Of a stretch of DNA of 64,000 nucleotides, positions 1 to 64,000 are shown in pieces. The notes beneath the pieces are model-generated. The model searched no databases. It was given only the letters and a program-made list of their open reading frames with translations, and had not been told where the DNA came from. Origin of the DNA: a virus; IMG/VR virus record IMGVR_UViG_3300031951_000015, positions 110,668 to 174,667 of that record, one strand, 5' to 3'. The position numbers and the translations under genes were made by a program. The first letter of the stretch is position 1, and each line of letters opens with the position of its first letter.

Positions 1-64
1 CTTTCAAAGAGTCAACTAAGAGTTCCAGATTACGGACGATGAGTTTGAGTTTGTCTTTGTCCAT
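1..64 (-). CDS. conserved cyanophage hypothetical protein, 5' part only (runs off window)
   Basis: Manual translation MDKDKLKLIVRNLELLVDSLK...; sigma70-like promoter directly upstream. Confidence 0.7.
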   Translation of the reverse strand, partial: MDKDKLKLIVRNLELLVDSLK

Positions 65-85
65 AAGAAAATATTCTCTCGATTC

Positions 86-124
86 ATTTTACCATAAAAA
101 AAGGAGGGAATCAATCCCTCCTTT
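86..124 (-). terminator. intrinsic terminator overlapping a sigma70-type promoter
   Basis: Hairpin AAAGGAGGGA-TTGAT-TCCCTCCTTT plus U-run; TTGATT-17nt-TAAAAT at 114..86. Confidence 0.7.
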
Positions 125-127
125 GAA

Positions 128-226
128 TTATTTTGCCGCTACCAGCGTAGCAAGAGATGCTTGTTTACGACGTTGCTCTTTTTGCTTTTGCTCTTTAATG
201 AGTTGAAGGAAATTGAGTTTTTTCAT
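128..226 (-). CDS. small basic hypothetical protein (32 aa)
   Basis: MKKLNFLQLIKEQKQKEQRRKQASLATLVAAK; ATGA overlap with upstream ORF, GGAGG upstream. Confidence 0.65.
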   Translation of the reverse strand: MKKLNFLQLIKEQKQKEQRRKQASLATLVAAK

Positions 227-360
227 TTGTGCCCCTCCTTTACAAACTTAATACCACGATAGGTTTCGTTGTATTGTTGGGGTTGCTGCATCATCTGCTG
301 TTGATATGCAATACGCTTTTCGGTATCGTATTCAACACCGCGATAAACTACTTTCGACAT
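223..360 (-). CDS. DUF4278-like small protein (45 aa)
   Basis: MSKVVYRGVEYDT...TYRGIKFVK, duplicated YRG(V/I) motif typical of DUF4278; AAGGAG RBS; downstream of glutamine riboswitch. Confidence 0.8.
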   Translation of the reverse strand: MSKVVYRGVEYDTEKRIAYQQQMMQQPQQYNETYRGIKFVKEGHK

Positions 361-391
361 TGGTTTTCTCCTTAGTTTTTAGGTTAAAGAG

Positions 392-563
392 CGTTCCTTC
401 AGTCGGCTTTTGCGTCTACGAAGCAACCTTTTCTTGTAACTTGTTTAATCTCCCAAACAATATCATTCTTTTGTTGAGAAGTCAGTGTTTGGTTGATATT
501 AACTTTACCAATCAAAAACTGTGCCTGTAAGCAAGTTAAGAAAAGTGCTTCCATAGATGAACG
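392..563 (-). ncRNA. glutamine riboswitch aptamer 2 (glnA/Downstream-peptide type) with greatly expanded P2
   Basis: CGTTCA-TCTATGGAAGCA...TGCTTCGTAGA-CGCAAAAGCCGACTGAAGGAACG; P1 CGTTC/GAACG; directly 5' of DUF4278 gene. Confidence 0.75.
399..554 (-). CDS. 51-aa ORF nested inside riboswitch aptamer 2
   Basis: MEALFLTCLQAQFLIGKVNINQTLTSQQKNDIVWEIKQVTRKGCFVDAKAD; ATG in 5' arm of P2, TGA in aptamer core. Confidence 0.6.
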   Translation of the reverse strand: MEALFLTCLQAQFLIGKVNINQTLTSQQKNDIVWEIKQVTRKGCFVDAKAD

Positions 564-567
564 GCTT

Positions 568-618
568 CGTTCCGAGTCGGCTTACTTCCGTTCGCTATTC
601 GAAAATAGCGAATGAACG
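568..618 (-). ncRNA. glutamine riboswitch aptamer 1 (glnA type)
   Basis: CGTTCA-TTCGCTATT-TTCG-AATAGCGAA-CGGAAGTAAGCCGACTCGGAACG: perfect P2 hairpin, GGAAGTA motif, P1 pairing. Confidence 0.8.
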
Positions 619-662
619 TAAGGGTATTATACCCTTGTTGATCGTATTTATCAACAATATTT

Positions 663-678
663 TGTAATTTTTTATACA
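663..678. promoter_or_regulatory. NtcA-binding site consensus
   Basis: TGTA-ATTTTTTA-TACA (GTA-N8-TAC) upstream of TATAAT (631..626) and the glutamine riboswitches. Confidence 0.55.
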
Positions 679-738
679 GTTTTAGAAAACTTTAAGAATC
701 AAAAATTTTGCCGGAAAATTTTCCCCCGATCTGGGAAA

Positions 739-1092
739 TCACTTCCGCTTTTTCTTTTGGGGTGCTTGATATCCCCAGAGTTTTGGATTGACTCTACCAT
801 GTCCGAAGTCAATACTCTTCAAGTTACTACGAAACTTATCCCAGTACATATCAAATAGTTTGATACGCCCACCTCTGGTTAAATCAAAACAGATCTTATC
901 ATCTACAAGATACTTGATAATGTATGCATCATTCGGTGCATCTTTTGTACACACATCAGCATATGAACCATTCTCGATCAGAATATCACAACCGTATCGT
1001 GACTTACAAGTTTCCTTCTCTGCTGGTGTCCAATGATCCATATGCTTTTTTGTGGTTTTTTCTCTCTCAATTACATCATTATGTTGACTCAT
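739..1092 (-). CDS. conserved cyanophage hypothetical protein
   Basis: ORF track 739..1113; start moved to MSQHND to avoid overlap. Confidence 0.75.
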   Translation of the reverse strand: MSQHNDVIEREKTTKKHMDHWTPAEKETCKSRYGCDILIENGSYADVCTKDAPNDAYIIKYLVDDKICFDLTRGGRIKLFDMYWDKFRSNLKSIDFGHGRVNPKLWGYQAPQKKKRK

Positions 1093-1094
1093 AT

Positions 1095-1727
1095 TCAGGA
1101 ACGACCTCCCCAAATAATATCGGGATATGCTTCCGAAACAACTTCTTTGGTGATTTTATATTTTGTTTCCAGATTCTTATCCTTTACAAGGCAGATGATT
1201 TCTGCTTCAAGTGGATGAAGACCTTGAAGTAGATTAATGAACATTGTTTCTCTACGAAGAGAACTCAGTCCATCATTTCCACCTTTGATGAAATTATAAA
1301 ACTTTGAATATTCTTTACGAATAGAAGAACGTCCCTGATCTTGTGACCCAAGTGAATTAGAACCAAGTTCTTCCATCTTACCGACTGCATCTGCAATCTT
1401 CTCACTCAAAGTTCCTTTGAAAGAGTCCATCTCATCGACAGCAGCATAAGGGACATCACCAGGAGGAAGTGCTGATGTAATAGTTTCGTCAAAGTTCCAA
1501 ATGAACAATGCTTTTAGTGCAGGATGAGCATACTTTTGAAGTACCTCCACCTTCTTTGCGTTGCTTCTTTGTTTTGAAGCGGCATTGAAAATCTCAAAGA
1601 TAAAAGGATTTGCAGGAAGTTCTGGAATGGATTCTGCAATTACCGTTGCTTTTGGTGCCGCTGGTTTTTTGGTGGCAGTCGTTTTAGTCTTAGTCGTCGC
1701 TGCCGTCGTCTTCTTCGTTGTCGTCAT
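1095..1727 (-). CDS. conserved T4-like cyanophage protein (DUF6433-like)
   Basis: LP.G.VPY and RRETMFINLLQGLHP.EA motifs; K/T/A-rich N-terminus. Confidence 0.75.
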   Translation of the reverse strand: MTTTKKTTAATTKTKTTATKKPAAPKATVIAESIPELPANPFIFEIFNAASKQRSNAKKVEVLQKYAHPALKALFIWNFDETITSALPPGDVPYAAVDEMDSFKGTLSEKIADAVGKMEELGSNSLGSQDQGRSSIRKEYSKFYNFIKGGNDGLSSLRRETMFINLLQGLHPLEAEIICLVKDKNLETKYKITKEVVSEAYPDIIWGGRS

Positions 1728-1920
1728 AATAGTTCTCAAAATTAAATGCAATTACTTCGTCAGGTATAAGATTTCCTTGGGAGTCAAACATTTCCGGATG
1801 AGGTCTTGGAATTTCCCGATAGTTCATCATATATTCTCTTGCTACCCAACCACCTATAAGTCCCACTATAAGAAATAAAACGGTTAGGAATGAACCGAAT
1901 ACTAGACTAACTGCTAACAT
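1690..1920 (-). CDS. conserved small membrane protein
   Basis: N-terminal TM helix, HPEMFD..GN motif, acidic tail. Confidence 0.75.
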   Translation of the reverse strand: MLAVSLVFGSFLTVLFLIVGLIGGWVAREYMMNYREIPRPHPEMFDSQGNLIPDEVIAFNFENYYDDNEEDDGSDD

Positions 1921-2158
1921 TTCTTTTTCTCCGGGAAACTACTTTTTTCTTCCTTGAATGAAAGGAAAATTCAAAATAGATAGTTACTTCCCGATTGAAG
2001 AAGCAAACCATCTTTTCAAAAATGATATGGAATGGGTGTGTTTGCTTCTTTTTGCCTCCATTAAGTATGAGTTCAACACCACGATTAAAGTGGTCTTCCT
2101 TTTTATTTAGGGTCTCATCAGACGATTTGGTTCTCTTTGAGGAATTTGATTGTGTCAA
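1907..2158 (-). CDS. hypothetical protein
   Basis: ORF packed between grx and next gene; start uncertain. Confidence 0.6.
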   Translation of the reverse strand: MTQSNSSKRTKSSDETLNKKEDHFNRGVELILNGGKKKQTHPFHIIFEKMVCFFNREVTIYFEFSFHSRKKKVVSRRKRNVSS

Positions 2159-2354
2159 CGCATCCTCCTAACTTTTTATCATTACAAATTACTTGTGGAA
2201 ATGTAGATCCTTCACCAAACTCTGCGTAAAATTCTTCTCTGGTAAAGTCTTGGTTTAAAGTATACATCACATACTTCTGTTCTGTCAAGTCCAATACTTG
2301 TTTGACCTTATCGCAGTATGGACAACCTGGTTTCGAATAAACTGTGAAATTCAT
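2118..2354 (-). CDS. grx: glutaredoxin
   Basis: CPYC active site, TFPQV, GG(C/T)D motifs; start at MNFTVYSK. Confidence 0.92.
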   Translation of the reverse strand: MNFTVYSKPGCPYCDKVKQVLDLTEQKYVMYTLNQDFTREEFYAEFGEGSTFPQVICNDKKLGGCVDTIKFLKENQIV

Positions 2355-2455
2355 ATGTGTCGTTTTGTTTTTATTATATAGAAGTTTATGGGAATGCAAA
2401 AATTTTGCGAAATATATTTAATTTTATCCGAATTTAAAATATTATACTATCATAT

Positions 2456-3019
2456 TCATATGATATTAAAAGATAAACTAATTTTTTCTCTATCAGTAGG
2501 TCGAGTTGCATGAAAAGTTGAACTCATAAAAATCAATATTCTTCCATCTAAAGTTTCATAATTATAATTTTCGAAAGAATTATTATCTTGGAAATTTGGT
2601 AGTATTGGTTGATGATCTACAATTGGTGACTTTACGTAAAAATCTGCCAGTCCACTACCAATTATATAAACAACCCCAGATAATAAAGAATTGTGATGAA
2701 TGTGAGTTTCTTGATACATACCTGGTTGATAATAATTTAACCAACTACTTTTAATTTGATATGATTGATTCATATCAAATTTCATATATTTACAATATTC
2801 CTTTATTGATTCTTCTACTGATTTTTTTACTCTATAAAAATCAGGTAATTCTAAAATGTTACTATTATTTTTTATAGTAGAAATGCACTTCGATTGAAAT
2901 GCATAGTCTCCCTGTTCAAAACATATTCTTTTTGCTATGATTTTTATGCTTTCGCTGATAAGTTTTGGATTATCTTTTTTATAAATGATTGTAGGAAACA
3001 ATGTATCAAAGTTACTCAT
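2456..3019 (-). CDS. putative 2OG-Fe(II) oxygenase (TIGR02466-like)
   Basis: LFPT N-terminus, SWLN, H.H, SGV.Y, F.S..FH, ISLSFN motifs. Confidence 0.8.
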   Translation of the reverse strand: MSNFDTLFPTIIYKKDNPKLISESIKIIAKRICFEQGDYAFQSKCISTIKNNSNILELPDFYRVKKSVEESIKEYCKYMKFDMNQSYQIKSSWLNYYQPGMYQETHIHHNSLLSGVVYIIGSGLADFYVKSPIVDHQPILPNFQDNNSFENYNYETLDGRILIFMSSTFHATRPTDREKISLSFNII

Positions 3020-3060
3020 AAAATAAAAATCATAGCATCAATTTATTAGATATGCAAGAT

Positions 3061-4476
3061 TTATCTTAGTTGGTAACCATTGATTGTAAATCCATATTGA
3101 GCACCACTACTATCTCCTATTAAACCAGTGTTTCCTCCATTTGATCCGCTGATAACCATTGTAAACGAAGATATGGTTTTTATCTCTCCAAGATTTGTCT
3201 TTCCTTGATAATCTGGAGTGTAAATGTAGGGGAATTGAGTCCCAGATACATCGTTGATATAGAAATAACCAGGTTTTGGTGCTGTTGCTGGACCATTACC
3301 AGTAATCCAAGAAACTTTCAATGCCTGGGCACACATGGGTGTTGCCAAAGCAAATCTCCAAGCAATAGTTGTCCAACCAGATGATATTTCATAATATCCA
3401 CCAGCTAGATTAGTTGCACTCCCACCCCAAGCAGTAAATGGACCACCATTTATTGAATACGTTATACTACTACCAGGAATAGGTCCAGTTGCAGTGGTGC
3501 ATGATAGTGGTGAATCTGTTCCAGTTAGATAAGCAACAATAACTCTCCCAGATCCCCCACTACCTCCGGAACCGCCACCACCACCGCCACCAGATCCGGT
3601 GTTTGCAACTCCGTTACCACCGGTGCCGCCATGATTTCCTACGCCACCGCCACCAGATCCACCACTAGAACTTCCTACCCTAGATGCACCTCCGCCGCCG
3701 CCAGCAAAAAATTGAGAAGTTGGAGAGAAAAATGGAGTTGCGTTTAACCAAGAAATAGGTGTTGTAGGAAGACCTGCGCCACCAACACCAGGTTGATCTG
3801 GTTGTCCTTGGATTCCTGCCCCACCAGCACCTCCTCCTCCACCACCTCCGAACCCGGGACCCCCTGAAGAGGAGGGTCCACCTTGATTTCCCAATCCGAA
3901 GATATTAGAATTAGTGGGTAATGCTGGATTGTTAACTTGATTTAATGGAGATATTGAATTGCCATATGTTCCACCAGGAGAACCACCTTGAGTTGTAAGT
4001 GGACTTGGTGTGTAATTTAATCCTCTACCTCCCCCCTGAGCAACCCAATCAGGTCCAAAAGTTGAATTGCTACCATTTGAACCAGGTGAATTAGATAATG
4101 ATCCTGAACCTCCAGCACCTCCTCCTCCCACAACAACATCATATGATCCTGAGGTTAAAGTTAAAGGTGCAATTATTACACCACCCGCACCGCCACCAGC
4201 TTGTCCACCATCACCAGGAGGATTATAAGAACCGCCACCACCACCTCCAATCAGTAATATATATGCTGCTTTTGGACCTCCAGTGGTTACAAAAGGATTT
4301 GGACCAGAACTGGCAAAATCATGATATGTATAACTTCCTACCGTTGTTTTTGTTCCACCAGTTGCAGAAAAAGGTCCACCACCGACAGCACCACCAACAG
4401 GTGCTACATACCTCTTTCTTCCAAATCCGAAAGAAAATCCACCCCCACCACCAGTTCTTGATAAAATAGGACTCAT
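3061..4476 (-). CDS. glycine-rich adhesin-like tail protein with extra C-terminal domain
   Basis: ATGG..YTYH.F, (L/I)IGGGGGG, multiple polyglycine runs, GGSG.VIV.Y, then ~150 aa non-Gly domain. Confidence 0.75.
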   Translation of the reverse strand: MSPILSRTGGGGGFSFGFGRKRYVAPVGGAVGGGPFSATGGTKTTVGSYTYHDFASSGPNPFVTTGGPKAAYILLIGGGGGGSYNPPGDGGQAGGGAGGVIIAPLTLTSGSYDVVVGGGGAGGSGSLSNSPGSNGSNSTFGPDWVAQGGGRGLNYTPSPLTTQGGSPGGTYGNSISPLNQVNNPALPTNSNIFGLGNQGGPSSSGGPGFGGGGGGGAGGAGIQGQPDQPGVGGAGLPTTPISWLNATPFFSPTSQFFAGGGGGASRVGSSSGGSGGGGVGNHGGTGGNGVANTGSGGGGGGGSGGSGGSGRVIVAYLTGTDSPLSCTTATGPIPGSSITYSINGGPFTAWGGSATNLAGGYYEISSGWTTIAWRFALATPMCAQALKVSWITGNGPATAPKPGYFYINDVSGTQFPYIYTPDYQGKTNLGEIKTISSFTMVISGSNGGNTGLIGDSSGAQYGFTINGYQLR

Positions 4477-5378
4477 CTGTAACCTCCATTAACTACACCC
4501 ATCAAGTAATAATTTGCTGTTGTACTTGCAGAACCAACAGTATTAATACCAGTGAAACTATAAATATCCATTCCACTTGTAGTTGTTACACCAGAGATTG
4601 CATTTGCTAATGAACCACCAGCCCAACGAATGGTAGCATTAAATCCATTAAGAGTAACAGCAGTACAAGATCTTGCCGTGCCTGTCTGATTTACAAATAC
4701 ATTGAAAGTGATTGTATGACTATCAAAATCACTTGAAGTTGGAATGCCAACAACTGCGAGTGTAATATCTCCTGTTGGATTAGTTGTTAATCCAATGTTT
4801 GATGATGCTCCGTTGTAAGTTAAAGTAACTGTATTTCCATTTGTAATTATATGCTTTTCTGCAACACTGATAAATCTAGTTTCAGTAGTTGCCCAAGCAA
4901 CATTAGTTTCAAATCCTTTTTTAGTATTATTATAAGTTAGTGTTTTATTTGTTGTACCATAAATCTGAATACCATCACCATCTGCTTGTGCATCAGTTGT
5001 ATTTCCAGAACCAATGCCAACTAATGGATCTGTGATTTCTAAATTGGTTGTATTGATTATAGTTTGAGTACCATTTACAGTCAAATTTGTAAATGTTGCT
5101 GCCGATCCTGTGATATTTCCTACTGTAATATTTGGAGATCCAGAAAGTCCGGTAGCGTTGCCAGTTACATTACCTGTGAGGTTTCCAGTTACATTACCTG
5201 TGACATTACCAGATACATTGCCTGCGAGAGTTCCAGTTACATTACCAGTTACATCGCCAGTGAAACTAGTAGCAGTTACAACACCAGTGACACTAAACCC
5301 ATCGGCAATACCATTTGGAAATCTAGGTCCACCAGTTCCTAATCTATCAACAAGTTTATCAGCTCTAATCCTGGACAT
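4473..5378 (-). CDS. short tail-fibre/adaptor protein
   Basis: MSR.RADK..G.G.P.FPNG N-terminus, GNVT/GNLT repeats, C-terminal YSFTGINTVG...NGGYR domain. Confidence 0.75.
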   Translation of the reverse strand: MSRIRADKLVDRLGTGGPRFPNGIADGFSVTGVVTATSFTGDVTGNVTGTLAGNVSGNVTGNVTGNLTGNVTGNATGLSGSPNITVGNITGSAATFTNLTVNGTQTIINTTNLEITDPLVGIGSGNTTDAQADGDGIQIYGTTNKTLTYNNTKKGFETNVAWATTETRFISVAEKHIITNGNTVTLTYNGASSNIGLTTNPTGDITLAVVGIPTSSDFDSHTITFNVFVNQTGTARSCTAVTLNGFNATIRWAGGSLANAISGVTTTSGMDIYSFTGINTVGSASTTANYYLMGVVNGGYR

Positions 5379-5480
5379 TAAACTATCCTTCTACCAGTAT
5401 TATCTGTATTTATTATACAATGAAGTTAGTTGTATGAGTTTATATCATAAACACTCTTGTTTAGAATGTTATATTAGATT

Positions 5481-6389
5481 TTATATAGTATATCTAATAA
5501 TTACAATACCCGGACCTCCTGCGCCACCGACACCAGGAGGGTTCCAAGAATGTCCTCCTCCACCACCTCCAGTGTTTGGAGTTCCTGGACTTGCATCTCC
5601 AGGATCACCAAATCCATTACCACCACCCCCAGATCCACCCAGAGCAGCATCCGAATTATCTCCTGCGCCTCCACCACCACCAGCTCTTGTTATTGATGTT
5701 CCAGTAATACTTGATGTAACGCCATTTCCACCACGTCCACAAGTAGTTGGACCTGATGCATCAAAACCGGCCGTACCGGCACCACCTCCTCCACCAGCAG
5801 CTCTACCACTAGCAGATCCACCACGATATCCTTGATTTGAAGTTCCGGAACCATAATTAGATCCGGCGTCTCCACCAGCACCCCCACCAGATCCACCATT
5901 AAATCCTGAAACACCTGGATAAGCACCTCCACCACCTCCACCTGGTGAAGTGATAGTTGTAATATTAGGTCCCGAAATAGAAGAGGAATTCCCATTGCCG
6001 CCTCGTGTGGATTTATCTGTCGCTTTTATTCCCCCAGTTCCAACAGTAATGGTGTATGTAACACCAGCGGTAAATGTTGTTGTTGGTTCAGCAGACGCTC
6101 CACCACCAGAATTTTCACCCTGAACTGAAGATCTATAACCACCGGCACCGCCGCCGCCTCCCATACCACCACCACCAGCACCACCGCCACCAACAATAAT
6201 CCACTCTGCACTAACGGTATTAGATACTTGGAAATTATAATATGGTGCTGGTTGACCTACAACAAAGCTATGTATTTTCCAACTACCGAATGTAGTAATA
6301 TCACCACCAGAGGCGGAAAAAATACCACCACCAGAGGGTGCATCAACTCTACCAAACCCAAATGCTCTTCCAGTAAAAATCGGTGCCAT
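5481..6389 (-). CDS. glycine-rich adhesin-like tail protein
   Basis: ASGG..IHSF, IVGGGGAGG, polyglycine runs, GIVIIRY end. Confidence 0.75.
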   Translation of the reverse strand: MAPIFTGRAFGFGRVDAPSGGGIFSASGGDITTFGSWKIHSFVVGQPAPYYNFQVSNTVSAEWIIVGGGGAGGGGMGGGGGAGGYRSSVQGENSGGGASAEPTTTFTAGVTYTITVGTGGIKATDKSTRGGNGNSSSISGPNITTITSPGGGGGGAYPGVSGFNGGSGGGAGGDAGSNYGSGTSNQGYRGGSASGRAAGGGGGAGTAGFDASGPTTCGRGGNGVTSSITGTSITRAGGGGGAGDNSDAALGGSGGGGNGFGDPGDASPGTPNTGGGGGGHSWNPPGVGGAGGPGIVIIRYTI

Positions 6390-6393
6390 ACTA

Positions 6394-7299
6394 TCAGACT
6401 CCTACGTTACCTTGTCTAAATCCCCCGTTCTTTGTTGCATAAACCTGGTAACTTGTTGCAGTTGTATTCGTACCTCCAGTATAATGCACAAAGAACGAAA
6501 CAAAATCTCTATCATTTGGAGTTGAAGATAGAGTTACAGTTGTTCCAGAACCAACTAATGCTCTGGTTGAGATACCAGCAACTGTTGCTCCATTTTCATA
6601 ACCAATCACAGTGCAGTTAATTCCAATACCAGTTGTTGCTGTTGTATTTCCAGTTCCTACTGGTGTTGATGACATCTGCGTAAAGATGCAAGTAATGGTT
6701 GTTCCATTTGCATTGCCAGTGAAGGCAGGCATATTCTTGAAAGAAACAATACCAATATTTGCACCAGTTGGAATAGTGTAAGTATATGTCGTTGCGTTTC
6801 TTACATCTAATTCAAGAACAAGATTGTTTCCACTATTATAAGTCGTCGCAGCAGCAACAGTTTCTAGAACACCCTTGAACTTATTAGGATCAGAATAAAC
6901 AAAAGAACTACTACCTCTTTCCCAAGTTAAAGTCTTATCTCCTCCTGCTCCACCAAAAATTGTTAGTCCACCACCATCTGCCGTTGTATTTGATGCAGAG
7001 GTTGTAGTTCCGATACCAATGTTCTTATCTTCTACTACCAGATTTACGGTATCAATAGTAGTAGTGGTTCCTTGAACTGTTAAGTCACCAGTTATCGTTG
7101 CGTTTCCAACAGTGATATTCGGAGTTCCAGTTAAACCCTGTGCATTGGTTGCAACTGATACAGTTCCTGTTACATTGCCAGTTAAATTTCCATCAAAACT
7201 AGTAGCAGTAATAACACCAGTAACGGTAGCACCATTAGGGAAATTAGGTGCGCCGCTACCCTCCCTATTACGAATACTATCAGCTCTAAGTATAGACAT
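6394..7299 (-). CDS. short tail-fibre/adaptor protein
   Basis: MSILRADSI..GSGAPNFPNG; TTTTIDTVNLVVEDKNI motif; paralog of 26036..26992. Confidence 0.75.
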   Translation of the reverse strand: MSILRADSIRNREGSGAPNFPNGATVTGVITATSFDGNLTGNVTGTVSVATNAQGLTGTPNITVGNATITGDLTVQGTTTTIDTVNLVVEDKNIGIGTTTSASNTTADGGGLTIFGGAGGDKTLTWERGSSSFVYSDPNKFKGVLETVAAATTYNSGNNLVLELDVRNATTYTYTIPTGANIGIVSFKNMPAFTGNANGTTITCIFTQMSSTPVGTGNTTATTGIGINCTVIGYENGATVAGISTRALVGSGTTVTLSSTPNDRDFVSFFVHYTGGTNTTATSYQVYATKNGGFRQGNVGV

Positions 7300-7330
7300 T
7301 AACTTATTCCGAGACCAATTTTACTTGTAT

Positions 7331-7963
7331 TTATATCTGAAAGGCGTTGATAACCAATTCACAATTAGGTCCAAGTATCAGACTCTTTGTATCCGCAACA
7401 ACAACAGATTTTCTTGCAACCGTAACTGTTGAAGATGTTGAACCTGCAAGTGTCTTATCTTCGGTTACGTCAAGAACATTTTGTATTTCAATAAATCCAG
7501 TGTCAAAAGTTCCATCACCAATTGTCAATCCATTCGGAAAGTTTGGAGCACCAGTTCCTACCTTGTTTGTAAAGTTATCTGCACGAACTCTTCCACCAGT
7601 TCCTGAAAGAAGACTAATACCGCTAGTACTAATACCAAGAACATCTGGAATAAATTCATCACCATCAGAAACTATGAAGTCCGCACCTTCTTCAACTGCA
7701 AGATCAACATATTGAGTATATGCAACATTTGAAGAATCTGGAACAGTGACAGTTGATGTTTGCCCGATGCTTAAAACTTCGTTTGTATAATAAATTTTAC
7801 TCAGAGGACTTGCCTGATCTTGACTTATAGCAGTTCCTAAACCAGCAGATGTTATACCATCAAGATTTGATCCATCACCATAAAATGCGGTAGCAGTAAT
7901 GATACCAACAATCAGTTGATTACCATCACCAATACCAGGTCCAAGTACTTTTGTGAATGACAT
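7331..7963 (-). CDS. tail-fibre connector-like protein
   Basis: GIITATAFYGDGSNL fibre motif; internal RVRADNF..GTGAPNFPNG; late promoter TATAAATA at 7985..7978. Confidence 0.65.
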   Translation of the reverse strand: MSFTKVLGPGIGDGNQLIVGIITATAFYGDGSNLDGITSAGLGTAISQDQASPLSKIYYTNEVLSIGQTSTVTVPDSSNVAYTQYVDLAVEEGADFIVSDGDEFIPDVLGISTSGISLLSGTGGRVRADNFTNKVGTGAPNFPNGLTIGDGTFDTGFIEIQNVLDVTEDKTLAGSTSSTVTVARKSVVVADTKSLILGPNCELVINAFQI

Positions 7964-7994
7964 TGGAAGTTTTTAGGTATTTATATTGTTATTA

Positions 7995-8792
7995 CTACCT
8001 AATTAACAAATCAAATTCTAAACATCTATGGCATATTTGATCTGAAACATTTACTTTATATTTCCTTTTTCGAATACCCTTTGTGTCAATTTTGTGAAGA
8101 TTATTACCAAGAAAATTATCAGAGTATTCAACTCCATTAATATTTAACTGTTTTATTTTTTTATAGTTATGACTGTAATGAGGGATATTTAAAAAATCAT
8201 ATATTCTTTCCACTTCTTTTTGAGGATTGTTCACAAAATCATCATAGCCAATCAGTATATGAATATTATTTTGTGGATCTATTTTGTTAAGTGTATTGAT
8301 GGATAATATCTGCTGAACCAACTGCCCATGAGGATTAAAAATAAATTCAAATTTTTGTTCCACAGTTCCATTATTAGTATTTCTATTAATAAAGTTATTT
8401 GGATTTTTATCAGACCAGTCTACCCAAGATTTAAAAATATCAAGAGTATTTCTAACAAGACAAACTATTTTTATTTCATTTGGGCAATATTTTTGAAGTA
8501 AAGAAAAATTAGCAGGAGTTCCCCAAGCAGATCTATCAATAACATAATCAACATTCCATTTAGAATAATATGAAGATATTATACTTTCCATCACAGAATC
8601 ATAAGATTTTTCATCTGGAAAATTTTTATACGCTACATCAGTATCTTTCCAACTATCAAGTTTAAAAAGAATTTCTGATACTAAACTATTTCCAGATACA
8701 CCTATTTTTTTATTTTGATTTAAAATACATGACAAAATAGTGTTTCCTGCTCTCGGCATACCCGAAAGAAAATAATACTTTTTACAACTCAT
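7995..8792 (-). CDS. sulfotransferase family protein
   Basis: PAPS-binding GMPRAGNT loop, CLVR..LD...S, YDDFV..P...V.RIYDFL. Confidence 0.85.
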   Translation of the reverse strand: MSCKKYYFLSGMPRAGNTILSCILNQNKKIGVSGNSLVSEILFKLDSWKDTDVAYKNFPDEKSYDSVMESIISSYYSKWNVDYVIDRSAWGTPANFSLLQKYCPNEIKIVCLVRNTLDIFKSWVDWSDKNPNNFINRNTNNGTVEQKFEFIFNPHGQLVQQILSINTLNKIDPQNNIHILIGYDDFVNNPQKEVERIYDFLNIPHYSHNYKKIKQLNINGVEYSDNFLGNNLHKIDTKGIRKRKYKVNVSDQICHRCLEFDLLIR

Positions 8793-8824
8793 TGAAAATA
8801 GAATTTTATAATATTATATCACAC

Positions 8825-9841
8825 TTATGAAGGATATCTGACGATGACTATTCCTGCTCCACCATTTCCACCACCTGCGGGACCATTTGGATGTCTTCCA
8901 GCGCCACCACCACCAGTTCCATAAACTCCTGGATTTCCACTAGCTGAACCACCACCACCTAATCCACCAGCCCCTGTTCTATTTGTACCTGTGCTACTAT
9001 ATACACCTCCTCCTCCACCACCACCATAGTAACCTGATGCGCCTACGGCAGGAATAAAAGCAGGTTGTTCAGGAGCAGGTATTGCCGGTCCAATGATAGG
9101 TCCAGGAAAATCTCCAAATGCAACTCCAATACCACCATCACCACCACCAGGATCATTTCCAGGAGTAGAAACACCAGCTGCACCTGCGCCTCCACCGCCA
9201 GAAGTGCCATACCCACCAGTTGGAACAGAAAATCCACCAGGATTTCCATAGTCAGTTAATGCTGGATTAGTTCCTGGTTGTGTTGCCTGACCAGATGCAG
9301 GCGCTGGATCTCCTCCAGATGATCCACCACCAGATCCTCCTGGTTGTCCAAAATTATGACCGGGTCCAGCATCGTAATAATTGGATCCAGCTCCACCACC
9401 ACCTTTTGCCAGTACATAGTTTGGTTGACCAAATATTGGAACTCCGGGAGTTCCAAAGTAACTATTTCCACCAGGACTTCCCTGAGGAACTTGTGGAGCA
9501 ACTGCGACAGGACCATAACCCTTTGTGCCTGGTGCGCCAACTTGAACTGGATATATTCCAGCAGCTAAAGTTTTGGATGCACCATAAACAACACCGCCAG
9601 CTCCACCGCCAGCACCATAATAGTTACCACCTCCTCCACCACCAGCAACAACTAAAATATTGACAACCTTAGGAGATGGTAATGAAAAACTAGTAGAATT
9701 TGGATAAGTAAAAACATGATAAGTATACCCATTTCCTGGAGTTAATATTGTACCTCCAGTTGCCGAACCACCACTAGAAACAGCAGAAGAACTAAAACTC
9801 ATTCCGAGTTTGTCAGCAATTCTAGAAAGTAAAGGTGCCAT
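8825..9841 (-). CDS. glycine-rich adhesin-like tail protein
   Basis: ATGG..PGNGYTYHVF, LVVAGGGGG, GGAGIVIVRY. Confidence 0.75.
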   Translation of the reverse strand: MAPLLSRIADKLGMSFSSSAVSSGGSATGGTILTPGNGYTYHVFTYPNSTSFSLPSPKVVNILVVAGGGGGGNYYGAGGGAGGVVYGASKTLAAGIYPVQVGAPGTKGYGPVAVAPQVPQGSPGGNSYFGTPGVPIFGQPNYVLAKGGGGAGSNYYDAGPGHNFGQPGGSGGGSSGGDPAPASGQATQPGTNPALTDYGNPGGFSVPTGGYGTSGGGGAGAAGVSTPGNDPGGGDGGIGVAFGDFPGPIIGPAIPAPEQPAFIPAVGASGYYGGGGGGGVYSSTGTNRTGAGGLGGGGSASGNPGVYGTGGGGAGRHPNGPAGGGNGGAGIVIVRYPS

Positions 9842-9842
9842 A

Positions 9843-10628
9843 TCAATAGAATCTATAATTTCCGTTTGCGCTTCCCGTGACAGTATAACTTGTTATAGCA
9901 CCATCACCGACAGTATCTATACCAACAAAGTTATAATAATCAATACAAGAAGTATTACCTGCGGATACAGTTCCAGATGCCCAACGAATTGTTCTTTGAG
10001 TTCCGTTGAAGAAAATACTGGAGCAAGCATATCCAGTTGAACCCTGATTTATAATTACCGTTAAACTAATTACTTTATTACTAAAATTAGTTGTGGGAAT
10101 ATTATTTACATGCAAGGAAATTGGACCAGATGGTGATCTTACAATTCCAATGTTTCCTTCTCCCGCACTAAAATCAATTGTTACTGATGTTGCAGTTCCT
10201 ACTTTAATCTCCTCTGCAACTGATTTAAATCTTGTCTCATCAGGAATTAGAGTTGTTAGGGTAGTGACTCCGGAATTAACCACAATACCACCAGCAGTAA
10301 CTCTAACACCAGTCCTTGCTGTGACTAACCCAACCGAGTCAATATTAGTTACGTCTTCATAAGTTAAAGTTCCACCTACCGAAACATTACCACTGAAAGT
10401 TGCAGTGGTTCCAGTTACATTTCCAACAGTAATATTGGGAGTTCCTGATAGTCCAGTAGCACTACCAGTTAGATTTCCACTAAAAGTCGTGGCGGTTACA
10501 ATGCCAGTGAGGTTAATACTACCAGCACCAGAGATCGTACCAGTGGAAGGAACTGTTGCACCATAGGTTAGTTCAGGTGCGCCAGTTGCATTTTTATTTA
10601 CTAGTTGATCCGATCTAAGCCTAGACAT
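9843..10628 (-). CDS. short tail-fibre/adaptor protein
   Basis: MSRLRSDQL..GAP, GTLTYEDVTNIDSVGLVTAR, C-terminal NFVGIDTVG...NGNYR. Confidence 0.75.
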   Translation of the reverse strand: MSRLRSDQLVNKNATGAPELTYGATVPSTGTISGAGSINLTGIVTATTFSGNLTGSATGLSGTPNITVGNVTGTTATFSGNVSVGGTLTYEDVTNIDSVGLVTARTGVRVTAGGIVVNSGVTTLTTLIPDETRFKSVAEEIKVGTATSVTIDFSAGEGNIGIVRSPSGPISLHVNNIPTTNFSNKVISLTVIINQGSTGYACSSIFFNGTQRTIRWASGTVSAGNTSCIDYYNFVGIDTVGDGAITSYTVTGSANGNYRFY

Positions 10629-10658
10629 TAAATTATCCTAGTACCAATTTAACTGTAT

Positions 10659-12194
10659 TTATATGTTCAATTCATATACATCAATTATAAAATCATCACT
10701 ATCAAGAATTAAGTCATATGGAGATTCAATTTTAACTTCTTGATATTTCACAAAAGTAACGTTATGTCCTACCTTTGGGGCAACAGTTGAAGTAGCACCT
10801 ACACTTATCACTGTTGGCATACTGATGACTTCACCCAAGAATGATCCACTACCAGTAGCAAGAGTCTCTTCACCACCTCCAATCTGTCCAGTTAATGAAG
10901 TATTGATTATCAAGTTATCAATTGTTGAATCCAGAATTGTATTCTGAACGACAGAACTATTGATGACAACATCTACAATATCACCAGCAATCGCAGGTTC
11001 TGCAAGAGTAATTGTTGTGCTATTAGTTTCAGTAAAGTCCGTTGCAGATAAACGAACACCGTTCAGATATACATCAACATATCCAGTATTATAAGAATTA
11101 GTTAAACTGAATACTGTTCTTGATGAACTAACATTAAAGGTTTCTTTGTAAATGACACCAGATGCACCTCCACCAGAACCAGAGATAGTAACTTCAACAG
11201 TATTTCCAACCTGACGAATACTATTTCCAGATCCAACAAAGTTAATGGTTCTTACCGTACCAATCCCAAGGCCACCAGATTGAATTGCAACAACTGGATC
11301 ACTCTCAATAATTGTAACTGGTCCAACTCTTCCATAGAAAGAAGTTACATCACTATTGACTGGACTTGAAAATCCAATGTGACGAACTTGAATTTGAGTT
11401 CCTGCTGGTGGAGCACCAGTAAATGCAAGTACGGTATCATAAACAGAATAAGCACGAGTTCCATTATTATCTGATGCGTGCTGAACAACACCATCAATTG
11501 TGACTACAACACTTGCACTATTGGGAACTGACTGTGAAAGTGTAAAGTCAGTTGTGACTCCATCACCAGAGAAATTATCAAGTTTATTATCACTAATATC
11601 AAAGGTTGCCAGTGATTCGGCAATCACATATCCCCAAAAGATTTCTGATGATGTCGGTGCAGTCGCAAACTTAATATTACCACCAGCATCAATTGCAAAT
11701 CCAGAACTTAAAGATAATAATTTATTTGGTTGCTGAATAACACCATTAATGGAGATTTGAAGTTGTGCGGCATCAGTGATTCTACAATGAGTTCCATTGT
11801 CTCTTGTAGGACGGAATGATGTATTGACTCCATCAAAAGCAACATTCAGTGTATGTGCAGAACCAGTACCGACTAATGTTAGATTTCTTACAATATTATT
11901 CGTGGCATTTGATGCAGAGTCTGCCAGACTAATGTTGTCTCGATCATACTTAATAATATAATAAGCGTTTCCACTTGTTAATCCACCAATACTAGTGCCA
12001 CCACCATTGGTATATGTAACTCTTTGCCCAGTTACAAAACGGTGTTCTAGAATTTTTATCGTATTATTTCCAACCGATACAATGCTAGAAGATGATCCAT
12101 CAATCGTTGCGGTATATGATGAGATATCATCGAGTATTTTAAAGTTACTTGCAGTATCACCAGTGACGTGGTAATTTCCGATGTATGGGGACAT
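10659..12194 (-). CDS. virion structural/tail-fibre protein with beta-repeat domains
   Basis: Repeated (F/S)GDG...F.L...V.IDGV.Q domains, VDVYLNGVRL domain. Confidence 0.7.
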   Translation of the reverse strand: MSPYIGNYHVTGDTASNFKILDDISSYTATIDGSSSSIVSVGNNTIKILEHRFVTGQRVTYTNGGGTSIGGLTSGNAYYIIKYDRDNISLADSASNATNNIVRNLTLVGTGSAHTLNVAFDGVNTSFRPTRDNGTHCRITDAAQLQISINGVIQQPNKLLSLSSGFAIDAGGNIKFATAPTSSEIFWGYVIAESLATFDISDNKLDNFSGDGVTTDFTLSQSVPNSASVVVTIDGVVQHASDNNGTRAYSVYDTVLAFTGAPPAGTQIQVRHIGFSSPVNSDVTSFYGRVGPVTIIESDPVVAIQSGGLGIGTVRTINFVGSGNSIRQVGNTVEVTISGSGGGASGVIYKETFNVSSSRTVFSLTNSYNTGYVDVYLNGVRLSATDFTETNSTTITLAEPAIAGDIVDVVINSSVVQNTILDSTIDNLIINTSLTGQIGGGEETLATGSGSFLGEVISMPTVISVGATSTVAPKVGHNVTFVKYQEVKIESPYDLILDSDDFIIDVYELNI

Positions 12195-12220
12195 CTAATT
12201 TTGAGGTGCTTTCCTTGTTA

Positions 12221-12847
12221 TTATTTATTGGTTTGTTTAGACCATCTTTTATTGGCAGCATCACTTAATTTTTTTCTTGTTTCCTCTGTAATATTGCAAA
12301 TACGTCCCAATACAAGTCCTTCAGATAGTTTTTCTTGAACTTTTATTCTCATTATTCTATGATTCTTTTTTGTTTTTGGGTCATACATCCAAACTAAATC
12401 CAGTTTTTTAAGTGTTTGTTTTCTTTTTATTGAACTTTCTTCTGTAAAAACTTGAAGTGCTCTTGCTCTTCTAATCTTCTCTCTTGCACTTTCATTTAGA
12501 AAAAATTTACCTTTTTTAACTTTACTCATTTTTTCTTTTGTTTCTTGAGATGTAACTGCACCCTCTCTCGTAAATTTAGTCGAAGTTTGTTTTGCCCTAT
12601 TAGCAAAATGTGAGTTAAGAGCAATATCATAAAAATTATGCAACTTTATTTCTGCACGAATTGCATCCTTTCTTGTTTTAAACGTTTCGATAATTACTTT
12701 TTGAGTGGGATTAAATGTTTTATCGTGAAATGATCCAAAATAGTTTATATCTTGTTCCGGTAAGCAATTGCAACTTCTACACCCAATATACCCCCTACCC
12801 CACTCTTCATAAGAATAATAGGTATAATGATACTTCTTATTAGACAT
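12221..12847 (-). mobile_element. free-standing GIY-YIG-type homing endonuclease with NUMOD3-like DNA-binding repeats
   Basis: HYTY...RGYIG, YFGS, AE..LH, F.N motifs; ETKEKMS and EETRKKLS repeats. Confidence 0.85.
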
Positions 12848-12882
12848 TTCTTTACCATTAGGACCGCATATGTATTTATATT

Positions 12883-12934
12883 AAAAAGGAGGGACTTACA
12901 CCCTCCTCCTGATAAGATTGCGGTCCATCAGGTA
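12883..12934 (-). ncRNA. putative small RNA complementary to the GIY-YIG endonuclease leader
   Basis: Late promoter GATAAATA (12946..12939), hairpin CCTGAT-GGACCGCAATCTT-ATCAGG, terminator GGAGGG/CCCTCC-TTTTT; GGACCGCA complements TGCGGTCC at 12868..12861. Confidence 0.6.
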
Positions 12935-12948
12935 TTAATATTTATCAT

Positions 12949-12972
12949 AAAAAAAGAGGGGTAGAACCCCTC
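12949..12972 (-). terminator. intrinsic terminator
   Basis: GAGGGG-TTCTA-CCCCTC followed by T7. Confidence 0.85.
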
Positions 12973-12978
12973 AGTTTA

Positions 12979-13389
12979 TCATTCACCTGCTGGTGGTTCG
13001 GGAGTAAAGAGATCCCAAGCACCTGCTTCTTCATCCCAACGATAAAATGAACGTGCTTCAATCTCCGCCTCGGTGAGTGCAGGAGCAGGTCCTACTGGTG
13101 ATTCCCAATCAGCAGTTTCTTCATTCAGAATCCACGAAGCAAATGGTTGTGGTGGAATGAAAGCATCAAGAGTTTCATTGTAAGAGTAACCAATACCTGC
13201 ATAGCGAACTCTCATATTGTTATTGTATGAGGTTTGCTTCCAGTTGGTATCAGCACCTAGGAGTTTCTTACAAAATGCAACTCCGATTTCTTCTACTTCT
13301 ACTCCATTAGAATCAGAAGTATCTTCGTTACTCACAACAATGACTTGAGTAACAACGTTGTTTTCATCTAGTTGTGCAAAATGTGCCAT
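12979..13389 (-). CDS. conserved phage protein typically following glycine-rich tail proteins (possible assembly factor)
   Basis: MAHFAQLDENNVV.QVIVV, WKQTSYN, YAGIGY.Y...DAFIPPQP..SW motifs. Confidence 0.7.
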   Translation of the reverse strand: MAHFAQLDENNVVTQVIVVSNEDTSDSNGVEVEEIGVAFCKKLLGADTNWKQTSYNNNMRVRYAGIGYSYNETLDAFIPPQPFASWILNEETADWESPVGPAPALTEAEIEARSFYRWDEEAGAWDLFTPEPPAGE

Positions 13390-13493
13390 CGTTTTCTTAT
13401 ATGAATGATTATGACTGTGAAAGTATTTATTATACTATAAGTTTAGTATCCTGAAAAGTCAGATATGAATATTTATTGGAGTTGTTAAGCATT

Positions 13494-15485
13494 TTATGAA
13501 GGATATGCGATGAGAACGATACCAGAACCACCTTTACCACCATTTCCAGATACTGGTGTGTCTGTAGAAGCTCTCCATCCATTTCCACCTCCTCCACCTC
13601 CTCCTGTGTGAAGTTTTCCATCTTGACCACTTCTTCCATAAGATCTAACAACTCCTGGTGTTGTTTGACCAGCCCCACCACCTCCGCTACCACCAGCAGA
13701 TCCTACTACGCTCGTCGGATATCCACTGCCGCCGCCTCCGCCACCAAACCAGAATCCACCTGGTGTTGGTGCGGCCGCTCCACCATATCCTCCTGGATCG
13801 CCATAAGCAGAACCTGGATCTCTAAAAGAAGGTGGTGCCTGTATTCCATATCCACCAGCACCACTACTTATATTTGGAGAAGTTCCATTAGAACCAACTG
13901 CTCCCGCACCACCTCCACCAGCACCTTCATAAGGTCCAGAATTTCCGCCATTATTTCCATATTGTATTATTCCAGGAATTCCTGGGTTTTGTGATGGTTG
14001 AGATGCTGGTCCAGGAACAGCAGTGTAGTGAGATCCTCCACCAGAACCACCAGTTGACGCATTTCCAGCACTACCACCACCTTTACCACCACCTTTTGCT
14101 GTTACTGTTGTTGGTCCAGGATAAGATAAAGTTGTATCAGATCCAGTAGATTCCGCTCCACCTCCAGCACCTACAGTAATAGATAACGCATTTGGAGATC
14201 CTGTAGAAACAGTAAATGCTGGATTATAAACTATTCCACCAGCTCCACCACCACCACCTGCGCCTATGCCAGTATTACCAACTCCTCCTCCACCTCCACC
14301 AGCAACAATCATGTATTCAATATTTAAAGGAGAACCTGATACATTTGTAAAAGTTCCTGTTGCCAAGAAAGTATGAATTGTTTTATTATTATAAAAACTT
14401 ACAATACCTCCTGTTGCTTTTATAGATGAGATTGATTTTAGATATCTTACTACTACAATACCAGATCCACCATTTCCAGCTACTATACCATCAGCACCAG
14501 AAGCTCCTCCTGCTCCAGTATATTGATCTCCATTGTATGGTTGGGGACTTTCCCCACCACCACCAGCACCGCCACCAAATGGTGCATTTCCTGGATAATT
14601 TTCTCCACCTCCGCCACCACCATAATATCCACTATGGGGTGCTAGAGCAGGTACACCAATCAGTGGTCCATTAAATTCTGAAAATTGAATTCCATTTCCA
14701 CCAAATCCTTGAGATACTGGCGCTGCATTAGCACTGTCATTATGCGATCCACCAGCCTCTGCGGCACCACCGCCGCCAGATCCATCTCCCGGATTTGGTC
14801 CAATTGGAGCTCCACCGGGACTTCCATAATTTATCCATCCTGATGGTGCTGTTGGATGTGTTTGTGATGGTTGAGTTCCAGTAGCTAAAACATTTGAATA
14901 ATTACCTCCATATCCACCACCGCCTCCACCAGAACCACCAGGACTTCCAGCAATTCCAAAATATCCACCACCACCACCACCTTTTGCAGTTAATCCACCA
15001 AAAGTACTATCCGAACCATTCTGACCAATATTAGGAGAACTAATTCCACCAGCACCTCCACCTCCAACAGAAACCGGAATTGTAAGTGGATATGGTCCGG
15101 ATGATACATTATATGTTGCGTGCCTAACAACACCACCAGCACCGCCGCCACCGCTACCATTTCCTACAGGAACTGCAGTTTTTCCCCCACCTCCACCACC
15201 TGCAACAACTAAAACATCAATAAAACCTGGATGTTGTGGTGATATGGATTCTATGATAAAAGTGCTAGGTCCAACAGTTGAGGTGAATGTGTGATATGCA
15301 TAATTATTTCCTGGTTCTAATCCATTAATATCTCCACCAGTTGCAGCGATAAGTGGTGGTGGAGGAGGAATATTTGGTCCAGCATTTGCACCACCACCAC
15401 GAATAAAAGATTTACGGAAGTACTCTAATAAGTGCCCGTCGCTTCTATTATTTTGCGTTGTATTCTTAGAACTTCTTGCACCCAT
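13494..15485 (-). CDS. tandem two-domain glycine-rich adhesin-like protein
   Basis: Two ATGG...HTF...VAGGGGG...GGSGIV units. Confidence 0.75.
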   Translation of the reverse strand: MGARSSKNTTQNNRSDGHLLEYFRKSFIRGGGANAGPNIPPPPPLIAATGGDINGLEPGNNYAYHTFTSTVGPSTFIIESISPQHPGFIDVLVVAGGGGGGKTAVPVGNGSGGGGAGGVVRHATYNVSSGPYPLTIPVSVGGGGAGGISSPNIGQNGSDSTFGGLTAKGGGGGGYFGIAGSPGGSGGGGGGYGGNYSNVLATGTQPSQTHPTAPSGWINYGSPGGAPIGPNPGDGSGGGGAAEAGGSHNDSANAAPVSQGFGGNGIQFSEFNGPLIGVPALAPHSGYYGGGGGGENYPGNAPFGGGAGGGGESPQPYNGDQYTGAGGASGADGIVAGNGGSGIVVVRYLKSISSIKATGGIVSFYNNKTIHTFLATGTFTNVSGSPLNIEYMIVAGGGGGGVGNTGIGAGGGGGAGGIVYNPAFTVSTGSPNALSITVGAGGGAESTGSDTTLSYPGPTTVTAKGGGKGGGSAGNASTGGSGGGSHYTAVPGPASQPSQNPGIPGIIQYGNNGGNSGPYEGAGGGGAGAVGSNGTSPNISSGAGGYGIQAPPSFRDPGSAYGDPGGYGGAAAPTPGGFWFGGGGGGSGYPTSVVGSAGGSGGGGAGQTTPGVVRSYGRSGQDGKLHTGGGGGGGNGWRASTDTPVSGNGGKGGSGIVLIAYPS

Positions 15486-15500
15486 TATACTTACCTCTTA

Positions 15501-15908
15501 TCAGATGTCTGTATCACCGAGAATTTGATAGTTGATAGCACTACCAATACCTGCTCCTCCAACCACGTTCGCTGGTTGTGTAACTTCTACAACAATCTTT
15601 TCTTGGTTTGTAAGAACCAGTGGATAGTTCATTTCAAAGAAGAAAGTTTCGTTTGCATTTAGATCTACTCTTGCCAATCTATATGCCGTCTGCCCAACAC
15701 CAGAAACCGTAACGCTACTTGGGTAAACGTAGAGTGATGAAGTAGCAGTTGAAAGTCCAGTGTTGTGCATTACCACACCACGAAGATAGGTGGTTGATGC
15801 AATACCAACACCACCAGCAGTTGCAGTGGTTCCTACAGTTAAAATACCTACTGTATTAATGCCAGTAACTGCCTGAATACCTAATAATTTAGTTCTTTTG
15901 AGTGCCAT
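15501..15908 (-). CDS. small beta-rich tail adaptor protein
   Basis: Pattern like 28030..28356 (ETFFFEMNYPLVL..EKI.V); between fibre and adhesin. Confidence 0.6.
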   Translation of the reverse strand: MALKRTKLLGIQAVTGINTVGILTVGTTATAGGVGIASTTYLRGVVMHNTGLSTATSSLYVYPSSVTVSGVGQTAYRLARVDLNANETFFFEMNYPLVLTNQEKIVVEVTQPANVVGGAGIGSAINYQILGDTDI

Positions 15909-15930
15909 CGGTATATACTTTTTAAGTTAT

Positions 15931-16554
15931 TTAGTTAAACAGTGCGGCGTCAAGTTCATTAAAATCTCCACCTCCACCACCAGACACTGGAAGGTTTGTC
16001 AGATTAGCGCCAGATCCAACAAAACTTGTTGCGTACATAGTTCCAGTAACTGTCGCACCAACTCCCAAAGTTTCAAACTTCTTACTGTTATCATGATAAA
16101 GTTCGGCGGAACCATTGCCAACAAACTTCGCCATTGTTTCACCAGTTGAATGGTGTTGAATAATGACGTTAGTGGAACCAGAAAGATATAGATCTCCTGC
16201 TCCAGTATCCTCCACATAACTATTGGTTCCATCATGATAGATTCTTAAATCATCACTATCACCAAAGTTTGCTTTAACATTATCACCAAGATTAATATCT
16301 TGAGCAAATGTTGAGATACCAGAAACAGAAAGACCAGTAACTGTGATACTAGGTGATCCAGTTAAACCAGTTGCATTTCCACTGAATGTACCACTGAATC
16401 CACCGCTAAATGTAGTGGCGGTAATAATTCCGGAAGAGTTTATATTTCCTACACTACTAATCCCAGAACCCCCAAGATCAAGATTGTCTCCTACTTGGAG
16501 TTCTTGAAGTTGTCCAGCACTTGGATTATAAATCAGCGGATATCTATTCGCCAT
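15931..16554 (-). CDS. short tail-fibre protein
   Basis: FGDSDDLRIYHDG.NSY...AKF..NG..ELY.DNSKKFET repeat; FVGSGANLT; C-terminal helix. Confidence 0.7.
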   Translation of the reverse strand: MANRYPLIYNPSAGQLQELQVGDNLDLGGSGISSVGNINSSGIITATTFSGGFSGTFSGNATGLTGSPSITVTGLSVSGISTFAQDINLGDNVKANFGDSDDLRIYHDGTNSYVEDTGAGDLYLSGSTNVIIQHHSTGETMAKFVGNGSAELYHDNSKKFETLGVGATVTGTMYATSFVGSGANLTNLPVSGGGGGDFNELDAALFN

Positions 16555-16579
16555 TATATCTGAATAGTCTTTGGATTAT

Positions 16580-16981
16580 TTATGCTACATTGAAAGAGAT
16601 GAATCCCTTTGTTCCGTCTCTTCGAAGGACTCCAAGTTGCTCTCCATTTAATGCAAGTGTTGCTGCACTAGTTCTAGTTCCAATCGTTAAACTTGTAAGT
16701 GCAGTCGTATTTAATGTAGTTCCAAGAACTATACAATAAAAATTTGATGTTGCATCAGGTGGCGAAGCAAACGTGATTTGATTTTCTTGAACAACAAAAG
16801 ACTTGATAGGTTCTTGAATAACACCATCAAGTGAAAGAAGTAGAGTATAAGCGTTTGATGTAAAAAATGGAGAACCACCAAGCGTGAGATTAAATGTTAC
16901 CTTACTTCCATCAAACTCATCAGAGATATCATCAAGTTTGAGATAGGGGCCCGTTGCTTGGGGTCTTCCGATATATGCCAT
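16580..16981 (-). CDS. virion structural protein
   Basis: MAYIG, LDDIS..FDG....F.L...LLSLDGVIQEP domain shared with 10659..12194. Confidence 0.65.
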   Translation of the reverse strand: MAYIGRPQATGPYLKLDDISDEFDGSKVTFNLTLGGSPFFTSNAYTLLLSLDGVIQEPIKSFVVQENQITFASPPDATSNFYCIVLGTTLNTTALTSLTIGTRTSAATLALNGEQLGVLRRDGTKGFISFNVA

Positions 16982-16998
16982 TGAGGGTTTTTAGATAT

Positions 16999-18105
16999 TT
17001 ATGATGCCAAGTATCGAACAATAACTATTCCAGATCCTCCGTTAGCTGTTGGAGCAGTAAATGTAGTATATTGACCTCCACCTCCGCCACCTCCGGTATA
17101 AACTACACCGTTGTTCCCATTTCCACCTTGTGCTGATACAGCACCACCGCCAGTTCCGGGTCCACCAGGTCCTCCTCCACCAGGTCCCCCAGATCCACCG
17201 GTGGATCTACCGCCAGCACCTCCTCCTCCACCAAAAAGACCAGTTGGTCCCACTGCGGATGTCCATGCCGTTCTTTCTGGAGAAGGTATAGCAGGAGCAA
17301 TAATAGGTGCAGGAAAACCTGGAAATGGTTGTCCAGCTCCACCAGCAGCAGATGATACTCCACCAGACCCTACACCACCAGCTCCACCTCCACTGTTAGA
17401 AAATGGATCGCCTGGTTGAGCATTTCCACCAATATTTCCATATTGGTTAAAACCAGTCTTTCCGATATATGCGGTATTTTGTGTCGGTTGCAGTGCTACA
17501 GAAAGTCCATTAACATATGGTGAATAACTATTCAATCCACCACCACTACCACCATCAATAGTAAATCCTGGTACTGGAGAAGCATCAAAATTTCCCCCTC
17601 CTCCACCACCCTTTGCAAGTAAGTAACCTGGAGTTGAATTTACACCAAATGTGGTATCAGATCCACGACCACCACTAGGTCCAGTAGCAGGGGTTGTTGT
17701 AGTTGTTCCAGATCCACCACCTCCGACAGATACTGGATATGGAGAACCACTAGCAACAAGATATTGTGTATGATGAACAATTCCTCCTGCACCTCCGCCT
17801 GCACCAAGAGGAGCACCAGCACCTCCACCACCAGCAACCATCAGTAATTCTATATATCCAGATCCTGGATTTGTTTTTGTAAATACGTGAGGACCATTGC
17901 CAATAAAAACATGATAAACATATCCATTTCCAGAAGAAACAGATGGTATAATAGTTCCACCAGTTGCAGTTACAGGGCTTAAAATAATTGGCCAGTTTCC
18001 ATCTTGTTGAATATACTCTTGCTGAATTAAATCCCAAATACCTTTGTTTCCGGGAGAATCAGATTGAGGTGCTGGACCAATGTAACTCGCAATTCTTTTA
18101 GACAT
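16999..18105 (-). CDS. glycine-rich adhesin-like tail protein
   Basis: ATGG..GNGYVYHVF, LMVAGGGG, GGSGIVIVRY. Confidence 0.75.
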   Translation of the reverse strand: MSKRIASYIGPAPQSDSPGNKGIWDLIQQEYIQQDGNWPIILSPVTATGGTIIPSVSSGNGYVYHVFIGNGPHVFTKTNPGSGYIELLMVAGGGGAGAPLGAGGGAGGIVHHTQYLVASGSPYPVSVGGGGSGTTTTTPATGPSGGRGSDTTFGVNSTPGYLLAKGGGGGGNFDASPVPGFTIDGGSGGGLNSYSPYVNGLSVALQPTQNTAYIGKTGFNQYGNIGGNAQPGDPFSNSGGGAGGVGSGGVSSAAGGAGQPFPGFPAPIIAPAIPSPERTAWTSAVGPTGLFGGGGGAGGRSTGGSGGPGGGGPGGPGTGGGAVSAQGGNGNNGVVYTGGGGGGGQYTTFTAPTANGGSGIVIVRYLAS

Positions 18106-18133
18106 TTAACTTTCCCAAAAACTTTAAAAATTA

Positions 18134-18508
18134 TTATAGAATTTCATCATAAGAGCAGTAAATATCAATACCATTTGCACTACCAGCGGTTACACCAAGA
18201 GACCTATTTTCTTCAAGATAAACTGGATTTTCCTTACCAACAACAATAAGAGATGCTGCTGCTGGAACAGGAATAAGATATGCTAACGAAGTAGATGTTC
18301 CTGCTCCGGCAGCTTGATTATGATATTTAATTGTCACATTAACTGCTGTTGATCCATTGACATTTATTGCAGTAAGATTGTTTATTTTTAAGAGCTTACC
18401 ACTTGATGCCGCATTAGATAAAAAAACAGTGTGAGCTGTTGTTGCAATACCGACATTTGTAGAAAGACCAATTACTGTCCCTATACCAAGAAGATTTGGA
18501 TTTGCCAT
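18134..18508 (-). CDS. small beta-rich tail adaptor protein
   Basis: MANPNL..., IPVPAAASL.V..K..PVYLEE, SYDEI. Confidence 0.65.
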   Translation of the reverse strand: MANPNLLGIGTVIGLSTNVGIATTAHTVFLSNAASSGKLLKINNLTAINVNGSTAVNVTIKYHNQAAGAGTSTSLAYLIPVPAAASLIVVGKENPVYLEENRSLGVTAGSANGIDIYCSYDEIL

Positions 18509-18526
18509 CTTATCTTTTTTGATTAT

Positions 18527-18991
18527 TTATGAGAAAAGGTGATTATAAGTATAAACTTTGCCAGCATCAAAAGCGACAATTCCTGTTAGATTTGAACCAT
18601 CACCATAATAAGTAACAATTCCAGAAGAACCAACTGTTGCACCTGTTCCAACTGGAGTTATTTTTACATTAGCAATCGTAGAAACACCACTAGCATTTAC
18701 ACTTTGAAAACTAAAAGAATTAGTAACATTTAATTGTCCGGTGGTAATAATACCAGTAGTATTAAAGTTAGCAGAACCAGTTACACTTAATCCACCAGTA
18801 ACCGTAATGTTACCAGTTATGTTCGCGCCAGAAGAAAAGGTTGTAACACCAGCAATGGAAGTTGCTCCACCAACAACAAAGTTACCATTATTTGTCAGAG
18901 TTTTTCCAGATGGAATATTCAGACCCTGACTATAGACAGGTGCCGCAGTTCCGTCTGCACTTACAATATTATCAACTCTAAGTTCTGACAT
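18527..18991 (-). CDS. short tail-fibre/adaptor protein
   Basis: MSELRVDNI..DGTAAP; YYGDGSNLTGI. Confidence 0.7.
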   Translation of the reverse strand: MSELRVDNIVSADGTAAPVYSQGLNIPSGKTLTNNGNFVVGGATSIAGVTTFSSGANITGNITVTGGLSVTGSANFNTTGIITTGQLNVTNSFSFQSVNASGVSTIANVKITPVGTGATVGSSGIVTYYGDGSNLTGIVAFDAGKVYTYNHLFS

Positions 18992-19014
18992 CTTGTCTTA
19001 TACTTTCTAGTTAT

Positions 19015-19278
19015 TTATGAAACTGTGTGTGGTAAATTAGAAGGATTAATAATCAAATGCTTACCACTGCCTATTGTAACACTAACACCAGAACTAACAT
19101 TCATATGTGTTCTTTCAAGAGTAATAATAGAGTCTTCTGCACCAGAGTTTGATGTATTGAAGTCTATGTTTTCACTTACAATGAGTGCAGTTTTAGGTAC
19201 ATAAGTAAACTCATCAGCACCACTGACAGCAGTATTGATACCGATTTGAACTCTTGATGTATCTCTTGCTCTTGTCAT
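19015..19278 (-). CDS. small tail connector-like protein
   Basis: MTRARD N-terminus; C-terminal VSSGVSVTIGSG..LII motif. Confidence 0.6.
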   Translation of the reverse strand: MTRARDTSRVQIGINTAVSGADEFTYVPKTALIVSENIDFNTSNSGAEDSIITLERTHMNVSSGVSVTIGSGKHLIINPSNLPHTVS

Positions 19279-19295
19279 TGGGAGTTTTTAGATAT

Positions 19296-21173
19296 TTATG
19301 TTGGGTATGCAATAAGAACGATACCGGAACCACCTTTGCCACCAGACCGTAGAGCTGGTCCAGGAGCACCAGTTGCTCCACCGCCGCCAGAACCTGTGTT
19401 CTCTAATGCATTTGCACCATCTTGTCCATTAGGTCCCATACCACCATTTCCTGCTCCGGCAAAAGGACCACCAGGTCCACCACCAATACCTCCCGCGTTT
19501 GGTCCAATCCAGACACCACCACCACCACCACCAGCAAACCAATAACCACCTCCACCTGGACCAGGAGCTCCTACTGTTGATGCAGGATTTCTAAATGATG
19601 GTGGTGCTTGCAGTCCTATACCACCAAAACCTCCCGCTATTGGAGATGAAGGAGAAGGTCCTGCACCACCGACACCGCCGGCTCCACCTCCTCCACCTGC
19701 TGGATATCCAGGAGAACCACTACCACCAGAACCACCAGCGTTTCCATACTCTATTGCTCCTGGATTTGTTGCCGGTTGTGCTGCTGTCGCTGCTGTTCCG
19801 CCATCTCCCGCACCACCAGAAGAACCGCCAGTATTAGATCCTGTACCAGGCCAACCTGCTCCACCAGCACCACCACGATATGCAACATATGGTCCAGAAG
19901 GATGCGTTACTGTGGTATCAGCACCGTCAGTTCCTCTGTTGGTTGGACTAGATCCTCTTGGAGCAACACCACCGGCACCAACAGTAATCGTATAAGTTGC
20001 TGGTGATGGAAATCCTAATCCAGGATGATAAACAACACCACCTGCACCACCACCGCCACCTGATGCAAAGTTAGTTGGGTTAGTGTCCGGACCACCAGAA
20101 CCACCACCTGCTACGATGAATACTTCTGCTGTTGGGATTGCTGTTGTGGTTTGGAAAGTTCCAGAACTCGTAAAGGTATGAATGGTCTTACCATTATAAT
20201 AACTGATAGCACCACCAGTTGCTTTTGCGGTTCCAGAAGATGTAGGAAGAGCATAACGGACGATTACGATTCCCGAACCACCAGAACCACCTATCCAAGT
20301 GCCTCCACCAGGATTTCTACTAGCTCCACCTCCACCACCTCCGGTAGAATAAGTTCCAGAAATACCATTACTATTTGCAGTCGGTCCACCAGCACCTCCG
20401 CCTCCATCACCTCCTGGGGCCCCAGCACCACCAAATCTTCCACCTCCACCACCTCCAGCATACATTATTGGATTTGTGGGTCCATACGCATAAACATTTG
20501 AAGAACCATCTCCACCATATCCTTGACCATCTGTATTTCCTGTTTCTCCTGCACCACCACCGCCGCCGCCAATAGATCCTTGACCAGATCCACCACCACC
20601 ATTATTTCCTTGTCCGGGAGCGGGTGAAGGAAACAGTGGAGAGGTTGGTGAATACACATTTCCACTTCCTGCACTTCCAGATACTCCTCCTCCACCACCA
20701 GATCCTCCGGAAATTCCAGGTCGGATAGGAGCGGACGGAGGGCCAGCACCACCACCGCCGCCGCCAGCTGCTGTAAAGGAAAATAGAGAAGTATCTCCAC
20801 CATTAGATCCTTGGACTGCAACTCCTCCAGCCCCACCAGCACCAATAACTATTGGATAAGATCCAAGTGATAGTGAACTTGTAGATGTTTTAAATCCACC
20901 GGCTCCACCACCACCAGTATCATCAGCATCTGTTCCACCTCCACCACCACCTCCAGCAACAACAAGGTATTCAACAGTGCCTGATCCAGAAGTAACTGTG
21001 AGAGCTCCAGATGAAGTGAAGATATGTGCTCTATAAAATGTTCCAGAAACTTCGTAATCACTAATCACACCACCTGTTGCAGTGATAGGTCCGCCAGCAG
21101 AACCAGCAGAAATAACAGCACCAATACCAAACTGTTTTACAATCGATGCCAGAGAAGTAACGATAGGAGCCAT
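19296..21173 (-). CDS. tandem two-domain glycine-rich adhesin-like protein
   Basis: Two polyglycine domains; KATGG.ISYYNGKTIHTF junction shared with 13494..15485. Confidence 0.75.
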   Translation of the reverse strand: MAPIVTSLASIVKQFGIGAVISAGSAGGPITATGGVISDYEVSGTFYRAHIFTSSGALTVTSGSGTVEYLVVAGGGGGGGTDADDTGGGGAGGFKTSTSSLSLGSYPIVIGAGGAGGVAVQGSNGGDTSLFSFTAAGGGGGGAGPPSAPIRPGISGGSGGGGGVSGSAGSGNVYSPTSPLFPSPAPGQGNNGGGGSGQGSIGGGGGGAGETGNTDGQGYGGDGSSNVYAYGPTNPIMYAGGGGGGRFGGAGAPGGDGGGGAGGPTANSNGISGTYSTGGGGGGASRNPGGGTWIGGSGGSGIVIVRYALPTSSGTAKATGGAISYYNGKTIHTFTSSGTFQTTTAIPTAEVFIVAGGGSGGPDTNPTNFASGGGGGAGGVVYHPGLGFPSPATYTITVGAGGVAPRGSSPTNRGTDGADTTVTHPSGPYVAYRGGAGGAGWPGTGSNTGGSSGGAGDGGTAATAAQPATNPGAIEYGNAGGSGGSGSPGYPAGGGGGAGGVGGAGPSPSSPIAGGFGGIGLQAPPSFRNPASTVGAPGPGGGGYWFAGGGGGGVWIGPNAGGIGGGPGGPFAGAGNGGMGPNGQDGANALENTGSGGGGATGAPGPALRSGGKGGSGIVLIAYPT

Positions 21174-21176
21174 AAA

Positions 21177-21869
21177 TCAGTACCTTCTATATCCGCCGCT
21201 TACGTTTGAGAGTAACTTGTAGTTAAGTGTTGATGCCGCAGAACCAACAGTATTAATACCAGTAAAGTTAAAGACATCATAACCAGTGGTGCTTGCCGTT
21301 GCTACCGTTCCCGAAACATATGCAATATGAGTCTGCAATCCAGCAGTTGCATTTGCACCAAAAGCAACACCATTCAGAGTTACGTTTGTGCAACCATAAG
21401 CAGTTGCACCTTGCTGAACAATGACCGCAAATGAGATTGCACGATTATCAAAAGAACTATCAGTTGGAATACCAGTTACATTGAGTGTGATAGGTCCTGT
21501 TGGGTTTGTGCAGATCGCAACATTACCACCACCAGTATTGTAGACAAGACTTACAGTATTACCACTGACCAGAGTGGTTTTATCCGCAATAGATGAAAGT
21601 CTTGTATCAGTTAGTGTTGAAATACCAGTGTTATTAACACCAGAAACAGAAATACTTGGAGAACCAGTTAGTCCTTGTGCATTGGTTGCCAGTGTTGCTG
21701 CTGATGCAGTTCCTGTTAAGTTACCTGTGACATTGCCAGTGAGGTTTCCAGTAACATTACCACTAAAAGTTGTGGCAGTTACAACACCAGTAACAACAGC
21801 ACCGTTTGGCAAAGACGGTGCTGTTCCTGATACTCTACCAGTTATGGAATCAACACTTAATTGCGACAT
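21177..21869 (-). CDS. short tail-fibre/adaptor protein
   Basis: MSQLSVDSI..GTAP.LPNG; TNPTG.ITL.VTGIPT; FNFTGINTVG...GGYR. Confidence 0.75.
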   Translation of the reverse strand: MSQLSVDSITGRVSGTAPSLPNGAVVTGVVTATTFSGNVTGNLTGNVTGNLTGTASAATLATNAQGLTGSPSISVSGVNNTGISTLTDTRLSSIADKTTLVSGNTVSLVYNTGGGNVAICTNPTGPITLNVTGIPTDSSFDNRAISFAVIVQQGATAYGCTNVTLNGVAFGANATAGLQTHIAYVSGTVATASTTGYDVFNFTGINTVGSAASTLNYKLLSNVSGGYRRY

Positions 21870-21902
21870 CTCTTTACGCTACTTTTCAGTTATTTATGCT
21901 AT

Positions 21903-22157
21903 TCAAGTGCCAACTGATCTTTCAAATTCTGTTCCTTCCTGAACCATTCCATCACCATCGGCATCAATTGGATTTGGATTATATCCTTCGTTCTTTACAA
22001 CAGAACCACCAAACTCGTAGAGTTCAGTGGTTGCCTCACTTTTTAGTGAATAAAGTTTACGATCATCAAAGTTAGTTGACCAACGCTTATCACCTTGATA
22101 ATAAATGACCTGTTGATTTCCTTGAATACTTTGAACTTTCTTTATAAAGTATGCCAT
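21903..22157 (-). CDS. hypothetical protein with DxDxDG motif
   Basis: YY.GD.RW..F..RK.Y; DADGDGMVQEG. Confidence 0.65.
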   Translation of the reverse strand: MAYFIKKVQSIQGNQQVIYYQGDKRWSTNFDDRKLYSLKSEATTELYEFGGSVVKNEGYNPNPIDADGDGMVQEGTEFERSVGT

Positions 22158-22172
22158 CTTTACAAATGATTT

Positions 22173-22727
22173 TCAACTATTTATTGCTTGATGGTCTGGA
22201 AGTTTAGGAAGTAAATCAAACGCAATGATTGTTCTTTGTTTTCTCGATTGATTGGGATGAACGAAGTGTAAAGTATAAGAAGGAACAATAAACAGTGTTC
22301 CTTCTTTTACATCTTGTGGATGTGCAAGAGTTGTTGTATCAGTTCTCGGATCTTGCCAAGGTGCTACAAAGCAAGTAGGAGTATGATGTTTCGAATCATA
22401 CTCCACATAAAGAACACCAGAGAATCCCCAACTTTTATGGTTGTGAACTGTCTGATGATCTCCTTGTTTATATCTCACTGCCCAACAATCAGTCATACTA
22501 CAAGTTACTTGTGCTTCCTGACAGAACTCAAACAGTTGAGGTCTGATGAGGTCTTGGAAGTAATGTAGGTATGACTTTTTATTTGTTTGGCGATCAGTCT
22601 CAAAAGTTTGAAGAGTGGTTCTTACAAACTTTTGAGAGTTGATTCTGTTGAGAAGTCCACGGCGCTTAAAGTCCCAGTCGTCTATTTGGTATTGGTATGA
22701 TGGATATTCAAAGAGTGGTGCTTTCAT
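22173..22727 (-). CDS. putative 2OG-Fe(II) oxygenase
   Basis: W...Y..GDHQ.VHNH, FSGVLY, PS..LH.V.P, R..IAFD; start at ATGA overlap. Confidence 0.8.
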   Translation of the reverse strand: MKAPLFEYPSYQYQIDDWDFKRRGLLNRINSQKFVRTTLQTFETDRQTNKKSYLHYFQDLIRPQLFEFCQEAQVTCSMTDCWAVRYKQGDHQTVHNHKSWGFSGVLYVEYDSKHHTPTCFVAPWQDPRTDTTTLAHPQDVKEGTLFIVPSYTLHFVHPNQSRKQRTIIAFDLLPKLPDHQAINS

Positions 22728-23515
22728 ACTGGCAATCTCCAACCACGATGATGATCTACTTCAAATCTTGATAATCTTTGCATCTGTCTTTTACTCAATC
22801 CAAAATCTTTACAATGTTCATCAATATCATCAACTTTTACAATATTATTATCTGGCGATAAGAAATAATAAGTTTTCAATCTTGCTTTTCGGCATAACTC
22901 CCTTTGCTCATCGCTCATAATCAAGTTTGGTCTAATCGTATTTGTTATTTTAGCAGTCCAACCTTTATAATGATTTCTCTTTCCCATACAAACATAACAC
23001 ATAGTAGGGTTGTGTAAGTTATGTTCTAAACAAAAACTTTTCAAACTTTGAGTAATATATTCTTTACCATTTGGATCTGTAATCAAATATTCATAAACAA
23101 ACTTTGTTTTTCGCATCTTATCAACGTGTTCTTTTTTGGATTTCACACCACGACACCTATCACCAACAGCATTACCAACTCTTATTTTTAATCCTTCATA
23201 AAGACGTGAGTTGCAATAATATTCTTTATCACCACTTTTATGATGATTCATTTTCCAAAAAGCGTGAGTCATCTTTATTGTTTTTGGATGCTTTTCTCCA
23301 TACCTTTTGATAAATGCTTTTTCTAATAGAGAGTGAGCAATATAATGTTCTCTGGCAGTCAAATATACAATCCTTTTGTTCCCTTCTGTTGTCTGCCCAT
23401 AAAGAGATCTTGGAAAAACGTGATGTCCTTCCACATACATTTTCACATTTCTTTTGTTGTAACCTCTTTTCTCTGCGTTTCGTATAAGGTTACAGTAAGT
23501 CCTTAGGTAGTTCAT
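22724..23515 (-). mobile_element. free-standing HNH homing endonuclease
   Basis: MNY...Y..LI..A..R, EGHHVFPRS, LTAREHYIAH.LL; C-terminal FC.EH.L...HYKGW repeats. Confidence 0.88.
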
Positions 23516-23550
23516 AACTGCTCTTTGGTTGGTGACGTACTATTTATGCA

Positions 23551-23605
23551 AGAAAAGGGCACCAGAGCGCCCCATTCTACCTGAAATGTGTCACCAACCC
23601 AGGCA
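23551..23605 (-). ncRNA. putative small RNA complementary to the HNH endonuclease leader
   Basis: Late-type promoter CTAAATA (23616..23610), CCTG-GGTTGGTGACACATTT-CAGG, terminator GGGCGC/GTGCCC-TTTTCTT; GGTTGGTGAC complements GTCACCAACC at 23536..23527. Confidence 0.6.
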
Positions 23606-23617
23606 CTTATATTTAGG

Positions 23618-24346
23618 TCACCGGGCACGGTCCCAGGCGCAATGTGCCCTCTGCCCATCTTGTAACACGTAGTGAAAAAATATTTGATGGTAGTACAACT
23701 GTTCTTGATTTTTACCAAATAGTTTTTTACCTTTTCTATTAAGTCCTGGCATTGGATCACGCCAATGAGGTCTGGAACAACCTTTATAAACCATTCCATC
23801 ACCAGGTTTCAGAATCACTGAACGATTCTCACCAGGAACTAATACCTGTGTCTTCTTTTTATCTGCATAAGTATCTGGTGTTTTAATCCAGATCGGCCAG
23901 TCAGCATCTTCACCAGTTAGATTAGTGCTGATATGAACCGTTACAGAAATCTCACAAGCATCACGATCTGCGTGACGGGTAAGTTCTTGTCCTGGGAAAT
24001 AATAACGATCATAATAATAGGTATTATAAAGTTTACGTCCCAATACTTCTTCCAGTTTCATACGAATACCACAATGGATTTGGCGATATTGTGGATGCCA
24101 ATAACGAGCAAGAGAACCTTCAACTTGCATCTCAACTTCATGATGGGTGAACTGATCCATCTTTTTACCCCACCAGTTCAGTTGTCCACGCTCTTGTGGA
24201 ACTGGATGATAGAGTTCCTCAGGATTCCACAAGTCTTTAATAACTAGATATCCATTCTTTTCAAAGGATTCGTTGTGAGTCCAGGCAGTACCTGTATTCA
24301 TCCTTTCCTGCATCATCAGTTGCAGTTCTGTCATTTGTTCTGCCAT
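23618..24346 (-). CDS. 2OG-Fe(II) oxygenase-like protein
   Basis: L..H.DR..CEISVT, L.PGD..VY.GC...HWR, QIFFHYV. Confidence 0.85.
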   Translation of the reverse strand: MAEQMTELQLMMQERMNTGTAWTHNESFEKNGYLVIKDLWNPEELYHPVPQERGQLNWWGKKMDQFTHHEVEMQVEGSLARYWHPQYRQIHCGIRMKLEEVLGRKLYNTYYYDRYYFPGQELTRHADRDACEISVTVHISTNLTGEDADWPIWIKTPDTYADKKKTQVLVPGENRSVILKPGDGMVYKGCSRPHWRDPMPGLNRKGKKLFGKNQEQLYYHQIFFHYVLQDGQRAHCAWDRAR

Positions 24347-24354
24347 TTTCTACC

Positions 24355-24975
24355 TCACTTCCAGCGTTTGCCAACCGTCCATCCAACAAGGGATTTACGG
24401 GTTCCTTTCGTAACTTTAAGAACTCTGTGCTGTGTGCGAGAATCAAACAGGATTACAGTGCCACGCTTACGAGGTGCAATATAACTATTACCTGCTTCAT
24501 CAAGAAGTTGCAGGTTTCCACCTTCATAATCATCGGGGTCGCTCAACTGAACCACGAAAGAAAGTTTCCGTACAAGTTCAACATTCTCATTCAGGAAGTC
24601 TTGTGCAAGACCTTCTTGACGATTACCAACACTTACGGGTTTGTATTGAGTTGCAAGTCCTGCGTCATTATGCCAACCATAAAACTGTCCCTCTTCATAC
24701 TTTGTAAACTGCATTGATTCTCCATCAATACAGTGCAAGTCATAGAGGAAGTTCTCACGGTTTGCTCTTTGAATGTAATGCCATACGAATCCACCAACCC
24801 AATGTGTGGTAGGGATCCAAGCATTTTGTGAGTTTCGTTTATCTTTATTGAGTGCGTCTCCGTGCAGTCGGGAGTCCGCCATTTGCTCTTCGAACTTTTC
24901 TGTGAGATCTCGTTCGATAATATCTACTACGTCTTCTGGTAGATCACTGAAATACCAAATTGATTGAAATGCCAT
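24355..24975 (-). CDS. 2OG-Fe(II) oxygenase (prolyl 4-hydroxylase-like)
   Basis: QFTKY..G.FY.WH.D, RKLS..VQLS....YEGG.L, H.V..VT.G.R.SLVGW. Confidence 0.88.
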   Translation of the reverse strand: MAFQSIWYFSDLPEDVVDIIERDLTEKFEEQMADSRLHGDALNKDKRNSQNAWIPTTHWVGGFVWHYIQRANRENFLYDLHCIDGESMQFTKYEEGQFYGWHNDAGLATQYKPVSVGNRQEGLAQDFLNENVELVRKLSFVVQLSDPDDYEGGNLQLLDEAGNSYIAPRKRGTVILFDSRTQHRVLKVTKGTRKSLVGWTVGKRWK

Positions 24976-25044
24976 ATGTGAATAATGTATTCAGGTTTAT
25001 TATATATGAGATTGGTTAGAATGTCAAATTACAGATTATACTTT

Positions 25045-26022
25045 TTACTCATACGGATTTGCATAAGAAAATCTAGTATTAAATTTCGATGAATTCCAAG
25101 CATATGTTCCATTATATACTCCACGATCAGCAACCCCAACAGAAAAATTACTATTAATAGTTTGACCATAAGTATTGGTAGAATTTGCTCCCGATGTAGT
25201 AGTGGAAGCATCATTTCCTGTGCAGTTATAATTATTACAATTACTACCACCAGTATAATTACTACCATTCCAAGTTCCCAAGTGAACACAATAATAAGAA
25301 TCAGAAACTATTGCATCACTATTATCATAATGCATAGTAAATAAATCATTAGTTTGATCTCTAGCTCCTACATTTTGTATTGGATTTTGAGCGATTTTAG
25401 AACTGGCATTAACACTTCTAAAAACACAATTATAAAATCGACCCCTACTATTTGGAGCGTGAAATGCAGTCATATAATTAGTAGTTCTTGCAGTATCTCT
25501 AACTTTTTCTAATATAGCACCATAAATATCAGATCTAGTAGTAGAATCACCAGCACTGATGTGGTGATCACGACCAGCACCAGAATTTCTAGCTCTTAAG
25601 AGAGTTTGTCCTGGTGCAGCAATAACTCTAAAATAACTAGTACCATTATCAATGACACCAAGTTGACTAGTACTAGTATTCCAATCAATATAATGAAATC
25701 CTTTGATTACAATACATGAATTAGCAGCAAGTCCACTAGTGCCATCTACATTAAAAAGACTATAAAAAGTTCTTTTCGGTGCAGTAATAGAATTTCCAGA
25801 ATTAGCATCATTTCCAAATTCAGAATCAACATAAATCATAGTATACCCAGCACTAGCACTAGAACTAATCAAAGTTTGATATGCATTTGGAAAATCTGAA
25901 AGGGAAAGTGCTCCGGCGACAGGTGATGCAGCAGCAGCACTAGCCTTACCAAACCCAAAACCACCTACACCCCTTGTGATACCTGTAAAGACAGGTGATT
26001 CTTTTTTATGATGTTCAAACAT
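25045..26022 (-). CDS. fibre-tip protein, probable beta-helix (DUF1565/pectin-lyase-like start) instead of polyglycine
   Basis: PVFTG...GFGFG N-terminus as in adhesins; IYVDS..GNDANSG....P.RT motif; YNC repeats. Confidence 0.6.
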   Translation of the reverse strand: MFEHHKKESPVFTGITRGVGGFGFGKASAAAASPVAGALSLSDFPNAYQTLISSSASAGYTMIYVDSEFGNDANSGNSITAPKRTFYSLFNVDGTSGLAANSCIVIKGFHYIDWNTSTSQLGVIDNGTSYFRVIAAPGQTLLRARNSGAGRDHHISAGDSTTRSDIYGAILEKVRDTARTTNYMTAFHAPNSRGRFYNCVFRSVNASSKIAQNPIQNVGARDQTNDLFTMHYDNSDAIVSDSYYCVHLGTWNGSNYTGGSNCNNYNCTGNDASTTTSGANSTNTYGQTINSNFSVGVADRGVYNGTYAWNSSKFNTRFSYANPYE

Positions 26023-26035
26023 TATTCAACCCTCC

Positions 26036-26992
26036 TTAAGGTCTTAAACCACCATATCTAAAACTACCATTGTTCGTGGCAAGAACATTATAGTTTCCAA
26101 TTGTTCCAGTGCCACTTCCATTATAATGAATTGCAAAACTTACAATATCAATATCATTTGCAGTCGATGAAATTGTTATTGTTGATGCAGTAGCAACTCT
26201 TGCCGAAGTTGAGAATCCAGCAACATTATAAGGAGTAAGTCTAATATTAGTTCCAATACCAGTAGAACCAGTAGTATTACCAGTTCCAGTTGCGTTTTGT
26301 GTGAAGATAATCGTGAAGGTTGTTAAAGAGTTTTTTGTTGCAGGAAAGTCTCTTAATGAAACAATACCAACCTGCCCATTTGCAAGGTTATGAGTAAATA
26401 CAGTTCCGTTCTGGGCATCACATTCTAATATAATATTTGTAGTCCCAGCAATAGCAACGGTTGATGCAGTACTTACAGTTTCTACTGCACCCTTAATATC
26501 AACGGCATTACTGAACGCAAATGCATCAGAGTTGCTATTCCAAGTAAAAGTCTTATCTCCATCAGAACCACCAAAGATTGTCAGTCCAGCACCATCTGCG
26601 GTTGTATTAGATGGAGTTGACGTAGTTCCAATACCAATGTTCTTATCTTCTACTACTAAATTAACAGTATCAATTGTTGTTGTGGTTCCATTAACAGACA
26701 GATTTCCGCCAACAGTTAGATCATTAAGAGTTAATGTGCTAGTTACATTAAGATTAGAAGCAGTAATAACACCAGCAGTCGCATTAAGATTTCCAGTTAC
26801 TGTTAGGTTACCAGTGTTAGTAAAGTTTCCACTATTAGTAATATTACCAGAGTTAGTCAGGTTACCAGCATTCGTAATGCCACCGGTACTTGTAACAGAA
26901 ACAATACCCGTCACCGCAAGAGTATTAGTTTCTGGAACCGTTACAACCGATCCAGTTCTTGATTTAATATTGTCTACTCTTAATGTTGACAT
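26036..26992 (-). CDS. short tail-fibre/adaptor protein
   Basis: MSTLRVDNI; ITNSGN repeats; paralog of 6394..7299. Confidence 0.75.
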   Translation of the reverse strand: MSTLRVDNIKSRTGSVVTVPETNTLAVTGIVSVTSTGGITNAGNLTNSGNITNSGNFTNTGNLTVTGNLNATAGVITASNLNVTSTLTLNDLTVGGNLSVNGTTTTIDTVNLVVEDKNIGIGTTSTPSNTTADGAGLTIFGGSDGDKTFTWNSNSDAFAFSNAVDIKGAVETVSTASTVAIAGTTNIILECDAQNGTVFTHNLANGQVGIVSLRDFPATKNSLTTFTIIFTQNATGTGNTTGSTGIGTNIRLTPYNVAGFSTSARVATASTITISSTANDIDIVSFAIHYNGSGTGTIGNYNVLATNNGSFRYGGLRP

Positions 26993-27019
26993 CTTGAACT
27001 TTCTTTTTAGTTATTTAGA

Positions 27020-27220
27020 TTAGTTTTCTTCTATGATAAGGATGCACCCATCACCAATACTTAATATAGATCCCGTTTCAATATCAACTGTCGCATCTTC
27101 ATCGTGAAGTATAAAGGAAGTTTTATATGGAAATTCAATATCAATATTAGATTCTACCACATTTTTTTGTGTATTTCGAAAAGTATTATCAACAAAACCT
27201 AACTGAACTGGAATTGTCAT
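27020..27220 (-). CDS. small connector-like protein
   Basis: KNVVESNIDIEFP.KT...TVDIE.GS.LS.G.G, near copy of C-terminus of 27217..27660. Confidence 0.6.
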   Translation of the reverse strand: MTIPVQLGFVDNTFRNTQKNVVESNIDIEFPYKTSFILHDEDATVDIETGSILSIGDGCILIIEEN

Positions 27221-27660
27221 ACATCCACAATACTGAAGAATACTCCACTTCCAACACTTAATGTTGAACCTGATTCAATATCAACAGTTACATCTGGATC
27301 AGCATAAATCAAGGCAGTCTTGTTTGGTAGTTCAAGATCAATGTTAGAGTCTATCACATTCTTATAAGCAAATACTGTGGAATCATAAACAACTGACGCT
27401 CCACCACCACCACCAGAAATACTAATATCAACTCTGTTATTGTGAACAGTAATTGTATTTCCGGTTCCAATAAAGTTTAGCGCAGTTATAATGCCACTAT
27501 GAATTGCAGTACCACCAGAGTAAATACCAATCGCCTGAATACCACCAGTTGCAGTTACAACACCAGAAAAAGTTGCTTGAGTGCCATCTATCTGCCCATC
27601 AAAATTTAATGGACTATCAAGACCTTTTCCATCAACCTTTGTAAGTCTTTCTAATGCCAT
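27217..27660 (-). CDS. tail connector-like protein
   Basis: LTKV..G N-terminus; LNF.G.GN.I motif; GGGG linker; C-terminal connector motif. Confidence 0.65.
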   Translation of the reverse strand: MALERLTKVDGKGLDSPLNFDGQIDGTQATFSGVVTATGGIQAIGIYSGGTAIHSGIITALNFIGTGNTITVHNNRVDISISGGGGGASVVYDSTVFAYKNVIDSNIDLELPNKTALIYADPDVTVDIESGSTLSVGSGVFFSIVDV

Positions 27661-27668
27661 AATGCCTC

Positions 27669-28028
27669 CTAGAATAGACCAAGAACATTAGTTTTAACTG
27701 TGGTTCCAGCAGAAATATGTATTGTAGAACCTGCGGAAATTGTGATATTTTTTGCTCTCACAAAAGCAACATTTCCTTGTGCATCAGTTGCAGTTATAGT
27801 CTTTATACCACAACTTGCCCCACCAAGAGTGAGAGTTATTGGTGTTGCAAAAACCTGATTTAATCCACAGTCTTGTCCAACAGCATCAGCAAATCCACTT
27901 ACACCAGTTAAACTAGATCCATCGCCACTGAAAGATGTGGCGGTTATAATACCTGTGGAATTAATATTATTGACTTGATAATCTTCACCTGGTTTAATTA
28001 CACCTTGTGTAATTTTAGTGAGTGCCAT
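27669..28028 (-). CDS. tail connector-like protein
   Basis: MALTKI; GIITATSFSGDGSSLTGV; C-terminal ITISAGSTIHISAG. Confidence 0.65.
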   Translation of the reverse strand: MALTKITQGVIKPGEDYQVNNINSTGIITATSFSGDGSSLTGVSGFADAVGQDCGLNQVFATPITLTLGGASCGIKTITATDAQGNVAFVRAKNITISAGSTIHISAGTTVKTNVLGLF

Positions 28029-28029
28029 A

Positions 28030-28356
28030 TCAGGTCATCTCCAAAATAGTCAGAGCAACATCAAGACTATTATTTGTATCGCTAATAACCGTTAAGGTAT
28101 CCGTAGCTTCTAATACTACTTTATTTCCTTGCATAAACTCCAAAGAAGATCCTTGTGGAATCGGAACATTTTTAAGAAGTTTAATACTTTCTTGACTGAC
28201 TCTGCTGACTCCTACGCCAACATTAATGCCAGACCCAGATACATTAGCAAGCGTGATTCCGATTACTGTCGTGGTAGTCGCCGCAGGAACAGTATAAACC
28301 GAAACCGTAGTGACTCCTACGTTTGCCTTCGTTTTGAGTTTAAAAGTATTAGCCAT
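28030..28356 (-). CDS. small beta-sandwich tail adaptor protein
   Basis: MANTFK...YTVP..TTT.VIG..LAN...IP.GSSLE...GNKVVLE..D.L.V. Confidence 0.7.
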   Translation of the reverse strand: MANTFKLKTKANVGVTTVSVYTVPAATTTTVIGITLANVSGSGINVGVGVSRVSQESIKLLKNVPIPQGSSLEFMQGNKVVLEATDTLTVISDTNNSLDVALTILEMT

Positions 28357-28361
28357 TTATA

Positions 28362-28994
28362 TCATCCGAATGCAATTGAGAGTCTAACTGCTTCATCGAG
28401 AATGTTGTTTCCACCAACTCTGATCGCTGTTGAACTATTTATATCTCCATTCACATCCAGTTTATACGCTGGTGCAGCACTTCCGATCCCCACAGAACCA
28501 GTTTGAGTATCATATACAAATCTATCAGTTTGAGTAGAAACTCCAATAATTGAAGTGCTTGCTCCACCAACAAAAGCAATATCCTGAATTCGTGGAGTAA
28601 ATACTGTTGATATACTTAAAGATCCACCACCAGAAGCAGAAGCAGCGGCAATTGCAGTAAAGTCAACAACAATTGTAGATCCATAACCAGTAATACTGAT
28701 TCCAGTTCCTACAAAATTAATATCAGTAAATCCAACACCAATTCTATTGGTAACAATTCCAGACTGTGGATTTACTTGATCAGATCCTACACCAACACCA
28801 GCAACAAATAACTGACCATTTTTATAAAGGTCACGTGTGAAGTTTATGTCACCATAAACGTCAAGTTTATATTGGGGATTGGTTGTTCCAATACCAACAT
28901 AGGGAGTCGCAGTTGTAGCAATTCCAATATTTCTGCTGGAATCATCTACACTTATAAATGAACCTAGTTGCGATAACTCCCTATTATTTGCCAT
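28362..28994 (-). CDS. tail-fibre protein
   Basis: VGIGTTNP.YKLDV.GDIN repeats; C-terminal helix LSIAFG. Confidence 0.7.
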   Translation of the reverse strand: MANNRELSQLGSFISVDDSSRNIGIATTATPYVGIGTTNPQYKLDVYGDINFTRDLYKNGQLFVAGVGVGSDQVNPQSGIVTNRIGVGFTDINFVGTGISITGYGSTIVVDFTAIAAASASGGGSLSISTVFTPRIQDIAFVGGASTSIIGVSTQTDRFVYDTQTGSVGIGSAAPAYKLDVNGDINSSTAIRVGGNNILDEAVRLSIAFG

Positions 28995-29064
28995 CTTATA
29001 AGATTTCTCTTGTAGTTAGTCTTTATCTATAATATTTATCCTCACAAATTTCAGGCGAACAGTA

Positions 29065-29829
29065 TTATTCCAAATAAGTAACCTTTACCACAATTAACCC
29101 AGGTGATCCTGGACCACCAGGAGCACCACCAGAAGTATTACCATCATATTCTGCACCACCGCCACCGCCGCCACCACCAGCGCCATATCCAGTACCACCA
29201 GCACCACCTGTTCCACCATAACGAAATGCATTTCCACCAGCACTTGTAACTGTATATCCTGTTCCACCAGTTGTTCCAGATGTAGTTGGGATTGATGGTA
29301 AATTTTGTGCGGGTAAAGATCCATTTGATGAAAAATAAACTCCACCTGCTCCACCAATACCACCCTTTCCAGCAAATCCATCTCCTGGTGGAGATCCATC
29401 AGTACCTTTTGGATATGCAGTAATTGTGTAATCACTAAAAACATCTCTGACTGGTTGTGGAATTGTTAATAGAGTTCCACTTGGTCCAGGATTAGGTCCA
29501 GAAATTGGTGTTGGATAATTTGATCCCACGGATATAGGAACTGGACTAGATCCTGTTTGATTCAATAAAACGCTAACAAATCCACTCGATCCACCAGCAC
29601 CACCTTGTCCACCATTTGATGAGTATGATATTCCAGGTTGTCCTGCACTACCTCCACTACCAGCAGTAATACTAAAATAATCGACACTTTGCACCTGTGG
29701 AATAGATGCCAAGTCAAGAGTTCCTGGTGAAGTAAATTGAAAATATTTCTTTAACAGTCTACGTTGTGTTCTCTTTACAGGTTTTCCAATTCCTCTATTG
29801 AATCCAACTCTTGAAAATATTGGAGACAT
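29065..29829 (-). CDS. glycine-rich adhesin-like tail protein (divergent)
   Basis: MSPIFSR; FTSPGT; polyglycine; G.PGLIVV. Confidence 0.7.
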   Translation of the reverse strand: MSPIFSRVGFNRGIGKPVKRTQRRLLKKYFQFTSPGTLDLASIPQVQSVDYFSITAGSGGSAGQPGISYSSNGGQGGAGGSSGFVSVLLNQTGSSPVPISVGSNYPTPISGPNPGPSGTLLTIPQPVRDVFSDYTITAYPKGTDGSPPGDGFAGKGGIGGAGGVYFSSNGSLPAQNLPSIPTTSGTTGGTGYTVTSAGGNAFRYGGTGGAGGTGYGAGGGGGGGGAEYDGNTSGGAPGGPGSPGLIVVKVTYLE

Positions 29830-29831
29830 AA

Positions 29832-31400
29832 TTAACGATAACCTCCATTGACAACACCAAGAATATCATAGTTTGCAGTGCTGCTGGCAGATCCAATAGT
29901 GTTAATGCCGGTAAAACTATAAATGTCGTAACCACTTGTTGTCGTTACACCAGAAATAGATTCTAATAGAGATCCACCAAACCATTTAATTGTTTTTGAT
30001 ACACCGTTCAGTGTTATTGCAGTACAACTTCTTGCAACTCCAGTTTGATTTACAAAAACACTAAACGTAATAACGTGATTATCAAAATCAGAAGTTGTAG
30101 GAATACCTGTGACTGCTAATGTAATATTGCCAGTTGGATTGGTTGCAAATCCAATATTAGCGCCATTTGAATTATAAACTAAACTTACAGTGTTTCCATC
30201 TGCTCTTGTAAGTTTTTCGGCAACATTTACAAATCTCAATTCATTTGGAATGATTAATGAAGATCCACTAACTTCTAATACATGACCCATCAAGGAATGC
30301 ACTGTGCATTGATAATACAAAGAACTTGGTGTCGCTTCTGTTACAAATATTTCAGTGTATGCTCCTATACTTCCAGCAGTTCCGTTTGTAGTTACATTAG
30401 TTGAGTATAATGTATTTCTATTTGCATCCAAGTAAAATCTAAATGGGTGTCCAGAGTTTGAAGAGTCTGATTGATCAAAACGATAAGTTTTACCTGGAAG
30501 TAGTGTTAAAAATGGTGACTCTATACCATTCAAATAATATCCATTACCAGATCCACTTCCATAATAACGATGATTTGTTGTCTTCGAAGCAACCGTGACA
30601 GTATAAGTTAAAGTGGTTGAACTTGCCGCTCCAACCAAAGATTTATATCCTGATAGTTGTTCTGCTGTCGCAATGCCACTTACATTAATACTAGTGGATT
30701 GTATTTGAGTTAGTGTTGAAACACCAGAAGTTACAACCAATCCACCCGAATCAATTCTTACACCAGTTCTAGCAGTTACAAGTCCAATAGAATCAATATT
30801 TGTTACATCTTCATATGTCAATGTTCCAGCAATACTTACATTGCCACTGAAAGAAGCACTAGTAGCAGTTAAAAATCCAGAAACATTTAAATTATTTGTA
30901 GAAGTATCCCCTGTGATAGAAACCCCAGAACTAGTGGTTTCAATCTTTTTAGAATTATCATAATAAAGTTCTACTGATCCCCCACCTAGGAATCTTGCAA
31001 AAGTGTCATTTGTTGAGTGTTGTTTGAAATCAATATCAGATCCAGATACAATAAGAGATCCCGATCCAGTATCCTCAATATATGAGTTTGATCCATTATT
31101 ATAAATTCTTAAATCATTATTGTCGCCAATATTTAAATTATATCCGTTTCTAACTTGAACTGCACCATCAAATGTAGAAACACCAGTTACTCTTAAACTA
31201 GTTGCAGATACTGCTCCACCAACAACTGATGAAGATACACCACTAACATTAGCATATGTAGCAATTCCAGATGATGCAACAATCCCTGTTAGTTGACTTC
31301 CACTACCTACAAAAGAAGTTGCAGTTACAATTCCACCACTTATTGTGACGCCAGTTCCTACTTCGAGTCCATTTTTGACTCTAAAATTCTGATTAGCCAA
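29832..31400 (-). CDS. tail-fibre protein with cupredoxin-like insert
   Basis: TTG start, MANQNFRVKNGL; GHPF...LYYQCTVHSLMG; C-terminal domain paralogous to 4473..5378. Confidence 0.75.
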   Translation of the reverse strand: MANQNFRVKNGLEVGTGVTISGGIVTATSFVGSGSQLTGIVASSGIATYANVSGVSSSVVGGAVSATSLRVTGVSTFDGAVQVRNGYNLNIGDNNDLRIYNNGSNSYIEDTGSGSLIVSGSDIDFKQHSTNDTFARFLGGGSVELYYDNSKKIETTSSGVSITGDTSTNNLNVSGFLTATSASFSGNVSIAGTLTYEDVTNIDSIGLVTARTGVRIDSGGLVVTSGVSTLTQIQSTSINVSGIATAEQLSGYKSLVGAASSTTLTYTVTVASKTTNHRYYGSGSGNGYYLNGIESPFLTLLPGKTYRFDQSDSSNSGHPFRFYLDANRNTLYSTNVTTNGTAGSIGAYTEIFVTEATPSSLYYQCTVHSLMGHVLEVSGSSLIIPNELRFVNVAEKLTRADGNTVSLVYNSNGANIGFATNPTGNITLAVTGIPTTSDFDNHVITFSVFVNQTGVARSCTAITLNGVSKTIKWFGGSLLESISGVTTTSGYDIYSFTGINTIGSASSTANYDILGVVNGGYR

Positions 31401-31432
31401 GGTTCACTATCCCCTTAGTTTTTAGATATTTA

Positions 31433-34400
31433 TCAGACCTTAATTGCCGTGAACTTAATCTTATAGTTTGTTGCAATTGCTGCTGATGGAGTTACAAGTA
31501 AACGAATGTTTCCACCAGAGATGTCAACATCAAATGTTCCAAGTGAATCTATTGTAAAGACTGTTCCATACTCAGTGTTATATGCAATCAGACCGTCATG
31601 AATAACAAGTAACTTTGTTAGATGATATTTTAATCCTTGTGTTGCCTGAATAGTGTATTCAACTGAACGATATGTTGAAGATGATAGCGTATGAATTGCA
31701 GTCTGAGATGTTGTTGATGTTGTTGCAGTTACCGTGTAATCATTAACCCAATTAGAACCATTATATGTAAGATTTTCACCTGCCGCTGGTGGAAGATTTA
31801 AAGCAACATCAGAAAGTTCATCTAGGACTGATGCGCCACCACCACCACCGCCACCACCAACACTAGTCGTATTGTAAGAAACAAACTCAACAATATCATT
31901 AACAAAAGCAGGAGAACTCAGAGTAATTGTAGTTCCGTTTGTTGCAGTATACTCACTTGAAGTTAACTTAACACCATTAACAAATACATCAAGGAAGTTT
32001 ACATTATAAGCAAAACTAAATGATGTTTGACCATCTGTTGCAACATTGGTTTGGGTGGTTCTTAAAGTTGGGAATGTTGCCCAAGTAACACCAACACCAG
32101 TTGATTGTAAATATTGACCAGAGAATCCTGTTGTAGTTCCTGTGCTTATCGCACCAGTGAATGTAGAAACACCAGAAACACTTAATTGTGTAGGAGCAAA
32201 ATTAGTTCCACTTAAAGTATTTGTGGATGAGTTATAAACTAAATCGGAGTTCGTTGCCGATTGAGTCATTGTGCCAGTTGTCTGGCTGGTTAATACTAAT
32301 CTCTGAGTTCCAGATGCGGCATTTAATGTAGATCCAGTGTTAGCAAGATTTGAACCATCACCATAGAATGCAGTTGCACTTATGATACCAGTTGCTGGAT
32401 ATGCGGTAATTGCAGATCCAATATTGACAATATTATTAAATGTTGAAACACCAGTTACATTTAATGTAGTTGCACTAGCAACTCCAAGAGAACTTGTACC
32501 AGTAACAGTGATGTTGCGAACTGTTGCTTCATCAAATACAAGATCATTTTGAATGTATAGGTTTCCACCGACATAAAGATCACTACTAAATGTACCTACA
32601 CCAATAAATGTTGAAAGACCAGAAACACTAAGTTGATTGGAGAATAGTGATGTAGAAGTTGTAACTCCTAATGTGGTAATTCCAGTATTAACTACTAGAG
32701 AATCAAATGTAGGAGTATCTGATAAGCGAACAGTTGCAATACCATTTGGTTGTGGGTCTGCTGTCGCAATAATATTACTTCCTACAAAATCAAGAGTTGT
32801 AATACTTCCAGCAGTTCCTACAACAGATCCTTCATCTTTAACAATAAATCCGTTTAGGATATTATTAACAGAGAAGATACCTGGAACTTCTGCCCAAGTC
32901 CAACCACCTGCACCATCCGCCTTTGCAAGATATTCAGATCCACCAAAGTCAGTTCCATCAGGAGTCAGTTTTGGAGCATGAAGAGTTGCTAATGTCGAAA
33001 CACCAGAAACACTTAACTGGTTTCCAAAAATGGTTGAATTACTTGTAGTAATTCCAATGAATGTCGAAACACCAGAAACACTCAGTTGATTTGTGAAGAG
33101 TGTTTGTGTTGTAGTGGCACCAGATCCGAGTGTTGTAATTCCACTGATAATAACATCACCAATGACCTGCAATTTAGCAGTTGGATTTGTTGAACCAATA
33201 CCAAGATTGCCACTGGAAGGAACGTATCCAACCTCCGTATCAGCAATACCAATTGAAGTAACACCAATATTATTTGCAAAAGTTGGATAAACTGGTGATG
33301 CAGATAAGACCTGATTAACAACATTAAATGCATTAACACCAAAAAGGTTCGAACCATCTCCATAATATTTGATGGTTGTAACACCAGGATTTGATGATGT
33401 AATAATTCCAGATGAAATTGTTACTCCATCAATAGTTCCAATACCACTAATATTAATTTGTGGTGCTTGAATGGTATCATAAACTGTTATGCCATATCCA
33501 GTTGTTTCAAGACGCTTAACATTATTGTGATATAATTCAACAGCACCATTGTTTATAAAGCGTGCTTGATATTCACCCTGGGCAACATTATATACGTCAA
33601 CACCTACACCATCAGATGCAAGAACAAGACTTCCAACACCAGTTTCTCTTAGATAACTATTGGATCCATCGTGGAAAATTTGTAAGTCATTACCATCACC
33701 AAAATTAAGAACATCAGTATCACCAAAGTATGCATTTCCTCTAAATGTTGCTACACCAGCAATTTCTATATTTTTGGTATAGAGTTGTCCAGTAGTTGTG
33801 AATCCAAGAGTTGTAGTGTCAGTTACCGTTGCATTACGGGCAGTAAACTCATCAAAGAATAGATCATCTTTAATATAGAGATCACCACCAACATAAAGAT
33901 CTCCACCAGTAGTCGTAATACCACCAGCGGAAGAGAGAGTTGTGAGACCAGTTACATTCAGATCATTTGGAATGAGAACTGTTGGGGTGGATGTTGTAGT
34001 GAAGTTAATCGCTTGATATCCTTGCCCATTATTAATACTTGAAGCACCAATGGTTCCTTGGAATGCTACATTTCCAGATCCATTGTAAATGTAGAATGAG
34101 TTAGTTCCATCTGCTGCCTGAATAAAACCACTGCTAGGTCTAAAAGTATTTGCAGTGATAATACCAGTTGCATTTACGCTGATTGCTGATACAACACCAA
34201 CAGTTGTCAGTCCAGCGACATTCAGATTTCCAGTAATTGTTGCATTGCGAGCAGTAAACTCATCAAATACTAAGTCATCTTTTACATATAAGTCCCCACC
34301 AACATAAAGGTCTCCACCAGTTGTTGTGATACCACCAAGAGATGCAAGAGTTGAAACACCAGTTACATTCAGTTGCTGAGATTGTAAAGTTCCAAAGATA

Positions 34401-36184
34401 GTTGCACCATAACCAGTAGTTTCAACACGTTTTACACCGTCATGATATAAATCAACTGATCCATTATAAGTTGCACCTATTAATTTTTCAAAAAGATTTG
34501 ATGAATATACTTCAAAATTATTGGAAGTAATTCTAAGTCCAGTACTATAATCTCTTATATAATTTAATCCACCACCAACATTAGCATGATAAATCTGTAA
34601 ATCATTACTATCACCAAAGTGTAAAGTATCTCCATCACCAAAATATCCATTACTTTGGAATATGACATTACTTTGGAAAGTAGAAATGCCAGAAACATTC
34701 AACTGATCAGTAATATCAATCGTGCCAGCATTGGAATTAAGTATTAGATTTCCAGTGCTGGTATCAATCGTGTTATCATCAGCAATACCAATACGAATAT
34801 TATCAATTGTTGCTCCACCATTTGCATCAAGAAGTCCAGTGAATGTGGATACTCCTACAACTTCTAAATTATTTGAAAGAGTAACTTGGCCAGCAATATC
34901 CGCTCCACCATTTGCATCAAGAAGTCCAGTGAATGTAGAGACTCCTGAAACTTCTAAATTATTTGAAAGAGTAACTTGATCTACAAGTGTAACTTGACCA
35001 CTAATATTTGCTCCACCATTTGCATCAAGAAGTCCAGCAAAGGTAGTAACACCACTAATGTTGACATTATCAAGTTCAGTTTGTCCAGTTACATCAATGC
35101 CACCATTAGAATCAATAAGTCCAGTGAATGTGGATACTCCAACAACACTCAGATCACCTGAAAGAACTGCATTTCTAGCGTTAATCTCATCAGCGAAGAT
35201 ATCATCAGCAACATAAAGATCCGCACCAACGTAAAAATCAGTACCAGTGGTTGTGATACCAGAAAGAGTTGAAACACCAGTTACATTTAAATTCTGCGAT
35301 ACATTAATATTAGGAGTATTGATCGTATCATCAGTAAACTGAATATCCCTAACAGCAAAGCGAACACCATTAGGAACTAACGTTGAACCAATACCAACCG
35401 CATAGTTGAACATCCATGCATCGGTTGTTCCAAACCCATAAGAGTTTGCAGCAACCCACATCAATTGCTTATAAGTTTTGGGTAGTGTGCTAAATCCAGC
35501 AAGAGTTAGATCAACTAATGGAGAACCTTCGGTCGATGCAATCGCAATACCACCGTGATTTGCAGTTACATCATTTGAAATATCTTGCCCAAAAGCATCA
35601 GTCGTAACACCAAGAGTTATCTCTTTATCAAATACTTTTAAGTCTGCTGCTGTAATAACTGTTGCAGTTCCACCAATACTGAGGTTTCCTTCAATACGAA
35701 CATTATTGTGGAAGACTGCCTGAGTATCGTAAACATCAAAACCTGTCTGAACATTCAGGTTATTAATTGTGGCAATACCACTTACATTTAAATTATCAAG
35801 TTCAGTTTGTCCAGTTACATCTAATCCACCATTAGCATTGACTTGACCAGTAAGTGTTGAAATACCGGATGCTAAAAGATTTCTAGTAACAACATCGGCA
35901 CCAACAGTTGCACCACCACTGATGCTAACCCCACCAACATATAACTGATTTGCAACATATAAGTCATCACCAAATGTTCCGACACCAACAAATGTAGATG
36001 CACCACCTACATTTACATCACCAGTAATATTTGTAGATCCAACAACAAATAGTGAATGTTGTTGTGCATTGGTTGTCCCAATACCAACCTTCCCAATCGT
36101 CTGTAAGACTGTGCGGTTCTCGGTAACTGATGTAATACCAAGATTAAGATTCTGTTGTCTGCCGCTCTTATATGGTTGGGACAT
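31433..36184 (-). CDS. long tail-fibre protein (1583 aa)
   Basis: Many V(S/T)G(V/I)ST repeats, FGD..DLQI.H repeats, DVFVNGVKL domain, C-terminal YRSVEY.IQ...HDG...EYG domain. Confidence 0.85.
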   Translation of the reverse strand: MSQPYKSGRQQNLNLGITSVTENRTVLQTIGKVGIGTTNAQQHSLFVVGSTNITGDVNVGGASTFVGVGTFGDDLYVANQLYVGGVSISGGATVGADVVTRNLLASGISTLTGQVNANGGLDVTGQTELDNLNVSGIATINNLNVQTGFDVYDTQAVFHNNVRIEGNLSIGGTATVITAADLKVFDKEITLGVTTDAFGQDISNDVTANHGGIAIASTEGSPLVDLTLAGFSTLPKTYKQLMWVAANSYGFGTTDAWMFNYAVGIGSTLVPNGVRFAVRDIQFTDDTINTPNINVSQNLNVTGVSTLSGITTTGTDFYVGADLYVADDIFADEINARNAVLSGDLSVVGVSTFTGLIDSNGGIDVTGQTELDNVNISGVTTFAGLLDANGGANISGQVTLVDQVTLSNNLEVSGVSTFTGLLDANGGADIAGQVTLSNNLEVVGVSTFTGLLDANGGATIDNIRIGIADDNTIDTSTGNLILNSNAGTIDITDQLNVSGISTFQSNVIFQSNGYFGDGDTLHFGDSNDLQIYHANVGGGLNYIRDYSTGLRITSNNFEVYSSNLFEKLIGATYNGSVDLYHDGVKRVETTGYGATIFGTLQSQQLNVTGVSTLASLGGITTTGGDLYVGGDLYVKDDLVFDEFTARNATITGNLNVAGLTTVGVVSAISVNATGIITANTFRPSSGFIQAADGTNSFYIYNGSGNVAFQGTIGASSINNGQGYQAINFTTTSTPTVLIPNDLNVTGLTTLSSAGGITTTGGDLYVGGDLYIKDDLFFDEFTARNATVTDTTTLGFTTTGQLYTKNIEIAGVATFRGNAYFGDTDVLNFGDGNDLQIFHDGSNSYLRETGVGSLVLASDGVGVDVYNVAQGEYQARFINNGAVELYHNNVKRLETTGYGITVYDTIQAPQINISGIGTIDGVTISSGIITSSNPGVTTIKYYGDGSNLFGVNAFNVVNQVLSASPVYPTFANNIGVTSIGIADTEVGYVPSSGNLGIGSTNPTAKLQVIGDVIISGITTLGSGATTTQTLFTNQLSVSGVSTFIGITTSNSTIFGNQLSVSGVSTLATLHAPKLTPDGTDFGGSEYLAKADGAGGWTWAEVPGIFSVNNILNGFIVKDEGSVVGTAGSITTLDFVGSNIIATADPQPNGIATVRLSDTPTFDSLVVNTGITTLGVTTSTSLFSNQLSVSGLSTFIGVGTFSSDLYVGGNLYIQNDLVFDEATVRNITVTGTSSLGVASATTLNVTGVSTFNNIVNIGSAITAYPATGIISATAFYGDGSNLANTGSTLNAASGTQRLVLTSQTTGTMTQSATNSDLVYNSSTNTLSGTNFAPTQLSVSGVSTFTGAISTGTTTGFSGQYLQSTGVGVTWATFPTLRTTQTNVATDGQTSFSFAYNVNFLDVFVNGVKLTSSEYTATNGTTITLSSPAFVNDIVEFVSYNTTSVGGGGGGGGASVLDELSDVALNLPPAAGENLTYNGSNWVNDYTVTATTSTTSQTAIHTLSSSTYRSVEYTIQATQGLKYHLTKLLVIHDGLIAYNTEYGTVFTIDSLGTFDVDISGGNIRLLVTPSAAIATNYKIKFTAIKV
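34812..35040. repeat. tandem coding repeat (90 and 108 nt periods) in long tail fibre
   Basis: gctccaccatttgcatcaagaagtccag starts at 34812, 34902 and 35010; encodes GLLDANGGA...QVTLSNNLEV. Confidence 0.85.
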
Positions 36185-36192
36185 TTCTGATA

Positions 36193-36522
36193 TTAGTTAA
36201 GAGTTTCTAGGATGCTTCCGATGAATTTAATATTGGTGGCACTATTCGAACTAATCTGAATAGAATCACCACTTTCAAGAATCAATTTACCAAATAATAA
36301 ATTACTAGAATCATTTGCTGGTATTGGTAGATCTTTTACAATTTCAGTAGTTACCGAAGATCTTTTATGAGAAAAAGAAACGGTATGCGTATCAGATCCA
36401 ATATTTGCTGCCTGTGCTAGCAAAATAATTCCACTGTATCCGACAGGTGCAGTATAAATTCCGACAGTATTAACACCAACAACTTGTGTAATAGTCTGAT
36501 ATACGTTTAATGGTAATGGCAT
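36193..36522 (-). CDS. small beta-sandwich tail adaptor protein
   Basis: YTAP.GY..IILLAQ.ANI...IP.ND....GKLILE.GD; paralog of 28030..28356. Confidence 0.7.
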   Translation of the reverse strand: MPLPLNVYQTITQVVGVNTVGIYTAPVGYSGIILLAQAANIGSDTHTVSFSHKRSSVTTEIVKDLPIPANDSSNLLFGKLILESGDSIQISSNSATNIKFIGSILETLN

Positions 36523-36523
36523 T

Positions 36524-38395
36524 TTAATCTCCTCCTAATGCGAGTATAAATGGTGTCATTGTGGCAAACAAACTCTTAGAATAGAACGTACCAGAAATCG
36601 TTCCTGTAACTTGGTTAATCTGAACACCATCACCAATTCGGAAATTTCCTGATTGATCAGTGCTTGTATAAACAACTAGTCCACCATTTCTCGCATCAGT
36701 CTCATTTTCTTGAATAGGAACACCACCTTGTGCAGGTAAGCAAGAATTTATATTTGTTCCAGAACCAATATACTCAAAAGAATGTCCAGAAGCTAATACT
36801 CTACTTTGCTTAAAGAATGGAACTGTTGTTCCTACACCAACATTATATGGAATATTTTCATTCAATGTAACTGTACATATTCCAGATGATATTGGAGTAG
36901 ATCTGACTATTGAATAGTAAGTTGGAAGCAACTCTGCCGTACCCGTTGCTGTATTTATTCCAACATCAGGAGCGGAGAAAGTAACAGTTGGTGTTGAAGT
37001 ATAACCTCTACCATTGGATACCATTTCAATATTTGTAACTGATCCACCAACCAATTCTGCAACAGCAGTGGCAGTAACACCCCAATCATTTCCAGTGCTT
37101 GGATCTCCAATCGTAATAGTTGGAGTAGAGTTATATCCACTTCCAGGATTTGTAATATTAATATCATTAACAGTATAATATAAATTCTCAACATAAACGA
37201 CCTGACCATCAAAAGGTCTTATGATATCGACTGCAACTGTACCTCCACCAACATAAGTATGAGGAAGAGTTGATGCCCCAACATAAGCAGAGAAACTATT
37301 TGCTGCACCAACAGAATCAACAGTAAATACATATCCATAATTTCCAGTAGGATATGTCAACGTACCTGGTCCTGATGGGCAAGTAAATCCAAGACCAGCA
37401 ATTGTTACGCCCATTCCAACACTTAGATTGTGATCGGCGTTTGTTGTGATCGTTAAAAGTCCAGTTGTATTATTATAAGTTGCAGTTTGAACTCCAAGTG
37501 TTGGAGTTGATAGATCTAAAATAAGAGTATCGGAACCTGCATTTAGTGATGAGGTTATAATTCCAGTGTATTGTTTTGCACCAACACCATCAGCAACAAG
37601 AGCATAATTACCAAACGAAGCGTTAGAGTTTGTCAGATCACAAGCAGCGCCTGATCCACAATATACAGCAATATCATCACAAATTGTGAACAGAGAAACT
37701 AATTGAGCATATCCACTGTTTGTGATTGAGACTCCAATACCACCTTGATTATATTGAGTATAAGAGTCAACAACCATTGACTTCAATGGACCAATTGCTT
37801 TTGATCCGTCAATCTTCATTCCGATACTATTTGGAATAAAGTTTGTACAATTCTGAATGTATGGTGACTGTGCAAAATATTTGATTTCATTTGGATCAAA
37901 TGCAAAAATTGCCTTACCTGGATTCAGTGTTCCACTGTAAGACATTTCTGCAACATAGTTTCCAGGAGAAACGTAAAACAGATCTTGGTTTGCATTAGTA
38001 GGAACAACAGTGACTTCTCTTAAACTGTCACCGACAATACTAACCTGTGGTCCGATTGTAATTGGATTATCTTCTGTATAAGTTCCAGCAGATACTTTGA
38101 CAACTGTTCCTGGAATCGTTGACGCAATTGCTACTGCTGCTTTAATCGTTGCCTTTGCATCACCTAATTTCTTACCTGTGTTTGTATCGTTTCCGTCTTT
38201 TGTTACGTAGAGAATATTTGTAACGGAAACACCCGAACCGACTCTGACTACATCCGTTCCAATACCAGGACGTGCTCTAAGTGTAAAAAGATCAGCATCA
38301 AAAGTATTAAGAGCTAATTCACCTAGTTGTAAATCTGTTACCGCTGGCACCTTTCCGGGCACAGCAGATCTTTTAATTCTAAACGGAGTCGCCAT
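36524..38395 (-). CDS. tail-fibre protein with T4 gp36/37-like N-terminal hinge motif
   Basis: IKRS...KVP...L..GELALN..D..LF; YV...GND.N.G; SPYIQNCT; ITNPGSGY repeats; ends ILALGG. Confidence 0.8.
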   Translation of the reverse strand: MATPFRIKRSAVPGKVPAVTDLQLGELALNTFDADLFTLRARPGIGTDVVRVGSGVSVTNILYVTKDGNDTNTGKKLGDAKATIKAAVAIASTIPGTVVKVSAGTYTEDNPITIGPQVSIVGDSLREVTVVPTNANQDLFYVSPGNYVAEMSYSGTLNPGKAIFAFDPNEIKYFAQSPYIQNCTNFIPNSIGMKIDGSKAIGPLKSMVVDSYTQYNQGGIGVSITNSGYAQLVSLFTICDDIAVYCGSGAACDLTNSNASFGNYALVADGVGAKQYTGIITSSLNAGSDTLILDLSTPTLGVQTATYNNTTGLLTITTNADHNLSVGMGVTIAGLGFTCPSGPGTLTYPTGNYGYVFTVDSVGAANSFSAYVGASTLPHTYVGGGTVAVDIIRPFDGQVVYVENLYYTVNDINITNPGSGYNSTPTITIGDPSTGNDWGVTATAVAELVGGSVTNIEMVSNGRGYTSTPTVTFSAPDVGINTATGTAELLPTYYSIVRSTPISSGICTVTLNENIPYNVGVGTTVPFFKQSRVLASGHSFEYIGSGTNINSCLPAQGGVPIQENETDARNGGLVVYTSTDQSGNFRIGDGVQINQVTGTISGTFYSKSLFATMTPFILALGGD

Positions 38396-38452
38396 CTATT
38401 CGCATTCGGTATTTACCAAAATCAGCAGTATATACTGCTTTCATTTATTTAT

Positions 38453-38824
38453 TCAAGATGCATTATTCCTTCTGGGACGATAGGCAAATAGATTCGTAGG
38501 AGGATCTGGTTTCATCCATTCTTCTATTTTATTCAATCTATCTTCACTATAAAAATCTTGCTGAACATACCACAACTTCCAGTACTCGTGCCCCTTCGAT
38601 TGATTGCAATCGTGGCAGCAGCATACTACATTTTTTGTAAAGTCTGCACCACCTTTGGATTGGGGGACAATATGATCAATTGTGAGTTTCTCTTCCGACC
38701 CACAATAGGCACATTGATGTCCCCATTCTTCTTTTATATTTTGCCTCCACATTCGTTTCGCCTCACCAGAACTTGTTACATGTAAATTAAACAAGTATTC
38801 TTTTGGAGAATGTAGAGGTCCCAT
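38453..38824 (-). CDS. small HNH endonuclease-domain protein
   Basis: CAYCG...LTIDHIVP.SKGG....N....C..CN..K. Confidence 0.85.
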   Translation of the reverse strand: MGPLHSPKEYLFNLHVTSSGEAKRMWRQNIKEEWGHQCAYCGSEEKLTIDHIVPQSKGGADFTKNVVCCCHDCNQSKGHEYWKLWYVQQDFYSEDRLNKIEEWMKPDPPTNLFAYRPRRNNAS

Positions 38825-38827
38825 AAG

Positions 38828-39028
38828 TTATTGCAACTTATCTGTATTTATCTTTTTACAAGCACCTCTTGCCCAAGCACGACTTAAACTATTCACGTAA
38901 GAACACGCTTTTTGTTTCTTTCCACAATACGGACATTCCGCGTCTGGGGGATCTACAATGTATCCATCAGGCGTATACATCCTTTTCTTTTTTTGATTCT
39001 CAGATTGTTTTCTTTTTCGATGATTCAT
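38828..39028 (-). CDS. hypothetical Cys-rich protein
   Basis: CPYCG...C...C; ATGA overlap with upstream ORF. Confidence 0.6.
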   Translation of the reverse strand: MNHRKRKQSENQKKKRMYTPDGYIVDPPDAECPYCGKKQKACSYVNSLSRAWARGACKKINTDKLQ

Positions 39029-39339
39029 ATAATCACAGGTTGCCCTTGACCTTCAGGAAGTTTGATCTGAGGCAGTTGATTAATTTTGTCAACCATCCAT
39101 TCTTCCTGATGTTGCTTATAAGGTTCTGTATTGATTGCTATTTCATTAGTTGGTAGTGCTTTGGGCATTTCAATGTCAATTACTGGACTCATCAGGGTTT
39201 TGTTTTTTACAATCTCACGATTTGGTCCGTCTAGATGCATCATCATTCTTGCATCTTCAAAATTACCACAATCACAAATTTTTTTATGAGTTCTTCTTTC
39301 TCTTACTGTGAAATAATCTTCACTGTTGTACTTGTTCAT
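39025..39339 (-). CDS. conserved cyanophage hypothetical protein
   Basis: ORF track; KICDCG...DA.MM. Confidence 0.65.
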   Translation of the reverse strand: MNKYNSEDYFTVRERRTHKKICDCGNFEDARMMMHLDGPNREIVKNKTLMSPVIDIEMPKALPTNEIAINTEPYKQHQEEWMVDKINQLPQIKLPEGQGQPVII

Positions 39340-39448
39340 TGTCTTGTTCCTTTTCCGTATTATACTCTCTTTTCATCGGCCTGTAAAGTTGGGGCCAAGT
39401 GTCCTGAATGATTTCTGCAAGTTTATAAGGTGTTTCTGATGTAATCAT
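39320..39448 (-). CDS. small hypothetical protein (42 aa)
   Basis: Manual translation MITSETPYKLAEIIQDTWPQLYRP... Confidence 0.55.
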   Translation of the reverse strand: MITSETPYKLAEIIQDTWPQLYRPMKREYNTEKEQDNEQVQQ

Positions 39449-39520
39449 AAGTCTTGTAATACTGATAATATAAACATAAAAAATCCAAATGCTATGAATG
39501 AAAAAAGCATAAAGAACATA

Positions 39521-39543
39521 AAAAAAGGAGTTCGGAGAACTCC
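39521..39543 (-). terminator. psbD terminator
   Basis: GGAGTTC-TCC-GAACTCC plus T-run. Confidence 0.8.
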
Positions 39544-39553
39544 CTTATTTATT

Positions 39554-40615
39554 TTAGAGTGCGTTTCCTCTGGGAAGAACCTCTTCTGGAAAAACAAATC
39601 GTTCGTGGGGTTGATCTACTGGAGCCATCCAAGCACGAATGCCCTCGTTGAGCAGTATATTTTTAGAATAAAAAGTTTCAAATTCCGGATCCTCCGCAGC
39701 ACGAATCTCCTGACTTACAAAGTCATAAGCCCTCAAATTCAAACCCAAACCGATAATACCAATAGAAGAAGTCCACAAACCCATAACAGGAACAAAGAGC
39801 ATAAAGAAGTGAAGCCAACGCTTATTACTAAAAGCAATTCCAAAGATTTGCGACCAGTAACGGTTAGCAGTAACCATTGAATAGGTTTCCTCTTCTTGTG
39901 TGGGTTCAAACCCTTTGAAAGTATTTGAAGCATCACCATCTTCATAAAGTGTGTTTTCTACAGTTGCTCCGTGAATCGCACAGAGCAGTGCTCCACCCAG
40001 TATACCAGCAACTCCCATCATATGGAAGGGGTTGAGGGTCCAGTTGTGGAAACCTTGTAGGAAGAGCAGGAAACGGAAGATCGCTGCCACACCAAAGGAA
40101 GGAGCGAAGAACCAGCTGGATTGCCCCAGAGGATACATCAGGAAGACGCTCACGAAGACTGCAATGGGTCCAGAGAAGGCAATCGCATTGTAGGGTCTGA
40201 TGCCCACCAGGCGGGCGATCTCGAACTGACGCAACATGAATCCAATCAGGCTGAAAGCCCCGTGGAGCGCCACAAAAGGCCAGAGTCCCCCAAGTTGGCA
40301 CCACCTGACGAAATCCCCTTGAGACTCAGGACCCCAAAGTAGAAGAAGAGAATGACCCATAGCATCTGCAGGCGTTGACACAGCAGCCGTAAGGAAATTA
40401 GCCCCTTCAAGATAACTAGACGCCAACCCGTGGGTGTACCAGCTCGTAACAAACGTTGTGCCAGTAAGCCAGCCACCAAGGGCAAGATAAGCAGTGGGAA
40501 AAAGTAATAGTCCAGACCAACCCACAAATACAAAGCGATCTCGTTTAAGCCAGTCATCCAGGACATCGAACCATCCTCGTTGCGAAATTGGTTGTGAAAG
40601 AGTAGAAGAAGTCAT
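39554..40615 (-). CDS. psbD: photosystem II D2 protein
   Basis: [23 protein letters not shown]...[11 protein letters not shown]. Confidence 0.99.
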
Positions 40616-40635
40616 AACCTCCTATGTATTTCTCA

Positions 40636-40669
40636 TATTTATCTTAACATTACTTCACAAAGAGGTCAA
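40636..40669 (-). promoter_or_regulatory. psbD promoter: sigma70-type overlapping T4-type late promoter
   Basis: TTGACC-17-TAAGAT fused to GATAAATA. Confidence 0.7.
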
Positions 40670-40794
40670 TGAGTATTAGTACTCATCCCCAATAAATTAC
40701 TGAAAGAGTGAAGACGACAAACACAATAACTGTAAAACCCATCATACCTACTCCTGCCCAGATAACCCAGTCTTCCATAGGTTCGTGTTGATTA

Positions 40795-41310
40795 TTATGA
40801 GACATTGGTTTCGTGTTTTTCCAAATATGAGTGAAGGTCCTTCAAATGTTCCGTTGCTTGTTTCCAGTCACCATCAAACCTTTCATTCAGGAGGTCATAC
40901 ATTTTAGTAGCACTATCACTAGTCATTCCGTTTTGGGACATATGAGTCACAAAGTCTTGTTTGTTCATAATTAAAAATAGTAGAATTGTAATTTTTGTTT
41001 TTCTTCTTTCACCCATATGAGGAAAGATAGATTTTAATAGAGAAGGAAGACGTATTTTGCCATTACATCCAACTCTGTAAAGTAACTTACGATTGCCCCT
41101 TTTGTCTTGATAAGTTCTAACACTCTTGGATTGAAATAAAGATGCTACTCTATAAACAACATCCTTATCAGTCATTTGAAGGTGAACGTATGGGTCATAA
41201 TAAAATTTTACGTCACCCGTAGATTTGAGTGTGTATTTTCTTTTATTATACCCAAAGTGTCCTTCACCTTCAAGTATTCCTGCCAACCAAGCAGCATCAA
41301 TATCAGACAT
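40795..41310 (-). mobile_element. LAGLIDADG-like free-standing homing endonuclease between psbA and psbD
   Basis: AAWLAGILEGEG helix, MTD.DV..RV...F, L..I.P.M..R motifs. Confidence 0.8.
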
Positions 41311-41336
41311 AAAAAAGAGGGGTGTTTATTCCCCTC
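41311..41336 (-). terminator. psbA terminator abutting endonuclease start codon
   Basis: GAGGGG-N8-CCCCTC-TTTTTT-ATG. Confidence 0.8.
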
Positions 41337-41363
41337 TCATTATACTAGGTTTTTCCTAATAAA

Positions 41364-42443
41364 TCAACCGATGGTTGGAGCAGTCAGAGCAACAGGAGTG
41401 TTCTGTGCAGCAGCGAGGTCCAACGGAAAATTGTGGGCGTTACGTTCATGCATAACTTCCATTCCGAGTCCTGCACGATTGAGTACATCAGCCCAGGTAT
41501 TAAGTACACGACCTTGTGAGTCAATGATGCTCTGGTTAAAGTTGAAGCCATTCAAATTGAAGGCCATAGTGCTCACACCAAGAGCAGTGAACCAGATGCC
41601 TACAACAGGCCAGCTAGCAAGGAAGAAGTGCAGCGAACGGGAGTTATTAAAGGAGGCATATTGAAAAATAAGGCGTCCAAAATAACCGTGAGCAGCAACG
41701 ATGTTATAGGTCTCTTCTTCTTGACCGAACTTGTAACCATAGTTCTGTGACTCTTGCTCAGTGGTTTCACGAACCAGTGAGGAAGTAACCAGAGAACCGT
41801 GCATAGCACTGAACAGAGAACCACCGAAGACACCAGCAACACCAAGCATGTGGAAGGGGTGCATCAGGATGTTGTGCTCTGCCTGGAACACAAGCATGTA
41901 GTTGAAAGTACCAGAGATACCCAGAGGCATTGCATCAGAGAAAGAACCTTGACCGAAAGGATAGACCAGGAACACTGCGCTAGCAGCAGCAACAGGTGCC
42001 GAGTAGGCAACACAAATCCAAGGACGCATACCAAGACGGTAAGAAAGTTCCCACTCACGACCCATATAAGCATAGATGCCGATGAGGAAGTGGAATACAA
42101 CAAGTTGGAAAGGACCACCGTTGTAGAGCCACTCATCCAGGGAAGCAGCTTCCCAGATGGGATAAAAGTGCAGTCCAATAGCGTTGGACGAAGGGATAAC
42201 AGCACCAGAGATGATGTTGTTTCCGTACATCAGAGAACCAGCAACGGGTTCACGGATGCCATCGATGTCCACAGGAGGAGCAGCGATGAACGCAACAATG
42301 AAACAGATGGTAGCAGCGAGAAGGGTTGGAATCATTAGAGTTCCGAACCAACCAACATACAAACGATTGTCGGTTGAAGTGACCCACTGACAGAACTGTT
42401 CCCAAGTATTTGATTGTCGTTGTTGTGCAATTGAAGCAGTCAT
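41364..42443 (-). CDS. psbA: photosystem II D1 protein
   Basis: [11 protein letters not shown]...[13 protein letters not shown]; uninterrupted. Confidence 0.99.
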
Positions 42444-42458
42444 TGTTTTTAAAAGAGT

Positions 42459-42560
42459 AGTAAGACCATCAGGGAAATGGTGGAGTTACTATTCCCCAGT
42501 CACCCTCAGACTGGGTATGAGAGACGTTCTTATACACCCATAGGTCTCGGTTAACGGGTG
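42459..42560 (-). ncRNA. PhotoRC-II-like structured psbA leader
   Basis: GAGAC/GTCTC, CCCAGTC/GACTGGG and ACCAT/ATGGT stems with GAGGG and TCCCT loop sequences; position 5' of phage psbA. Confidence 0.7.
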
Positions 42561-42606
42561 TTTAACAATGTAACGAATTATGAGAGATCCGTAACATTTG
42601 TTTACC

Positions 42607-42640
42607 TATTTATCATACTACGGTTTGCCGTCCGTGTCAA
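42607..42640 (-). promoter_or_regulatory. psbA promoter: sigma70 plus overlapping late promoter
   Basis: TTGACA-17-TATGAT fused to GATAAATA. Confidence 0.85.
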
Positions 42641-42765
42641 GCCTTTTCGGGAAAATTTTTCCAAGTGACCCCAGTATTTTTAAGTTCTTCGTCAAGGTTC
42701 TTTATCTTTTTATCCAAATCTTTTGATGGTTTAGAATACTTGATAGCTTTTTTAAAAATTCCCAT
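42637..42765 (-). CDS. small Lys-rich ORF, possibly truncated remnant (42 aa)
   Basis: MGIFKKAIKYSKPSKDLDKKIKNLDEELKNTG...; late promoter upstream; stop inside psbA -35 box. Confidence 0.45.
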   Translation of the reverse strand: MGIFKKAIKYSKPSKDLDKKIKNLDEELKNTGVTWKNFPEKA

Positions 42766-42801
42766 TAAGTATTAACGTCTTTTTACCTTATCAAGTATTT
42801 A

Positions 42802-42966
42802 TTATACCCTATATTCATCAATCTTGTCTAAAACTTTATTGAGATATTGATGTGCTAACCACTTTGGATCATATCCGGATTTGTTCATCCACTCTTTATC
42901 CAGGTCATTTTTTATTTTAAGAACTTCACATTTTATTATATCCTTTGTCAACTGTCCTCTTGGCAT
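42802..42966 (-). CDS. conserved cyanophage hypothetical protein (54 aa)
   Basis: MPRGQLTK...KWLAHQYLNKVLDKIDEYR. Confidence 0.65.
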   Translation of the reverse strand: MPRGQLTKDIIKCEVLKIKNDLDKEWMNKSGYDPKWLAHQYLNKVLDKIDEYRV

Positions 42967-42972
42967 AATACT

Positions 42973-43002
42973 AAAAAACTCTGCTCAATATTTAGAGCAG
43001 AG
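42973..43002 (-). terminator. intrinsic terminator
   Basis: CTCTGCTC-N8-GAGCAGAG-TTTTTT. Confidence 0.8.
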
Positions 43003-43024
43003 TTTCAAGTTATCTCTTATTATT

Positions 43025-43552
43025 TCAGACTTGTGCGGTTTCCCTCACAGTTGACTTCACGTAATCGAGAACCATTTCTGGAGTAGTCGCTTCGTAAGGG
43101 TCGGTGTCGGCATTGTCCCGTTGCCCCTCCTCAACGAATAGTTTCTCGATGATTCCGTTATCCACGACCGCAGCATAACGCCAAGAGCGACTGCCGAAAC
43201 CAAGGTTAGACTTAGTGACGAGCATACCCATAGAACGTGTGAAATATGCATTACCGTCTGGAATGAGTTTTACTTTCTCAATGTTCTGGTCTTGCGCCCA
43301 AGCATTCATCACAAACCCATCATTAACAGAGATGCAGTAAATAGCATCGATGCCACTACCAATAAAGTCGTCGTATTTCTCTTCGAATCCAGGTAACTGA
43401 TAGGCACTGCAAGTAGGAGTGAAAGCACCAGGCAGGCTAAAAATGACCACACGCTTTCCATTGAATAGATCAGCAGTTGTTCTATTTACAAACTCACCAG
43501 ACTCACGAAACACAAACTCGACCTGAGGAACTTGATATTGTTCTTTACGCAT
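43025..43552 (-). CDS. type II (PRX5-like) peroxiredoxin
   Basis: LPGAFTPTCS, SVND.FVM.AW, RSWRYA; GGAGG RBS before MRKEQ. Confidence 0.92.
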   Translation of the reverse strand: MRKEQYQVPQVEFVFRESGEFVNRTTADLFNGKRVVIFSLPGAFTPTCSAYQLPGFEEKYDDFIGSGIDAIYCISVNDGFVMNAWAQDQNIEKVKLIPDGNAYFTRSMGMLVTKSNLGFGSRSWRYAAVVDNGIIEKLFVEEGQRDNADTDPYEATTPEMVLDYVKSTVRETAQV

Positions 43553-43563
43553 TTTAACCTCCA

Positions 43564-43683
43564 TCAGAACACGCCGGGAATGATTTGCCCAGTAGCGAGA
43601 TAGGAACCCATAGCTGCTACGATTCCGATCATCGCTGCCCATCCATTAATACGTTCTGCCTTTTCAGTAAAAATTTTGTTCAT
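43564..43683 (-). CDS. hli: high-light-inducible protein (39 aa)
   Basis: Manual translation MNKIFTEKAERINGWAAMIGIVAAMGSYLATGQIIPGVF. Confidence 0.9.
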   Translation of the reverse strand: MNKIFTEKAERINGWAAMIGIVAAMGSYLATGQIIPGVF

Positions 43684-43694
43684 TGTTTTTCTCC

Positions 43695-43883
43695 TTATTT
43701 TACTTTGGAATAGATAGATGTCTCACCATAATCACGGTGAATTTTATACCCAACAACTGCACCCTTCGTATTCATCAAAGCAGGCATAAAAGCAATTGTA
43801 AAAAATACTGCTGGTGCTCCAATAAAGAGAGCAGCAACAATCACATAATAAGTCAGCAGTTCAATTAGAGAGTGTTCCATCAT
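43695..43883 (-). CDS. small membrane protein
   Basis: TM segment then FMPALMNTKG..VGYK. Confidence 0.65.
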   Translation of the reverse strand: MMEHSLIELLTYYVIVAALFIGAPAVFFTIAFMPALMNTKGAVVGYKIHRDYGETSIYSKVK

Positions 43884-44139
43884 AGGGGTGTTGTTGTTTT
43901 AGTTCAGGATTTGGTTGCGAAGGAACAACAGGGTTCCTTGACTTGTTTTTAATTACGATGAAAGCATCGTTTTGATAAGACACGGTTCCAAATGGTTTTG
44001 CCCATTTTGGATTTGCATTTGGACTGGTAGCAGTTCCTGTTACTGCTACTCCACCAATTTCAACAGAGATGTCGTCATCTGCATCCCATTCAAGTTTTTC
44101 AAGGGCAATAGCAAATTGCCCCAACATTCCAGCGGTCAC
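43861..44139 (-). CDS. conserved hypothetical protein
   Basis: [20 protein letters not shown]. Confidence 0.65.
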
Positions 44140-44429
44140 AGATTCTCTTCCTGCTCAGTGAGGATTACACAATCACTGGTGGGATATGCTACACAGGTAA
44201 GCACCCAACCATCGGCAATCTGATCGTCATCCAGGAAAGACTGCTCCTCATTATCCACAGTACCACTAATCAGTTTACCAGCACAAGCAGAGCAAGCACC
44301 TGCCTTACAGGATGAAGGGAGGTCAACACCTGCCTCTTCTGCTGCTTCAAGAATGTATTGATCATCAGGACACTGGATAGTAGTCTCAGTGCCATCGGGG
44401 GTTTGGAGCGTAACGTTATAGACGGTCAT
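44136..44429 (-). CDS. petF: plant-type [2Fe-2S] ferredoxin
   Basis: [13 protein letters not shown]...LTCVAYP. Confidence 0.97.
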
Positions 44430-44515
44430 TAGTAAGTCTCACAAAGTTTTTCTACGGATGCTGCCAACAAAACGAAGAAGGCAACGGATGTCATTGTAAA
44501 GAAGATTGAAGTCAT
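44429..44515 (-). CDS. small hydrophobic peptide (28 aa)
   Basis: [28 protein letters not shown]; TAATG overlap with petF. Confidence 0.5.
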
Positions 44516-44524
44516 TGTCAACCC

Positions 44525-44719
44525 TTAGAAGATCCCGAAGAAGAAGTTGCCAGTGAGAGCATAAGAAATGACCCCAGCAACAATGCCGACCATAGCCCAG
44601 CGTCCATTTGTGCGCTCCTTAATTTCGTTGGGAGTCATCATCCCATAGTTCTCATAGTACATAACGGGTTCTTTGGCAAACATATTTTGTTGCCCGTACT
44701 CATTAGTTGTTACAGTCAT
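44525..44719 (-). CDS. hli: high-light-inducible protein
   Basis: NMFAKEP...ERTNGRWAMVG...TGNFFFGIF. Confidence 0.92.
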   Translation of the reverse strand: MTVTTNEYGQQNMFAKEPVMYYENYGMMTPNEIKERTNGRWAMVGIVAGVISYALTGNFFFGIF

Positions 44720-44728
44720 TGTAAATTC

Positions 44729-44785
44729 GTTAAGAATTGTTACACAATTATATAGCAAAAATAAAGGGGTGTCAAGCACCCCTTT
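44729..44785 (-). promoter_or_regulatory. sigma70 promoter in terminator hairpin with downstream HLR1-like direct repeat
   Basis: TTGACA(44775..44770)-17-TATAAT(44752..44747); + strand GTTAAGAA-TT-GTTACACA at 44729..44746. Confidence 0.7.
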
Positions 44786-44819
44786 GTTCGGATATCATAA
44801 CATTTTTAAGTATAAATGC

Positions 44820-45617
44820 TTACTGTTTATCCTCAACTCCAGGAGGAAGTCTACCAAGATAAGGATTATAGTCAAAAAATTGATTCCAGTCTGAAATATT
44901 TGCAGACTCATTTCTCCAAAACTGCCACAGACCATCATGACTGCTACGATGAAATACATCTACGTGAATGTCATGAATATCAGATCCCAAATCAATCTTA
45001 TACAAGAACAGTGGGATAGCAAAAGTATTTCCAGAGTTATAGATCAAATCATCTGCCACAGCACGAGGTTTGACTCCTTGATCGAGTTTATACTTATCAC
45101 CACGACAATGAAGACGAATTAACTTTTCAGCGTGGTGCCTAGTAATCATATAACAGGCAGTTGAAAAATCATTTACAAATCTTTTATGCATCTGAACATG
45201 AACAGATGCAGGATTAATGATTGCCAATTGGATTACATCATAATCATAAGGGATTTTTGCATAGAAATCTTTCCAAGAAAATCCCCAATGTGCAACTGTA
45301 CTAATATCACAATCATCTTCCATCATTAATGCACAAGGAGCATCAGAGGTTTCCAACCAATGCTTCATTGCTTTTAGATGTGAAGTTACACATCCAACTT
45401 CACCAGATGACATCATATCTGGGTAACGTCCTTTCAGAATGTCACCAAGATCTTTGTCATCTCTACCATCATAAGCAGAAATTCGTTCATAGTTTTCAAT
45501 TTCCCAATACTTAAATTGGTCTTCCATAAACTTTGCCCTATCTGGTTTTTCATCCAGATTGATGTAGTAAATTGGTGGAAGATTTTTAAGTTTATATGCT
45601 GATTTGTTTTTGTCCAT
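44820..45617 (-). CDS. glycosyltransferase family 25-like
   Basis: YYINLD...DR, R.SA.DG, GE.GC..SH, MEDD. Confidence 0.85.
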   Translation of the reverse strand: MDKNKSAYKLKNLPPIYYINLDEKPDRAKFMEDQFKYWEIENYERISAYDGRDDKDLGDILKGRYPDMMSSGEVGCVTSHLKAMKHWLETSDAPCALMMEDDCDISTVAHWGFSWKDFYAKIPYDYDVIQLAIINPASVHVQMHKRFVNDFSTACYMITRHHAEKLIRLHCRGDKYKLDQGVKPRAVADDLIYNSGNTFAIPLFLYKIDLGSDIHDIHVDVFHRSSHDGLWQFWRNESANISDWNQFFDYNPYLGRLPPGVEDKQ

Positions 45618-46363
45618 TATTCAGAAAGAACGCTTTCTATAATTTGTTTAAATACTTTGGTTTTTCCAACAAGAGGATCATCTAATCCTCTCCAATTTGA
45701 ATGCCAGTTAGTTGCTGCGCGATAGTGTAAAAACTTTCCATCCAAATGGAGTTCCATATTATACCCACCAGCATCTTTCTGTAAATCAATATCATTATAA
45801 TGAGTTGGATACTGAACATCAGTTTCCTTCATTTTGATTCCAGTTTTTTTGAAATACCAGTAGGTCATACCACCAACATCTGTCATATGACCTTCAACAA
45901 TACCATCAGAAAAGTCAATATTCTTATCTTCAATCTTAGGCATATTAAAGAACATAATACCATTCCACATATAGGTAACGTGCCCTCTTACCTGCGGAAG
46001 ACCAGCAATAATAGCATCTTCCATATACTCAACAATATTAAACTCATCAATAAGAAACATATCAGAGTCTAGGAAGAATACAACATCTTCATTATGATTC
46101 TTACGAATAATATTATTATAAGTCCACTGAACAGTATCTGCACATGCTTGTGCAGGATTCATAGCAGATGCCCTCGGAGGTTTTTTATAATACTTCAACC
46201 CATTTTCAAAACAAACAGACTGAAATTCAGATTCAGTAGATTCAATAATCGAATCATCTACAATATGAAACTGATATTCATTCTTCAAAAACTTTTTAAA
46301 AAGTCTTTGTTGAAGTTCAACAAAATCAGGTCGGTTAACAACAGAGGTAAAAATATGAATCAT
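45617..46363 (-). CDS. putative glycosyltransferase (GT-A, DxD)
   Basis: FLDSDMF, TDVGG, FLHYR..TNW. Confidence 0.6.
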   Translation of the reverse strand: MIHIFTSVVNRPDFVELQQRLFKKFLKNEYQFHIVDDSIIESTESEFQSVCFENGLKYYKKPPRASAMNPAQACADTVQWTYNNIIRKNHNEDVVFFLDSDMFLIDEFNIVEYMEDAIIAGLPQVRGHVTYMWNGIMFFNMPKIEDKNIDFSDGIVEGHMTDVGGMTYWYFKKTGIKMKETDVQYPTHYNDIDLQKDAGGYNMELHLDGKFLHYRAATNWHSNWRGLDDPLVGKTKVFKQIIESVLSE

Positions 46364-47259
46364 AGTTGTGCAGAAAGCCAATCTTCAAGTTTCATTGACG
46401 GTTCCCAACCAAAAGTCTTACGAAGTTTTTGATTGTTTGCAAGACTCACTCTCGCTTCACCAGGACGAGGGGCAATATTTAATGTTTCATGATCAAACAT
46501 TCTTGCAATCTGATTGATCGAATAGTTGTTTCCAGTTCCAACATTATATACCTGTCCAAATGCTTCTGGATCTGGGTTTGAAATTGCTGCCATAATATTT
46601 GCCTTCACAACATCACCAACGTAAGTAAAGTCACGACGTTGATTTCCATCACCAACGATTGTTAGAGGTTCTCCTGCTGCCCTCTGACGCATAAAAATAC
46701 CAATCACGGGAGCATACTGTCCACGCAGAGGTTGACGCTCACCATAAACGTTGAAATAACGGAAGCACACAGTTTGGAGACCAAACAAATCCGTGTACAT
46801 CTTACACAGTTTCTCACCATTTACCTTAGAAACTGAATATGGATTCAGACAATCATCAGGTTGCGTTTCAATATTCGGAGTTTGATTCAGTCCATATCCA
46901 GAAGATGTGGAAGAATACATCACACGCTTTACGCCAGCTTCACGAGCACATTGAAGAACTGTCACAGTACCAACGGAGTTAATACTGACTGCTTCAATTG
47001 GGTTTTCGATAGCAGGTTGAATCCGTGCCTCTGCTGCAATATGAAACACATAATCTACTCCATCATAGAGTGGACGTGTGTTTTCATAGTCACGGATATC
47101 GTACTTATAGTTTTGTGCCTTATCATTCCAATAAAATTGATCGTGGGCATCAGAATACTCGTTATCAATCACAACAACCTCGTGACCCATTTCAAGTAAA
47201 CGGTCTACAAGGTTTGAACCAATAAATCCAGCACCACCAGTAACTAGTGATTTAGTCAT
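46360..47259 (-). CDS. NAD-dependent nucleotide-sugar epimerase (UDP-glucose 4-epimerase-like)
   Basis: VTGGAGFIGS, YSVSK, RYFNVYG, GDG.Q.RDF.YV. Confidence 0.9.
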   Translation of the reverse strand: MTKSLVTGGAGFIGSNLVDRLLEMGHEVVVIDNEYSDAHDQFYWNDKAQNYKYDIRDYENTRPLYDGVDYVFHIAAEARIQPAIENPIEAVSINSVGTVTVLQCAREAGVKRVMYSSTSSGYGLNQTPNIETQPDDCLNPYSVSKVNGEKLCKMYTDLFGLQTVCFRYFNVYGERQPLRGQYAPVIGIFMRQRAAGEPLTIVGDGNQRRDFTYVGDVVKANIMAAISNPDPEAFGQVYNVGTGNNYSINQIARMFDHETLNIAPRPGEARVSLANNQKLRKTFGWEPSMKLEDWLSAQL

Positions 47260-47900
47260 ACAACTCTCTCAGGTAAAAAGTAATTCTTATTATAATTAAA
47301 GCACTCCTCAGTAGGATAGCTTGTCAAAGGATTCACAGTACCGTGATATCCACTTGTTTGATAGAAGAATGGATCATCAAATGCGTAAACATTGAACCAA
47401 CGCTGTATCTCAGCAAATCCAATATCTTGATAATCTTCAATGATATATCCAGCATGATGACATACCCTCTGGCACATTCTAACATATTCATCGGTTAGAT
47501 ACAAGATAGAATGTCCACCAAGCATATTATATGTCCGATACAGATCATCCTTGATATGTTCGTATTGTACATAAGGTCCAGAATGCCCATTCATTCTACC
47601 CCAGGATGAAATACCAAGATAAACTGCATCAGCATCATCGGGAACTTCAATCTCAGGGCGAAAGTTTTTGATCATACAATCATCTTCAAACAAAACGAAT
47701 GGAGGATCAATTTCTTGCAACCCTTTAAAATGAGCAGCAGAGCATCCAGCAACAGGGCAATCTGGGCGAGGAATACCCTCAACACGAATGATAGTCTTGA
47801 ACCCACACTCTTTGAGAATTTTTTGCATATTCTCATTTTTTTCAGTGTGCTGTTCAAGATTCATATAAACAGCAGGAATTTCTCTAAGATCTAAGTTCAT
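47256..47900 (-). CDS. GT25-like glycosyltransferase
   Basis: YMNL, GC..AH, FEDD, D.VYLG, NML..H.ILY. Confidence 0.7.
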   Translation of the reverse strand: MNLDLREIPAVYMNLEQHTEKNENMQKILKECGFKTIIRVEGIPRPDCPVAGCSAAHFKGLQEIDPPFVLFEDDCMIKNFRPEIEVPDDADAVYLGISSWGRMNGHSGPYVQYEHIKDDLYRTYNMLGGHSILYLTDEYVRMCQRVCHHAGYIIEDYQDIGFAEIQRWFNVYAFDDPFFYQTSGYHGTVNPLTSYPTEECFNYNKNYFLPERVV

Positions 47901-48579
47901 TATGATTCTTTTTTAAAGCAATGATTTTGGGTTCATAAGGATACTCAGGATTATTCATCTGTTCCTCAGCAAAACAATATGAAGGAGTCAAACTAAGGGT
48001 AGGAGGATTATCGATCAGGTATCGATTCATTTGAGATTCATCGTGCCAAAGAGCAATAACTCCATTTTCAAGATCTCGATTCACGCGGTCAGCAATAACC
48101 TCCGCCATTTCAAGGAATCTCTTGGTTGATCCACCATTGAAACCACCAGCATAATAATTCTCACCTTCTTCACCATATGGAACATATGCTAGAGAATTAG
48201 GATTTCTATCATAAGTTCTTTCTTCTTTCTTATGAAAAGATTGATAAGGATGCATTGTGGCAACAAGATCACTTAGAACCTCATCACCAACCTTATCAAC
48301 CAAACCCATATCAACATCAAAGTAGAAACAATAATCAAACTGAGAAATAAAATCTTTTTCCCTAATAAAGTAATTATACCTTTTCAAAGTTGGCATCGGC
48401 CAAGGTTCATGATCAATCTGACAAACTCTTACATTATCAGATGTTTCTACTTCATGATCGGTAAAAAGTAGACAATTAATTTCATGCCCATTAAGAAAAT
48501 TCTCCTCGATATTATCAAGAAGTCTTTCAACAAACTGAATGTATTTGTTTGTTGCAATAGTCAGAATACAAATTTTCAT
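47884..48579 (-). CDS. glycosyltransferase family 6 (ABO-type)
   Basis: IAT.KY, FTD, WP..TL.R, FDVD, YYAGGFNGG, WHDES..NRY. Confidence 0.9.
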   Translation of the reverse strand: MKICILTIATNKYIQFVERLLDNIEENFLNGHEINCLLFTDHEVETSDNVRVCQIDHEPWPMPTLKRYNYFIREKDFISQFDYCFYFDVDMGLVDKVGDEVLSDLVATMHPYQSFHKKEERTYDRNPNSLAYVPYGEEGENYYAGGFNGGSTKRFLEMAEVIADRVNRDLENGVIALWHDESQMNRYLIDNPPTLSLTPSYCFAEEQMNNPEYPYEPKIIALKKNHNELRS

Positions 48580-49196
48580 TTATTTTTAATGTAAAGTGCA
48601 TCACCCCACTTATACCAAGTTTCTGGCCAATGAGTTTCGACTCTTTCAAATCCATACTCACTTAAAAACTCATCCAATTCTTCAACCATAGGAATTCCTT
48701 CATACATTTCCCCACGATTGACTTCACAATACACATAATCAATTTGTTGAAGAGTTTTTTGTCCTCCTCTAAAAACTTCTAGTTCATATCCCTGAACATC
48801 AATATTGATGAAATTTGATTCTCCAATATCAAATGTATCAAGAGTATCAACTTCAACTTCTTCAGTTCCATCAAAAGACACATCTGGATGATGTTCCAGA
48901 TGTTCTTTTGGTTTTAAAATAGAACTACTCTGTGCTTCATTGCTACTTAGATACATCGTAGCAGTTCCTTTCTTACTACCAAGGGCAACCTGATATCCCT
49001 GAATGTCAGCGTTTACATTCTGAAGGCGTTGAGAAAGAATGTCAAAGTTTTCAGAAAGTGGTTCAAAAACAGTTATCTTCTGAATACCATTATCAACATA
49101 CTCTTGAATTTCTTCACCATAGTGAGCACCAATATGAACAACACCTTTAATGTTCATATTATATTTTCTTCGCAGGTTGGTAAAACTTATTAGCAT
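48576..49196 (-). CDS. FkbM-family methyltransferase
   Basis: HIGAH.G.E, FEP, IDVQGYELEV..G, WGDALY. Confidence 0.9.
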   Translation of the reverse strand: MLISFTNLRRKYNMNIKGVVHIGAHYGEEIQEYVDNGIQKITVFEPLSENFDILSQRLQNVNADIQGYQVALGSKKGTATMYLSSNEAQSSSILKPKEHLEHHPDVSFDGTEEVEVDTLDTFDIGESNFINIDVQGYELEVFRGGQKTLQQIDYVYCEVNRGEMYEGIPMVEELDEFLSEYGFERVETHWPETWYKWGDALYIKNK

Positions 49197-49197
49197 T

Positions 49198-50079
49198 TTA
49201 TTTTGAAATTGTTTTAGCGATTTGATTCAGGGTTCCATCCCAAGTCAAGTACTTATCATAGACCATTCTACCATATTCAAGATAATTTTCATACTCACCA
49301 GTTTCCAAAAGATGATCAACAATACTTGGAATAGTATCTATACTATTTTCATCGATAAGGATTGCTGCCTTATTCCAATCAATCTCATCAGCAAAAGGTA
49401 ACCAAAATACATCACTAATATAGATGGGAATAGCATCCATCTGCATAGTTTCATACATTCTGAATGAAGTTGGTCCATACCCTCTTGGGGCAAGTCCAAA
49501 TACAGAATCATATATAATATCTCTAAATGCCTCAGAAAGACCATTAGAAAGATTTACGGCAAACTTATACCCATCTATTCCTTGCAACTTATCACACATT
49601 ACTTTACGAATGGGGTGAGTATCATTCCTTCCTGCAAACCCAACTTTGTTCATTCTTGTTTCTTTTGGAGAACCAGGATGAGGATCTGAAAGAAGTGGAA
49701 TGGGAATATACTCTTGCGTTGGTGCTTTTGGTGACTTAGGAGAATTTGAAGAGGCAAAAACTTTACAGTTATCAATGGAAACTAGTGTTCCATCATCATA
49801 CTGAACAACGGTAAAAAACTTCTCACCAGGATACTTACTTGGCAATTCATTGACCCAGTTTTGAATCTCTGCAATCTTTTCAGTATCATTTCCCCAATTA
49901 CTACTACAATGATATTGAGTCCATTGAATAGGAATATAGATGTAATCACTATCAATATCCATTGTAGTGAAGTAAGAAAATGCTCTCTCCTCAATTAAAG
50001 GGTTAAGACCTTGATGAGGAGGATATCTAAATGTATTTTTAGGCAACCACTGTTGTGGAGTATCAACAATTCTGATCAT
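49198..50079 (-). CDS. exostosin (GT47)-like glycosyltransferase
   Basis: F.LAPRGYG.TSFR.YE, IP.YISD..WLPF...IDW. Confidence 0.85.
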   Translation of the reverse strand: MIRIVDTPQQWLPKNTFRYPPHQGLNPLIEERAFSYFTTMDIDSDYIYIPIQWTQYHCSSNWGNDTEKIAEIQNWVNELPSKYPGEKFFTVVQYDDGTLVSIDNCKVFASSNSPKSPKAPTQEYIPIPLLSDPHPGSPKETRMNKVGFAGRNDTHPIRKVMCDKLQGIDGYKFAVNLSNGLSEAFRDIIYDSVFGLAPRGYGPTSFRMYETMQMDAIPIYISDVFWLPFADEIDWNKAAILIDENSIDTIPSIVDHLLETGEYENYLEYGRMVYDKYLTWDGTLNQIAKTISK

Positions 50080-50822
50080 AAGTCTAAGATTTTTGTTTTA
50101 TAAAGATCTGCAGAAAGAGAAGAGTTGGAACCACAAGCATTCCAATAACTAGCACTTCTCAATCTATGATTATAATAAAATTCAGGAACAACTTTAAATT
50201 CACCACCATTCATTATCCAGAAGTAAGAAAATGCTAAGACATCTGCGTGGAGTAGTTCTGTTTGTTTATTTTCAAAAGGTTCTTCAATGAGTTTGAGATA
50301 AGCATTACGATTGAATACATAATTACCAGTATTTAAAAACCAATCAAACCACTTGGTTCTTTTGATAATTCCATCTTTTGCTTCTTCAATACCCACAATA
50401 TCATATTTAAATTTGTAGTGTGCTTCATCAGTGTATCCGTTTTCTGCATTATGAAGTAGAAGTTTTTCCGGACAATAACAAATATTTTCTATTGGATCTA
50501 CAATACCCTGAATGACACTAAGAGTGTTTTCAGTTGGATGATTGTCACTATCAAGAAGGTAAATCCAGTCACAACTAGAATTCTTAACAGCAGTATATTT
50601 GTTTCTGAATCCGCCAAGATTTACTTCGTTTCTGAATAATTTAATTTTACTAGTATTAAGATCATCAACCACTTGATTAAGTTTTTGCCATTCCTCTTCT
50701 GAGGAACAATCATCATTAACAACGATTTCTTTTACAAAATTATTGTCCAACGCATAATTAACTGCTTCTTTAAAATACTGAGAAGTATTATAAAATGGTA
50801 TTGCTAATGTAATTTCTTTCAT
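50076..50822 (-). CDS. glycosyltransferase family 2
   Basis: IPFYN, EIVVNDDCS, N.G...N, LLDSDN. Confidence 0.85.
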   Translation of the reverse strand: MKEITLAIPFYNTSQYFKEAVNYALDNNFVKEIVVNDDCSSEEEWQKLNQVVDDLNTSKIKLFRNEVNLGGFRNKYTAVKNSSCDWIYLLDSDNHPTENTLSVIQGIVDPIENICYCPEKLLLHNAENGYTDEAHYKFKYDIVGIEEAKDGIIKRTKWFDWFLNTGNYVFNRNAYLKLIEEPFENKQTELLHADVLAFSYFWIMNGGEFKVVPEFYYNHRLRSASYWNACGSNSSLSADLYKTKILDL

Positions 50823-51571
50823 TATTTTAGTAAGTAATTGACAAACTCTTTGGAGGAAATAACCATATTATCATACTGGTCCATTTTTGTAACATCTGTA
50901 TATCTATTAAATGGAATCCCAAGCACTCTACAAATATCAATATATTGATCACAATATTGATGTGGATTTGGCGGGTATATTTCAATAATATTAGTGTTCT
51001 TTGAAGCAAATAATGAAAATACCATTCCACCACTTTGAGGTGCTATTACACACTTTGCATTATTAAAAATTTGAATTTTTTCAGAAACTGTATAATCTTC
51101 AAAGTAGATTGCTTTAAATCCTAGTTCTTGAAGGTCTTCTACTAACTCATTCTCATTCAAGATATGCCTCCGTTTAATATTATTATCTCTTCGGTTACCT
51201 TCACACAAATGAGACTTGCTTCGACAAATGTAAATATTTTCATACTCACTAGTGTCAAATCCACTGACCCTAGAAAGAAAAAGATCTCTTAAAAATGTAT
51301 ATGTTGTTGGATCAACATGAAATTGACCACTATTGTTTGAAATATTAACTGGTTTAATGGAAGGAATTAAAATAGACTCACCGCCATTGGGGACAATATT
51401 AATAAGATCATTTAAAATTTCAAATGTTTCTTTTTGATATGCAGTATAATCTTCTGCATCGAAGCAGACATTAACTTTTGTAGATAGATCAATTTGCTTT
51501 AAAGATCCTACCATATAGACAAACCAATGGTAGATAAAATCTTTACCAGCTTCCTCAATTTTATATTTCAT
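50822..51571 (-). CDS. glycosyltransferase family 61 (DUF563)-like
   Basis: YHW, IYI.R, R.I.NE.E, E.I..F..A..VIAP.SGG. Confidence 0.75.
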   Translation of the reverse strand: MKYKIEEAGKDFIYHWFVYMVGSLKQIDLSTKVNVCFDAEDYTAYQKETFEILNDLINIVPNGGESILIPSIKPVNISNNSGQFHVDPTTYTFLRDLFLSRVSGFDTSEYENIYICRSKSHLCEGNRRDNNIKRRHILNENELVEDLQELGFKAIYFEDYTVSEKIQIFNNAKCVIAPQSGGMVFSLFASKNTNIIEIYPPNPHQYCDQYIDICRVLGIPFNRYTDVTKMDQYDNMVISSKEFVNYLLK

Positions 51572-52332
51572 TTCCAAATAAAATTCCAATTTTCTAGTTT
51601 AGGACATTTTAACATATTTAAAAATTTATTATTACATTCAGGTCCATCACATCTGCGGTGTGGTTCATTTCTAGCATATGCATGAAGATTGATAGTCACG
51701 TCCTTCATTCTGTTAATACTTTGCATATGATAAACAAACAACGCTATCGAATTTTCAACTAAATGAATCTCATTAGCATTCTCAATAATTTTTGAAATAT
51801 TCAAAAAATTATCAGTTAACCGATGTAAATTAATTATTTCACCACTTACATATTTTCTATCTATCATTTCTTCTTCCATCTCACATACCACAGAATAATT
51901 TGATGGGAGATCAAGAGATTGGTATAAATTATCCTCAATGTCTAAGTCTCTTTCATAATTAAACTTAGATATTCTTAGATTTGGATCTAAACCTACTTCT
52001 GTATAAAAAGAAGATGCATTATCAGTAGAAACGAAAGATTCTATCCCAAACTTATTAATCTTATTGAAATACTTACCATTGTTACCTGGATTAGAATATA
52101 ATTCCCCAACTCTAACATCAATCACATCACATTCACATCCAGGATCAATAACACCCTCAACTGGAATAATTTTAGAATTATCCCTAAACATATGAGTCGT
52201 GAAAGGAACAACGACAGGAGTGTCATGAACTAGATAGACTTCATCATAAAATTCCGAAAGATATCGAATCATTCCATTTGTTGATATCCAATCTCCAAAC
52301 GCATCATAAACTACAAATACCAAAGTTTTCAT
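51568..52332 (-). CDS. hypothetical glycan-related protein
   Basis: FGD.I..NGMIRY, IENA.EIHLV..S; GT-B-like. Confidence 0.55.
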   Translation of the reverse strand: MKTLVFVVYDAFGDWISTNGMIRYLSEFYDEVYLVHDTPVVVPFTTHMFRDNSKIIPVEGVIDPGCECDVIDVRVGELYSNPGNNGKYFNKINKFGIESFVSTDNASSFYTEVGLDPNLRISKFNYERDLDIEDNLYQSLDLPSNYSVVCEMEEEMIDRKYVSGEIINLHRLTDNFLNISKIIENANEIHLVENSIALFVYHMQSINRMKDVTINLHAYARNEPHRRCDGPECNNKFLNMLKCPKLENWNFIWK

Positions 52333-52769
52333 AAAAGTGCAGGATAATCAGTGCATATTCCAAAGGGTTTTTCATATCCTGGCATAAAAGTTTCAATATC
52401 TTCTTTATTAATTAAAGGAATAATAGTAGTATGATCTATCTTTTGAGTTAGATCGTGCAACCATATTATACCAGTTGATGTATAAACAAAACTATCAGAA
52501 CTATGGCAAAAAGAATGATATGCCCAACACTCCTTTGCTGCTTCAAGATTTTTACAGTGTAACCATAAGTAGTGTCTACGTTTATCCAACCAATTATGGT
52601 CTACTTTATATTGTGGAAAATCATGCCCCAACCAAAGTTCACCATTGATTGAACGAACATCAATCTCAACATGAAATCCGCTCCCAATTGCACAATCAAT
52701 ATAACTTGGACGATTTTCTTTGTCAGGAACAGCACCACGAATGTTTCCTCTATGAGAAATAATAATCAC
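52329..52769 (-). CDS. GDPD/PI-PLC-like phosphodiesterase
   Basis: ISHRGN, EN.P.YI, VEIDV, LGHD, W.HCKN, GICTD. Confidence 0.75.
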   Translation of the reverse strand: MIIISHRGNIRGAVPDKENRPSYIDCAIGSGFHVEIDVRSINGELWLGHDFPQYKVDHNWLDKRRHYLWLHCKNLEAAKECWAYHSFCHSSDSFVYTSTGIIWLHDLTQKIDHTTIIPLINKEDIETFMPGYEKPFGICTDYPALL

Positions 52770-53077
52770 AGTTCTTCAATCCTCAAAGATTTATCTTCAA
52801 TAAACAAATCATAAAAAGGTTTATTAACTAAAAGTTCGTGGTACTTTGCCCCCCACTCATTCAACTGCCTAGTAGTAAGTTCAGTCCAGTCTTTTTGTTT
52901 TCTACTTCCTCTAGCAGTCCAATAAACAATAGTATTCCCTTCATCATAAAGTTTATTAATTTTCTCTATGTTTTCTAGAATAGGTTTTGCTTTTGTATAA
53001 TCATGAGTTGTTCCAAAGTCAACAGATGTTTCTCTATGACAAATGGTCTCATCAATGTCAACATAAATCACTTTCAT
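52766..53077 (-). CDS. HAD-family (capsule biosynthesis-type) phosphatase
   Basis: YVDIDETI, YWTARG, KP.YD.FIEDK. Confidence 0.8.
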   Translation of the reverse strand: MKVIYVDIDETICHRETSVDFGTTHDYTKAKPILENIEKINKLYDEGNTIVYWTARGSRKQKDWTELTTRQLNEWGAKYHELLVNKPFYDLFIEDKSLRIEEL

Positions 53078-53745
53078 TGATACATATTTCTCCGATAATT
53101 TTCATTGGGACAAGTATCAACATCGGCAACTTCTTGTTCTGTTAAGAACTTAACTCCACCTAAAAGTTTTGCGCCAATAAAAATATCAGCAGACTTTTCA
53201 CACATTAGAGTAGAAGCTGCACAATCTTTTTTAGATGCAGATGCTGTGATTATACCATGGTTTTGAAGTAGAATCAACTTTGGAAAGAATCCTTCATGAT
53301 CTACAAATCTAGATACATGCTTCTCCACTAACTTCAATATTGATTCTCCTGGTGGTGCATAAGGGACAACACAAGACTTTGTACCATTCCTCACGATCTG
53401 ATCGGGGAACCATCTATGCTCAGCAAAATCATAAAGAACCGATGGCTCAGAACACAAAATTTTAGTTGTATGTGGTGGATGCGTGTGAGCGATAAAATTT
53501 ACTTCCGGAAAAGTCTTCATAATCCAAGCATGAAAAGAAGTTTCGATACTTGGTTTTTTATGAAGAAGTTCTATCTGTGCTCCATTAGTATTGCATAAGG
53601 TCAAATCTTCTTCTGATAATGTATGAAGACTTGTTCCACTTGCCTTAATCAAAAAAGTATTTTCATCTACCCTTACTGAGACATTACCCTCACCACAAAT
53701 AGTGTAGTCACTGATTTCTCTTGCTAGTTCTAGTATTTCAGACAT
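53074..53745 (-). CDS. class II aldolase/adducin family protein
   Basis: GEGN.S, KASG, PS.E..FH, HTHP, LQNHG. Confidence 0.85.
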   Translation of the reverse strand: MSEILELAREISDYTICGEGNVSVRVDENTFLIKASGTSLHTLSEEDLTLCNTNGAQIELLHKKPSIETSFHAWIMKTFPEVNFIAHTHPPHTTKILCSEPSVLYDFAEHRWFPDQIVRNGTKSCVVPYAPPGESILKLVEKHVSRFVDHEGFFPKLILLQNHGIITASASKKDCAASTLMCEKSADIFIGAKLLGGVKFLTEQEVADVDTCPNENYRRNMYQ

Positions 53746-54841
53746 CTTTAAGAAATGTTGCTAACGTATTTAGATTTACCCTCCAAGGCGAGTTCAGACC
53801 CCCAGAAATAGAAAGAGACCCATCGCTTTCAACGGTCTCCTCAATCTTCTCAACAAACTCAGTATCATTAAAATGATAAAGTTGAGTATGACTCATAGAA
53901 TACTCAAATCGAGTGTTGATATCAAAGAATAAAGGACTATTAATTGAAATGACTTTTGTTTCTGGTGGTGAAAAAATTACGTTACACATACCACCACCGA
54001 TAGGACCAGCAACATATTTTGCAGAGTTAAACAATCCGATCTTCTCTTTCATCGTCATATTTTCACAGAAGATCTCCTCATATCCATAAGACTTAAAGAG
54101 TTCTACAACTTCATCTTCATTTATACAACGGCGGCGTTCGGTGTAGTTTGTACCGATATTTTCAAAGTTATTATGCAACCAAGTTCTACGTGAAATATAA
54201 ATCTTTTCTGGTCCTTGATAATCACCCTTCATACGATTAATAATATCAAATACTCCTGCATGTGGTGGCGTATTTGAAAGTCCATTATGAGTCAATGAAG
54301 ATCCAACTACAACAGTATTGTATAAGGTATCTGGGTTAAGAAACACAACATCTTTCTTTCTTATTCCCAAGAGTTCAAGACATTCCCAAACAAAAGGATA
54401 TAAATCATCTTTGCCTTCTGGTGGACTTACTAAAAGTTTAAGATCTGGATGAATCTCTTTCTCATTGAAGTATGAATAGAGGTAGGGTAGAGTATCATAG
54501 ATGAAGTGATAATAGTTCGCCATATTATACACAAAGTAGAATACAGGAACCGAACAAAAGTTCTTAAAGTGAAATGGATTATCCACTTCATACGCCATCG
54601 TTTCTTCATAAACTGTACCACGCCCAAGAGACATAAACATCTCTTTTGTTGGAAGAATTAATTTATGAGTTTGATGAGAATAAATTAGTGGTTGTGGATA
54701 GTGCTTCGATAATCCAGTAAATTGGCAGGAAAAGAAGTATGCAACTTCAATATCCCTGCCATTGTCATCATTTTCTTTTATAAGTCTTGTTCTTCCAGAG
54801 TTCCAGTATTCAATTGGTAAAATAGTCTTTTGTATACTCAT
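53738..54841 (-). CDS. glycosyltransferase family 61 (DUF563)-like
   Basis: NYYHF.YD.LP, KIYISRR, NE.E, EKI..F..A..V.G..GGG..N. Confidence 0.8.
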   Translation of the reverse strand: MSIQKTILPIEYWNSGRTRLIKENDDNGRDIEVAYFFSCQFTGLSKHYPQPLIYSHQTHKLILPTKEMFMSLGRGTVYEETMAYEVDNPFHFKNFCSVPVFYFVYNMANYYHFIYDTLPYLYSYFNEKEIHPDLKLLVSPPEGKDDLYPFVWECLELLGIRKKDVVFLNPDTLYNTVVVGSSLTHNGLSNTPPHAGVFDIINRMKGDYQGPEKIYISRRTWLHNNFENIGTNYTERRRCINEDEVVELFKSYGYEEIFCENMTMKEKIGLFNSAKYVAGPIGGGMCNVIFSPPETKVISINSPLFFDINTRFEYSMSHTQLYHFNDTEFVEKIEETVESDGSLSISGGLNSPWRVNLNTLATFLKDV

Positions 54842-56372
54842 AAGGATGCCAATCAACTTTATTGAAAAATCTTTGCCAATATTCGTAAGTTTTTAAATCG
54901 TTAGGTGTCCCCCAACAAATATAATTATCAATCTCAAAATTCTTGACTTTATATCCCAAATGAATTGCTTCGTTTAACATACTATCAACATAAAATTCAC
55001 CATTTGTCCTAGTGTTATTCTTGTAAAGAGATTCAAGAGAACGATAAAAAATTTCTTTTGTTCTGAAAAACATAGTTCCAGTGATAGCATATTCATTTAC
55101 AGGATTTTCTCCCATAAACTTTTTCACATCAACACGAGTTACATTACCATCACCATCACAGTTCACCCAAGAATATGCATTTGGTTGTAAGTGACTTGTA
55201 TAGTTGTTACGATAAGTCCATACAATTATATCATTATTTTCATCATTCACCAAATCCAAAAACTTATCTGCATCATAAAAAACTCCATTATCGCAGGCAG
55301 AGATAAGAATAGAGTTATCTGGATCACATTGATTTACAATCTTTTCGGTTGTACATGCCTGCCCTTCAAGAACTTCATCAATCCATACAATATTTTCTCC
55401 TGGTGCTTGATACCCTTTCAAACAAGCATAGATAATCTCGTCAGTTTTGGGGAGGCATCTAACTGCCTGCTCAACCATATTTTTACCATTAACTTTGATG
55501 AATGGTTTTGGTTCAGTATATCCTTCCTTAGAAAATCTACTACCAGCACCCGCCATTGGAAGAGCAAGAGTGCAGTTTTCAAGTCGTACTTCTTTCTGAC
55601 CTTCTAGTGCTTTGCGATAATAATTAGACCAACTAGTATAAACATCTAGATCAAAAGGAGTTCCCCACTGCAACATGTAGGGGATTCCATATACAGTATT
55701 ATATAACCCATCCCTTACCATTAAATTATAAATTAAACTTACATAATATTCACCATTAATATTGATATCTTCATCCATCAACTGCTTAAAATATTTCTTA
55801 ACATAACTACCCTTTCTAAAATAGTAATTACCAGCAGAGGCAAACTCAGACATCTTATCATCTGTAAATGGTTGCTTCTCCCTAACTTCTAATATTTTTT
55901 CATCTGGTCCACTATCATCAGTACGACAGAAAGCGTAGTTATCACTACCTAACATATGGGGATGAAATCCAGTGTAACAAATTACACACCCATCACACTC
56001 TACAGTATTCAAGTATTCCCTAAAATGCCTATAATCCCAATAAATTGAAAAATCACAATAATTGACAATAACCTCTTCATCATCATCAATTAAATGATCA
56101 AACTCTGATACAGAATATACTGGACCTTTTTTATGGCAAGGAATAGTGACTATTTCCTTCTTATCTACGAGTTTATCTAATACTTCAATAATGTCAGTTT
56201 CTTTCTTATGTTTATCATTAATAATAAAAACAAAGTCACTATCTTCTGGATATAGGTTGACTATATGCTCTATGACTTTCTTTCCATCTACTTCAATAAG
56301 ATATTTTGGAATATCATACCCAGCAGCAGCAAACCTACTGCTCATACCAGACATTGGAATAACGACTTTCAT
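54810..56372 (-). CDS. two-domain sugar nucleotidyltransferase-like protein
   Basis: Tandem IPM.G..SRF...GY..PK..I.V.GK domains, each with NGE(Y/F)YV and WGTP.DL. Confidence 0.85.
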   Translation of the reverse strand: MKVVIPMSGMSSRFAAAGYDIPKYLIEVDGKKVIEHIVNLYPEDSDFVFIINDKHKKETDIIEVLDKLVDKKEIVTIPCHKKGPVYSVSEFDHLIDDDEEVIVNYCDFSIYWDYRHFREYLNTVECDGCVICYTGFHPHMLGSDNYAFCRTDDSGPDEKILEVREKQPFTDDKMSEFASAGNYYFRKGSYVKKYFKQLMDEDININGEYYVSLIYNLMVRDGLYNTVYGIPYMLQWGTPFDLDVYTSWSNYYRKALEGQKEVRLENCTLALPMAGAGSRFSKEGYTEPKPFIKVNGKNMVEQAVRCLPKTDEIIYACLKGYQAPGENIVWIDEVLEGQACTTEKIVNQCDPDNSILISACDNGVFYDADKFLDLVNDENNDIIVWTYRNNYTSHLQPNAYSWVNCDGDGNVTRVDVKKFMGENPVNEYAITGTMFFRTKEIFYRSLESLYKNNTRTNGEFYVDSMLNEAIHLGYKVKNFEIDNYICWGTPNDLKTYEYWQRFFNKVDWHPYEYTKDYFTN

Positions 56373-56392
56373 ACCTAAACTTTTTTTAGTAT

Positions 56393-57094
56393 TTATTGGT
56401 GCCTGGAAGGATCGATAGTATATGGTTTATCAAAATATTCTACTCTTAGAACCTTATCATATACATTCTGAGTCACAGATGGTTCAAAATTACAAGGATA
56501 TCTACCTTTAAACAACTCCAACATCTCCATACAAAAATTATAAGTTTCAGTGTATGCAAGCATAGAATTTCTATTACCATATACAATAGCATCAGAAACC
56601 CAAGGAACATCCTTACCATATCCAAGAGGTTCACGAACAACAATAGGTGCAGTATAATTGCACCAAGGAATTACAGAAAATATTTTGTAAGAATCTGTTA
56701 TATTAATTTCTGGTAGAGATGAAGTTATAATATCAGAACGATATTTAATATAAGCATCATATTCAAACCCATTAGCATCAGCATACTTAGTCGCCATATC
56801 AAATGCATTTCTATCATTAAAAAACATTGACATTGGATTATATGGTTTTGGTTCTGAAAGATTTGTGTTGATGTTTATAAAAATATCTTCAAATCTTTTT
56901 GGAAATGTGTATGGATTGATATATAAACCCTTCAACCAAGTAGATAAATTTGTCCTTGCAATGTCATAATATTCAGAATCAATATCATTGATAGAGCAAA
57001 ATAAATCAACCTCATACTTAGAATTTTGTAGTAGAGGGAGAAGACAAGATTGATAACACTTTAATCTTCCAGAAATTAATAATGCAACCTTCAT
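56393..57094 (-). CDS. putative glycosyltransferase-like protein
   Basis: KVALLISG.L, YD..IK.R.D, SD.I.YG; late promoter downstream. Confidence 0.55.
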   Translation of the reverse strand: MKVALLISGRLKCYQSCLLPLLQNSKYEVDLFCSINDIDSEYYDIARTNLSTWLKGLYINPYTFPKRFEDIFININTNLSEPKPYNPMSMFFNDRNAFDMATKYADANGFEYDAYIKYRSDIITSSLPEINITDSYKIFSVIPWCNYTAPIVVREPLGYGKDVPWVSDAIVYGNRNSMLAYTETYNFCMEMLELFKGRYPCNFEPSVTQNVYDKVLRVEYFDKPYTIDPSRHQ

Positions 57095-57891
57095 ATTACA
57101 ATCCACTCAGGAAGATATAGGTCACTCAAATTCTTTGATGCATCTGCTCCACCAAACCAAACACTTGGAGAAACTGTCTTTTTACTATTTGCCAACCAAG
57201 CACCCCACCAAGAGAATGATGAATTAGCAATAATATGATACTGGCACAAAGACATCAAACACAAATCGACACCTGTACTATTACCTTCTGCAAAAATAAA
57301 ACGATCACCTTGGAATAATTCTTGCTCTTTACACCAATCAATACCATCAGAAAAAATCATCACGGGAATATCAGTTGGCATATGTGTCAGACCTTCTACA
57401 TAATATTCCAATGACTGAACAGGATGATGAGGATATTTTAGATAATCACCTCTACGAAGATGAATTGCAATAACTTCCGTATCTCCAAAGTTTGATTTAA
57501 ATGCTTCCTCGGTTGGTTCCCGAATTTCATCAGCAAATGTAAATGCCTCACGTATCTGCTTTTCAATATGTTTGAAATATTTTTCAGTCTGAAAATAACC
57601 ATATAGACTAATGTTATCTGGACAGTTATTCCAAAGGTTTTCATCTAACTCAAAACCAGATTCCATAATCTTAGGAAAATTAGTAACATACTTTGGTGCT
57701 TCCGGAATCTTGAAGCACTCAAACATTGTAATATCTGAGTTTACACAATTAATATCTCTGGTTGCTACGACTGCTCTTGGTGGTAAACAATACTCATATC
57801 CATGTCTTTGAGCAAGACCACGCAGAGCAGTATATTGAAACATCTGGTTTCCAAGTCTACCCAGATTTCCTAGATCATCATTTGCAAGCAT
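57091..57891 (-). CDS. alpha-1,2-fucosyltransferase (GT11)
   Basis: GRLGNQMFQY, GYFQ.EKYF, HLRRGDY, IIANSSFSWWGA. Confidence 0.93.
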   Translation of the reverse strand: MLANDDLGNLGRLGNQMFQYTALRGLAQRHGYEYCLPPRAVVATRDINCVNSDITMFECFKIPEAPKYVTNFPKIMESGFELDENLWNNCPDNISLYGYFQTEKYFKHIEKQIREAFTFADEIREPTEEAFKSNFGDTEVIAIHLRRGDYLKYPHHPVQSLEYYVEGLTHMPTDIPVMIFSDGIDWCKEQELFQGDRFIFAEGNSTGVDLCLMSLCQYHIIANSSFSWWGAWLANSKKTVSPSVWFGGADASKNLSDLYLPEWIVI

Positions 57892-58813
57892 TTTCTTTAT
57901 ACCATTGATAAGTTGATTCAATACCTTCACGAAGAGAAATTTTTGATTCCCATCCAAGTGCTTTGATTCTATCCACGTTCATCACCTTGCGGGGAGTTCC
58001 ATTTGGTTTGGTAAAATCCCAGTTGATATCACGATCATAACCAACAACATCAGCAATAATATTTGCAAGTTCCCAAATTCTAACATCCTCACCCGTGCCA
58101 ACATTAATATGTCCTGCATCTTCATACTTTTGCATACAAACGTAACACGCCTCAGCAAGATCATCAACATGCAAAAACTCGCGCATTGCAGAACCATCAC
58201 CCCAGAGTTTTACTTCCCAATACTTACTATGATCCAAAGCAGCGTGGAACTTTGCAATCATTGCAGGAAGAACGTGTGAGGTTTCCAGATCAAAGTTATC
58301 ATTCGGACCATAAAGATTCGTAGGCATCAGAGAGATGGCATTGAACCCATACTGTTGCCGATATGCTTGACACATCATAATGCCAGCGATCTTTGCAATC
58401 GCATAGGCATCATTCGTTGGTTCCAAAGGACCAGTCATCAACTGATCTTCTGTGATTGGTTGAGTTGCAAACTTAGGATAGATGCAAGAAGAACCAAGGA
58501 ACAGTAGTTTCTTCACACCAAAGTTATAGGACTGCTGTATAAGATTGGTTTGAATCTGTAAGTTTTCAGTCAGAAACTCTGCTTTATGATTATTGTTTGC
58601 CATAATGCCACCAACTTTTGCAGCAGCAACAAAAACATATTCAGGTTCTTCCGAACAGAAGTACCTTTCCGTTTCATCTTGATTGGTAAAATCTACATCA
58701 TCACGAGTTCCCTTGATGATATTAGTATATCCTTTACTTTCAAGATTTCTTACGATTGCAGATCCAACCATTCCATTGGCACCAGCAACTAATACTCTAG
58801 AATCACTGTCCAT
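57878..58813 (-). CDS. fcl: GDP-L-fucose synthase
   Basis: [43 protein letters not shown]. Confidence 0.96.
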
Positions 58814-59804
58814 AAATGCACATATCCTCAACAAGTTGTTTAAAAGAAATCTTAGGTTCCCAACCTAGTTTTTCCTTTGCCTTTGTGGCATCACCTAATA
58901 AAGTCTCTACTTCAGCAGGTCGAAAATATTTAGGGTTGACTCGAATAACCGTTTTACCAGTATTCTTATCAATACCAACTTCATCTAGTCCTTCACCTTC
59001 CCATACAATTTTCATACCAAAATATGGTGCTGCTTCTTCTACAAACTCACGCACAGAGTATTGAACACCTGTGGCGATTACATAGTCATCTGGTTCATCT
59101 TGTTGAAGCATCAACCACATTGCTTCTACAAAGTCTTTTGCGTGTCCCCAATCACGTTTTGCATTTAGATTACCAAGTTCCAAAACATCTTGTAATCCAA
59201 CAGAAATTTTAGAGAGTGCCTGTGTGATCTTACGAGTTACAAAAGTTTCACCACGTCTTGGAGATTCGTGATTGAATAGGATACCTGTACAAGCATACAT
59301 TCCATATGCTTCACGATAGTTCTTAGTAATCCAATAACCGTAGATCTTTGCTACCCCATAAGGAGAACGGGGATAAAAAGGAGTAGTTTCACGTTGAGGA
59401 GTTTCTTGTACAAGACCATAAAGTTCGCTTGTAGACGCTTGATAAATACGGACACGATCTTCCATCCCCAAAAGACGCACCGCTTCAAGAATACGAAGAG
59501 TTCCCACACCATCGACATCAGCAGTGTATTCAGGCATTTCAAAGGATACTTTGACATGACTCTGAGCACCAAGATTATAAATTTCATCGGGTTTTACTTT
59601 TTGAATAATTCTTACAAGATTGGTAGAATCAGTAAGGTCACCGTAATGGAGATTAATAGAATCATAGATGTGGTCAATACGATGAGTATTAATAAGGGAT
59701 GCTCGTCGGACAATGCCATGAACTTGATAACCTTTTTCAAGTAATAATTCTGCGAGATACGACCCATCTTGACCTGTAATGCCAGTAATTAATGCAACCT
59801 TCAT
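58803..59804 (-). CDS. gmd: GDP-mannose 4,6-dehydratase
   Basis: [43 protein letters not shown]. Confidence 0.97.
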
Positions 59805-59824
59805 AAAGGAAAATACTTTTTATC

Positions 59825-59860
59825 ATTATACTAAAAAAGGAGAGTTTATGCAACTCTCCC
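59825..59860 (-). terminator. terminator with overlapping sigma70 promoter for gmd
   Basis: GGAGAGTT-GCATA-AACTCTCC-TTTTTT; TTGCAT-17-TATAAT. Confidence 0.75.
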
Positions 59861-59864
59861 ACTA

Positions 59865-60012
59865 GGTCTTTCATGCACGCCACCAATTCTTTAACTGGAA
59901 ATTGGAAACCAGGCGGGAGAGAGTCCCATCCGCACCACCAATCCTTGAGAGAGATTGGAAACTCATAACAGGGTCATTTTGACTCCACCACTTGGTTTTA
60001 CGAAACCAAGAA
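59865..60012 (-). ncRNA. wcaG/manA-like structured RNA (3' part)
   Basis: Three TTTC-stem-TGG units with pseudoknot-compatible pairings (GAG/CTC+CAAT/ATTG; CTGG/CCAG+CAATT/AATTG), GCGG/CCGC hairpin; upstream of gmd-fcl. Confidence 0.65.
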
Positions 60013-60225
60013 AAGTTGGGTTAACTTTGATATCTCGGTAATACCAAAGAATGTGATTAGAAATAACACATCCCAGAGTTTGAGTTTGATAGCAAAAGGA
60101 ATACCGAGTAGTCCTCCAATAAACTTAATGATCAAACCGTTTTTAAAATCTCCCCATAACATGATTTGATAACCAAGTAAGAGGAGAAAGTTGCCAATGT
60201 ATCTCAGGATACTTGTTTTAGACAT
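59998..60225 (-). CDS. small multi-TM membrane protein
   Basis: 75 aa, three hydrophobic segments, LR..GN and LWD motifs. Confidence 0.7.
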   Translation of the reverse strand: MSKTSILRYIGNFLLLLGYQIMLWGDFKNGLIIKFIGGLLGIPFAIKLKLWDVLFLITFFGITEISKLTQLFLVS

Positions 60226-60253
60226 AAGGGGGATTCATCACCGACCAGTGCTG

Positions 60254-60505
60254 TTATAGACCATCCGTGTCTTCTTCATCGTCTCTTACATAACAAGGAA
60301 CTCTATCAGGATCCAACCATTTAGCATACTCAATGTCTTCCATAGCGGTAGAACATTGAAGAACGTTATCAAAAAGATAGATATCGTTCCAGCGTTTGGT
60401 ATAGTAGTTTTGCTTTTGCATACGATAATCGGGTTTGCCGTTTATCTCAAGAATACCTGTCTCAACAAAGCGGTATCCTTCACGTTCCAGGAGAACCTTG
60501 CTCAT
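60254..60505 (-). CDS. conserved cyanophage hypothetical protein
   Basis: YRFVE.G..E.NG.PDYR.Q...W.DIYLFDN..QC..AMED.EY.KWL. Confidence 0.75.
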   Translation of the reverse strand: MSKVLLEREGYRFVETGILEINGKPDYRMQKQNYYTKRWNDIYLFDNVLQCSTAMEDIEYAKWLDPDRVPCYVRDDEEDTDGL

Positions 60506-60714
60506 GCTTCAACTACTTCAAGATCACTGGCGACATACTCCATAAGCATTTCGTAGTCGTCAAGGGGGTCTCCCGAAAACACGACACCTTCATTTTCATA
60601 AAAGCGACGGACCTTTTTATAAAGTTTCGGACTCTTTACATCAAGGTAGAATTCCCCGTTAGCAGCAGAGCGAAGAGTGCTAACATCCTTTTTGAATTTT
60701 TGAATCAGAGACAT
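60502..60714 (-). CDS. conserved cyanophage hypothetical protein
   Basis: KFKKD...L..A..G...LD.K.PKL.KK; promoter TTGACT-17-TATAAT at 60765..60737. Confidence 0.75.
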   Translation of the reverse strand: MSLIQKFKKDVSTLRSAANGEFYLDVKSPKLYKKVRRFYENEGVVFSGDPLDDYEMLMEYVASDLEVVEA

Positions 60715-60789
60715 TGTTTTGAATTGTTGCCTTAGTATTATAAGGTTTGTTGAGTGTTTAGTCAAGTGTGCCAGTGAAGAAACTGGCGA

Positions 60790-60861
60790 TCGGAGTGACA
60801 GGGATCGAACCTGCGACTTTCTCATCCCAAATGAGACGCGCTACCTCTGCGCTACACTCCG
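60790..60861 (-). tRNA. tRNA-Pro(UGG)
   Basis: Cloverleaf, TCTCA-TT-TGG-GA-TGAGA, GGTTCGATCC; promoter TTGACA-17-TATAAT at 60920..60892; CCA not encoded. Confidence 0.95.
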
Positions 60862-60982
60862 AAGTACCGTTATTTATTTCGGTGTATAAGCATTATACCC
60901 ATAATGGGAGCGATTGTCAAGCCCGCTCCGCAAAGTCCTAACCAGATCGGGCTTGCTGCAAGTGTTTCCACAATATGAAAAA

Positions 60983-61180
60983 TCATCTTCCTCTCCAATT
61001 CTTATATTCATAGTAGAAGTATTGATCTACTTCATTTAAACCTGATAGAGGGGCATCTACACCCCACTCAGACCATTCTATACAAAACTGTTTAATATCG
61101 TGGTTATGGGATACACTATGTCCGTGCATCCTCACAAAAGAGGACATAGCAAACTGATACTTTTTATTGTGGATAGGCAT
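60983..61180 (-). CDS. hypothetical protein
   Basis: ORF track; ends DQYFYYEYK.WRG. Confidence 0.6.
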   Translation of the reverse strand: MPIHNKKYQFAMSSFVRMHGHSVSHNHDIKQFCIEWSEWGVDAPLSGLNEVDQYFYYEYKNWRGR

Positions 61181-61245
61181 TGTGAAGTCCCCAATTTATA
61201 AAAATTGAAATGACACTAAAAATACAAATTGCTTTGAAAATTGTG

Positions 61246-61359
61246 TTACTCATCTTCTTCGTCCTCATAAGTAGATGGTTCTTCAAATAATTCTTCTATC
61301 TTCTGTTGTAAAACTATTCTTTGCAATTCTTGTAAATCTTTTTCTGTTAAAGATACCAT
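61246..61359 (-). CDS. small acidic protein (37 aa)
   Basis: MVSLTEKDLQELQ...ELFEEPSTYEDEEDE. Confidence 0.55.
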   Translation of the reverse strand: MVSLTEKDLQELQRIVLQQKIEELFEEPSTYEDEEDE

Positions 61360-61565
61360 TAGTTTAATGTAATTTTAAGAAAAGGAAGTAGTGGTGGAAT
61401 CACACCTACAAGTCTCAAAAGTCCCTCAGCAAATAAAGCAAGAACCACCCAACCGACGCACATACTAATGATAGAAGCATTACGGTTGTGTCTTCTGATA
61501 GCAGCATCAATCATCTCCTGCACTTCTGTGCGAGTTACATAATCATCATCAAAAGGTTCCATCAT
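61359..61565 (-). CDS. conserved small membrane protein
   Basis: QEMIDAAIRRHNRNASIIS..VGWVVLAL. Confidence 0.7.
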   Translation of the reverse strand: MMEPFDDDYVTRTEVQEMIDAAIRRHNRNASIISMCVGWVVLALFAEGLLRLVGVIPPLLPFLKITLN

Positions 61566-61711
61566 TTCTCATCTCCAAGAAACTTTGCAAGGGGATCTTT
61601 TCGGGTTTTGGTTATTTCAACTGCTCTCTTATAGAACATATTATCGGTGTTCCCAGAGGCTTCAAAAGTCTCCTTGATCTTCACCCAATTCTCGTAGGTG
61701 CGCTGATCCAT
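61562..61711 (-). CDS. small conserved protein (49 aa)
   Basis: MDQRTYENWVKIKETFEASGNTDNMFYKRA...DP. Confidence 0.6.
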   Translation of the reverse strand: MDQRTYENWVKIKETFEASGNTDNMFYKRAVEITKTRKDPLAKFLGDEK

Positions 61712-61823
61712 AGGGTTAAAGTTGAATACTACTAGTTATGCTAGTGAGTATTTCCACCCTGTCAAGTTTGTGTTGATACAAAAATATAGATTAAAAAAAT
61801 CTAAAATTTTGTAATATTTGTAA

Positions 61824-61906
61824 CGGAGAGAACAGGAATCGAACCTGCGAAGCTTTTAAACCCAGCCGCTTTCAAGGCGGTGTCCTCGACCAACCGGACT
61901 CTCTCC
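61824..61906 (-). tRNA. tRNA-Ser(UGA)
   Basis: GGAGAGA acceptor, anticodon loop CTTGAAA, long variable arm, GGTTCGATTCC. Confidence 0.9.
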
Positions 61907-61917
61907 AAAATAAGTCC

Positions 61918-62175
61918 TCAACGGACTTCAAAATCTAAACGCCTTACTTTACGTTGGCGTCTTGCTTCCTGAAAAGCAAGGTCTTCGTTTGAGAGAACAC
62001 CAGATTTTGATTTGTTATGATAAGAGTTTAGCATAACAACCTTAGATAAGTCAAGTGCCGAAATCTTATCTCCACGAATAGTTGCCATATTTGGACAACC
62101 ACAGCAAACAGTTTTAGTAGGATGCCCCTCTAACTCTTTGCCACAGGAGCGGCATCTGATTCTTAAATTTTCCAT
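61918..62175 (-). CDS. small Zn-finger-like protein
   Basis: CRSC...CGCPN; ends RKVRRLDFEVR. Confidence 0.7.
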   Translation of the reverse strand: MENLRIRCRSCGKELEGHPTKTVCCGCPNMATIRGDKISALDLSKVVMLNSYHNKSKSGVLSNEDLAFQEARRQRKVRRLDFEVR

Positions 62176-62190
62176 TGTATTATAAGATAA

Positions 62191-62628
62191 TTATTTTTCA
62201 GTAAATGAGCGAAGCATCCAAATAAATTTACCATGTGCTTCATTTAAATCATCAAGAAGATTAATAGTACCTCTTGACTTTTGGTTTTCTGCTTCTACTG
62301 CGGCAGAAGAAAGCATTTCAACAATCTTTTTATGATCTTCAAGAAGATCACTAATCATTTCCATTTCAGAAATATTAGATTTTGCTTCCGAAACTCCAGA
62401 TACTTCTACAACTCTAGATAAAGAACTAATTGGCTTAATACGAAGAAATCGCATATGCTCAGAAATTCTATCAACCTCTTCTTGAATAGCAGTATACTGC
62501 CCACCAAACAAATCGTGAATCTGCTTAAAATCAGGTCCTACAACATGCCAATGGTAAACCCAAGTCTTTTGAAACAGAAGAAAAAGACTTGCTTGGGTAT
62601 CAGAGAGTGATTTATAAAGTTTTTCCAT
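62191..62628 (-). CDS. dps: Dps/ferritin-like DNA protection protein
   Basis: K...YHW.V.G..F..IH..F, D.I.E.MR, H.K..WML. Confidence 0.9.
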   Translation of the reverse strand: MEKLYKSLSDTQASLFLLFQKTWVYHWHVVGPDFKQIHDLFGGQYTAIQEEVDRISEHMRFLRIKPISSLSRVVEVSGVSEAKSNISEMEMISDLLEDHKKIVEMLSSAAVEAENQKSRGTINLLDDLNEAHGKFIWMLRSFTEK

Positions 62629-62659
62629 TATACTTCTGTTTTTTTGAAGTATTTATAAG

Positions 62660-62731
62660 TGGGCAATATCGGATTCGAACCAATGACCGTCTGCGTGTAA
62701 AGCAGCTGCGCTACCGCTGCGCCAATCGCCC
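62660..62731 (-). tRNA. tRNA-Val(UAC)
   Basis: CTGC-TT-TAC-AC-GCAG, GGTTCGAATCC. Confidence 0.95.
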
Positions 62732-62738
62732 AATAAAG

Positions 62739-62903
62739 TCAATATTGACTCATCATATATTCTACCGTATTTGCTACGTCATTCATAGCATCTCGTAGAT
62801 TTTCTCTTTGACCCGATTCTTGTTTAATGATTGGGCGATGATCTTCAGTTAGGGTCCAACGCCACTGATTCATTTCATTACAATACCAAAGATTAATTTT
62901 CAT
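62739..62903 (-). CDS. small conserved protein (54 aa)
   Basis: MKINLWYC..MNQWRWTLT...QESGQ..LRDAMNDVA.TVEY. Confidence 0.6.
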   Translation of the reverse strand: MKINLWYCNEMNQWRWTLTEDHRPIIKQESGQRENLRDAMNDVANTVEYMMSQY

Positions 62904-63096
62904 TCTTGAAATATTCCAGTTTTACCCAATTAAGAAGTGCATAAACTTCTGTGATTTCTGACTTATAGTTTAGGTAGTCAGTATCATCAAACATTTTTTC
63001 CCTTTCAAAGAATTCGATTTCACTTGAAAGAAAATTAACATAATGATTAAAGACAGTTATAGTAACTTCTCTATCGCGTTGGGAAATAAGAGACAT
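62893..63096 (-). CDS. hypothetical protein
   Basis: MSLISQ.DR...LLNW.KLE; AGGAG RBS; TTGACA-18-TATTAT promoter at 63147..63118. Confidence 0.65.
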   Translation of the reverse strand: MSLISQRDREVTITVFNHYVNFLSSEIEFFEREKMFDDTDYLNYKSEITEVYALLNWVKLEYFKNEN

Positions 63097-63161
63097 AAAA
63101 CTCCTAACTCGTTATCTATAATACATTAAAAAGGGGGGTTTTGTCAACCCCCATATGTATA

Positions 63162-64000
63162 TCAGTTACCGATTCTGTTCACAGCAATACGTGCTTTATT
63201 GAGAATACTGCCCGAAAGGGGAACATAACCCAAATCATCAGCAATCATTTGTGCATTAGAACTCAGTGCATAATTCAAAGCAGCACGAATATCATTTGTC
63301 TTGGCACCATTTCCAGTCTTATATGCAAGGATCCAAGTCAGAGTAGAAATAGGATATGCATTAGTACCAGATGGGTTAGGATTTTCTCCTGCAAGATTAG
63401 CATCCAGAGTAATACCATTCAGAGCGGCCGCACCAGTCACAGCAGAAGGTCCGACAAACTTACCTGCTTTGTTTTGAAGAACTGCTGCTTGAAGTTTGTT
63501 AGGGCGAACAAAACCAGTATTCACATAACCAATCGCACCAGGAGTGTTTTTGATAGTTCCAGAAACACCTTCGTTTCCTTTTGCACCTACACCAACAGGC
63601 CACTTAATTGCCTTACCCACACCAGGTTTCCAACCACCAAAAGCATCCAAAGAGTTAGTGAAGGCAAAGGTAGTACCAGAACCATCAGAACGATGAACAA
63701 CATTCATAGGTCCAGCAGCGCAACCAACTTGATTCCAATCTTTAATGCGACCAGAGAAAATATCAACAGTTTGCTTTTGAGTCAGTTTCAGTTTGCAACC
63801 TGATTTATTATAGGCAATGGCAATCGTTCCACCTACCATAGGAATTTGAACGACACCACGCTTCACTTGCTTTGCTTCCGATGCTTTGATGGGTTCATCA
63901 CTTGCTCCGAAGTCAACTGTGCCCGCAATGAATTGACGAACACCAGCACCAGAACCAACGGACTGATAATTAACCCTACTCCCAGAAGTTCGTGCATAAT
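63162..64000 (-). CDS. pstS: phosphate ABC transporter substrate-binding protein (5' end outside window)
   Basis: NYQSVGSGAG, DFGASD, HRSDGSGTT, GKGNEGV-like, YPI motifs; frame open to window edge. Confidence 0.95.
   Translation of the reverse strand, partial: YARTSGSRVNYQSVGSGAGVRQFIAGTVDFGASDEPIKASEAKQVKRGVVQIPMVGGTIAIAYNKSGCKLKLTQKQTVDIFSGRIKDWNQVGCAAGPMNVVHRSDGSGTTFAFTNSLDAFGGWKPGVGKAIKWPVGVGAKGNEGVSGTIKNTPGAIGYVNTGFVRPNKLQAAVLQNKAGKFVGPSAVTGAAALNGITLDANLAGENPNPSGTNAYPISTLTWILAYKTGNGAKTNDIRAALNYALSSNAQMIADDLGYVPLSGSILNKARIAVNRIGN

Follow-up and report, generated by a model that had tools for sequence, protein, structure and literature searches.

Free-standing homing endonucleases must stay nearly silent if they are to be tolerated by the phage that carries them, and to our knowledge little is known about how they are silenced outside T4. 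In T4 and Aeh1, a hairpin hides the ribosome-binding site of I-TevI, I-TevII, I-TevIII, segB, and mobE on RNA that reads through from upstream, and a late promoter inside the hairpin gives rise to a translatable late mRNA (PMC2988022). Translational masks are also present on the T4 genes e, soc, and 49, and I-TevI is autorepressed by binding to an operator that overlaps its late promoter (PMC2988022). Before free-standing endonucleases at cyanophage-like 'fractured gene' loci of the GOS data, Dassa et al. (2009) reported hairpins that contain an internal TATAAATA and a pair of complementary motifs, and read them as a translational mask of the Aeh1/T4 type (PMC2677866). Here we describe a related cassette that is present twice in the window, a stretch of 64,000 nucleotides belonging to an IMG/VR record of 174.7 kb from a cyanomyovirus related to S-SM2 and Bellamy.

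Both copies were read directly on the minus strand, where the layout given in the first-pass annotation was present with its spacings of 6, 4, and 25 nt (Table 1). Each cassette is approximately 100 nt long and contains, in order, a late-promoter box (P1), 6 nt, a small hairpin, an intrinsic terminator, a second late-promoter box (P2), 4 nt, and a leader whose sequence complements the hairpin loop together with its 5' strand. The complementarity between arm and leader, which had been claimed to be exact, is 8/8 in copy 1 and 10/10 in copy 2. The hairpin stem of copy 2 is only 4–5 bp and is marginal. A GC-rich stem followed by a U-tract lies directly 3' of the hairpin in both copies and in 152 modules. 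The pattern AAATA-N4-8-CCTG-N8-30-CAGG occurs at two sites in the window, these being copies 1 and 2, compared to an expectation of 0.19. The loop/leader arrangement is real at both places and is far beyond what chance would produce.

Table 1. Features of the two cassettes and of the adjacent genes (window coordinates).
Feature	Position	Strand	Remarks
Gene downstream of copy-1 nuclease, 511 aa	10659-12194		Pfam T7 tail-fibre N-terminal domain, 25.0 against a cut-off of 25.2 bits
Copy 1 homing endonuclease gene, 208 aa	12221..12847	-	N-terminus GIY-YIG-like by eye; NUMOD3 motifs
Copy 1 nuclease ATG	12847	-	25 nt past P2 box
Copy 1 leader	12848..12868	-	TGCGGTCC at 12861-12868 complements arm; 13 nt to ATG
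Copy 1 P2, late-promoter box TATAAATA	12873..12880	-	followed by CATA
Copy 1 cassette terminator	12883..12907	-	AGGAGGG...CCCTCC, then T5
Copy 1 anti-leader hairpin	12908..12932	-	stem CCTGAT/ATCAGG; arm GGACCGCA at 12919-12926; full string CCTGAT-GGACCGCA-ATCTT-ATCAGG
Copy 1 P1, late-promoter box GATAAATA	12939..12946	-	6 nt from hairpin base
Intrinsic terminator after 136-aa ORF	12949..12972	-	resident, outside the cassette; Bellamy has a terminator at the same place
Stop codon of upstream 136-aa ORF	12979-12981	-	5' of copy 1
Copy 2 HNH-type homing endonuclease gene, 263 aa	22724..23515	-	stop codon and ATG of the following gene overlap (ATGA)
Copy 2 nuclease ATG	23515	-	25 nt past P2 box
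Copy 2 leader	23516..23536	-	GTCACCAACC at 23527-23536 complements arm; 11 nt to ATG
Copy 2 P2, CATAAATA	23541..23548	-	followed by GTAC
Copy 2 cassette terminator	23550..23573	-	
Copy 2 anti-leader hairpin, CCTG...CAGG	23580..23603	-	arm GGTTGGTGAC at 23590-23599; full string CCTG-GGTTGGTGAC-ACATTT-CAGG; 6 nt from P1
Copy 2 P1, CCTAAATA	23610..23617	-	immediately 3' of the stop codon of the upstream gene

The cassette is a more elaborate form of a known control, the mask helix and the nested late promoter being already known from T4 and Aeh1. It shares with the T4-type mask the pairing of the nuclease leader with an RNA segment further upstream, the placement of a TATAAATA late promoter between the arms, from which late transcripts would lack the 5' arm, and the kind of gene controlled, namely free-standing homing endonucleases within phage operons. 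It differs from the T4-type mask in that the loop contains an intrinsic terminator, that another conserved late-promoter box precedes the 5' arm by exactly 6 nt, and that the 5' arm forms part of a small hairpin which co-varies. In addition, the helix abuts or partly covers the ribosome site, whereas T4 buries the Shine-Dalgarno sequence and the AUG, and the whole unit is portable between unrelated nuclease genes. The hairpins of Dassa et al. (2009), compared by description only, very probably belong to the same module family. They are likewise found upstream of GIY-YIG or Vsr-like endonuclease ORFs, and the 3' end of the endonuclease gene overlaps the downstream gene as it does here, but the sections consulted contain no mention of an upstream promoter, an inner terminator, a small 5' hairpin, or a separate RNA (PMC2677866). 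The suggestion that the arrangement is not a described system must therefore be divided. It does not hold for the cis hairpin with a nested late promoter, which the same article had already reported (PMC2677866); it holds for the form with two promoters and a terminator, our literature search for P1, 5' hairpin, and terminator having found no description. A further point of comparison is CfrI of cyanophage S-PM2, reported as an antisense transcript of approximately 225 nt that spans F-CphI and psbA (Millard et al. 2010, via PMC2984593). CfrI resembles the putative cassette RNA in being a cyanomyovirus non-coding RNA tied to a homing endonuclease gene, but it is a true antisense RNA from the opposite strand, and S-PM2 is without the cassette.

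Cassettes in other genomes were collected by two scans of IMG/VR. The first employed the layout as a pattern and gave at least 125 matches; the second employed only P2 and the common leader box AGAGTAGAA, being thus blind to P1 and the hairpin, and gave approximately 55 true cassettes. At least 133 distinct cassettes are present in IMG/VR cyanomyovirus contigs. Homologues of the copy-1 nuclease were found at three IMG/VR loci with the same layout. One of these has an arm identical to that of copy 1, the second is at a different insertion site and pairs TGGGTTGCA with TGCAACCCA, and the third has another stem and pairs TGTGTCGCA with TGCGGCACA, including one G·U. Among the first-scan matches listed, the arm-leader helix starts approximately 4 nt after P2 in 101 of 125, with at least 52 different helix sequences represented. 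Watson-Crick pairs number 993 in the helices of the matches listed; the remaining positions comprise 71 G·U or U·G pairs and 5 mismatches, none of which is A·C. This bias toward G·U without A·C indicates that pairing takes place at the RNA level, on the sense strand of the nuclease, and renders unlikely the pairing with the non-template DNA strand that had been suggested. The co-variation of loop and leader in homologous loci, which the first-pass annotation had proposed as its own test, was found across many loci, more than 50 arm types being present in which arm and leader co-vary.

Pairing was quantified in an alignment of 51 cassettes with different arms, with shuffled and slid alignments as controls. 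Within the mask helix 87% of the cells are paired, compared to 66% in shuffles, and 155 cells contain double changes, compared to 45 in shuffles; the covariation score is 0.556, compared to no more than 0.113 for the slid controls. Within the hairpin stem 95% of the cells are paired, double changes occur at 4/4 pairs, and there are 11 double-change cells compared to 1.2 in shuffles. Columns 20–21, which are the C and U of CCUG in the 5' strand of the stem, co-vary with both of their partners, indicating that the hairpin and the mask helix are mutually exclusive and that both are selected. These data show that the hairpin 5' strand and loop pair as RNA with the first 8–14 nt of the leader, and that the same 5' strand pairs alternatively with the hairpin 3' strand. 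The CCTG/CAGG scaffold, previously taken to be fixed, undergoes compensated changes, occurring as CCTG/CAGG, CCTT/AAGG, CCTA/TAGG, and TCTG/CAGA and in G·U forms. The CTG of this scaffold is in addition a pairing partner of the leader. The arm varies within a fixed type of terminator stem, and vice versa. Diversifying selection on the arm was considered and rejected, the divergence per site being 0.57 for arms (57 types) and 0.54 for terminator stems (67 types). Rfam, searched at the gathering score with five cassette-bearing loci, gave tRNA matches only and no family corresponding to the cassette.

Both types of box look like late promoters of this phage, based on their coding-strand bias (31:3 for ATAAATA and 7:0 for CTAAATA) and on their common position 14–28 nt 5' of ORF starts. 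The late-promoter consensus reported for cyanomyoviruses is NATAAATA (PMC2984593). In copies 1 and 2, as in nearly all cassettes, a P2 box of the form TATAAATA or CATAAATA precedes the 3' arm by 4 nt. When cassettes were sampled without requiring P1, TAAATA was found 6 nt before the hairpin base in 54 of approximately 55, and this fixed spacing holds also where the upstream gene ends far off, as in copy 1. The boxes of P1 and P2 are both followed by the context NTAWT-R-C, which has a purine where transcription would be expected to begin and is absent from the other late promoters of the genome. P1 is often CTAAATA instead of ATAAATA, and a P1 of the CTAAATA type may be weak. At the sequence level, the upstream unit has the parts that a separately transcribed RNA of approximately 50 nt would be expected to have: a conserved late-promoter box at fixed spacing, a co-varying 5' hairpin, and a terminator of its own. 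Among 63 cassettes with a co-oriented upstream gene, the upstream ORF terminates at the TAA of the P1 TAAATA in 20, and the stop lies within 5 nt of P1 in approximately 10 others. The 5' end of the cassette closes the reading frame at the landing site, and this provides another reason for keeping P1. In 7 of 70 cassettes the preceding gene has the opposite orientation, so that sense read-through into the cassette is unlikely, yet P1, hairpin, and terminator are all kept in these.

The protein encoded behind copy 1, which had been called a GIY-YIG endonuclease, matches the PHROG 'homing endonuclease' (E 2.6e-13), with Pfam NUMOD3 just under the cut-off; the Pfam search did not confirm a GIY-YIG domain. 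The designation of the copy-2 gene as HNH agrees with its matches to HNH and homing-endonuclease PHROGs, its Pfam NUMOD matches being sub-threshold only; peptide patterns found no relatives of this protein in IMG/VR. In S-SM2 and Bellamy, the gene upstream of the copy 2 site overlaps the next gene, a 2OG-oxygenase gene, by ATGA. The copy 2 cassette and HNH gene (22743-23617) are absent from both of these phages and are inserted exactly at the ATGA overlap, which the 3' end of the insert re-creates. The precision of this insertion indicates that all five parts of the cassette, from P1 to the leader, entered together with the nuclease. It also excludes P1 of copy 2 as a resident promoter of the downstream gene, the nuclease-free relatives having no promoter at the junction. 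For P1 of copy 1 such an origin is possible, as Bellamy has at this site only a terminator and CATAAATA before the next gene. A new late-promoter box for the downstream fibre gene is located in the last codons of the copy-1 nuclease gene (12222-12228). The seg and mob genes of T4 similarly hold embedded promoters within the nuclease gene. As side observations, the HNH gene ends in codons that resemble those at the end of the upstream 'ferrochelatase-like' gene (22724-22760 compared with 23618-23660), so that the insert looks as if it carries a diverged duplicate of the target-site flank; and the copy-2 leader has a weak resemblance (CACCA) to the nuclease-free junction, noted when the arm and leader were considered as a copy of the homing site.

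The genes behind cassettes are nearly all mobile nucleases. Among 65 representative downstream ORFs, matches were found to NUMOD3 (31), GIY-YIG (9), and an I-HmuI NUMOD-like domain (9), with single matches to HNH, endonuclease VII, and TnpB (OrfB_IS605 / Cas12f1-like TNB), and the cassette precedes at least four unrelated nuclease families (GIY-YIG, HNH, EndoVII-like, and TnpB). Identical arm/leader pairs, such as ATTTGACCGCA or ACTTGCTGACA, precede ORFs with unrelated N-termini, indicating that the target belongs to the cassette and not to the nuclease gene. The earlier view of a guide re-programmed for each nuclease is not supported by this result, since the target lies in the cassette's own leader. 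The module is exchanged as a unit at the leader/ATG junction. A TnpB-like gene (OrfB_IS605, Cas12f1-like TNB, HTH_OrfB_IS605) was observed behind the cassette in cyanomyovirus contigs (L080:245-1438, also L063 and L090); the module therefore also serves an RNA-guided nuclease/transposon gene in T4-like phage.

The same genome contains additional elements on the minus strand before the window. A third full cassette, at approximately 66390 of the genome (about 44,280 bases before the window start), has the stem CCTGAT/ATCGGG, the arm CTGATTTGCTCGCA / ATTTGCTCGCA, and the leader TGCGAGCAAATTAG, and precedes a 264-aa ORF that starts MQPRIYTYKITFEEV. At approximately 76118 (about 34,550 bases before the window start) is a classical T4-type mask from which P1 and the terminator are absent. 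Here TAAGTCTTGGCG is paired to CGCCAAGACTTA, the helix lies 2 nt from the ATG, and the loop contains TAAATA; the ORF that follows is nuclease-like, 157 aa in length, and starts MKVSQHPLYHTWNGMIRRC. The simple form is thus present alongside the elaborate one in this genome. The exact window genes also occur in a lake sample series (for example JGI 3300008267 and 3300032050, and ENA ERZ27247979). Three cassettes are present in the freshwater isolate S-SRM01, at 17955-18028, 48435-48510, and 192423-192493 of NC_070963.1. None was found in S-PM2, S-SM2, or Bellamy, F-CphI of S-PM2 being preceded by a terminator and TATAAATA only. Only 3 of 152 modules are orphan P1-hairpin-terminator units without an adjacent cognate leader, and a search of the same loci found no distant target for them; given the rarity of orphans, there is no sign of action at a distance. 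One orphan-looking unit (L006:848-960, stem CCTA/TAGG, loop AACATTTACAAATT) lies approximately 550 nt upstream of a complete cassette, and the two others are at L057 and L108/L127.

We also examined the predicted folding of the RNAs. The read-through RNA folds into a long-range helix around the terminator hairpin, with P2 in the loop (-28.6 and -34.8 kcal/mol, z -3.9 and -4.3). Cofolding gave gains of -9.9, -6.6, and -17.4 kcal/mol for cognate pairs, compared to 0 to -2.5 kcal/mol for non-cognate pairs from the same genome. In most of the cassettes listed, the helix enters the UAG of UAGAG, covering 2–3 nt, at 5–8 nt before the AUG. The helix of copies 1 and 2 ends 13 and 11 nt before the AUG, respectively, and leaves the purine-rich box free, so that any block of the ribosome site would be indirect in these two copies.

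We favor a reading in which the cassette is a self-contained mobile regulatory element of approximately 100 nt that combines a cis mask with an additional layer of anti-leader RNA; taken as a whole, we consider this reading reasonably probable. The cis mask on read-through RNA is its firmest part and is very likely. Transcripts arriving from upstream would mostly stop at the cassette terminator, and those that read through would carry both arms and form the long-range helix by or over the Shine-Dalgarno-like AGAG box. The nuclease would remain untranslated on such RNA because of the helix next to or over this box. The only translatable mRNA would be that started at P2, its predicted start, placed according to T4 geometry, falling 1–2 nt inside the 3' arm, so that the 5' arm is missing. 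Control of this kind would follow the scheme of I-TevI and segB in T4 and of mobE in Aeh1. P1, the 5'-terminal hairpin, and the terminator would constitute a late transcription unit of their own, producing an anti-leader RNA of approximately 50 nt. Such a separate late transcript is suggested by the inner terminator, the conserved P1, the co-varying hairpin, the context shared by P1 and P2, and the cassettes behind opposite-strand genes, features for which the T4 precedent provides no explanation, and we place the existence of a functional separate RNA from the upstream unit at close to an even chance. This RNA would pair in trans with the first 8–14 nt at the 5' end of the P2 mRNA, would also reach cassettes with the same arm in co-infecting phage, and would damp late nuclease synthesis or confine it to a short pulse as late transcription begins. 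We regard as tentative, at somewhat below an even chance, the full version of a device with two outputs, the cis mask and a stable RNA of approximately 50 nt acting in trans, from which the nuclease is made as a pulse. Because P1 and P2 are of the same temporal class, a trans repressor has no obvious timing logic.

In type I toxin-antitoxin systems such as istR-tisB and zor-orz, adjacent small antisense RNAs pair with a 5' leader. The putative cassette RNA would be similar in being short, in having its own promoter and terminator, in being encoded beside its target, and in having limited complementarity (8–14 nt) to the leader or ribosome-loading region of the mRNA for a potentially harmful protein. 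It would differ in being encoded in tandem on the same strand instead of divergently or in overlap, in that the same arm would also work in cis on read-through RNA, and in that the protein is a homing nuclease and not a membrane toxin.

The main alternative is that the cassette acts only in cis, as a terminator combined with a read-through mask of the T4 type, with P1 making no functional separate RNA. P1 would then serve through its TAA and AT-rich stretch to close the upstream frame at the insertion joint, or P1-started transcripts would represent one more masked read-through, and the hairpin would keep the arm from misfolding until the leader is made. We consider this alternative less probable though a serious one, for the known T4 precedent needs no second promoter and the mask at 76118 is an example without P1 or terminator in the same genome. 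The coincidence of the P1 TAA with the upstream stop (20/63), the near-constant association of arm with leader, and the finding that arms change no faster than terminator stems are also consistent with it. Action in cis does not readily account for the constant spacing of exactly 6 nt between P1 and the base of the hairpin in 54 of approximately 55 cassettes found without asking for it, for a P1 start-site context that is the same as that of P2, for the compensatory changes that keep the hairpin stem, or for the retention of the whole upstream unit behind opposite-strand genes.

Two other explanations are far less probable. The cassette might encode a programmable guide RNA, with a fixed scaffold and a guide that varies so as to target each nuclease mRNA, or else the non-template DNA strand where the gene starts; this would amount to a new kind of guide-RNA system. 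The many arm/leader pairs on a similar layout, and the orthogonality of cognate and non-cognate pairs of this genome in the cofolds, would fit such a guide, but we consider it highly unlikely: the target is inside the cassette with the same pair before unrelated ORFs, the arms are no more divergent than the terminator stems, the scaffold is not fixed, and there is no conserved effector protein, the downstream genes belonging to at least four unrelated nuclease families. The occurrence of G·U without A·C in the matches listed also argues for RNA-RNA pairing on one strand. The same counts (71 G·U/U·G compared to 5 other mismatches, with no A·C, among the matches listed) stand against the arms being a DNA-level inverted repeat, either a protein operator or a site of recombination or cruciform formation on both sides of the terminator and promoter; A·C mismatches would be expected if duplex symmetry or the opposite strand were important. 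The arms do bracket P2, and autorepression of I-TevI via an operator overlapping its late promoter is established (PMC2988022). Given that the same arms precede unrelated nuclease families, and that the arm co-varies with a third segment, the hairpin 3' strand, a DNA-level role as the explanation is extremely unlikely.

The cassette thus represents one compact, exchangeable RNA module that serves at least four unrelated nuclease families, including TnpB, in many freshwater and marine cyanophage genomes, with selection on two mutually exclusive pairings and two promoters. If the small RNA is indeed released, this would be the first sRNA-based control of homing endonucleases, and a portable, self-targeting sRNA/mRNA pair on selfish nuclease genes would be a principle undescribed for homing endonucleases. 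The cassettes, in their more than 50 variants, would then also provide synthetic biology with a natural set of minimal orthogonal sRNA/leader pairs. In genome annotation, the cassette reliably flags mobile nuclease insertions and their boundaries in cyanophage contigs.

Two minor observations were made in the contigs examined. Several public contigs start approximately 47–50 nt before the copy-1 ATG; these starts were considered as transcript ends and rejected, as they fall inside the repeated terminator and represent an assembly break. In one IMG/VR contig (L010:5350-7520), 16 tRNA genes are located a few kb downstream of the cassette-bearing nuclease gene.

Follow-up and report, generated by a model that had tools for sequence, protein, structure and literature searches.

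What controls the homing endonuclease gene that lies between two 2OG-Fe(II)-oxygenase-like genes in the 64,000-nt stretch of viral DNA analysed here (the window), and does the cassette of about 105 bases directly upstream of this HNH gene encode a regulatory RNA? How phages are protected from their own free-standing homing endonucleases is poorly understood and was listed as an open area in a 2010 T4 review. The source genome (174,667 bp, 36.7% G+C) is identified as that of a cyanomyovirus by its wcaG and PhotoRC-II RNAs, its many 2OG-Fe(II) oxygenases and its best protein matches, which are to Synechococcus phages. All genes surrounding the cassette are encoded on the minus strand.

Read along the minus strand from 23617 to 23513, the cassette consists of a distal box of late-promoter type (P1, CCTAAATA), a hairpin (hairpin 1), an intrinsic terminator, a proximal late-promoter box (P2, CATAAATA), a leader complementary to hairpin 1, and the endonuclease ATG (Table 1). 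These elements, their positions and a 10/10 pairing between hairpin loop and leader had been claimed by the original prediction, and all are present on the minus strand, correct to the base. The terminator (23573-23550) was also detected independently by a terminator scan. Within the window, GGTTGGTGAC and its exact complement occur at these two cassette sites only. The complementarity is longer than 10 bp: the 10-bp core is continued by G23604-C23520, C-G, C-G and U-A to give about 14 pairs, and this helix reaches the C of AAAGAGC, ends 5 nt short of the AUG and stands one base off the register of the cassette family described below. The P1 and P2 units are on the same strand in tandem, an arrangement distinct from that of an opposite-strand (cis-antisense) RNA. 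T4 late transcripts start at the sixth nucleotide after the late-promoter box, and the ends of the predicted RNA of about 55 nt were taken from this rule (start) and from the terminator (end).

Table 1. Features of the cassette, its gene and the related units; positions are those of the window unless marked as genome positions.
Feature	Position	Strand	Details
Upstream gene (242 aa), stop TGA	23620-23618	minus	
P1, distal late-promoter-type box CCTAAATA	23617-23610 (CTAAATA 23616-23610)	minus	2 nt past upstream-gene stop
Spacer after P1		minus	5 nt to hairpin 1 (6 nt to CCTG)
Hairpin 1, GCCTG-GGTTGGTGACACATTT-CAGGT	23604-23579	minus	RNA GCCUGGG...UUUCAGGU; begins at predicted +1 of P1
Hairpin 1, CCTG	23603-23600	minus	
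Hairpin 1, loop GGTTGGTGACACATTT	23599-23584	minus	
Hairpin 1, CAGG	23583-23580	minus	
Anti-leader GCCTGGGTTGGTGAC	23604-23590	minus	5' stem and 5' part of hairpin 1 loop; pairs with 23536-23520
Linker, short, purine		minus	between hairpin 1 and terminator
Intrinsic terminator GGGGCGC-UCUG-GUGCCCU + UUUUCUU tail	23573-23550 (stem 23573-23556)	minus	7 pairs, 5 of them G-C; T-rich tail
Predicted RNA of ~55 nt	23604-23550	minus	hairpin 1 and terminator hairpin; sixth nt after P1 to end of U tract
P2, proximal late-promoter box CATAAATA	23548-23541	minus	predicted driver of endonuclease mRNA
GTAC		minus	between P2 and leader core
Leader target	23536-23520	minus	core GTCACCAACC (23536-23527) and AAAGAGC extension; 5' end of predicted late mRNA
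AAAGAGCAGTT		minus	between leader core and ATG
Endonuclease ATG	23515	minus	25 nt past P2 box
MobE-like HNH homing endonuclease gene, 263 aa	23515-22724	minus	phrog_655, phrog_2081
Copy 1 of cassette	12946-12848	minus	ATG at 12847 of 208-aa endonuclease (12221-12847)
Copy 1, P1 GATAAATA	12946-12939	minus	
Copy 1, anti-leader GGACCGCA	12926-12919	minus	followed by terminator
Copy 1, P2 TATAAATA	12880-12873	minus	
Copy 1, leader TGCGGTCC	12868-12861	minus	
Copy A, third cassette	genome 66459-66355		beyond window; ahead of endonuclease gene
Fourth endonuclease leader, plain version	genome 76120		arm TAAGTCTTGGCG in hairpin loop, then TATAAATA; arm CGCCAAGACTTA ends 2 nt before ATG

The 263-aa product matches phrog_655 (homing endonuclease, 1e-20) and phrog_2081 (HNH endonuclease, 8e-17), and tblastn retrieved homing endonucleases adjoining nrdA in T4-like phages at about 27% identity. 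The protein has an N-terminal EGHHVFP motif and a weak I-HmuI NUMOD-like match under the Pfam cut-off, and NUMOD3 is found in two homologues, L054 and one at locus L127 of the isolate phage S-SRM01. By these matches it is a member of the MobE-like HNH group of free-standing homing endonucleases, with predicted cleavage and homing activity. A peptide-pattern search of IMG/VR returned no homologues of this HNH protein; a DNA pattern made of the terminator tail and P2 did lead to homologues. L054 shares 53% identity with it over 113 aa (the catalytic N-terminus) and has its own cassette, with an arm/leader pair that differs from that at 23515; the L127 homologue also carries a cassette. The element is therefore present upstream of homologous endonucleases, and its absence there, which the original prediction had named as a refutation, does not hold.

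We searched the entire genome by regular expression for pairs of late-type boxes that are spaced 40-85 nt and precede an ATG, and found exactly three such tandem-box units, all three ahead of endonucleases. The second, copy 1, precedes a gene whose product has a phrog_314 homing endonuclease match and a NUMOD3 motif; the third, copy A, is encoded elsewhere in the genome. Both have the layout seen at 23515 with different complementary pairs, and a short CCTG/CAGG stem is common to the three copies. The longest perfect complement between a leader and the 67 nt upstream is 3-7 nt in 58 of the 62 late-box-to-ATG contexts of the genome. The four exceptions are the 23515 cassette (10 nt), copy 1 (8 nt), copy A (11 nt) and the leader of a fourth endonuclease (12 nt), which has neither a distal box nor a U tract. 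We also scanned the phage genome with the three cassette seeds (18 nt), using shuffled seeds as control. With G.U pairs allowed, such seeds find chance complements of 12-17 bp genome-wide, as good as the cognate site, and specificity would therefore need position and accessibility. The best extra target of the 23515 seed, a 17-bp match (3 G.U) at genome position 22152, is of a length reached by 2.7% of shuffled seeds and is not significant after three tests; the further matches to each loop that the original prediction had suggested looking for thus yielded no significant second target in the phage genome for any of the three seeds. These chance complements are what would speak for an accidental origin of the complementarity in AT-rich intergenic DNA, an explanation that is virtually impossible given the position-specific complementarity of three out of three tandem-box units against 3-7 nt in the other leaders; it is refuted by this comparison and by the covariation and shuffling results given below.

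To assemble a family, we used as search key the 21-nt string of the 23515 cassette that spans the terminator tail and P2. This string is contained in 115 IMG/VR stretches, which gave 81 distinct cassettes; with copy 1, copy A and two relatives of copy 1, 85 were aligned. Most are from IMG/VR cyanophage-like contigs and six are from S-SRM01, the sole match in near and distant DNA searches of isolate phages. The order box, 5 nt, hairpin 1, terminator, box, leader and ATG is shared by 85/85, and in all of them P2 is positioned between the two complementary arms. The downstream ORFs belong to at least five endonuclease groups, namely three with GIY-YIG-like N-termini, a small PF01844 HNH group and an HNH group beginning MNYL that includes the 263-aa gene. 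The parts that are invariant across the family are the two promoter boxes and the terminator. A second set was chosen by homology to one endonuclease family only and comprises 50 unique upstream regions: 44 have P1 and P2, two have P2 and complementarity without P1 (with a different type of hairpin), and four have no cassette.

The loop and the leader change together, as had been claimed from the two copies compared originally. In the 85-cassette alignment, nucleotides 1-17 of the stretch that follows P1 form a helix of 16 column pairs with the leader after P2. Pairing amounts to 94.8% in this helix and to 27-43% after the partner is shifted by 1-3 columns, and compensatory double changes are found at 13/16 pairs (274 cells); no shuffle out of 500 reached the observed covariation (the pair list was taken from the same alignment on which it was tested, and the margin is very large). 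Average duplex energies are -20.7 kcal/mol for cognate and -9.8 kcal/mol for clearly non-cognate combinations. The arm-leader pairing is thus real, shown by matched mutations in 85 cassettes, and the complementarity to the predicted target mRNA is, by this pattern, kept by selection. Covariation extends up to and includes both predicted +1 nucleotides, where the changes are purine transitions only (A-U/G-C; C-G/U-A), while internal pairs also show transversions; the potential pairs one step beyond the +1 nucleotides are invariant and uninformative. RNAduplex proposed an extension of the helix into the P1 box, the spacer and the AUG. These columns are invariant and show no covariation, and we treat the extension as fortuitous A/U pairing.

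The arm that pairs with the leader has a second partner. Hairpin 1 is represented by 35 distinct sequences in the family, all of which fold, and in 82 of the 85 cassettes it begins at the first nucleotide after the 5-nt spacer. Its 5' stem covaries with the 3' partner, and arm nucleotides 3, 5 and 7 show covariation with the 3' stem and with the leader alike. Covariation is thus seen in hairpin 1 too, so the arm has two alternative partners, and both alternative helices are under selection. The terminator stem also covaries. RNAalifold applied to the 55-nt RNA recovered the terminator alone and not hairpin 1; since MAFFT misaligns the variable hairpin in the RNAalifold input, hairpin 1 was analysed sequence by sequence.

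Across the family, the stem of hairpin 1 occurs as CCUG/CAGG, GCUU/AAGC, GCUC/GAGU, CCUA/UAGG and CCUU/AAGG, and is kept by compensatory change only. A common factor that reads the CCTG/CAGG scaffold, which the original prediction had proposed, therefore loses its basis, the stem sequence not being conserved, and we reject it. The same observation bears on the wider idea that the element acts as DNA or is read by a protein, for instance as a cruciform, a recombination or nuclease site, or a scaffold for a common protein factor. An inverted repeat would keep its complementarity as DNA too, and the CCTG/CAGG stem shared by the three copies of this genome would fit such a role. We nevertheless consider it highly improbable, given that the stem sequences vary freely, that G.U is far more frequent than A.C on the sense strand (33 against 7), as expected for sense-strand RNA, that bulges are tolerated and that the arms begin at predicted transcript starts. 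Nor did we find, in the family, any conserved Rfam or protein-binding motif beyond the promoter boxes and the terminator; a search of Rfam 15 with 23450-23680 gave chance-level matches only (14 bits, E about 3).

The distal box shows sequence features expected of a promoter. TAAATA at P1 is invariant in 85/85 aligned cassettes, TAAATA being absent from the search pattern, while the two preceding bases, the following spacer and everything upstream are variable. P1 is present in 44/46 cassettes of the homology-only set and keeps TAAATA in 44/44; the consensus TATAAATA is found at P2 in 40/44 of these and at P1 in 6/44. The sixth nucleotide after the box is a purine in 81/81 (P1) and 80/81 (P2) cassettes of the family, and in 44/44 and 43/44, respectively, of the homology-only set. 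Positions 8-45 nt upstream of ORFs are enriched in N[A/C]TAAATA in this genome: NCTAAATA has 11/21 of its occurrences there, against 1/72 for the commoner TT, TG, AG or AT-TAAATA octamers, and this concentration at promoter positions makes CTAAATA a plausible promoter variant. Box invariance, the promoter-position motif, the purine at +1, the start of hairpin 1 and the limit of covariation together suggest that P1 is a real promoter. With the terminator 55 nt downstream, invariant P1 and its purine +1 would delimit, as a promoter-to-terminator unit, a short non-coding transcript.

Folding predictions are consistent with an effect of the pairing on translation. The 55-nt RNA (23604-23550) is predicted to form its two hairpins (-25.4 kcal/mol, z = -3.6), and the 92-nt read-through RNA to enclose the terminator within the long-range helix (-38.2 kcal/mol, z = -4.7); this helix is part of the minimum-energy read-through fold in all three copies. 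The 5' end of the late mRNA alone is predicted to be unstructured (-4.1 kcal/mol, z = +0.65). With the upstream arm present, the cost to open positions -14 to +4 around the AUG rises from 2.2 to 7.1 kcal/mol in the 23515 cassette and on average from 4.3 to 11.7 kcal/mol (+7.35), the rise exceeding 2 kcal/mol in 80/81 cassettes. Depending on the class, the duplex ends 2-12 nt before the AUG, and in the AAAGCAG-AUG classes, which have many members, it ends at 2 nt. The pairing thus abuts or covers the ribosome-landing region and should repress translation. The 23515 leader has no strong Shine-Dalgarno sequence and those of the family have weak ones or none, and the likely effect would therefore be loss of a single-stranded landing region. 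Most likely, the pairing throttles nuclease production. In the 23515 copy the AUG is left outside the duplex, with no strong Shine-Dalgarno sequence to mask, an observation that counts against the mode of control proposed below.

A positive action of the pairing, or one on RNA fate, such as a 5'-end duplex cap against decay or an RNase III processing site, would agree with that uncovered AUG and the 5 free nucleotides before it, with the otherwise unstructured mRNA 5' end, and with the position of the target, which in every cassette is the very start of the predicted mRNA. We hold such an action to be unlikely: many family members have a duplex that comes within 2 nt of the AUG, opening is predicted to cost 7 kcal/mol more on average, and the characterised controls of phage homing endonucleases are all negative (PMC2988022).

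We propose that the cassette works in two ways. P1 would direct synthesis of an RNA of about 55 nt that begins with hairpin 1 at the predicted +1 and ends at the intrinsic terminator, and P2, a consensus-type late promoter just past this terminator, would start the endonuclease mRNA. Over its first ~17 nt, this message would be complementary to nucleotides 1-15/17 of the small RNA (the 5' stem and loop of hairpin 1). First contact would be made by the loop with the free 5' end of the mRNA; the growing duplex would then strip the 3' strand from hairpin 1 and stop short of the AUG (by 5 nt at 23515), occluding the ribosome-landing region and lowering nuclease translation. Any transcript extending past the terminator, whether from the upstream gene or from P1, would form the same pairing in cis, so that efficient translation would be expected from free P2 transcripts only, and the terminated RNA would additionally titrate P2 transcripts in trans. 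To this dual mode, cis silencing of read-through transcripts together with a terminated ~55-nt RNA that titrates P2 transcripts, we assign a probability of roughly 0.5, and we favour it over silencing in cis alone.

A translational mask acting only in cis, as in T4 I-TevI and segB and Aeh1 mobE, is quite possible, if on balance doubtful. Only read-through transcripts would be silenced; late transcripts would be free of the mask through the position of P2 between the arms, and the distal box would be inactive or its terminated product functionless. Such a mechanism has been published for the endonuclease genes of T-even phages (PMC2988022), and Dassa et al. 2009 applied it to TATAAATA-containing hairpins at cyanophage-like metagenomic endonuclease loci (PMC2677866). 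The long-range helix in three out of three read-through folds and the raised opening cost in 80/81 cassettes fit it equally, and the fourth endonuclease of this genome carries a classical version without a distal box. There the anti-leader is presented in a loop without distal box or U tract, so loop presentation alone does not imply a separate RNA. Everything in the cassette except P1 is explained equally well by a mask in cis. What such a mask leaves unexplained is a TAAATA 5 nt ahead of the arm in 85/85 and 44/46 cassettes with unrelated upstream contexts, a constant purine at the predicted +1, with which the pairing of hairpin 1 also starts, and a competing 3' strand of hairpin 1 kept by covariation. 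In addition, copy 1 and several relatives have a terminator upstream of P1, so there would be little read-through to mask besides P1's own transcripts.

The trans component of the dual mode may be carried further: each cassette would encode its own late trans repressor RNA of about 55 nt, nucleating between 5' end and loop in the manner of IS10, and the family would comprise dozens of mutually orthogonal sRNA/leader pairs, portable over at least five endonuclease families. This proposal, on which the original prediction of a cognate repressor RNA for each selfish nuclease converges, we put at a little under even odds. Both promoters are of the late type, so a trans repressor would be made together with its target, which counts against it. 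Orthogonality was compared among the co-resident cassettes of this genome, the six of S-SRM01, and those of L008, L035 and L062. None of 42 ordered pairs of co-resident cassettes was cross-reactive, against 11.8% in the pool (p about 0.07, confounded by ancestry), which points weakly toward trans action. Among copy 1, copy A and the 23515 cassette, the predicted energies of crossed pairs are at best -10.8 kcal/mol, against -19 to -23 kcal/mol for cognate ones.

These results show the control region of cyanomyovirus endonucleases to be a compact travelling module of promoter, hairpin, terminator, promoter and leader, attachable to unrelated nuclease genes, whose specificity is rewritten through paired mutations. 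If the small RNA is made, the cassette would provide a phage-encoded regulatory RNA dedicated to a selfish gene, of which, to our knowledge, none was known before, so that it would be a first, and the family would be a ready-made set of orthogonal RNA-RNA switches. If it is not made, the cassette would still be the best-documented case of covariation for a T4-type leader mask and would extend that mask to a long-range helix containing a terminator. Annotation pipelines miss such cassettes, for example the six unannotated copies in S-SRM01.

The masking principle itself is already known. Hairpins that sequester the ribosome-binding site (RBS) have been described in T-even phages for I-TevI, I-TevII, I-TevIII, T4 segB and Aeh1 mobE (Gott 1988; Gibb & Edgell 2007, 2009; reviewed in PMC2988022). 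There, early or middle transcripts fold into a stable structure that hides the RBS, while a late (or middle) promoter embedded in it gives late transcripts that are translatable (PMC2988022). The cassette resembles these masks in the pairing of an upstream arm with the endonuclease leader and in the late promoter placed between the arms, and the control exerted on the selfish nuclease would likewise be negative; a late transcript started between the arms lacks the 5' arm and would escape the mask. It differs in its arms, which are separated by about 55 nt that include a full intrinsic terminator; in its upstream arm, which forms the 5' half of a conserved hairpin starting at the predicted +1 of an invariant second late box; and in its downstream arm, which begins with the mRNA and does not extend as far as the AUG, whereas the T-even arm centres on the SD/AUG. 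Four features thus go beyond the T-even precedent: P1 at a fixed 5 nt, a purine start that is the first pair of hairpin 1, a terminator between P1 and P2, and a leader arm at the mRNA 5' end.

Hairpins at cyanophage-like endonucleases have likewise been known since 2009. Dassa et al. 2009 described TATAAATA-containing hairpins with two mutually complementary motifs upstream of free-standing endonucleases, at 'fractured gene' loci of a cyanophage-like marine metagenome (PMC2677866). They involved several host genes and endonuclease types and were read as translational, in cis (PMC2677866). The likeness is in cyanophage-type endonuclease 5' UTRs with mutually complementary motifs across a late-promoter box, and the 2009 hairpins are likely identical with the cassette. 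They were described as a single hairpin, and the accessible part of the paper mentions neither a distal promoter or internal terminator nor a competing local hairpin or systematic covariation (PMC2677866). In the searchable literature, which included few subscription journals, and in Rfam, we found no description of a tandem-promoter/terminator unit, a competing hairpin, family-wide covariation or an attachment to at least five nuclease families, and the literature yielded no published transcript map of such cassettes. What is apparently new is the extra promoter and terminator, which are expected to release an RNA of about 55 nt able to act in trans.

Such an RNA would have its closest functional counterparts outside the phage endonucleases. 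In the type I toxin-antitoxin pairs TisB/IstR-1 and ZorO/OrzO, a short RNA encoded beside a potentially toxic gene pairs with about 18-20 nt of the 5' UTR and limits translation in a pair-specific way. The cassette is similar in having a short, here predicted, RNA beside a potentially toxic gene and pairing in the 5' UTR. The type I sRNAs are divergent, host-encoded and act on standby or processing sites, whereas the cassette is in tandem, phage-late and attached to homing endonucleases. In the RNA-OUT/RNA-IN control of the IS10 transposase, reportedly the work of Kittle, Simons and Kleckner in 1989, the mRNA 5' end pairs with the loop of a small stem-loop RNA. From there the IS10 duplex extends along the 5' side of the stem and prevents ribosome binding, and a G/C-rich 5'-terminal nucleus is most conserved. 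The cassette has the same loop/5'-end geometry, with GCGA as its 5'-terminal nucleus in most cases. RNA-OUT is an opposite-strand antisense transcript with 35 nt of obligatory complementarity, whereas the cassette RNA would be encoded upstream on the same strand with 15-17 nt, and for this reason its complementarity must be maintained by selection. By analogy, the cassette would work like IS10 RNA-OUT, with predicted action in trans, and by its same-strand tandem arrangement it is not a member of that class.

We found six cassettes of the same layout in the isolate Synechococcus phage S-SRM01 (MW015081.1), all on the forward strand (48435, 51249, 55961, 62408, 77561 and 192423) and each with a different arm/leader pair. 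They carry no annotation in that record, and the endonuclease genes 3' of them are mostly labelled hypothetical. An atypical cassette was detected in an IMG/VR contig. Its distal box is missing, and its hairpin arm and leader come from different classes and thus no longer fit each other; this copy seems to be recombinant or in decay.

In the cyanophage genome itself, copy 1 of the cassette has an additional terminator immediately upstream of its distal box, so that the unit would be shielded from upstream transcription on both sides. The anti-leader of the studied cassette has a 17-bp complement (14 Watson-Crick and three G.U pairs) within a coding region outside the window, near position 22152 of the genome minus strand; 2.7% of shuffled seeds give as good a match, so that with three seeds tested it does not reach significance.

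Genome-wide, NATAAATA lies 8-45 nt upstream of ORFs in 39 of 66 occurrences and TT/TG/AG/AT-TAAATA in 1 of 72. The motif NCTAAATA, mostly present as TCTAAATA, is found at this distance in 11 of 21 occurrences and is apparently a second variant of the late promoter. Rfam gathering-score matches identified further structured RNAs in the window, namely wcaG RNA, PhotoRC-II and tRNAs, a set typical for cyanomyoviruses.

Coordinates of the features detected
Feature	Position	Strand	Details
Extra terminator of copy 1	window 12947-12975	minus	GAGGGGTTCTACCCCTC, then T run
Atypical cassette	L008:29-49 region, IMG/VR contig 3300007735_000887		A-run replaces distal box
Fourth homing endonuclease leader (locus L128)	G000:C1:76040-76240 (whole cyanophage genome), outside window	minus	protein begins MKVSQHPLYHTWNGMIRRC
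2OG-Fe(II)-oxygenase-like ORF downstream of HNH ORF	window 22173-22742		putative TTG start; ORF tool listing
wcaG RNA	window 59869-59966	minus	Rfam, 101 bits
PhotoRC-II	window 42481-42573	minus	Rfam, 79 bits
Three tRNAs	window 60790-60861, 62660-62731, 61824-61906	all minus	Rfam

The leader of a fourth homing endonuclease (L128) is of the classical T4 style. Its upstream arm, TAAGTCTTGGCG, lies inside the loop of a GCAAC/GTTGC hairpin that is followed by TATAAATA, its downstream arm, CGCCAAGACTTA, stops 2 nt short of the ATG, and the leader has neither a distal box nor a U tract. Homologous leaders are present in IMG/VR (L145 and L158) and at locus L125 of S-SRM01; the S-SRM01 leader carries a TAAATA box as well as a U tract. 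In the ORF tool listing, the last 19 nt of the HNH ORF (window 22724-22742) are shared with the oxygenase-like ORF, starting at its putative TTG. Endonuclease cassettes with such a gene overlap are reported in Dassa 2009 (PMC2677866), and the overlap seen here, with its putative start, is of the same kind.
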